Source: Basidiobolus meristosporus CBS 931.73 (lineage: Eukaryota; Fungi; Basidiobolomycota). Taken from it: a stretch of DNA of 44,368 nt. Each line of letters starts with the position of its first letter. Position 1 is the first letter of the stretch. Of the stretch, positions 1-44,368 are shown piece by piece. Position numbers and translations under genes: made by a program. The stretch lies in assembly GCA_002104905.1 (NCBI GenBank), contig MCFE01000697.1:1-44368 (forward strand), written 5' to 3'. The notes beneath the pieces were generated by a model. That model did no database searches. It had not been told where the DNA came from and saw only the letters and a program-made list of their open reading frames with translations.

Positions 1-121
1 CGCATTTGGTTACACACAATGGCACCATTTTTTAGGATATCGCGTATGAGCCTGAATGTGAGCTATAAATTGGCCTCGTCGGCCAACCGGTTCCCTACCA
101 CCGCCTTCCTCACCATACAGC

Positions 122-1467
122 ATGACCATCATTGGGGAACAACTTCCACAGAGCGAGAGCCAATTGCGCCGATTCTCCCGTAAGGTTTGGAGGATCTTGT
201 GCTGGCCTAGCTTGACCCACTGGATCATCACTTCCATGATCCTTGGCATCATCGTGGGCTGGCTAGCTCCTAGCTTCGCTGTCCAACTTCAGCCTCTCTC
301 CAACATCTTTGTTTACATGATCAAGGCCATGATTACCCCGCTTCTGTTTGCCACTCTAGCTGTGGGGATTGCTGGCCACGGGGATGATCTCAAGAAGATC
401 GGCTCCTTGGCTATCAAGTCGCTGATCTACTTCGAGGTGATCACCACCATTGCCTTGGTTCTGGGTGTTCTCACCGCGAATCTATTCAAACCTGGTCACG
501 GGGTCCACCTGGAGGGATACGACAACAAAACCGGACAAGACCTGGCCAGCACCCAGATCACATGGGAACATGAGCTCTACTCCATCATCCCGCAAAGTTT
601 CTTCAAGGCGGCGGCCGACAATGCCGTGCTACAGATCGTGTTCTGCGCCATCATGTTTGCGGTCGCCCTTGTGAAGACCCCAGCCCAACACAAGCAGCCA
701 ATGATCACCTTCCTTGACAGCCTGGCCAACGTGATGTTCAAGGTGACCGGGTTGGTGATGAATTACGCCCCCATCGGTATATTCGCCGCGCTCTCCTATA
801 CCGTCGGTAAGAATGGGATCTCCGTGCTGAGCAGCCTAGGGAAACTCGTGGGCTCCGTGTATCTGGCGTTGGTCGTGTTCATCGTTGTGATCTTCATACC
901 CATCATGCTGATCGCCAAGATCCCTATATTGAAGTTTGTGAAATGCATCTCCCAGCCACTCCTCATCGCATTTACCACCTGTTCTTCGGAGGCCGCCCTA
1001 CCACCGCCATGCAGGCCTTGGAAGACTTCGGAGTCCCGAAGAAGATCGTGGCTTTCGTCCTGCCCACCGGGTACTCGTTTAATCTGGATGGCGGCTCGAT
1101 CTACTTCTCCATCGCCACCCTCTTCGCAGCGCAAGCTGGCGGGGTAGAGCTATCGGTGTCTCGCCAGGCCTTCCTAGTACTCACCCTGATGCTCACCAGC
1201 AAAGGTGTAGCCGGGGTTCCTCGAGCCGGCTTGGTCGTGGTGGCCAGCGCCGTTCAGAGCTTCGATCTGCCCTACGAGGCTGTGGCAGTCCTCCTAGGAG
1301 TGGAGCCCATTCTAGAGATGGGAAAGACTGCGGTGAACGTGGCTGGCAACTGCATCGCCACCGTTGTCATGGCCAAACTGGAGGGCGAGTTCCCAGCGTC
1401 GAAGTTGGAGGACTCCAGATTTACCTCGCTTGAATCAGGCGAGGACAAACCAATCACTAGCATTTAG
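122..1467 (+). CDS. Dicarboxylate/amino acid:cation symporter (DAACS; GltP/DctA-like), intronless, split by an apparent 1-nt deletion at ~1001-1003
   Basis: ORF 122-1147 gives the N-terminal TM helices up to AFTTCSSEAALP; ORF 943-1467 continues TAMQALEDFGVPKKIVAFVLPTGYSFNLDG (family signature). 'gcc cta cc acc gcc atg' lacks one base needed to join the frames. Confidence 0.88.
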
Positions 1468-1977
1468 ATCATCTAAGCCCAGCAACCCTAGCCCATCCTT
1501 AAGTAGAAATCCCTAAACCATGCCTGTTGATAAGTTAATGTGAGATTCAGTTAGGGTGAAGAATGTAAATAAACTCGATAATGTGAAATTCAGATGCCAA
1601 TCGGACGCCCCCACCAATCATCACCGTCGAATTTATTGATCATGCAGAATTGGGAGTGGACTGTGGTCTGGGCTATTATGGGAAAGGGAATGGGATTTGG
1701 GATTTGGGATTTGGGAGGGACATGGATGGAACAAGCTGGGCATAATTAAGGGGGATTTCTTTTCCTCCCTCCATTTCCTTTCGAATTCGCTATTTGGGGC
1801 GAGTTTTCGATCGAAAAGGTTAACTCCCTTCCGTAGTTATTGGGTAGTGATAACGCTTAGGAAATTTCCTGATATTGGCCAACAAGGTCCCTTGAAAGTA
1901 AGTCAAACCAGTGACTCTGGACAGCATATAGAGAGAAGTCTCAATCCATACTTGGTAGGAAAAAGCGAGCGACAACC

Positions 1978-4733
<2,756 letters not shown>

Positions 4734-5123
4734 AAGTTCATTTATTATTCGACCATTTTATTCTAATCTTTGAGTCCCGCCCCTTCTTCATTGCTCTGTG
4801 TGAGTCCACCATGGGATCACTTTGAGGAAACGCCAAATAAACCATCATTTCTGACCACGAACGCCGCCATCTCCTGAGAAAACAAAAATGCATGTAATAG
4901 AAGGTTCGGCCATGAATCCAACCAGATTTCTCGGCCACACTATTAGTTGAATTTGCCGTGTGGTTTAATGAGCTGCATTAATGGCATAACGCAAATCATC
5001 CCCGCCTTGTACCTCTAGACAAAAATAGGTATGGCGGGTAAGGGTCAATGGCAGCTGGACGGGTGTTGAGGGCAGATGCTCTATAAAAAGATCGGCCACC
5101 TTCAACACTCTACATATCCCACA

Positions 5124-5735
5124 ATGTTGAAGGCTTCCCTTATCTCGAGAATAATCATCGCTCTATTGATCACCTTGGAACTAGCCCAAGGAGCACCGAT
5201 CGGCATCGCACAAGGGCGCATGGAAAGGCGTGATGGCCAGCACAAAGACTATGGAGTACCAGAGCCCTACGATGGGTCCGTGTACCATGGCAAACCCTCA
5301 TATCCTGACGAAGGCTATGATTTGGGCGAACCTGGCTATGATACTTATCCTAAGCCAACCTACCGACCAAAGCCTACTCCTCATCCGAAGCCTCAACCGA
5401 CCCCTACGCCCAAGCCCAAACCCACACCCACACCTACGCCGACTCCCGAGCCTAAGCCAAAGCGCAAGTCTTTCAAGTTTGGATTTGGGCTAAATATCGG
5501 GGCGAACATCGGCATCGGTGGAAAGAAAGACGGTAATGGAGTGGGCCTGGACGTGGGAGCCGGGATTGGGGCTGGGGTGCAGATCGAGACCGACAAGCAA
5601 AAAATCGATGTGAACGCAGGAGTGAAGGCGAATGTTGGAGTCGAGGTTGGGAGTGGCAAGGATGGTAAAGGACTGGATGTCGGCGTCAACACTGGTGTTG
5701 GAGCCGAGATCGGTGGTTCTGTTGAGGAGAAATGA
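5124..5735 (+). CDS. Secreted Gly/Val beta-strand family protein, copy 1 (with Tyr/Pro-rich and PT/PK-repeat linker)
   Basis: ATG 5124 downstream of CTATAAAA (~5080); signal peptide MLKASLISRIIIALLITLELAQG; dibasic sites ERR and KRK; C-terminal ~90 aa homologous to copies 2-4. Confidence 0.8.
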   Translation: MLKASLISRIIIALLITLELAQGAPIGIAQGRMERRDGQHKDYGVPEPYDGSVYHGKPSYPDEGYDLGEPGYDTYPKPTYRPKPTPHPKPQPTPTPKPKPTPTPTPTPEPKPKRKSFKFGFGLNIGANIGIGGKKDGNGVGLDVGAGIGAGVQIETDKQKIDVNAGVKANVGVEVGSGKDGKGLDVGVNTGVGAEIGGSVEEK

Positions 5736-6070
5736 TTTTGAATACTTTCGCCAGTGACAGCATCATAATTCATTAAATAAAGTGAACATTTAACCACATA
5801 ACAAACAACAGCTCTATCCATTTATATCCAATGCGTGTGATCAGTGTCGGTTGCAATTACATTCAAGGATGTCAAGATATTTCACTACGTCGTGATGTTC
5901 CCCACCCTGCATGCAAGGTCCATCATTTATGCTTCAAATAGATAGGCGGCCACTATTTCTGCAAGCCTCCTAAACGCCAAGCGTGCATGGCATAAACTAA
6001 TTCCAGAGACGATGGGAAAGTATATAAGCAAAAGCCCCTCTGTACTTCTGCAATCGTTATCGGAAACAAG

Positions 6071-6442
6071 ATGTTCAAACCCTGGTGCCTCGTTGTATTC
6101 GCACTGATCGCATTGTTCATTTGCACTTCGCCGGCGCCCATCAACTACTCGTATGGAAGTTTGCATAAACGGAGACCCTTCCGGCTCGGTGTAGGGGTTG
6201 GTCTTGGGCTGAACTTGGGTGTTGGTAGTAAAAAGGAAGGCAAAGGTGTCGGTATCAATGCTGGAGCTAATGCCGGAGTTGGCGTTCAGGTGGAGACTGA
6301 CAAAAAGAAAATCGACCTTGAGGCAGGAGTGAAGGGTGATGTTGGGGTGGAAATAGGCTCCAGTAAAGACGGGAAAGGCCTGGAAATTGGCGCCAACACA
6401 AACGTAGGGGTGGGAGTGGGAGGTTCTGTTGAGGATAAATAA
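6071..6442 (+). CDS. Secreted Gly/Val beta-strand family protein, copy 2
   Basis: TATATAA ~6022; signal peptide; APINY..LHKR propeptide; mature RPFRLGVGVGLGLNLGVGSKKEGKG...GGSVEDK. Confidence 0.85.
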   Translation: MFKPWCLVVFALIALFICTSPAPINYSYGSLHKRRPFRLGVGVGLGLNLGVGSKKEGKGVGINAGANAGVGVQVETDKKKIDLEAGVKGDVGVEIGSSKDGKGLEIGANTNVGVGVGGSVEDK

Positions 6443-6502
6443 GTATTCTGACACCATGATTTTCCCCATCGCTCATTTTATTAAATAAATAGTTTCATCC
6501 AG

Positions 6503-7048
6503 TCAATGCACATACACTAATAGAGCCGAGCAGAAGGCCAGGGCCCTCCACCCCGCACTGTATTGCTGTGTTCCTAGGTTTTTTTTGCCTTGTCCATATG
6601 CTGGGGTTTCTGGATGTAGTTTGACTTTTGTCGGCTGATTCCACATTGGGCCTTTCTCAGTATTTGTAGAAGCTGGTGTGCGTGTGGCGATAATTGAAGT
6701 CTGACCTGTAGAAGGGGTGTCTGTGTGACTAGCAGTAGCTAAACCGGAGCTACGAGTTGGGGTTGGTTCAGTTGAGGAAGTAGGAGTAGTCGATTCGAGT
6801 GTGGGCAGACTAATACTCCAGATTGAATATGCACTAGTAAAAGTAAACGAGCTCCACTCGCTTTCTTCGGAACTGTCGGAATCTTCGTCATACTCCACAT
6901 CTTCCATGCTGTCGTCATCATGCGACTCTTGCTCCGCCTCTTCCCAATCCTCACTAACCACCGAATCTTGAGGGAGTTCATCCACAGTCATTGAGTTTGC
7001 CAAGGTGAGCAGCCCCATAGCAGTGAGCAATAGTATCAAGAACCTCAT
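6503..7048 (-). CDS. Secreted acidic, Ser/Thr-rich protein, probably GPI-anchored
   Basis: Signal peptide MRFLILLLTAMGLLTLANS, D/E-rich then S/T/P-rich body, hydrophobic C-terminus (ALAFCSALLVYVH). Confidence 0.65.
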   Translation of the reverse strand: MRFLILLLTAMGLLTLANSMTVDELPQDSVVSEDWEEAEQESHDDDSMEDVEYDEDSDSSEESEWSSFTFTSAYSIWSISLPTLESTTPTSSTEPTPTRSSGLATASHTDTPSTGQTSIIATRTPASTNTEKGPMWNQPTKVKLHPETPAYGQGKKNLGTQQYSAGWRALAFCSALLVYVH

Positions 7049-7312
7049 GGTAAGTTGTAAACTGACCTGGCGTGGGTCAAAAGCTTATATATGCACCGCC
7101 ATATGCATCGGGAAAATTACCACTAGTCCGTTACTTCTTGGTAAATTTCCATCTGCATATCACAATAGAGAATGTCGGGAAATAGAAGTAGAATCGACGC
7201 GAAAGATACATGCGTACCACCAAAGACACAATCATATACAATGGCGCCAATGGCTTGGAGGATTTGTCGAACTTTACTTAAAAAGTGGTTTTGGAGATCG
7301 GTCGAATTAGCA

Positions 7313-7657
7313 ATGCGTTTATTTCGAGTTTACGTCCTCACCATCCTATTACTGACGAGGCCCGTCCTCTCAGAAACTCCTCCTGCTGAGCAGCCCTCCG
7401 GGAATGGCACACTTACTGAATCGACTACCGCGACCCTCAGTGTGACTGACCCAATACTCCCAACTTCCCAGATTGCAGTGAATGATACGGCTACGCTCAA
7501 CATTACCATGGAGCCCACCAGTTCTGTAACGTCAAGCTGGCCTCTAAGGACTGCCACTGCCGCCCCTCGTCCCACCCTTACAAGCAACTATATACGGATC
7601 ACTCCCGTCGCAATCTATATCCTGCTGAATATACTTGTCTGTGTTTTGCAGCATTAG
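7313..7657 (+). CDS. Small secreted Thr/Ser-rich protein, probably GPI-anchored
   Basis: ATG 7313 gives MRLFRVYVLTILLLTRPVLS signal; T/S/P-rich body with NGT/NDT/NIT sequons; hydrophobic tail VAIYILLNILVCVLQH. Confidence 0.6.
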   Translation: MRLFRVYVLTILLLTRPVLSETPPAEQPSGNGTLTESTTATLSVTDPILPTSQIAVNDTATLNITMEPTSSVTSSWPLRTATAAPRPTLTSNYIRITPVAIYILLNILVCVLQH

Positions 7658-7879
7658 TCTAAATTTAGATGGTAAATGAAACCCCAGCATGAAATTTATG
7701 CACGATCAGGAGGTGTATTTTGTTTGTCCAGTGCTCCCCTCAGAATATCCCTGATCCTTACACCGTTCCGATTTATACGATACGTGCCCGATTGTCAAGC
7801 TTATCTAACACATGTTCTATATATAGCCTCACCAAGCTCCCCATCAACATATCACCTATTTACTGTTCTATTCATCACC

Positions 7880-8272
7880 ATGCTTGCCATCAGATCTTTG
7901 CTCTTGCTCATTCTGGTCATTGCCACCTTGAGTGCACTTTCGTCTGCCGCCCCAATAAACTGGTCCCAAAGACTCCAGAAGCGAAGTGAGAACCCCAAGA
8001 AAAAGTCGTTCCGGTTAGGCGTGGGCGTTGGTGCCAATGTGAATGCTAGCATCGGAGGAAAGAAGGAAGGAAAGGGGCTGGGGGCCAATGTCGGTGCTGG
8101 TGTCGGCGTGGGTGTGCAGGTGGAGACCGACAAGAAGAAGGTGGACCTTGAGGCCGGAGTCAAAGGAAATGTTGGTGTCGAGGTCGGCACTAGTAAGGAT
8201 GGCAAGAGCCTGGAGGTTGGCGCCAATGCCGGAGTAGGAGCTGATGTTGGTGGCTCTATTGAAGAGAAATAA
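7880..8272 (+). CDS. Secreted Gly/Val beta-strand family protein, copy 3 (130 aa)
   Basis: TATATA ~7818; ATG 7880; signal MLAIRSLLLLILVIATLSALSSA; APINWSQRLQKR propeptide; conserved mature domain. Confidence 0.85.
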   Translation: MLAIRSLLLLILVIATLSALSSAAPINWSQRLQKRSENPKKKSFRLGVGVGANVNASIGGKKEGKGLGANVGAGVGVGVQVETDKKKVDLEAGVKGNVGVEVGTSKDGKSLEVGANAGVGADVGGSIEEK

Positions 8273-8786
8273 TATTACCAACCTGGGACATATGTCACCT
8301 GGATATGTTGTCTATTTAGTCTTTGCACGATCATGCATCATCTTTTCTATCTAATAAACCATCGATTCCCACATAAATCCCCATATCCAAGCTTATCAAC
8401 ACAACACGAAGTTGTATAATGATATTCAACACGATACACGAAATTAGTCCATGAAAATCATCACCCTAACCCACATACATTTGAATTACCTCATAACCGA
8501 TGAAAATAAGGGCTGGTCAAGGCATTAACCTTTATTTTCCCCCTTTAGAGTTGGCCTTCACCCAAATAGATATGCATGAAATAATGATTCCCCCTCGTAT
8601 TTCCCCTCGTATACTACTAAACTAAGGTATATTGCTGAAGTTGCGATGTCGATGCTAATGACGTGCGGACAACCAGATGCTACTTATCCATATCGCTTCT
8701 TAGTATATAAGCCAGACAAGATATCCACGGCTGATATAACAATCAACTATCAACTAGTGAATCTTACCACTTCTTTATCCAAGACA

Positions 8787-9179
8787 ATGCTCGCTATCAG
8801 ATCCCTGGCTTTACTCTTGGTTGTCTTTGTCGCACTGAGTATGCTTGTCTCTGCCGCACCCATCCATCTGTCCCAAAGACTCCAGAAGCGAAATGATAAC
8901 CCCAAGAAGAAGTCATTCCGGTTAGGCGTGGGCGTTGGTGCCAATGTGAATGCTAGCATCGGAGGAAAGAAGGAAGGAAAGGGGCTGGGGGCCAATGTCG
9001 GTGCTGGTGTCGGCGTGGGTGTGCAAGTGGAGACCGACAAGAAGAAGGTGGACCTTGAGGCCGGAGTCAAAGGAAATGTTGGTGTCGAGGTCGGCACTAG
9101 TAAGGATGGCAAGAGCCTGGAGGTTGGCGCCAATGCCGGAGTGGGAGTCGATGTTAACGGCTCCGTTGAAGATAAATAA
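8787..9179 (+). CDS. Secreted Gly/Val beta-strand family protein, copy 4 (130 aa)
   Basis: TATATAA ~8704; ATG 8787; signal peptide, APIHLSQRLQKR, mature domain nearly identical to copy 3. Confidence 0.85.
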   Translation: MLAIRSLALLLVVFVALSMLVSAAPIHLSQRLQKRNDNPKKKSFRLGVGVGANVNASIGGKKEGKGLGANVGAGVGVGVQVETDKKKVDLEAGVKGNVGVEVGTSKDGKSLEVGANAGVGVDVNGSVEDK

Positions 9180-9531
9180 GGATTACCAGACATATTTATG
9201 AGCTATCCACATACTCACGTTACATAATCTTTTCTTGGGTCTCACTTTGAATTCTTCATCAACATTGTTGCAAGCGACTGTTCGATGTTGGTATCATGAG
9301 TGCTATTTAGGGCATTTTTTCATTAATAAATAATTACTAGGCCAGCTGAAATCGGTCTGCGTCGATTCATATTTCGAATGCAAAAACATGAACGATCATC
9401 AATTCTGTGGGATCAATCGATCAAGCGTTTACATATATCCCGCATCATGTGATCCTAAGATCAGTAGTTTATAAAGAGGACAGGAGTAATATTTCTTTCT
9501 CTTTCTGTCCTTTAAAGGGTTCAATATAATC

Positions 9532-9938
9532 ATGGTATGTAAATCTTGATTTCGATGTGTACTTGACGGATGAATAATATCTCCCCAATGGATAAGATGT
9601 TAACCTGAACTTCTTAGGCCAAGAAGGACGCTCCCGCTAAGCCTAGTTCCGGTGGAAAGAAGACCAAGAAGAAGTGGTCCAAGGGAAAGGTCAAGGATAA
9701 GGCCAACAACTTGGTCGTCTTCGACCAGGCCACTTTGGACAAATTGATGAAGGAAGCCCCCACCTACAAGCTCATCACCACCTCTGTGTTGGTTGACCGT
9801 CTTCGTATCAACGGTTCCCTTGCCCGTGTTGCCCTCAGAGAGTTGGAAACCCAAGGTTTGATCCAAAAGGTTTCCACCCACGGCTCACAATTGATCTACA
9901 CTCGCTCTATCAGCGCTGGTGGTGAGGAAGCTAACTAA
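9532..9938 (+). CDS. RPS25: 40S ribosomal protein eS25, copy a (ATG exon, intron 9535-9617)
   Basis: [37 protein letters not shown]...[25 protein letters not shown]...QLIYTR; GTATGT..TAG intron immediately after the ATG. Confidence 0.95.
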
Positions 9939-10367
9939 AGTCTCGGATCTGCTACCTTGTTATTTTAAATAAATGTGATTATACCGAACGTCAGTTCAGC
10001 TATTTTGAGTTCATTGAAAACAAAAGCGCCTACCCGCCGAATCAATACGGAACTAATACATCATCGCATATATATGCAAGTGTAAGTAGAAGTGGTTCCG
10101 GAAGTCCGATGTAAATAAATTGGCTGCTCAAGGAGAGTACCGCATACAATCGATCGGTCATCAAGTCCATCTCTAAGGATCCGAAAATATCGGGACAATA
10201 TGGAAAATTCCGGATAATTTAGTGATTTCAGGGTATTGTTTTTTTTTCAAACCTCACTGAATTGGGTCTTCCTCTCTTTTCATTGTGAGCTTCTCAATTG
10301 GAAAACTGGTCTTTTTGAAGATACTTGGTGAACAATATACTCTCACTTCAACATCCTTTGAACATCA

Positions 10368-11170
10368 ATGAATCATAACGGAGCCAATGTCGAGGCTACC
10401 CATGCCGGAGACTTGGGGCCTGACCCAGCTTTGTTGAACTCTTTCAAGGCCGCTGCCACTGCTGTGACGCAAATGTACAAAGATGCCATGAAGCAGAACC
10501 GAAAGTCTTACCAGACAGGCTACGAACAATGCCTCCAAGATTTGATAGGTTACATTTCAACCCACGCTAGCGTTCAGAGTCAGAGAGATCGTGGAGACAT
10601 CCAGCTTCGCAACTCTTTTATACCTGCCAGTGATCTCATAGCTTTTACCAGAGAAAAATACACCCAGATTCACGCAGAGTCGACCAACTCGGAAAACCCC
10701 TCGCTGCAGCGAGAGTCCCATTCTACATCCGGATATCAAGCAGCGCAACCTGGTGTAGGTAGGTCACTATAACTGTTACACGTGAATGCAATTAACTAAC
10801 TTGAGCAACTTACAGAACGCCATAATGTTCCAGTAGCTACACCCTTCCCTACCAACCACCAGTTCAACTTCACCCCGCCTGTCGTCAATCTTAGTCCCCT
10901 GCAAGGAGCCGGTTTCGAAGGCCTACATACAGAAGAATTCGCCTCGCTGTTTGGCATGGATTCGTTGAAGCGAAGACTCAATGCTAGTGCCGACCCATTA
11001 TTTGCAAGGGATGTAAATAGCGAATACATGTTTGAACCTTCCTACAAACGTGGACGTCCTCGCCACGACGGTAAGTCAGTCTCGGAAGATAGTGCCCAAT
11101 AGCCCACTGACATTTCCATTACCCTTACCCTGTAGATTCCATCAGCCGAAGCAATAAGCATTTTTACTGA
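10368..11170 (+). CDS. HAPSTR1/C16orf72-like protein (3 exons), tentative
   Basis: LLNSFKAAATAVTQMYKDAM...GYEQ...DLIAF resembles the conserved F.NAATAVT.LYK block of HAPSTR1 as I recall it; basic C-terminal NLS-like KRRL / KRGRPR. Phase-1 introns at ~10760-10814 and 11071-11135 restore one frame ending TGA 11168-11170. Confidence 0.55.
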
Positions 11171-11515
11171 ACCCGCCTAATCTCAGCCCATATTTATGCC
11201 TTCTAATTTTGTCACATTCATTCAATGTACACACGCTCTTCATATAGATAACCAGTTGTAGTTTTATTTGTGTATTTTCCTTGTTCGATCGAGAGAATAA
11301 ACCCTCCTAATGCTAGCAAACCTCGGTTAGATGCATGGTATGGAACGCTGGGCCATTAACGTTGTTATTCACGGCGCCCGAGGGGAGGGAACACCCAGCG
11401 TGATGTTTATGTGCGAGTAGGATAAGGAGAATCATGCTTTAGAAAAAAATGATGTACATGTGTCATAATAAGTGAAAATGCTGTATGAAGTGACGGAGCA
11501 TATGAAGGCTAGAGT

Positions 11516-12697
11516 CTAGGGACTCAATTCAGCTGATCTAGCTTGATATTCCTTTTCGAGATGCTCGCGAATCTTGGCGTGCTTCTTGGGGCGGTGGGCA
11601 CGGATCAACAGTCGGTAGATTCTGCGAACTGGCTTCAGCTGGTACGTGTCCTGCATTAGCTTGAAAAGCTCCATGGCTTCGATCAGGTAGCCTTTCATGC
11701 AGCTGCTCTTGATGAGATAGTAGAAGGTCTGCGAGTCCGGGGTGATTTCGTATGGAGATTTCTGCATGTCGTGGAAGAGACTCTTGGCATAGTTCCAATC
11801 GCAGGAGGAGCTGCCTAGTAAGAAGTTGAAGGTGTTCACATCCGGAGCCACTCCGTTCTTGCTCATGCTTTGGAAAGTTTTGATGGCATCTTTGAAACGG
11901 TTGACCCGTCCGTACGCTCTGATCATAGTGTTGTAGATATTGAGATTCGGTGGGACGAACAGTGATTCGGGCTCCTTGTGGCTCGCTAGCATGGCGTTGA
12001 AGATACGCTCAGCACCCTCGATCTCGTTCACCCGTCCGTAAAGCTCGATCAGGCAGGCATAAGTAAAGTCGGTCGGCTTCACTCCAATCTCACACATCTC
12101 CTCGAAGATTCGGATCGCTCTGGCTCCCTTACGGGCGTGCACTTGGCACTTCAGGTAAAGGTTGTATGAATAGATGTTGGGTCGGATTTTCTGGGCTTTG
12201 AGACGGCGCCAAACCTTCTCGCAGGTGTTGATGTCACCCAAGCCGCCGAAGAACTGAAGCAAGGTGTTGTAATCACGGATATCCAGTTGATGGCCGAGTT
12301 GTTGTTGCTTTTCGAGTACATGCAAGATGCGCTCTTTGCACTGGTCGACATACTCGGAGGTGAAATGCTTTTTAAGTTTGAAAGTTCCGAGTACAAAGCT
12401 GTGGTCCTCGGGCGACAACAAATTCAACTTGTTAACATCCTCTAGCATGCGATACAACGTCCAAGTGCTGTTAGGATCCCGGTCCCAAATTGCTTTGTTG
12501 ATGGTGAGCACTTCCCTCGGAGCTGTGGCTGGAAGTTCCAGGTTTCTATTTCCGTTGTCTTCCTCGAGCAGCAGCTCCTGAAGACTGGTATTTGTTGAAA
12601 GGAATCTGGGGGTTTGTTTGTAAATGCATCGGACGAAATTGGGATTTCTCCCACGTGAAGCCAGGAGGGCACTCGTATTTCTCCACAACATGGACAT
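11516..12697 (-). CDS. Pentatricopeptide-repeat (PPR) protein, probably mitochondrial, intronless
   Basis: Tandem 35-aa repeats (PNIYSYNLYL, PTDFTYACLI, PNLNIYNTMI, PDVNTFNFLL, PDSQTFYYLI); R/S/L-rich presequence-like start MSMLWRNTSALLASRGR at ATG 12697. Confidence 0.88.
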   Translation of the reverse strand: MSMLWRNTSALLASRGRNPNFVRCIYKQTPRFLSTNTSLQELLLEEDNGNRNLELPATAPREVLTINKAIWDRDPNSTWTLYRMLEDVNKLNLLSPEDHSFVLGTFKLKKHFTSEYVDQCKERILHVLEKQQQLGHQLDIRDYNTLLQFFGGLGDINTCEKVWRRLKAQKIRPNIYSYNLYLKCQVHARKGARAIRIFEEMCEIGVKPTDFTYACLIELYGRVNEIEGAERIFNAMLASHKEPESLFVPPNLNIYNTMIRAYGRVNRFKDAIKTFQSMSKNGVAPDVNTFNFLLGSSSCDWNYAKSLFHDMQKSPYEITPDSQTFYYLIKSSCMKGYLIEAMELFKLMQDTYQLKPVRRIYRLLIRAHRPKKHAKIREHLEKEYQARSAELSP

Positions 12698-13361
12698 GTG
12701 GCTGAATGCTGAATGGAGAATCCTGAACGAACCCACGCTCCACTGGAACCAACACGTTTTCTCCCTCACGACCAAAAATTTTCATTTGGGTGATTTGGGT
12801 TTTTTTAATCACCAGTAATCGAGGGATTTGATCAAATATCCATTTCGTGTGTAACTCTTCCAGCCAGCTGAGGAATATTTCTGCATCCGAACATTTCATC
12901 CCCCAACCCATAACCTGTCAAGGATTCGGGTTCTGAAGAAAAGCGAATCCCCTGCCCTCATGGTTCCGTACAAATGTCTATAAGCGCACAGAGTCGCAAA
13001 GTTTACTCCAGCTGTCCTGTACAGCTGCAGAATTATCATTTTGCGCTAGTGTAGCTTTAGAGTATTAGGCTCCTTTGGAGTCAAGTGTAGGTCTTAAACT
13101 AGTTCCGTTCCTACTACGGTCCAAGTAATGTACTTCACACTGAAATCTAAATATCAAGAAAAATCATCATCCAAAACCCTATTAATTGATACGTAAATAT
13201 GTGCAAATTAATCATCAGTGTAATCTGGTCAATTCTAAATTCGATCGACATTTGTTGTTTAATCTCATTTATGGTGGAGGTATTAATCTATACATGCTCT
13301 ATATCGACGTTTGCTGTCGTGGAGCATATATACTCCTTAGTTCTATTCATAACTGGTAGCC

Positions 13362-14996
13362 ATGAACCTAGGAAACATATCCAACAACGAATTACTTTTC
13401 GCAAGCATCAACCAAGATTTCAGGTCATCGGCTCCTTACCAGCTCTATCTGATTCGTGCCTGACTGACTTTCCTGATAAATAGTTGCGTTTCTGTCGGAA
13501 CTAGAAATGGTTATAAGATATACAACAGCGACCCTTTTGGAAAGTGCTACTCCAAGTGTAGGTTTCATAACACTTTCACCGATTTCCTGGCACCTTCTAT
13601 TAAGCTTCATTAATTAGCCGAAGGAGGTGTAAGTGTAGCGGAGATGCTATTCTGTACTTCTCTCGTCGCTGTAGTTGGAGCTGGTGATGAGTCTGGATTC
13701 TCTTCAAGACGTCTGCAAATCGCCAATACCAAGGTTTGAATATACATCCCGAGTAACTTTGGTGGCTTCTACTAAGGCTTATCTCCTTTTGTCAATAGCG
13801 CGAAACCATCATCTGTGAATTGACCTTTCCAGCCACCATATTGACAGTGAAGATGAATCGTCGTAGGCTCGTAGTTGTCTTGGAAGTGCAAATCTATGTA
13901 TACGACATCAGTAACATGAAGTTGCTTCATATCATTGAGACTAGCCCAAACCCTCACGGTACCTAACCCCATTCTATCCCGAGCTTGATAATGGGCTGAC
14001 TGCTAATCAACGGTTTAATTATGCCTTAGCTGTATGCGCACTGTCCCCCTCAAATGATAACTGCTACTTAGTGTACCCTTCGCCCTCCCCCTCCCCCTCA
14101 CCATCCTCCCCATTCTCATCACCAGCGGTGACAGCAGGGAATGGCTCAGCCTCTGGAGATATTCTATGCTTTGATGCTATTTCACTTCAGAACGTAAACT
14201 ACGCTCAAGCACACAAAACCCCGCTATCGTGTATCTCTATCAGCTCGGATGGTAACATGGTTGCTACTGCAAGCGACAAGGTTGGAGGGATGGAATGCTC
14301 TTTCAACGAAACTTCGCTAACCCTTTACTCAGGGAACGGTGATCCGAGTATTCTCTCTGCCCAGCTTCCAAAGACTCTATCAATTTAGACGTGGGACCTA
14401 TCCAGCACGCATTTACTCTATATCCTTCAACGTGGTCAGCACCCTGTTGAGCGTTTCGAGTGATACGGAGACAGTACATATTTTCCGACTATCGAAGAGC
14501 CAAGAGAACGGGGGGAGAGATGGCCTCGCTGGGGAAGAACAAAGCCAAAGGCTATCGAAACGGCCTTCTGCGGGACCTGGAGTGTCGTAAGTTGTTTATA
14601 CCGTCACCAAAGCAGTTTCCAGAGGTATTCACACCCCCTATTATGCACAAGTGGAATGGTTCGCAAAACCTCGTTCCACCAGAAGCTAGCCGGGAACGTT
14701 GGTGCTCTCCTTCCGGGTTCGTTGACGGAGATGTGGGAGCCAGTGCGAGACTTTGCCTATCTTAAACTGCCTAGCGCAGGGGTTCGAAGTCTTGTTGCCA
14801 TTAGCAGGTTCGTCACCAATTCGATCCAGCCAGGAAAATTCGATTAATCAAGCTCCCGCATTTTAGCTCCACTCCAAAAGTAATGGTGGTCACCTCGGAT
14901 GGCTATTTGTATCAATATAGCATTGATTTGGAAAGTGGCGGAGAGTGCATATTGACTAAACAGTACAGCCTGCTTGACGGGTCTTCCGCAGAGTAG
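13362..14996 (+). CDS. ATG18: PROPPIN WD40 autophagy protein Atg18/WIPI, multi-exon
   Basis: [74 protein letters not shown] (FRRG phosphoinositide motif), [12 protein letters not shown]. Confidence 0.92.
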
Positions 14997-15571
14997 CCTC
15001 CTATCCTTCCAATCACCACCCCATCAGTGTCAATTCCAAGAGTCAATATAATATCCGCACATTAACTGAATCCAAATGTTGGGCAATCTAAAAGCACCTT
15101 CCATCCACCACTCAAAACGGAAAATCTAACCTGTATAGTTCGATTTTGGGGAGGGGAATGGGTAGAGTTTATCCAGGATTTCACTCACCCGCCCGCATTC
15201 CTTTCGACTGTCAGTTTTTCTGTTTCGAATAGATTATTTGCAACAAATCAGCGTGTACTGAACCCGAAGGCCTGGCCCAAAGGAACTATTTTGATTCAGC
15301 AGTGATCCCTCCTCACTCGCTTGCCCGTTTCCACGAACGCTTAATTAGACAATCACCTTCTATTTGCGTATATAAAGACGAATCGGATGGCTTACCACCA
15401 CTGAAAACTAATCTGGGAAGCAGTTTGTTTGGATTGGGAGAAGTGGTCTTTCTAGATTGGGATGGCTCAGCAGGCAGCAGGATTTTCAGATAAGAGTATC
15501 TCGAGCTTTACTGCGCTTATATATACGTGATTCCTTGAAACCCATCCCTCTTACTGTGTCAGAAACTCACC

Positions 15572-16102
15572 ATGTGCTTAATCAACTTCCCTCCCTATGA
15601 AACATCAACACTCCCTTCCGACTTCATCCAATCGAATCCCCAAAGCGGGGTGTCGGTCTCCCTGAGGGAGATCATCGACCGGTTCGCAAACAAACCAGAT
15701 ATCATGGATCTACTGTTAAAAGCCAAGATCGAAGAGGATAGGCGGCTAACGGAGCAGTATCGCTGCCAAGTGGAGTTAGCCCACGAGGAGATGAAACAGC
15801 GTGAGCTGGAGAATCTGGACCAACAGCGGGAGTCCGACAGCCCCCCGGTGCCCGAGGGGGACAGCTTCGTTGACAACCTCTTGTCCAATCTGGAGTTGGA
15901 CCTGGATTTTTTGGAACGGGCGGAGCCCAACCTTCTGGACAACGCTCCGGTCAGTCAACTTAAACGCAAAGCAGCCGTGGACCTGTGCAACACATTTCTC
16001 TCTCTCTCCGGAGAAGAGCCGGCCCCGCGCAAGGTCCGGGTTCAGCATGCAACCAAGAAGAAATCGCCCCAACAGAAGTTCATGCAAAGGATAAAGCTAT
16101 GA
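15572..16102 (+). CDS. Hypothetical protein, coiled-coil-like core (176 aa)
   Basis: Open frame with C/G-rich third positions, helical segment DIMDLLLKAKIEEDRRLTEQY, basic C-terminus; no family recognised. Confidence 0.5.
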   Translation: MCLINFPPYETSTLPSDFIQSNPQSGVSVSLREIIDRFANKPDIMDLLLKAKIEEDRRLTEQYRCQVELAHEEMKQRELENLDQQRESDSPPVPEGDSFVDNLLSNLELDLDFLERAEPNLLDNAPVSQLKRKAAVDLCNTFLSLSGEEPAPRKVRVQHATKKKSPQQKFMQRIKL

Positions 16103-16203
16103 GGGGGGGGGGTCATCCAACGACTGTCAATATGTAAATATACAAATCAACCATAATAAATAGTTCAAGTAGGTTTTATACAAATCAACCATATTCAATG
16201 GGT

Positions 16204-20940
<4,737 letters not shown>

Positions 20941-21197
20941 TATGGTTTCCTGGTGTCAAGTCAGCAACGATCAATACATCAGCTATTTGCATTTCTAAAC
21001 ATGCTTGTTGATTTCGTATCGTGTCAGGATCCTGATCTAATCACATTGAATTTAACTAGGTTTCTAACACTTGAAATCAGAAAAAATCCAAAATAACCGC
21101 TTTATTCAAGCGAACTCCGATCTGTCGTATTTAAATACCAATTTTCAGCAGGTTGCGCTTCTTATTTCACTCGTGTAGTTTGGCGAAATTCACGTCA

Positions 21198-23518
21198 ATG
21201 GGCTGGAAACCAACAGGCACTAACGTGGTTCCTCTAGGAAAGAGAAGTAGAGCCTCGCAATTTTTCGACGATGACGAAGTAGATCAGCTTGCTCCAGCTC
21301 CACCTGCCCCTCCACGTTCTCCACCACCACCACCACCACCCCCTCCACCTACCTCTGATGAACCCGATCGACAACGTCGCAACGATCAACCAGGTAAAAT
21401 GTGTTGCAGTAACTCTTCCTACCAAGTATAGCTACTTCAAGGGTTTGGCCTCTTGATGAACTCTTTCTATCTATATCTTCCTTTCGAGAGCTTTGGCTTT
21501 ACTTTCACTGGGGGAAATTCTTTTTTCAAAGGGGAAGCGCTAGAATATGCGAGAAATCAAGTTGACAACTTAATTTTGCACTATGCTATGGTCAAGCCAT
21601 ACGCAGCACTACCTTACTCGTAAAAAGTTCGCTTTCCTCGAAAAGATTTAGCTGCTAACCTGATCCAAAACGATCTTTTCACAGCACCCGCAATTTCACC
21701 TCACCTTCTTTTTTACGGAACTAATTAGAGTTGGATCCACCCCTCCCCCTTTTTACACCCTGGTTGTTTCTCCCTTTTTCGGCTCAACTAACCTTTGTTT
21801 AGAAGAGAGAGAAGGGCGCAGGAGAAAGAGACGCAGCCGCTGGGGAGATGAAACTAACAAAGTCAGCATTCCTGGTATGCCATCCATCCTTCCTTCCAAC
21901 ATGACCAAGGAACAGTCGGAGTTGTATGTCAGTAAGTAGCAACCATGAGAGAGCACTTCTATACGCCAACCTTTCCCTTACTTACTCGATGACCTTCAGT
22001 ATATATGCGCTTGGAGGAAATCAACCGCAAGCTACGTATCGGTGACTACATTCCACCAGAATCAGAGAGGTATTTACATCATGAATGTTTATTCAAGAAT
22101 CCTAGCTTATCTGAGCCTCTAGATCACCCTCTCCGGAGCCAGTGTACAATTCTGAGGGAAAGCGTGTCAACACCAGAGAGTTTCGCTACAGAAAAAAGTA
22201 TGAGGACGAAAGGACCAGGATCATCGAGAACGCTATCAAGGCCTACCCTACATTCAGACCACCTGCTGATTACAAGAGACCAACCAAGATCCAGGAAAAG
22301 GTTTACATTCCTGCCAAGGAGTTCCCGGAGATCAACTTTATTGGTCTGCTCATTGGCCCTAGAGGAAATACGTTGAAGAAGATGGAAACCGAATCCAACG
22401 CCAAGATCAGTATCCGTGGCAAAGGGAGTGTCAAGGAAGGAAAGTCCCGGCAGGATGGTGCTATGGCACCTGGCCAGGATGAGGATCTGCATTGCCTGAT
22501 CACCGCCGATGACGAAGAGAAGGTCAAAAAGGCTATCAAGATGATCAACAAGATTATTGAAACGGTAAGTATCCTCCGTTCAGCATGAGCTAACTTCCGT
22601 GTATTAAACTGTGTTGCAGTCCTCCTCCGTCCCCGAAGGTCAAAACGAGCTCAAACGCCAACAGCTCAGAGAACTGGCTGCTCTCAATGGTACTCTCCGT
22701 GATGACGAGAACCAAACATGCACCAATTGCGGTGCTGTTGGACATCGTAAATACGAGTGCCCAGACACGCAGAATTTCACGGTCAACCTGGTCTGTCGTA
22801 TCTGTAATGGTGTTGGCCATACAGCAAGAGATTGTATTCAACGAAACAATCCTGAAGCGTTGGAGCAGGCTAGACAGAGAGATCAACAGTTGGATCATGA
22901 GTATCTCAGCTTAATGGCGGAACTTGGTGAAGATGTACCCGAAGGCTCTGCCGCTCCGAAACCATATGGTGACGCTATTCCTGCTGCACCTGTGATGGCG
23001 GTAAGCTTGTCCTGACATCAATCTTCAAAGCAACTGCTGATCAATCATCTCCTTAGGGTCAGTATGGATCTACCGACACAGCTTGGGGTAAGGCGGACCC
23101 TGGTGTACCTGCTGCACCGGGCGCTGCTGCCGGGTGGGCACAGCCTGCTGGTAAGCATTCGCAAACGTCATCTTGTTAATGGAATAGGATATTTAGTCTC
23201 GCTCAAACTCAACACAGGTGATGCCGCCTGGAATTATAGCTACGCTCAAGGCTATCCCTCATACCCGGGCATGTATGGCAACTATGCTGCTGATCCAAAC
23301 GCCGCTTATGCTTCATATGAAGGCTACGCTGCCTATTCACAAGCCCCAGCATACCCACCGCCCCCACCTCCAGGGGCAAGTACGGTAAGTATCTGAACGT
23401 AGATGAAAAACAATTACCATTAGAAGCAATCCAACCCAAATACCCACTCTATATTTAGGACTCTCCCCAGCCTCCTCCGGAAGTCTCTCCACCACCACCT
23501 CCTCCACCATCCTCTTGA
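21198..23518 (+). CDS. SF1: Branchpoint-binding protein / splicing factor 1 (KH-QUA2 + Zn knuckles), multi-exon
   Basis: MGWKPTGTNVVPLG, RRKRRSRWG (U2AF ligand motif), RSPSPEPVYN, KVYIPAKEFPEINFIGLLIGPRGNTLK, CTNCGAVGH and CRICNGVGH knuckles, Pro-rich tail. First intron 21394-21802. Confidence 0.93.
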
Positions 23519-24124
23519 ACAGCTACCAAATAGGACGTATTGCGGTTTATAGTATATTAGTGACTCTACTTATTCAATGGTGTCGTGAAAACCCCAGTTG
23601 CACTTCCAGAGATATCATCCGATCCCAGCTAACTGGATCGTGGATAGTTCTATTTTCTAGCAAATAAAGATGTGTTTCGTATAGATCGATTTCATACAAC
23701 CTGACCATGCGCATTGATTTGGCAATTTTTCAACATGGGACCTGCTGCCTTCTCGAGTGCAGGTCGAGCCGTTCCTGTCAAGCCGCACACCACCCCTCCA
23801 CGACCCATCTGGGCGAGCTCGCAAGGGTTCACATGTTCTCCCCAGAAGATAGGGTTACATCATCACCAAGAAAAGTAGTCCTGACTCTCGCCGAAGATCG
23901 TGATAAACCATCATGTGAACAAATCCGATTTGGCCCATCCATTTTAGACCTTATCCAAGATAACTAGGGACTGATGACAAGCTCCAAGACAACTAGAGAC
24001 TGATGACAAACGTGGACTTCGACAGAGGTTCTAGATGATGCACACCCCCCGATGATGCCACGGATGGCGGTTTATACGTAGACGACGGAGCCTCCTCTCT
24101 ACCGCGGTATACGGTGAGTTTGCG

Positions 24125-24131
24125 TGAGTCA
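24125..24131. promoter_or_regulatory. Gcn4/CpcA (AP-1-type) site TGAGTCA, distal
   Basis: Perfect TGA(C/G)TCA ~400 bp upstream of aspartokinase; context TGAGTCAACA matches the proximal site. Confidence 0.5.
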
Positions 24132-24343
24132 ACATGTGTAACGAAGCTGTAGCGCGACCTTTGATCCGCAATTACAGGAGCGTTATCTTGCGATCAAGCC
24201 TCACCACAGCCCAATAGATTTAATCCCGCAACAGACTATTCAGGTACGCTGTTGAGCGATTTACCGAAGCTGGCCAGCAAGTTAGATCTGAGCTGTAGAG
24301 CCGATGAATTCGGAAAGTTCCCATATGGAGATAAGAGATAAAA

Positions 24344-24350
24344 TGAGTCA
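24344..24350. promoter_or_regulatory. Gcn4/CpcA (AP-1-type) site ATGAGTCA, proximal
   Basis: Perfect site ~190 bp upstream of the ATG and upstream of TATAAAA (~24430). Confidence 0.55.
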
Positions 24351-24533
24351 ACACCACTCAGGCGATCGGCTACTTGCCCGCTCGATTATCGCTAATCTAA
24401 TTCATTCTCCGCGCACTCCGTCGCCGCTCTATAAAAATCCCCAAATCGTGCGGGAGCTCACCACTACTCTCCCTATTGTTCAGGGTTTCAAATCAACCAA
24501 GTCTCTGCTGGTCCTTCCTTACACCACCTCGTC

Positions 24534-26048
24534 ATGCAAATCACCCAAAAATCCAACCCCTCTAACAAGCCTTGGCTGGTACTGAAATTCGGCGGTACGA
24601 GCGTCGGCAAGTTTCTCAACCAAATCACCGAAGTCATCGTGAAGGGCGCATTGGAAACCCACCGCGTGGTCGTCGTGTGCTCGGCTAGAAGCAACGACGT
24701 GAAATCCAAAGGTACCACCAGCAGACTTATCCATGCCTCCGAGGAGGTCCTACACACTGGCTCCAAAAGCCATCTTAGCATCGTGCAGGATATTTTGGAG
24801 GATCATATCGAAGCAGTCAATGCGGTCATCCTCAACCCCGACATCCGTCAGCAAGTCATTCAGGAATTGACTGCTGAGTGTCGTAAGCTTCAGGCCTTCT
24901 TGACCGCGGCCGAGGTGATCAACGAAGTCTCACCAAGATCCAAGGATATCATCATCGGATGTGGAGAGAAGCTGGCGTGCATCTTTGTTGCTGCCGCCCT
25001 GAAAGATAAGTATGTTGATGCCCAGTATGTCTCCTTGGAGAGAATCGTGGACAAACATTTCGAGGCTGGGAAGCTCGATCAATCCTTCTACGATTACCTG
25101 GCTGAACGGTTTGCTGCCTCTGTCGAGGATTGCGAAAACAGGGTCCCGGTGGTCACCGGCTACTTCGGATCAGTTCCTGGAGGTATTTTGCATAGTATCG
25201 GGAGAGGATACACCGATCTTACTGCCGCCTTGTGCGCAGTCGGACTTCAGGCTGAAGAGTTGCAAGTCTGGAAGGAAGTCGACGGTATCTTCACCGCTGA
25301 TCCTCGCAAGGTTCCTACCGCCCGTCTTCTGAATATTATTACTCCAGAGGAAGCAGCTGAATTGACCTACTATGGCTCCGAGGTGATCCATCCATTCACC
25401 ATGGAGCAGGTGATCCGTGCTCAGATTCCAATCCGCATCAAGAATGTACAAAACCCAGCGGGAAACGGTACCATCATCTTCCCCGACAGCATGTCCAGCA
25501 AAGGCGGAAGCCCCCCACCTGCACCCAAGTTCTTATTGGAGAACGGATACCAGTTAGATCTGTCCAGAAGACACCCCACCGCGGTCACTATCAAGGACAA
25601 CGTGGTTGTCCTCAACATCCATTCCAATCGGAAGTCCGTTTCCCATGGTTTCCTAGCCAATATTTTCTCCACGCTAGATAGATTTGGGATTATTGTTGAC
25701 CTGATTTCTACCAGTGAAGTCCATGTTTCGATGGCCTTAAGCGCAACCCTGCTGGACCATAATCTGGAAGGGGCGCTGGCTGAGCTCGGAAAGCTTGGCA
25801 GGGTCGATGTTTTAAGGCAGATGGCTATCCTGAGTCTGGTTGGAAAGCAGATGCGAAATATGGTCGGTATTTCCGGCTTGCTATTCGCGACCTTAGCCGA
25901 GGCCCACGTCAACATCGAGATGATTTCCCAAGGATCATCCGAGATCAACATCTCCTGCGTCATAGAGGAGCGGAAATCCAAAGAGGCGCTTGTCGCCATC
26001 CACAACACATTAATAGAAAAGACCAACCACGCGCTACTCGCTGAGTAG
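24534..26048 (+). CDS. HOM3: Aspartate kinase (fungal type, C-terminal ACT domains), intronless
   Basis: WLVLKFGGTSVGK, VVVCSARS, IGRGYTDLTAAL, VWKEVDGIFTADPRKV, ELTYYGSEVIHP, VDLISTSEVHVS, IEMISQGSSEINISCVI. Confidence 0.95.
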   Translation: MQITQKSNPSNKPWLVLKFGGTSVGKFLNQITEVIVKGALETHRVVVVCSARSNDVKSKGTTSRLIHASEEVLHTGSKSHLSIVQDILEDHIEAVNAVILNPDIRQQVIQELTAECRKLQAFLTAAEVINEVSPRSKDIIIGCGEKLACIFVAAALKDKYVDAQYVSLERIVDKHFEAGKLDQSFYDYLAERFAASVEDCENRVPVVTGYFGSVPGGILHSIGRGYTDLTAALCAVGLQAEELQVWKEVDGIFTADPRKVPTARLLNIITPEEAAELTYYGSEVIHPFTMEQVIRAQIPIRIKNVQNPAGNGTIIFPDSMSSKGGSPPPAPKFLLENGYQLDLSRRHPTAVTIKDNVVVLNIHSNRKSVSHGFLANIFSTLDRFGIIVDLISTSEVHVSMALSATLLDHNLEGALAELGKLGRVDVLRQMAILSLVGKQMRNMVGISGLLFATLAEAHVNIEMISQGSSEINISCVIEERKSKEALVAIHNTLIEKTNHALLAE

Positions 26049-26426
26049 GCCAATCGTGTATATTCCCTTCACTCTGTCACCAATGTTCGCATTTGTGTAT
26101 GCAGCACCGTTTTGTCCTATAGTCACCACCGCGGAATTCGTGTGAATTTCAATAAAACCCTAAAGCGTATGTAACAGTCGTGATTAGAGTCACAGCCATA
26201 TTTACCGGCCATTCACGTGACGGGCAGCCATCAATCAATTGTGCCTGTCATGAAGTTGTTGCCTGAAAAATTGCTTAAGCTAAACATCTCTTTACGCACT
26301 TCTCATGGAAATCACCTAACCTGTAGGAAAATTCCTTACCCCGGACCTCATCCAAAAAAAAGGACGTCAGCTAATAAATACACAAAAGGGTTGTGCGGAT
26401 TCTCTCTCTGTCATATATAGGTCAAA

Positions 26427-26810
26427 ATGGTACGTTTACTTTATCATGTCGATCGATGGATGAATGGATTTACTTAGTTGGATGTATAGGCCAAGAAAGA
26501 CGCTCCCGCTAAGCCTAGTTCCGGTGGAAAGAAGACCAAGAAGAAGTGGTCCAAGGGAAAGGTCAAGGATAAGGCCAACAACTTGGTCGTCTTCGACCAG
26601 GCCACTTTGGACAAATTGATGAAGGAAGCCCCCACCTACAAGCTCATCACCACCTCTGTGTTGGTTGACCGTCTTCGTATCAACGGTTCCCTTGCCCGTG
26701 TTGCCCTCAGAGAGTTGGAAACCCAAGGTTTGATCCAAAAGGTCTCCACCCACGGCTCACAATTGATCTACACTCGCTCTATCAGCGCCGGTGGCGAGGA
26801 AGCCAACTAA
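26427..26810 (+). CDS. RPS25: 40S ribosomal protein eS25, copy b (ATG exon, intron 26430-26489)
   Basis: Same protein as copy a; GTACGT..TAG intron after the ATG. Confidence 0.95.
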
Positions 26811-26821
26811 ACTGAATAAAA

Positions 26822-26987
26822 CAGTACTTTAAACCGATGTTGCCCTATTCGCGTTATGTAGTGTTATGAAAGCAGTACTTTAAACCGATGTTGCCCTATT
26901 CGCGTTATGTAGTGTTATGAAAGCAGTACTTTAAACCAAGGCTGTCCTATTCGCCCTACTGTCACGGGCCATGCAGTGTTATGAAAG
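26822..26987. repeat. 51-bp tandem repeat (2 exact + 1 degenerate)
   Basis: Unit CAGTACTTTAAACCGATGTTGCCCTATTCGCGTTATGTAGTGTTATGAAAG at 26822 and 26873; diverged third unit at 26924. Confidence 0.9.
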
Positions 26988-27197
26988 CCCATTGTTATTG
27001 TTGATGTTTTGAATGAACGCTATTGATGCGAATCTAAAATTCTGAATCTATTGGCACAGACGATGTATCCCAGATATTGATTCATTGAGAATTTCTGGTA
27101 ATACACGATCGGGTATACTGCTTGATTTATGGTGGGCCATCATTAAAACCGTGGGTTGTCAAAACCAAACCTCTTTACATACTTAGTATTGATACAC

Positions 27198-30100
27198 ATG
27201 AGCGCATATCAAGGGCATCATGTCGTCAAAGCCATACACGACTTTTATTCCTTAAAGAAATCTGACTTGAATTTCGAGAAGGGTAAGTGGAAGGGAATAT
27301 CTCTATACAACGGCCCCTGCCTAAACCGCTCTTCACCACTCTCGTAGGAACTATCATCGAAGTGATAGATTCAGGTAGGTCTCCATTCCCCATGTCTGTA
27401 TCAAGGGGTGTTATTGACTCTGCGTTTAGAGAATCCTCACGAGTGGTACGGAAAAATCGTCACCACCAATCAGTTTGGTACTTTCCCACCCGACATCGTC
27501 AAGACCATGTAAATATCCCTTTTGCCCCACTTGATACACAACCTACTGTACAGATTCAGTGGCTGATCGATTTACGTCGGGTTTTTTAGTTACCTAGATG
27601 ACAAGGTGGCCCCTCCACAAAAGGAAGAGAACGTCATATACGAAACAACAGAGGTTAGGTTGTCTGATTTGGCCGAAGATGAAAATCTAGAGGATATACT
27701 CCTTTCGTGGGCAGAGGAGGAGAACAAATTTATCGAGTTCACCAAGAATAACCCACACGTAGCGTTGAAAAAGCCCGAACAAACGAAACCTAAGGTTTTG
27801 CGTGATTCTTCTGGGAGCTCCCTTTCTGTCACTCCTAGAGGCAGCATTTGGGGAAAGGGTACCAGAGAAAGCAGTAAGAAAGGGCTCGGTGGCTTTCCTA
27901 ATAAACCTACCGGTGCCGGGCTTGGACTGACCCTGAGGTCGGAGAGTAAAGCCTCTTCGATCTATCCTCGCTCGCCCACACCCTCTCAATTGGGCCGATT
28001 GAGTGACGGTGGTCTTCGGAAAGGGTTGTCTCCAAGCCGGCTAGGAGGTCAGATGCTCTCCCAGGCTGGCCGGAAGGATTTCAGTTTCAAGGGAAGAGAG
28101 CGACCTCATTCCTCATTATCTTACTCCGATGAAAGCGAGCGATCCATGTCCAGGTTAAGTAGCTTTAGATCTGATTCGCGAATGACCAGCAATTCAGATC
28201 CCCTTGACGAGGACTACTCCCCAAGAGCATCGCGTCTCACTAGCCTATCTGACCGAGAAACCCCCGATCTCGACGATGTTCTTTCATCCACTTTAAACCA
28301 GCTAGATAAGCTGCAGCTGGACTCTGGACGCAGTAGTAGCCAAGATCAGCAGCTACCTCAGGCATACTATAATGGAGATTCGAATGAGATTGATACGCAT
28401 AGAGGTAGATTTAACGTCTCACCACCGCTCACCGACACCACGAGTACTTTGGTGCCTTCGGAACACGAGGAAATCGAAAAGAGATTCACGATCTCGCCCA
28501 CGATGGCTGAGACCGATACCATAGGCAGATATGGTCTTTCCCCTGAGCACGAAGCGACTTCGAAGTTTGATATCTCCCCGCCCCATCCCGAGCTAGCAGC
28601 GGAGCCTGTGCAGGGCGGGGTTAGTGCGCCGTACTCAGACTCCGGATATCAAAGCTCCGTCATGTCTGCGGGGGCCTACTCTACGCCCTACAATTATCCA
28701 TACATGCCTGACCCAATGTACATGAACACCATGCCTCACATGCCCTACTATCCCAGCCCACACCCGTATTACTCCCAGGGCGGATATGGATCGTACGCTG
28801 GGTATCCACAGGGCATGATGGGGTCGCAAAACTATGCCATGCATATGATGGGTAATCCTCAGTACCGCAATGGCCCCGGTCCGGGTGGAATGGACAACCT
28901 CCCCTCGAGCACGAACCAGATTCAGCCTCAACCACAGCGGGCCAACTCCGAGAGCACCGAGCAATTCCGCGCGGCAAAGCCAGCAGAAAAAAGACTCCCA
29001 TATCGTGGAATGCCCAGAACAAGCATGGCCAATGGGGAGACCTACAACCATCTCACCACCAAGCTAAAAGAGAAGCTCAAGAAGACCAAGGCCATGGGAC
29101 CCATGGAGACGCTGCTCATGTCATCCTCCGTTGGGAAGGGCAAGATCAATCTGGATATCAGCCTCATGGACTTCTACGATATCGATACGAAGGCCCGTGC
29201 TACCGAGTACCCAGGTGCCTACGTATCTCCTAGCGACTTTTGCCGAGGCGCTCTCACCGCCACATACACCGATGAGATTTCCAAATCTCGCGCCATCTTC
29301 ATATGGATACTGAAGAACATTTCGTATCCCGGAAAGCATAAGCCAGTGTCCATCACCGGCACGGAGACTCCCGAGTTCCCCAAAGATGTTTGGGAAAAAA
29401 AGGTGTGCAAACGAGAGGGCTTTGCCATTCTTTTCCACGAGATGGCCCAAGCATGCGGGTTAGAAAGTTACATCATCACGGGATATCAAAAAGGCCCCAC
29501 CGACGAGTACTTCGGTACCGCGCAGACACCGCTTCCAAACCACTGGTGGAACGCGGTCAAGGTCAATGGGGAGTTCCGATTCATTGACATCGGGTCGGCC
29601 TCTCCGTTGCATCTGTACAACCATCTCAAGCAGCCGGATTACTTCTACTTCCTTGCGCACCCGCTTCACTTCATCTATACGCACTACCCCAATAACCCCA
29701 AATTCCAATTCCTAAGCCCGCCCATCTCGCCCAAGATATTCTGGGCCCTTCCCTATATCCAGCCCAGCTTCTTTTATGACGAGATCAAGTTCATCGATTA
29801 CACCGATAGCATCTTCCAACTCGAAGACGAGGAGACGGGCGAGTTCTCGATCATGCTACCCAGCGGCCTGGGATGCTTTGCTGAGGTGGATATACCCAAC
29901 AAGAACGCCACCTACTACAACCACTTGCGAACCCTCGTACACATCTCAGAGCAGGACGGCCAAAATATAGCGCGCATCAGCATCCGCCTAAACAAAGGAA
30001 AGGGGTCAGGCTTCTTGAAGGTGTTTATTGGGCCAAAGATTCAGGTAGAGTGAACAGCATCCATGCCTCTTGCAGCATTCCGAAACTAACCATTGATCCT

Positions 30101-30468
30101 AGGCGCCCACGAATACAAACCCCTATCCTCTGTCTTTCAGTTTCATGCTCAAGCACACTGGAGACAAGCTCCCCAATGATTTTGTCATGACATTCTTCAC
30201 TGAGCATGATTTCACGATCAAGGAGCCTCGTGACCTGATACTGAAGTGTGGTCGTGGGTATCGGTTTGTGGTGGCAACGCCGTGCGCAACCAAGCCCATC
30301 AAGCTGTCGGTGCGCTCGCCTTCCCAACACAACAACATATTCTCGTACTTCCCAGACGAGCATAGCTACGCAGCGGAGGTGTTCCTGAAGGAGCAGGGCA
30401 AGTGGACTCTGGCCTACCTAACCGGAAAGGATAAGTGGGTGCCATTTGCCCAGTACGAATGTCACTAG
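27198..30468 (+). CDS. CYK3: Cytokinesis protein Cyk3-like: N-terminal SH3 plus transglutaminase-like domain, multi-exon
   Basis: Small 5' exons give SH3 pieces VVKAIHDF..DLNFEKG / TIIEVIDS / EWYGKI..FGTFP; large exon has RAIFIWI, EGFAILFHEM..GLESYIITGYQKG, NHWWNAVKVNGEFRFID. The usual catalytic Cys aligns to Arg, consistent with an inactive fold. Confidence 0.8.
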
Positions 30469-30776
30469 CGGAAGCGCTCCGTCTATCTTGAATACATTTA
30501 TAAGAGCATCACTACTACTTTCTGGTTAAACTTCGATGTAAATGTGCTTTATTTCTAAACCATTCCGACGCGACTTTCATCCTTGATAAACCTCATATCA
30601 CCCCTGCATTCACCAATTAGATTCTTTCGGCCTATTTCCATGTCCCCTCCCATAGATACCGATCACACAACATGCTTGCTGTTCTTCGACAAATAAAGCA
30701 TAATGAGTGCAAGTGCTGGATATGAAGACATTAGTATGCATATTTATTCTTCCGAAGTAACATTGACGACGACTGG

Positions 30777-31809
30777 TTAGACAAATAATTTGATGATATC
30801 CGATAAGGTGATCACTTCGATGGCCTTGTCGTTCTCGACCACCCACACTCTGTGTGTATGAGCATCGATGATCTTTTGGAAAATCTCCGAGAGCGGAGCC
30901 TGCTTGGTGCAGGTCTTCAATGGGGTTCTACCGTGGTCGGTTTCCTAAGGGAGAGAAGGGTTAGTCACCAGATGAGCTACCTCGGACTATGCAAAAGTTA
31001 CCTTCAGGAACTCTGGAATGGCTTTGGTCAAATTGTTGAAGGCTTTGGGATTAAGTCCGCGTAGATCTGCTGCACTGAGCGCGGTGACCAGCTTTCCATC
31101 AGAGTCCACCACGGGAACTGCGGAATAATTGGATTCCGACATGGAATGGTATGTTTGCAAGGCAGAGTCGGTGTCCTTGGCGCTAAGGAGCTCCCGATCG
31201 CGGATCAACCCTAACTCGGAAATACTTTTGTTGATATCCACCTTGCCGCCAGCCTTAGGGTTGGCAATCAGGTATTTGATGATGTCGGATTGGGTGATGA
31301 TAAAGGGTGGTGAGTTGTTAATGTAATCATAGACAAGTGCCCTGTGTGTTCCACTGGAAAAAGCACTTAGGACCTGCGGGAGTTTGGCGGATTAAGTCAA
31401 GTGTTCGGAACAAACCAAAAAACAATCAGACGTTACTTTTTTCAACGAGTCGGTCGTCTCGGTCTCCACAATGCGATAACTCTCTCTCTCGTTATCCAAC
31501 GTCATCACCACCTCGATGTTCTCGTCGAGTTTCGCCAGCTTGTCGGTGTCCAGGGTGGTAGCCACCTCGCCGGAAGGCGTCTTGGTGATGGTAACGATGT
31601 ACGACAAGATATCCATGGAGTTGACGATGTTGACAATCTTTTTGGGGTTACTGTGACTATAGATAGGTAGGGAGACGATCCTGTGAGAGGCCATTTTGTT
31701 CAAGGCCTCTCGTCACGGTGATGGCAGGCTCGGCAGCTATTAAGGCCTTGCGCTCGCTGGATTGTTTCAAGTCAGCAGCGGTAATGTCAGCAATAAATCT
31801 CTCGGGCAT
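30777..31809 (-). CDS. Tandem CBS-domain protein (AMPK-gamma/Sds23-like); apparent +1 frameshift at ~31711-31715
   Basis: ITV(R)EALNKMASHRIVSLPIY, IVNSMDIL, YSAVPVVDSDGKLVTALSAADLRGL, HTHRVWVVENDKAIEVITLSDIIKLFV*. 'ACC GTG A CGA GAG GCC' has one base too many for TVREAL. Confidence 0.78.
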
Positions 31810-32836
31810 GATACTCGGCAAGCAAAAATAAATTAGGGAAATGAGGAAGATACAGCAGCTTGTGCAGTTATAAAGCCCGAGTCGTGGCTTAGTTGAGTAC
31901 AAATAAGACTTAATAATGAAGAAGGTTTCGTGTAAAGCAGATGGGTTGTCTAAGGTCACCTGTATCGTCCATATGATTGGCCAGAATTGTCACAAGCCAA
32001 CCATGACATTGGTACAAGAAACGTAATCGATTTAACTTAGTTAGGCATAAACCATCCTAAACTGCCCAAATATCATGGCATTGTCGCAATATGCCATTCA
32101 TAGGAGGCTGCAGCTTCAGAAATTCTGCACATTTCGATAATGCGGTGAAACTTTTACCGTTATAGAACAGTCTCGGCTAGTTGTGACCTACGTATCGCCT
32201 GTTTGTGATCATCCCGAAGTCCACATTGAGGGCTAGGGTCATACACCGTAGCACGAATTCAGTTCTGGAATTCTAAGGGTCTCTCCACTTGCGAGAACGG
32301 TTAAGCATTTGGAAAGCGGGTTAGTTAATGCGCAGTTTTACTCAAATAACTGCTGCTATAACGTCATGCGATTGGCATGAAGGAATATTTATAGATATTT
32401 ATATTTAACTCCACCCAAATTCCCCTTTTGGCCATCACAAATCTTTAGAAGTTCTATGTAAGGAAATGCTGGGTAGTGAACCTGGGAAGGTTTGTTATTA
32501 CCAAACAAGATAAGAACAAACGAAGTATATCACAAAGAAGTGCACCTCTCGAAGTAACCATTACTGAGTTGAAGCATTCCGATCACAAACACACTGTTTT
32601 CGAAACCTCCTAATATGTTGAAGTGACAACTTCAGAGTTCCCGAATATGTCATTCTAATTGATGTGACCCTTCCTTATGATACTTCCTTACTGCACGAGT
32701 CAAAAACACTAGTCGCGTGGAATAGCCTATTTCAGTATACTTTCATGTTACGTCAAACGCCTCGCTGCCTGGGTATAAATTTCCCAACAGGTTCCCATTT
32801 TCCTTCACAGTTTCGCATTTACTTTTCTTTACAGCA

Positions 32837-34235
32837 ATGGCTCTCAAGAAGGTGATTTGCAGATAATCACCACTGGTTTTTCATGTATCTAACATGTAAT
32901 TACCCCTGTAGGCTTGCCTCGTAGCTTTACTGGCTTACTTTAGTACTCAGGCCAATGCCGCCTGTCCCGAGTCTGCTCCCTGTTACTCTGGAGGCCGGTG
33001 TGGTGTTGGTCATAATTGCATCGCCACTATTTGCGACCCTGCCAAGAGTTATTCAGCTGATAGTTGCCATCCCAAGCCACAATGTGTCGATTTTGTTGAT
33101 ACCTTCTCCAGAGATGATGTTGCGGAGTTTTCCAAGTTCGACGGAAATCCAAATAGTGGTTACGAGTGGGTGAGTGAATTTATTCCAAACCACGCGGCAG
33201 TCGAGGATGGAGAGCTCGTCCTGAGCATGCCATTGGGAACTCACAGAAACTCGTATGGCCGTCTACAAGGATTCGGAGCTACAGTCACCTCTGTTAGGTG
33301 GATTCAATACGGTAATGTTACAGCAAGGGTCAAGACAGCTTCCACTTCTCCCGGTGTCGTGACCTCCTTCATCATCCGCAATCCTGAAGGGGATGAGATC
33401 GATTTTGAATGGGTTGGTGGCAGTCCTGACCAGGTTCAGACAAACTATTATTACAACGGCATCTTGGACTACAAAAACGGCAGGAAGACGCCTGTCGGGA
33501 GCAATACTGCTGACGGGTTTAATGAATACATGTTCCAATGGGAAGAGGATTTCATCAAATTTTGGGTGAACAATAAGGTGATCAGAACTGTTTACAAGAA
33601 GGATACCTGGGATGAGAAATTGAAAGTATACAAGTACCCCGCTAAGCTAGCCCAAGTTCATCTCGGCATCTGGGATGGAGGTCGTGGTGCTCTTGGGACT
33701 ATGGAGTGGGCTGGTGGACCAACCAACTGGAGCAATCCCAAAACTGTATACAAGGCCTATTACAACTACGTCAGTATCCAGTGCAAGTACAGCAGCAATC
33801 CAACTCAGCAATGGCCTACCAAGAGCATCGATTTTCCAAACTTTGCTACCTCCAAGACCTATTCAACCGCCTCTACTAGCTCTGCTCACTCTTGTTACCT
33901 CCTCCAAGACCTCTTCAACCGCCTCCACTAATTCAGCTCACTTTATTACCTCCTCCAAGACCTCTTCAACCGCCTCTACTAGCTCTGCTCACTCTGGTTC
34001 CTCCTCCAAGACCTCTTCAACCGCCTCCCCCAGTTCGGCTAACTTTGCTGTCACCTCTCAGAGCCTTTCAACCACTTCAGCACCTTTCGAGGCCTCAGAC
34101 ATTTCAAAAGTTGTCAACCTTATTCCAACGAACCTTCCTCCTTCCGCGGAGCATGTGAATTCAGCAAACACAGTCAAGCTTGGATCAGTTTTACTAAGTG
34201 CAGCACTATTTCTTACTACCTATATCTATCAATAG
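32837..34235 (+). CDS. GH16 Crh/Utr2-type chitin transglycosylase with S/T repeats and GPI signal; apparent +1 frameshift at ~33891-33893
   Basis: ATG 32837 plus one intron; signal peptide; Cys-rich N-terminus; GVVTSFI, DEIDFEWVG catalytic motif, LGIWDGG. The second frame carries the S/T repeats and hydrophobic tail VLLSAALFLTTYIYQ. Confidence 0.85.
33848..34050 (+). repeat. Coding minisatellite, ~4 x 51 bp (TSSKTSSTASTxSAHxx)
   Basis: Recurrent ACCTCC(TCC)AAGACCTCTTCAACCGCCTC units inside the GH16 stalk. Confidence 0.85.
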
Positions 34236-35226
34236 CTACAAACGTAAATCTGGATTTATCCAGCAGGAACCTTACGCTTTGCCAAAAATAAATTAAGATA
34301 AACACGCTGTCCAACAACCACATCAGCATCACAGTAGTGCAGTGGTTGCTCAGATATCGAGATTTGACAACAATGCATGATAATTTATACGTTGAATATT
34401 CAGATGAATGTATGAACTCCCGACCCTCATCACATCGAAATAATATTGATGCCACGAAAGGGTGCTAAGATGTTCTTTTCGTCTACGCTTATGTTGACGC
34501 TCTTAAACTACAGAGTAGTAACAAGCCTATGGTGCTAAGAGGCTTATGAGCAACACGGATTATAAGCGGTGCCGCACGATAATGAACTCGAAAATGCCAA
34601 CTCTGACTTTATATGATTGATCAAAATATGGGAAATCATCGAATTTATGAGCCCATTTCTATTTTTATCAGAAGCTGTCTAACCATTTCTACGTATAGAA
34701 AATTCATCCATGATTACACATAATCGCGTGCCAGGTTCTATCATCTATCAGTAACCATGTAGGTTAGTTGACTACATAAAGCTATTTCTTCAACATACTA
34801 CTTCACGCCATGCAATCGGGAAGGCCGGAGTTGAAGTGTGACTGGCTGTTATTCAGGAAAGATCAGCAACGGAGTAGATGTGTTACTGAATTTTGGCTTA
34901 TAAGTTCAAATTGGTCACACTGGTCTTTTATTCATGCTAAATTTAGCCATATTTGGTTGGCTATTCAAGTATTCCTCGGGAGTTGAAAGATGCTTCTCGT
35001 GCTATTTAATATATCCATGCTTCCACGGCCATCGCTGATATATGCCCGCAATCCGTCACTTGTGGTATGTCATGCTACACAAAGCATCAGGTACCAGAGC
35101 AGAGAGTACTATACAAAAGAGAGATTTCTGGCCAAATATTCTCATCTGTCATTGTTCAAGAGTATAAAGAGACTAGATATCTAACTCTTTGACAATCATC
35201 AATCTAACCAACCTTACTACGAAGGC

Positions 35227-36141
35227 ATGAGAGTCCCATCCTATTTGCTTGCTGCTGCATCTCTATGTGCCTTGAATTCCGTGTCCGGCCACATGGAAAT
35301 TCAATCTCCCGCGCCTCGAAAGTCTACCTTTAGCAAGTACTATCAGTCCATTGGAGATATCGATTACGATATGAACGGTCCATTGGGAGTATTCCCTTGC
35401 AAAGGTTATAAGCCAGGAAAAGTCGAGTACACCTACAATGCTGGGGATACCGTGAAAGTTCAATTCGCCCCTGGAAATACCCACAACGGCGGACATTGCC
35501 AGTTTGCTCTCTCCTACGATAATGACCAGACATTTGTCGTTTTGAAAACGGTTGTCCGTAACTGCTTCAAGGATGGCCTCACTTTCGATGTCCCTATTCC
35601 CGCTACTGCCCCTCCCAGCAACCGTGCTACCTTAGCCTGGACTTGGGTTAATGCTGAGGGTAACCGGGAGTACTACATGAACTGTGTTGACATTACTATC
35701 AACGGTGGGGTCCCAGGCGGAACAGTCACCGGTCCGAAGCTTATGGTCGCTAACCTTCCTGGTTACCCTACTATTCCTGAATTTGATATTGGCGAAGGGG
35801 ATGGTCATGAGTTGCTGGATAAACGTCCTATCATTACTGTCGGGGCTACCGGTGGAGGCGTGAATCCCGACCCAACTACCACAGTGAAGCCCACCACGAC
35901 TGCTAAGCCTACAACAACCGCCAAGCCCACAACTACAACTACCGCTACCTCCGCCAAGCCAACCACAACTAATGATCCCGGAGCTGGTGCATGTGCCGGA
36001 GTGGCAGCCTGGAGTGCAGGTACTGCGTACAATGGCTCCCAGAAAGTCACTTACAGCGGGCACCTTTGGCAAGCTAAGTGGTGGACCCAGAATGAAACTC
36101 CCGGCCAGCAAGGAGTCTGGACCGATTTAGGGGCCTGTTAA
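35227..36141 (+). CDS. AA11-type lytic polysaccharide monooxygenase with Thr/Pro linker and C-terminal CBM5/12 chitin-binding domain, intronless
   Basis: His directly after the signal peptide (VSG|HME), second His in THNGGHCQFALSYD, LAWTWVN..GNREYYMNC (AA11 motif with axial Tyr); C-terminal AWSAGTAYNGSQKVTYSGHLWQAKWWTQNETPG..VWTDLGAC. Confidence 0.85.
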   Translation: MRVPSYLLAAASLCALNSVSGHMEIQSPAPRKSTFSKYYQSIGDIDYDMNGPLGVFPCKGYKPGKVEYTYNAGDTVKVQFAPGNTHNGGHCQFALSYDNDQTFVVLKTVVRNCFKDGLTFDVPIPATAPPSNRATLAWTWVNAEGNREYYMNCVDITINGGVPGGTVTGPKLMVANLPGYPTIPEFDIGEGDGHELLDKRPIITVGATGGGVNPDPTTTVKPTTTAKPTTTAKPTTTTTATSAKPTTTNDPGAGACAGVAAWSAGTAYNGSQKVTYSGHLWQAKWWTQNETPGQQGVWTDLGAC

Positions 36142-36475
36142 ATGAATGCTCTCAATAAATCATTGATTTTCAATCGATTGGGCTGAATCTTGGAATATAA
36201 TATGCTTGAATGAGAGGTAACGGAGCATGCACCGATTCACCAACAGAGTCAATCCACACCATACACACATCACACATACACAAAAGAGGCAATATACAGC
36301 ATATACAGATCCACCAAAAGGGTGAATGTTCTGAATCGCGTGCTCCAAGTGTGTGTTCAATGTAGCTAAGATCTACCAAGATTTCCATATGCAGCGGCGG
36401 TTTCTTATCATAGTTCCAGCCCATCTTGTTTCACGTGTTGTATAAAATTCGCCTCATGAGAACGTGGGCAGCAAC

Positions 36476-37793
36476 ATGAAGGTTACTGGAATTCATCTTT
36501 TGACACTCTCGGCAGCTATCGTCTTAACTACCGTCTCTCTCCCATTAGTGTTGGCTGACGATGACAAGGTAATTGTTGGGTATTATGCTCCTTGGGGGAA
36601 CGTTCGGCCTAGCCAGCTTAGTTTCGACAAGGTTACCCACATCAATTATTGTAAGTAATGGTAGCTTGGTCCACTATGTATTTCTCCTTTCTAACGGTTG
36701 CATTAAGGTTTCGGTGTGCTGGTGAGTAGAGATGACCCAGCAAACATTCTCCATAGATCCCGAATATGACGGCGACGCCATAAACCAGCTGAAGCAGCTA
36801 GCCACCTCCAAAGGTGTCAAAATTCAGATTTCACTAGGTGGCTGGACAGGGAGCCAAACGTTTTCCCTGATGGCCCGTGATCCACTTCTTCGCCAGAAAT
36901 TCATTAACAACGCCCTTGTTTTTGTTCGTAAAAATACAAAGCCCGATGGCCAAGTTCCGAGTGGATGGGATTTGGATGGAATTGACATCGATTGGGAATA
37001 TCCCGGAAGAAAGGGGGTTGTTTGTAACGTGTATAATGCTGCAGATACCGAAAACTATCTGAATTTGCTAAAAGAGCTACGTACTGCTCTTGATAAAGAA
37101 TTCCCGAGCGAACACAAGCTACTTACTGCCGCGGTCAGGGTTCAGCCATTTGACGGGCCTAATGGTAAACCACTAAAGGATGTATCGGAATTTGCTGCCT
37201 ACCTTGATTTTATCAACGTAATGGCATATGACCTCTGTGGGAATGCCACTACTGGCCCTAACGCTCCATTCAACTACGACCCCAAGGGGCAGAAAAAATA
37301 TTCTTTTCGACAAGCTGCATCAGCTTGGTTGGCAGCCAACTGGCCTGCTGACAAACTAGTTATGGGGTTGCCATTTTATGGCCGATCAGCAACAGCTACT
37401 GTTGATATGAACACCAACCCTTCTAATCAGTTTGTTGCCAAGTCACCTGTGGTGCCAAAGGGAGACCCTTCAGATACCAACACGCCGAATAAGCTATGTA
37501 ATGAAGGCGCAGTCTACAGCGGCCAGTGGACATGGAGATATCTTCGGAGCGAGATCCTTAGAGATGGACCCGCCAGTCCTATCCATGGTTGGAGAAGGTA
37601 TTGGGATAATATAACACAAACCCCCTGGTTATTTCATTCCATTAGCAAGATGTATATCTCCTATGATGATCCCCATTCACTAAAGGTCAAGGCAGACTAT
37701 TCTAAGCAACAAGGCTTTCGTGGGCTGATGTTCTGGGATATGGCGGACGATTCAAATGATGAGCTGCTGAATTCCATTCAGAAGATCCGTTGA
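36476..37793 (+). CDS. GH18 chitinase, secreted, one intron (~36652-36708)
   Basis: Signal peptide; IVGYYAPW, VTHINY(C/G)FG, SLGGW, DGIDIDWEYPG (DxDxE intact), DFINVMAYD, ISYDDP.SL..K, GLMFW. Confidence 0.93.
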
Positions 37794-39074
37794 TTGAATC
37801 GCATCTCTGCACTCCAAAGCCGGAGCTAGTAGATCAAGTAAACAGTGAGCAAGTGTTTCATCTGATTAAAAACCCTCATTTATTGTATTGATAGGCAGAG
37901 CCATCCAGATATTAGTTAATATCTGATTGCAGCGGCGATGACTCCAACCCTTTCTATATATACCAACGTCCTAGTACATATCATCAGATCCTCAGTCAAG
38001 GGTCAATCATGAGATTACCACAAGAGCTAGATGATTAACTCACATTCGTGTCACAAACAACAAATACTTTCACTCATTGAAATGTAACGAGGCTGTAAGC
38101 TTATTACTGGTTAGGAACTGAGCCAAAGGGGTTCCAAGAAGATGTAGAAAAGTACTGTTCGTGGGATCGCAAAGCTTTTAACATTTTGATTGTCTGAAGT
38201 AATACTGGAATCGATGCTATATCTAGCAGATAATGTTCTGTTCATTTTATCTCGTCTCCTACAGCCGGGTGTAGAATGCATATATTTCAGGCTTCAATTC
38301 TAATATCCAAGACAAATATTGTTTATAAAGAAGCTGGCTGGCTACTCCCACTGAATATGCAAAAGCAGGTTAAAATTCTAATCATTGTGTTCAACAAGCC
38401 ATCACCCATAGATTGAAATGGAAATGCCTGGCCTCAATCCGGGCTATTGCTTGGTTAAGCCAAGGTTGGGATGGCTGCTGGTCTACAATTTTCCACATTG
38501 TGCCTTTATATGTAGCAAGTTGGCTAGAGATCCCGGAAGTTTTGCAACTTGAAGAAAAAAGGGCGGTTTTTACTTGTTGGCTTATTGAACTGGAATAAAC
38601 ATCTATGCTTTAGGTAAAATATCAAAAAAGTCATGCCAGGAATGCCCAAAGAAAACTTTCAGAAACCGGTATCCTGGTAATTATGCACAACTTACAGTAA
38701 CTTATGTTGTTACGTCTGGCCTTAAAGGCAACCCTTGTGTTACACTTAATACAAATCTACGGGATAAGGACTGGAACTAATCAATCCTCTGTTGTAAAGT
38801 TGATCCATTCCATAGCTGGAAGTGAAGGTGTACTAAAACATCAGAACTCTTGAAGACATTGTTAGCCTTAACAATTGATGCTTGAACTTGTTGAAAACAA
38901 TTCACCAAAGTACATTCAATGGAGTTTAGAAAACTGGCATAGCCCCCAAATTAAATCTAAGATCTATTAACTAGGCTTAGCTTACAGCTCCTCAGCTTAT
39001 ATGATGGTACCGCAAATGTTGTCATGGAATACATGGAGAAATTGGATCTAGTCAACATTCTATGTAGCAGAGCA

Positions 39075-39337
39075 TAGGGTGGGGGGGGGGAGGAGATTTA
39101 ACAAGTGGTGAAATCTTGGTTTACTAATGACAAGTAACTGAAGTGTCAAGTTGATCAGAAGTTATTCCCAGAAAGCTAAGTATGAGTGACATCTTCCTGA
39201 TAAACCATGTCTGAGAGCTGAGAAGCTGAGTTGTATTGAATTTCCTAGTTATCTAAGTCTGAGAGAGGATTTCTAAAAAGCCAAGCCTGAGAAGTGAGAA
39301 TCTGGGTATATCTGAGGTGAGTTGTACTGATTTGCAG
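39075..39337 (-). mobile_element. Non-coding retro-element B, copy 1 (diverged)
   Basis: Begins TAGGGT+G10, then CAAGTGGTGAAATC; aligns along its whole length with 42824-43083. Confidence 0.75.
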
Positions 39338-39609
39338 TTAGGGGGGGGGAGACAGTCACCAACAGGTGGAATCCTTAATTCAGCTGAAACAAAGATGCCA
39401 GTGCTATTGTTATAGCTCTAATACAAAAGTGTGTAGTTTAGGGGAATTGGTGGGGAACTTGATAAGGAGAGATGATAGCTCCTCAGTGCTAAAAACATTG
39501 TTCAAAGGGGTAAGGGGGTAGCCAGCCAGGTAAGAATGATTTATGAATAACAATAATAAGGGGAATATGAAATGGATTGATACTCATCAAAAAGGGAGTG
39601 TGCTGTTTC
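39338..39609 (-). mobile_element. 5'-truncated, diverged 3' fragment (~270 bp) of LINE A
   Basis: Begins TTA+G9-AGACAGTCACCAACAGGTG; collinear with 39630-39895. Confidence 0.85.
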
Positions 39610-39629
39610 TTAGAGGGGGGGAGATAGTC

Positions 39630-42600
39630 TTAGGGGGAGACAGTCACCAACAGGTGAAATCTTTATTTCAGTTGAAACAAAGAAGCCAGCGCTACTGTTG
39701 TAGCTTTGATACAAGAGTGTGTAGCTGAGGGGAATTTGTAGGTAAGTTAATAAGAAGTGATGATAGTTCTTCAGTGCTCAAGACACTATTCAGTGGGAAG
39801 GGGGGTAGCAAGAGAGGTAAGAATGACTTGTGAACAACATTAATGAGGGGAATGTGATAAGGATTGATATTCATCATAAAGGGAGTGTGCTGCTGCAGAT
39901 ATTGCTGCCAAAGGTCTGTCAAGTACTTCAGGTTGGCCAGCTTGGGTTTTTCTGACTGCAGAATATAATGAGCAAGCCTCTTGACTTCAGGATCTCCAAG
40001 TATAGTTTTCCAGCAGGAGTCAGGTGTAGTGTAGTGTGTTCTCTTCCAGGCCTTAATCAGTGGGTTGTTGCAGTGGTGAAGTCTGAGATATAATCTGGTT
40101 CTAAGGTAGAGAAGTCTGATCTTATAGGGCATAAACCTAAAAGCACCAAGCATAGCATGTCTGTAGGGGCATTCAGGCAAATGAGGCACCAAGGAGGTAA
40201 TGCACCTGACTGCAGACTTGTCAAGCTTGGTGCAGTCTCTAGAAGTAAGAGAGAGAAGTGGTAAGCCAAATTCCAGGACAGGGAAGACAAACTGCCTGAG
40301 TAGAAGGAGGCAGCTGGGAGCTGAAGTTGTAGGAGGAGTAACAGCCAGTAGCTTGTGGAGTGCCTGTCTTGCCTGGATAATTCTCTTCTTCAGGTGTGCT
40401 CCAGAGTCTAGTCCAGTAGGAAGGAAAGGAAAGCCAAGATATGTAGCAGCAATCTGAGCAGGTAGAGTGGAGTTCTCCAAGTTGATGGGAGAGCCCAAAG
40501 GTACTGTCTTTGCAATGGAAAGCTGGAGATTATTCTTCTGCAGGTACTGGTGGATGGTCTGGGAGTCTTGTTGCACATTGGAGGAGGATATTCTGATGTC
40601 ATTGGCAAAGAGAGTAACCAGGCAGTCAGCTGAGAGTCTTGGGAAATCATTCAGGAAGATGGCAAACAGTATAGGACCAAGCGCAGAGCCTTGAACCACT
40701 CCATTAGGAACTGAGAACACAGCTGATTGCCCACTTGGGTGAGGAATTCTTGCTTATGGATCCAGAAACAGAGACCTGACAAGGAGGGTGAGAGAGGTAC
40801 TGGAGAAGCATTGCAACTTGGACCAAAGCAGATTTCTGTCAACTGAATCAAAGGCCTTAGTAATATCAAACAGAACAGAGGGATACTTGCACTGGAGAGA
40901 GTGATCTTGGCTAAGTATGACTGCATATTCCAAGGAGAGGCCAGGAACAAAGCCAAACTGTGCAGGGTGAAACTTGAGGGAGTCAGAGTAGAGCTCCTCA
41001 GCAAGCAGAAGCTCAAACACCTTTCTGCAGGTGGGCAGTAGAGATATTAGCCTGTAGGAGCTAGGATCCAGGTGCTTTCCTTTACCCTTGTACAGTGGCA
41101 GAACATTTGCAAAGGACCATTCCTCAGGAGTAGAAAGCTGGGCTGTGCATTGTTGAAACAGTGGAAGCAGAAGTGCAGACATGGCCTTGGTACTAGTCTT
41201 CAGAAGCTCATAGGAGATTGTGTCCCCACCTGGGGCAGTAGAGTTGGGAAGCTTCATGAGCACATTATGGATTCTCCCTTGATCAAGTGCAAGTGGGATG
41301 GGCAGAGTCTTAAAGTCAGGATGAAAGCCAGGAGTTGAGTACTGCTTTGTAGAGAAGAAGATGTTAGCCAGCTGTTCTGTTGAAGGTAACTTCCTGGAAG
41401 AGGGCCTTATTGCCCTGTAGAGTCTTGATACTGTTCTTGTTATAGAGTTGGAAGATTGCAGAGGCAAAGAACTCATAATATGATCCCAGAGCTGAGTATG
41501 CAGAGTGTGGTGAATTGCCTTGGAGTGGTGTATGGCTGTCAGGAGGAGTTTCTCTGTTTTTGGGTTAGGGAAACTCAGATAGCTTTGCTGCAGGGCTGAA
41601 ACAATGGATTCCCATTTGCTTGAGGTAACAGCAGTAGTCTTGCATGGCAGTGAGAGGGAGGCAGACACCAGAATCAGATGCTTCACAAAGAGCCTGGCAT
41701 AGTTGAGATCATCTGGCAGAGAAAGTAGCAAACTGGCAAGCTTCAAGTAGTTCCCAAAGTCTTTCTTCTGATTCTTGGTAGCTTTGTGGGTGAGCACAGT
41801 AAGTTTTGGCAGCTTCTTCTTCACAACTGGTTGCATAAAAAGGGACCAGGCTGGGTGGTCAGAGGATCTCAAGGATCCTAGCTCAGCTCCAGAGAATTGC
41901 TTGACTTGATTCACAAAGTAGAGGGCAGCAGCAGAAGGGCAGATCCAGTCAACACATCTTCTCCCAGATTGAGCACCTAGTGCTAGCAGATGGCTTTCTC
42001 TCAGGAAGTTCAGTAGGAATGTAGACCTTGGCTTCATTCTTGCAGTCACAGTAGTCTTGTTCTCAGGATGGGGAATGTTGAGATCTCCAAGCAAGATAAC
42101 AGGTGTTGATATAGATTGCTGGTATTGCTGAACTTTCTGGCATATAACTTGCACTTCCTGAAGGGGGAGACTTGGAGGCAGATAGCAGAGCACCAGACTG
42201 ATAGTTGGCAACTGGAGAGCAGCACAGTAAGGGGAGTAAATAGGTACACAGAGCTGAGGAGTATTGATGGTAGAAGAGATGAAGCTGATAGAGGAGGTAT
42301 TCTTTGTTCTAGGAGTAGAAAAGCAATATTGATTAGTCAAAAGTATAGAGGGTAGCTGGACATCAATCAAACACAGGAGGGAAAATCTTGAAAGAAGTCT
42401 CTCTAGAGTTGGTCTTGATGGCTGTAAGCTGTTGCAGTTAAGCAACAGAACTTCAGGTAGTCAGGCAGAGGTTGTAGCTTCTTCAGAGGCAGCATTGACA
42501 ATGTGACCTGCAGAGTCCCAGAGCTCTTCAAATGGTGCATTACTTAAGTCAGCAAGGTGGGAAATGGCATGATTCTTGAGGAAGTATGCCACATCCTAGG

Positions 42601-42751
42601 AGGGGGCTTGTCTCTTGATGGCAGCAAAGACAGACAGAATGGCAACATGAGCTGGAGGCTTGTTGAACAGTAGAGAGTCAGAGGATTCAGATACTTCAGG
42701 CACTATCTTGAAGTCAGTTTTCAGCCAGTTAAGGTTCTTCTCCACAAAGGC
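39630..42751 (-). mobile_element. Non-LTR retrotransposon (LINE A): APE endonuclease + RT in one frame, 5'-truncated, inactivated
   Basis: ORFs 40754-42445 and 39692-40720 are the same frame, broken by TAA 40754-56; further in-frame TGA 42461-63 and TAG 42596-98; frame otherwise open to the 42751 junction. APE motifs LNCNSL, LLGDLN, VDW, SDH; RT motifs PGGDTI, SYRLISLLPTCRKVFE, QFGF, FDITKAFDSV, GVVQGSALGPILF, LFAND (from FADD), YLG. Confidence 0.93.
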
Positions 42752-42823
42752 TTAGGGTTAGGGGGAGGAAAGTCACCAAGTGGTGAAATCTTTATTTACT
42801 TTTGACAAGTATCCAAACAAGCC
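42752..42823 (-). mobile_element. 72-bp 3'-terminal fragment of element B
   Basis: TTAGGGTTAGGGGG-AGGAAAGTCACCAAGTGGTGAAATCTTTATTTACT.TGACAAGTATC; nearly identical to the start of 42824-43083. Confidence 0.85.
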
Positions 42824-43083
42824 TTAGGGGGGAGGAAAGTCACCAAGTGGTGAAATCTTTATTTACTTATGACAAGTATCTTAAGAAGCCAAGTTAATCT
42901 GAAGTAGTTCCTAGAAAGCTAGGTTGGAGAGATATCTTCCTGGTAAGCCAAGTCTGAGAGTTAAGAGGCTGAGTGGTACTATATTTCCTAGTTAGCTAGG
43001 TCTGAGAGAGGTTTCCTGGAAAGCCAGGCCTGAGAAGTGAGAATCTGAATATATCTGAGCTAAGTTATACTGGTTTGCGGTAG
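42824..43083 (-). mobile_element. Non-coding retro-element B, copy 2
   Basis: Begins TTAGGGGGG-AGGAAAGTCACCAAGTGGTGAAATC; four internal 24-nt repeats; no ORF. Distal boundary defined only by the end of alignment with copy 1. Confidence 0.75.
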
Positions 43084-43549
43084 CTGAATTGTGGCTGGAA
43101 TGGCCAGTAGACTGGGGGAACGGAGAGGAATTTTGATGCAATCACTGGCCAAATTTACTAGGCAAATCTGGCCAATTTGCATTTCAAGGATTTCAGCCAA
43201 TTAGAGCCTTTACTTTGCCTAATGGTTGATCAAGCCATCTCCCAATGAGCACACATCAATTTATTAATCAAATTTTGCTGGATCCAGGATTTGAACCCAC
43301 AACCATTAAGGGTGTAGGTGTTATAGTTGTTGTAAAAATTTGTAATTCCACCTAAATATTCACCTAACTTAGTCACTTAGATCATCACCTTCAAATCCTA
43401 GAGAATACTGACCAAATTCCTTGTCGGGATTTACTTAGAATATTTTCACCAAAATACCAGGTACCCAGAACATGAAAATTCTCAAAGTTGTCCAAACAGC
43501 CCCAAACTTTGCACACATGTTCTTGGGACCTTCCTTAACCTATTCTATG

Positions 43550-43676
43550 TGTTTGTAATGCCACGACCAGGTAAAAGTATAAATACTACTTTTACATTCA
43601 ATAAATCATTAAGTGAAAACCACATAATCTACTTGTTCTCCCAATCACTTCCAATATCACCAAGACTCTTAAAACA
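43550..43676 (+). mobile_element. Putative 5' LTR of a Ty1/copia element (3' edge firm, 5' edge uncertain)
   Basis: Ends ...TTAAAACA immediately before the PBS; contains TATAAATA (43578) and AATAAA (43600); TGTTT at 43550 is the best inverted match to the AAACA end. Confidence 0.45.
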
Positions 43677-43688
43677 GGTTATGAGCCC
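43677..43688 (+). other. Primer-binding site GGTTATGAGCCC (half-tRNAiMet type, as in copia/Ty5)
   Basis: Exact complement of the GGGCUCAUAACC anticodon-arm segment of yeast initiator tRNA-Met; lies between an LTR-like CA end and gag. Confidence 0.8.
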
Positions 43689-43707
43689 CAAGCTGTCACT
43701 CTCTGCA

Positions 43708-44184
43708 ATGTCTACTACTGCTATTACTGGAATTTTTCCCTCTGCTGAAAAGTTGGATGGATCTAACTACCAAGTGTGGAAGATGAAGATGAAGATGCTG
43801 CTACAAGAAAGAGGCCTTTGGGATATTGTCATGGGAGAAGAATGCCCTCCTAAAAATGTGGGAGAGGAAGCCTTAAAGTACCAGAAGAAAGAACAAAGTG
43901 CCTTTAACTGCATTTGCCTTAATGTCAAGGACAAATTGCTAATTCAATGCTCAAGAGCAAAAACGGCAAAGAATGCCTGGAAAGCATTAGAAGACACCTA
44001 CCAGTCATGTTCAGCTGCCAAGAAGATATATCTGAGACAAAAATTCTTTACTACAAGGATGCTGCCAGGAGAAGAAATGAAAAATCCAATTAACAGAATT
44101 ACCCTGCTGGTAGATGAGATGGAATCTGTGGGGGTACCAGCTGTGAGTACTCAATGTAGTACCCACTCTTTGCCCAAGAGTTCT
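43708..44184 (+). pseudogene. Ty1/copia gag N-terminal part, truncated by telomere
   Basis: EKLDGSNYQVWKMKMKMLLQERGLWDIVMGEE...AKTAKNAWKALEDTY...KIYLRQKFFTTRM..GEEM...LVDEMESVG...SLPKS. The ORF track misses it because the frame runs stop-free into the telomere. Confidence 0.88.
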
Positions 44185-44220
44185 CCCAAGAGTTCCCTCC
44201 AGAGTCCTACCCAAAGTCCT
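44173..44220 (+). repeat. Degenerate 12-bp tandem repeat at the gag/telomere junction
   Basis: CCCAAGAGTTCT CCCAAGAGTTCC CTCCAGAGTCCT A CCCAAAGTCCT. Confidence 0.7.
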
Positions 44221-44236
44221 CCAGTACCCTCCCTAT

Positions 44237-44368
44237 TTAGGGTTAGGCTTAGGGTTAGGGTTAGGGTTAGGGTTAGGGTTAGGGTTAGGGTTAGGGTTAG
44301 GGTTAGGGTTAGGGTTAGGGTTAGGGTTAGGGTTAGGGTTAGGGTTAGGGTTAGGGTTAGGGTTAGGT
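44237..44368 (+). repeat. Telomere (TTAGGG)n, ~22 units
   Basis: G-rich strand runs 5'->3' to the window end; second unit is TTAGGC and the last is TTAGGT. Confidence 0.98.

Follow-up and report, generated by a model that had tools for sequence, protein, structure and literature searches.

Some of the closest described systems to the proteins discussed here are small, secreted and amphipathic, and are found at surfaces. In Ustilago, aerial hyphae are coated by amphipathic amyloid peptides released by Kex2, with the Rep1 peptides of U. maydis forming amphipathic amyloid fibrils on these hyphae (PMC3133707). Hydrophobins and the chaplins of Streptomyces are likewise small, secreted, amphipathic, multi-copy families that act at hydrophobic/hydrophilic boundaries; hydrophobins have eight Cys residues forming four disulfides, while most chaplins have two Cys. 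Basidiobolus is an early-diverging, frog-gut fungus with aerial, forcibly discharged and sticky spores, and belongs to a phylum in which classical hydrophobins are rare. They were found in one of six Zoopagomycota genomes, in a sample that lies outside Basidiobolus (10.1101/2022.08.19.504535), and among the fungi surveyed for Kex2-processed repeat precursors, B. meristosporus had the largest number (PMC7329392).

The window that we analyzed, the whole 44,368-nucleotide stretch of contig MCFE01000697.1 from Basidiobolus meristosporus CBS 931.73, carries four intronless genes on the + strand (g1 to g4) which, when aligned, share a C-terminal domain of 88 aa with 60–95% identity; tblastn finds exactly these four copies in the window. 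The first, g1 (5124..5735, +), supported by its ORF and alignment and called as a 203-aa gene in GCA_002104905.1, encodes a 203-aa precursor with a signal peptide at ~5124–5192, a pro-region at 5193–5468 ending in KPKRK, the 88-aa beta domain at 5469–5732 and a stop codon at 5733–5735. The 123-aa precursor of g2 (6071..6442, +; ORF, alignment and tblastn) has a signal peptide at ~6071–6133, a short pro-piece ending in HKRR and the beta domain at 6176–6439. The remaining two genes, both supported by ORF, alignment and public annotation, encode 130-aa precursors with 95% identical beta domains: g3 (7880..8272, +) has its signal peptide at 7880–7948, a pro-piece at 7949–8005 with LQKR and PKKK, and its domain at 8006–8269, and g4 (8787..9179, +) has the corresponding elements at 8787–8855, 8856–8912 and 8913–9176. 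The earlier note on this DNA held that each gene has its own TATA box, and such boxes are indeed located 42–83 bp 5' of all four start codons, on the + strand: TATAAAA at 5082..5088 for g1 (−42 from the ATG, as in the B. ranarum orthologue), TATATAA at 6021..6027 for g2 (−50; −53 in the B. ranarum orthologue), TATATAT at 7818..7824 for g3 (−62) and TATATAA at 8704..8710 for g4 (−83; in B. ranarum, −85 for copy 4 and −84 for copy 5). A(A/T)TAAA signals follow 37–146 bp 3' of every stop codon.

The same cluster, comprising five intact copies, is present at the same place in B. ranarum; synteny between the two species extends to a fifth paralogue, which has diverged. The B. ranarum orthologue of g1 is 87.5% identical in the domain (dN 0.058, dS saturated), and that of g2 is called as a 130-aa gene. 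Between the species, dN/dS of the mature domain is ~0.06–0.1 with synonymous sites saturated, and dN of the pre-regions is 0.23–0.48. The genes are thus real and constrained, and the cluster is under strong selection that is purifying rather than diversifying. We consider it very improbable that they are not protein genes at all, their ORFs arising by chance from a GNN-rich repeat, or a Pro/Thr-rich antisense frame being the true product. Such an antisense frame, its wobble positions coinciding with those of the sense frame, runs without a stop through the domain of g1, g3 and g4, and the public annotation, which leaves g2 uncalled, places there an antisense model of 276 aa (5927–6991) that reads through g2 in a different open antisense frame. 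However, the wobble-coincident frame has a stop inside the g2 domain and is interrupted in six of the 11 copies, whereas the sense frame is the only one open in all 11. The start codon, signal peptide and stop codon also align across all copies, the + strand agrees with the TATA boxes and poly(A) signals, and sense genes are called in two independent annotations.

In the alignment, the precursors begin with a basic n-region, a hydrophobic core of 12–15 residues and a small-residue cleavage site followed by a conserved A-P-I, so that the signal peptide proposed earlier for all four proteins is borne out. KR or RR precedes the domain in all nine cluster copies, as LQKR, KPKR, HKRR or SKRK; P0005 carries LEKR, and the P0004 model has no KR/RR before the domain. 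The proposal of a short propeptide ending in KR or KRK holds in part: a basic KR/RR pro-region is found in all four proteins, but that of g1 is ~92 aa long (rich in Tyr, Asp, Gly and Pro, then a Pro-Thr/Lys repeat), and in g3 and g4 the canonical KR lies seven residues upstream, with KKK directly abutting the domain. A kexin-type protease is predicted to cut at the KR/RR site between signal peptide and domain, which would release a Cys-free protein of 88–95 residues. KR cleavage in the secretory pathway, inferred for the Basidiobolus family, has been shown for Rep1, and both are secreted fungal pre-pro-proteins with small Cys-free amphipathic products. The parallel drawn in the earlier note with Rep1 survives as a functional analogy and not as a shared architecture: the Rep1 precursor yields 11 short peptides, while each Basidiobolus precursor holds a single 88-aa domain of four strands in two hairpins, with no Kex2-cut repeat array, no known sequence relation and a different phylum of origin. 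Membership of the Kex2-processed repeat proteins, which include the Rep1 repellents, was rejected, since there is one domain per precursor and KR/RR occurs solely in the stretch that separates signal peptide from domain; the linker of the two internal hairpin repeats, T-D-K-K-K, contains no KR.

The mature domain, 88 aa long and rich in Gly, Val and Lys, lacks Cys in all 11 copies. Its hydrophobic moment at period 2 stands out from shuffled sequences (z = 5.5–5.8, ~5.6 overall), and residue classes alternate column by column between apolar and polar across all four strands. The two halves form a 44-aa internal repeat, scoring 79 against each other compared with 32 ± 6 for shuffles (z ~7), a score reached by none of 1000 shuffles and holding with alternation-preserving shuffles too. 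AlphaFold predicts, with moderate confidence (pLDDT 65–69), a meander of four antiparallel strands of 17–19 residues each, at residues 2–19, 22–40, 44–62 and 69–87 of the g3 domain. These results uphold the earlier description of a conserved, Cys-free domain of ~90 aa with four long amphipathic strands in two tandem hairpin repeats 44 aa apart. One face of the sheet is wholly apolar, with all 32–34 side chains being Val, Ile, Leu, Ala or Phe, and the apolar stripe extends over 16–18 residues per strand (~55 Å). The opposite face consists of Gly, Asn, Ser, Asp, Glu and Lys; it tolerates exchanges among Gly, Asn, Asp, Glu, Lys, His and Ser, and is therefore solvent-facing rather than a silk-like Gly packing face. 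On this side, hairpin 1 presents an almost uncharged Gly face and hairpin 2 a charged one, with Lys-rich caps at both ends of the sheet. Net charge is ~0 (11 basic and 11 acidic residues), aromatic residues are absent except for a single N-terminal Phe, and the domain leaves no residues outside the four strands and hence no soluble head. In both species, members of the g3/g4 subfamily share a conserved N-x-S sequon, located on the polar side of strand 1.

We found no relative in curated families, solved structures, prokaryotic genomes, metagenomes or viral contigs. The search of the mature domain across bacteria that the earlier note had called for returned none from 185,579 species genomes, nor did a profile search of 1.84 billion proteins, and its view of the family as unrecognized stands, there being no Pfam, NCBIfam or PDB match above threshold. 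The family appears confined to Basidiobolus, and illustrates the extent of undescribed secreted biology in this genus. Its members are not hydrophobins (PF01185 / PF06766), as also claimed before, because they lack Cys in all 11 mature domains and have no Pfam match at E up to 1, nor any in NCBIfam or PDB; neither the hydrophobin nor the chaplin Pfam model is matched. Three further candidates were rejected. Glycine-zipper lipoproteins (YiaD, NF053611) match at 29 bits against a cut-off of 175, with no lipobox and no OmpA-like domain. For the beta-pore-forming toxin families (aerolysin/ETX-MTX2, leukocidin, MACPF/CDC and gasdermin) there is no Pfam or PDB-sequence match, and there are no residues beyond the strands. 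The phage tail-fibre-like repeat proteins P0001 and P0002, top matches of the large search, align with an hhalign probability of 2.8%, their likeness being limited to a T-D-K-x-K-(L/V)-D...E-(A/S)-G motif; P0002 lies within a phage structural module.

The earlier note offered an amyloid surface fibre or a beta-barrel pore, and both readings are compatible with everything computed. The proteins probably assemble with one another, more likely as a film or fibre at a surface than as a pore in a membrane. Our favored, still tentative, explanation is an extracellular amphipathic sheet assembly, analogous to those of hydrophobins or chaplins. The fold of the released protein would be a flat antiparallel meander whose four strands make up two hairpins, the turns being tight (D/E)-G turns with Lys on either side. 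Since a monomer cannot expose ~1000 square angstroms of apolar sheet to water, units would associate extracellularly through their edges, strands 1 and 4 pairing in register so that the Lys-rich N-terminus meets the Glu-Glu C-terminus. The resulting open amphipathic beta-sheet might be a monolayer film at an air/water or wax/water boundary, or form two-layer fibrils that bury the Val faces; it may coat hyphae, conidiophores or conidia and alter their wettability or adhesion. In function it would parallel hydrophobins, chaplins and the repellents of Ustilago, with an unrelated design: like chaplins the domain is rich in Gly, Val and Asn, but Cys is absent from it, and what makes it amphipathic is one flat sheet rather than a hydrophobic patch on a globular fold. 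If this is true, a small, disulfide-free and strongly conserved unit that matches no described family would have evolved independently as a solution to the hydrophobin problem, and would offer a simple, attractive scaffold for protein surfactants or coatings. What the analysis shows, a strictly amphipathic sheet with compatible edge strands, is the prerequisite for an amyloid or film former. Against surface assembly, a polar face dominated by Gly is odd for a surface that meets water, and such a face typically lines the lumen of membrane beta-barrels; every one of the nearest structures is a membrane barrel or a hairpin in its pore state; and wider spread than Basidiobolus might be expected of a general solution to aerial growth.

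The second possibility, which we regard as unlikely, is that the protein is a head-less oligomeric pore former. Two to four or more units of four strands each would close into a barrel of 8–16 strands in a target membrane, which might belong to gut bacteria, to competitors or to cells of the host; the Val/Leu face would point towards lipid and the Gly/acidic face would line a water-filled lumen. Sub-threshold Pfam matches to OMP_b-brl (PF13505; best 24.0 bits against a gathering threshold of 28.7) and MspA (PF09203; 20–22 bits, best 21.8 against 22.9) recur in both species over about four strands; they fall below the cut-offs, PDB-sequence profile searches return no OMP or MspA chain, and neither family is assigned. 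What is shared is the alternation of apolar with Gly or polar residues and the charged turns, but the Basidiobolus proteins have a eukaryotic secretory signal and predicted dibasic processing instead of Sec/BAM targeting. The nearest folds (Z 6–7.9) are pore or barrel segments, namely MAC C8, the Neurospora RCD-1 pore, perforin, gasdermin pores and the NalP barrel (83 residues at 1.7 Å); a Z below 8 indicates a common arrangement only, and in the pore-forming toxin families hairpins alone are matched. Structure-atlas neighbors are pieces of TonB-receptor and autotransporter barrels. The Gly-rich polar face follows the pattern of OMP barrel strands, Gly occupying the positions that would face the lumen, and each end of the sheet has a Lys-rich cap; Basidiobolus lives among gut bacteria; and four strands per subunit has precedent, as trimeric autotransporter anchors and TolC are built in this way.

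The family also resembles MACPF/CDC, gasdermin/RCD-1, the alpha-haemolysin stem and trimeric autotransporter anchors in having two long, amphipathic, Gly-rich hairpins per subunit. In beta-pore formers, large soluble domains drive oligomerization and hide the hairpins before insertion, whereas the Basidiobolus protein is hairpins alone, with no significant sequence or profile match. To our knowledge, every characterized protein beta-pore former has a soluble cap, rim or receptor-binding domain, which this domain lacks. It has no aromatic girdle and is not cationic, its apolar stripe is longer than the bilayer core, the conserved sequon would sit on the lumen face, selection is not of the diversifying kind, and insertion would require turns of high charge to pass through the membrane. 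Were it nonetheless a pore, it would be a minimal natural beta-barrel channel, a counterpart of designed transmembrane beta-barrels. That these are the first natural eukaryotic "all-stem" pore formers, 88-residue two-hairpin units of which a few copies make a Gly-lined barrel with neither head nor assembly machinery, seems to us unlikely; with such a pore, fungi would have a weapon of a new kind, directed at bacteria of the gut or at cells of the host.

The apolar face could also be buried in a soluble small oligomer of at least two units, shaped either like a long beta-sandwich or like a barrel that is apolar inside; it would carry or scavenge lipids, sterols or other hydrophobic molecules and make no films, fibres or pores. 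Burial of that face is achieved most simply by a face-to-face dimer, and solubility could be provided by the Lys/Glu caps together with the charges on the polar side of hairpin 2. We think this rather improbable: the almost uncharged hairpin 1 would be poorly soluble, free edge strands of a sandwich still invite open-ended association, and no features of a ligand pocket are visible. Foldseek rows to TULIP-type lipid-binding proteins (SPLUNC1, latherin, JHBP and LBP) are weak and not significant (E 0.05–0.5, TM-scores 0.2–0.36).

Two further secreted proteins are encoded within the cluster. One (6503..7048, −) is an acidic, Ser/Thr-rich protein of 181 aa with a GPI-like C-terminal hydrophobic tail, which we infer to be a wall or surface protein; its counterpart at the same position in B. 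ranarum is 38% identical (E 3e-28). The other (7313..7657, +) is a Thr/Ser/Pro-rich protein of 114 aa, again with a GPI-like hydrophobic tail, and also has a counterpart at the same B. ranarum position (E 3e-8). Such wall-protein-like neighbors, and the Tyr-rich (eight or more Tyr), Pro-Thr/Lys-rich region of g1 and its orthologue, reminiscent of cross-linkable or extended wall proteins, would suit a Gly-rich matrix or adhesive protein of wall or mucilage without ordered assembly, similar to plant GRPs, which cross-links or entanglement would keep within the wall or at the sticky tip of capilliconidia, the Tyr/Pro-rich part of g1 doing the cross-linking. This is improbable in our view, as the domain is too regular and conserved for disordered filler (strict alternation, fixed turns, dN/dS ~0.06–0.1), the Tyr-rich part is absent from g2–g4, and in g1 a KR site separates it from the beta domain.

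Several features lean towards the extracellular sheet assembly that we favor: the balanced charge, with no aromatic girdle and no soluble head; an apolar stripe longer than a bilayer core; and, circumstantially, the two conserved GPI-like genes. The sequon on strand 1 of the g3/g4 subfamily is a pointer to surface material. A further leaning comes from the young copies. Between g3 and g4, the mature domain has a dS of 0.095 and the pre-region one of 0.88, a contrast indicative of gene conversion or of partial homogenization, and the homogenization of young copies in both species suggests a demand for dosage.

Four intronless genes on the forward strand, g1 (5124–5735, 203 aa), g2 (6071–6442, 123 aa), g3 (7880–8272, 130 aa) and g4 (8787–9179, 130 aa), share a C-terminal domain of 88 residues that is 60–95% identical among them in alignment, and tblastn of the window recovers these four copies and no others. 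The earlier note had given each gene its own TATA box, and this is borne out for all four, with a TATA-like box 42–83 bp ahead of each ATG; an A(A/T)TAAA signal follows each stop codon by 37–146 bp. The public annotation calls g1, g3 and g4 at the same coordinates, without any Pfam family, and the family carries the label of hypothetical protein only. The remaining gene, g2, is uncalled, and a 276-aa minus-strand model (5927–6991) runs antisense across it, which is probably a mis-call masking g2. The model takes as its start an internal Met of a Ser/Thr-rich secreted gene (6503–7048), hence its lack of a signal peptide, and from there splices into sequence antisense to g2. In the annotation of B. 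ranarum, the g2 counterpart and the Ser/Thr-rich gene are two separate genes.

The cluster recurs in B. ranarum (GCA_040143965.1), flanked as here by the DEAD-box helicase on one side and the RPS25/TAPR1/PPR genes on the other. Five copies are intact there: the g1 orthologue, which shares the Pro-rich linker, the g2 orthologue, and three of the g3/g4 type. The fifth intact copy occupies 13750–14139 on JASJQH010000090.1 and has its own signal peptide; a 227-aa "Ribosomal_S25" model at 13086–14139 joins this copy to RPS25, and this fusion is probably an annotation artefact. Two genes for small secreted Ser/Thr-rich proteins with a GPI-anchor-like hydrophobic C-terminal tail (6503–7048, minus strand, and 7313–7657, plus strand) sit between g2 and g3, and keep this place in B. 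ranarum. As both neighbours are positionally conserved, the locus can be regarded as a conserved cluster of six or seven genes for surface or secreted proteins. A diverged paralogue, syntenic in both species, is found elsewhere as P0004 in B. meristosporus (ORY02008.1; 8001–8591 on its own locus) and P0005 in B. ranarum (7585–8203 on its own locus). The pair is 35–38% identical to g3 over the domain and ends in a nearly invariant 30-aa extension (S-M-P-W-D-I-S-M-H-D-I-D-P-E-E-F-K-R-L...) that the cluster copies lack. UniRef automatically names P0004 an "Adhesin domain-containing protein", a name unsupported by Pfam, which gives no match.

The Gly and Val codons (GGN, GTN) of the domain leave open an antisense frame whose third positions fall on the sense third positions, and therefore the two strands are not separable by substitution patterns alone. 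The sense frame is free of stops in all 11 family copies collected, and this antisense frame is interrupted by stops in six of them; we reject an antisense gene on these grounds. In the alignment, all copies also agree in their start, signal peptide and stop, and TATA positions are kept between the orthologues of both species.

Between the species, dS in the domain is saturated (>1.5 or not computable), dN is 0.06–0.18 and dN/dS is about 0.06–0.1; dN in the signal and pro-regions is 0.23–0.48. Identity of the two species in the g1 domain is 87.5%, as against 80% for their PPR orthologues. Copies of the g3/g4 type form species-specific clades in the tree, and the divergence of g3 from g4 is mosaic, with dS of 0.095 for the domain against 0.88 for the region preceding it. 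The clades and the mosaic divergence together indicate recent duplication or gene conversion.

Family copies begin with a typical signal peptide followed by a conserved A-P-I, and in the cluster no copy lacks a canonical KR or RR ahead of the domain (LQKR, KPKR, HKRR or SKRK). The signal peptide and dibasic site proposed earlier are thus present throughout the cluster in the alignment. The proposal of a short propeptide ending in KR or KRK stands as to the presence of a dibasic site but fails on length for g1, whose pro-region, like that of its orthologue, runs to about 90 aa, rich first in Tyr, Asp, Gly and Pro and then in Pro-Thr/Lys. In g1 (5193–5468) it carries the motifs K-P-S-Y-P and Y-P-K-P-T-Y and then a (Thr/Lys/Gln)-Pro repeat, which we take to resemble adhesive proteins that can be cross-linked, or extensin-like ones. 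B. ranarum keeps the character of this region with a diverged sequence (dN 0.37). In codon type, the Pro-Thr repeat is the reverse complement of the Gly-Val domain.

Gly makes up 25% of the g3 domain, Val 18% and Lys 11%; basic and acidic residues number 11 each, Cys is absent, and Phe-2 is the sole aromatic residue. Columns restricted to Val, Ile, Leu, Ala and Phe alternate with Gly or polar columns through four stretches, joined by the linkers K-K-(E/D)-G-K-G, E-T-D-K-K-K and S-K-D-G-K-S. The period-2 moment is 5.5–5.8 SD above shuffles, the diverged paralogue included, and the two halves form an internal repeat (z about 7) whose score is attained in 0 of 1000 shuffles, also when alternation is preserved. 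The column alternation and the internal repeat together uphold the earlier view of four alternating segments in two tandem hairpin repeats. AlphaFold2 predicts four antiparallel strands of 17–19 residues, with pLDDT 65 from four sequences and 69 from 11. A two-residue (D/E)-G turn register would place all apolar residues of the four strands on one face, with the hairpins closed by Arg3–Glu40 and Lys44/45–Glu86/87 pairs. The other face accepts exchanges among Gly, Asn, Asp, Glu, Lys, Ser and His, which implies that it is exposed to water or to a lumen. Silk-like packing of Gly faces is rejected, since these columns take Lys, Asp, Glu, Asn and His.

The earlier note did not recognise the family, and our searches agree. 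Pfam matches all fall below threshold (OMP_b-brl at most 24.0 bits against a cut-off of 28.7, MspA at most 21.8 against 22.9), NCBIfam gives only a glycine-zipper model far below its cut-off (29 against 175), and two profile searches of PDB sequences give no match. A profile search of 1.84 billion representative proteins returned four matches. Of these, P0004 is the true paralogue; P0003 (3910 aa) is similar over a 33-residue stretch; and P0001 and P0002, phage tail-fibre-like repeat proteins, were rejected as sharing only a short motif (hhalign probability 2.8%). With g3 or a five-member alignment as query, a word-index protein search returned the P0004/P0005 pair and nothing else. Pattern and tblastn scans brought up no relative in DNA of prokaryotic genomes, metagenomes or viral contigs, so an origin by bacterial transfer is unsupported.

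Exact look-up shows g1–g4 to be absent from the protein collection. Moreover, the gene-position index has g1, g3, g4 and all five B. ranarum copies as called genes, and they are missing from both the 15-billion-protein collection and its 50% representatives, where their neighbours are present. Null results from such collections are therefore weak evidence for a low-complexity family, and small proteins of strongly biased composition may be systematically missing from them. Confinement of the family to Basidiobolus is supported only provisionally, from protein collections with incomplete coverage of the called copies and from prokaryotic, metagenomic and viral DNA. Exact look-ups place the genes only on two genome assemblies, with no transcript-like contig showing expression. 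No curated model exists for it and our literature searches turned up no description of it; it is a new sequence family.

What is solid is the prediction of a secreted, strongly constrained and strictly amphipathic four-stranded sheet, unable to remain monomeric in water. Its apolar face could be buried if sheets joined edge to edge in an open assembly, as a film or two-layer fibril, if they closed into a lipid-embedded barrel, or if they formed a soluble face-to-face oligomer. Closure into a beta-barrel pore has in its favour a barrel-like sequence pattern, chiefly the Gly-rich polar face, and structural neighbours that are barrels or pores. Foldseek finds nothing in the PDB at E ≤0.001. An exhaustive structural search gives as best matches MAC C8, the Neurospora RCD-1 pore and perforin, at Z up to 7.9, which by the tool's own calibration denotes a common arrangement, and superimposes 83 residues of the NalP barrel at 1.7 Å (Z 6.0). 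Structural neighbours in the ESM Atlas are barrel fragments from TonB receptors and autotransporters; its feature search gave no usable match. We consider the pore rather unlikely, and tentatively favour the edge-to-edge film or fibril, on account of the neutral net charge of the domain, its lack of an aromatic girdle or a head domain, an apolar stripe of about 55 Å that exceeds the bilayer core, an N-x-S sequon on the polar face conserved in one subfamily, purifying selection with dosage-type homogenisation of copies, and the two GPI-like Ser/Thr-rich genes conserved within the cluster. The film or fibril also fits the ecological background: hydrophobins are rare in Zoopagomycota (10.1101/2022.08.19.504535), Kex2-released amphipathic amyloid peptides fill such a surface role in Ustilago (PMC3133707), and Kex2-processed precursors are unusually numerous in B. 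meristosporus (PMC7329392). The family is a new design for a job most likely of a known kind.

The window also encodes an aspartokinase and a PPR protein, and exact look-up of these two leads to contig MCFE01000697.1 of B. meristosporus CBS 931.73 (GCA_002104905.1), of which the window is the full 44,368 bp. Two RPS25 genes are present on this 44-kb contig, at 9532–9938 (plus strand, 107 aa) and 26490–26781 (plus strand, 97 aa), and GC skew rises to between +0.2 and +0.36 across 39–43 kb.
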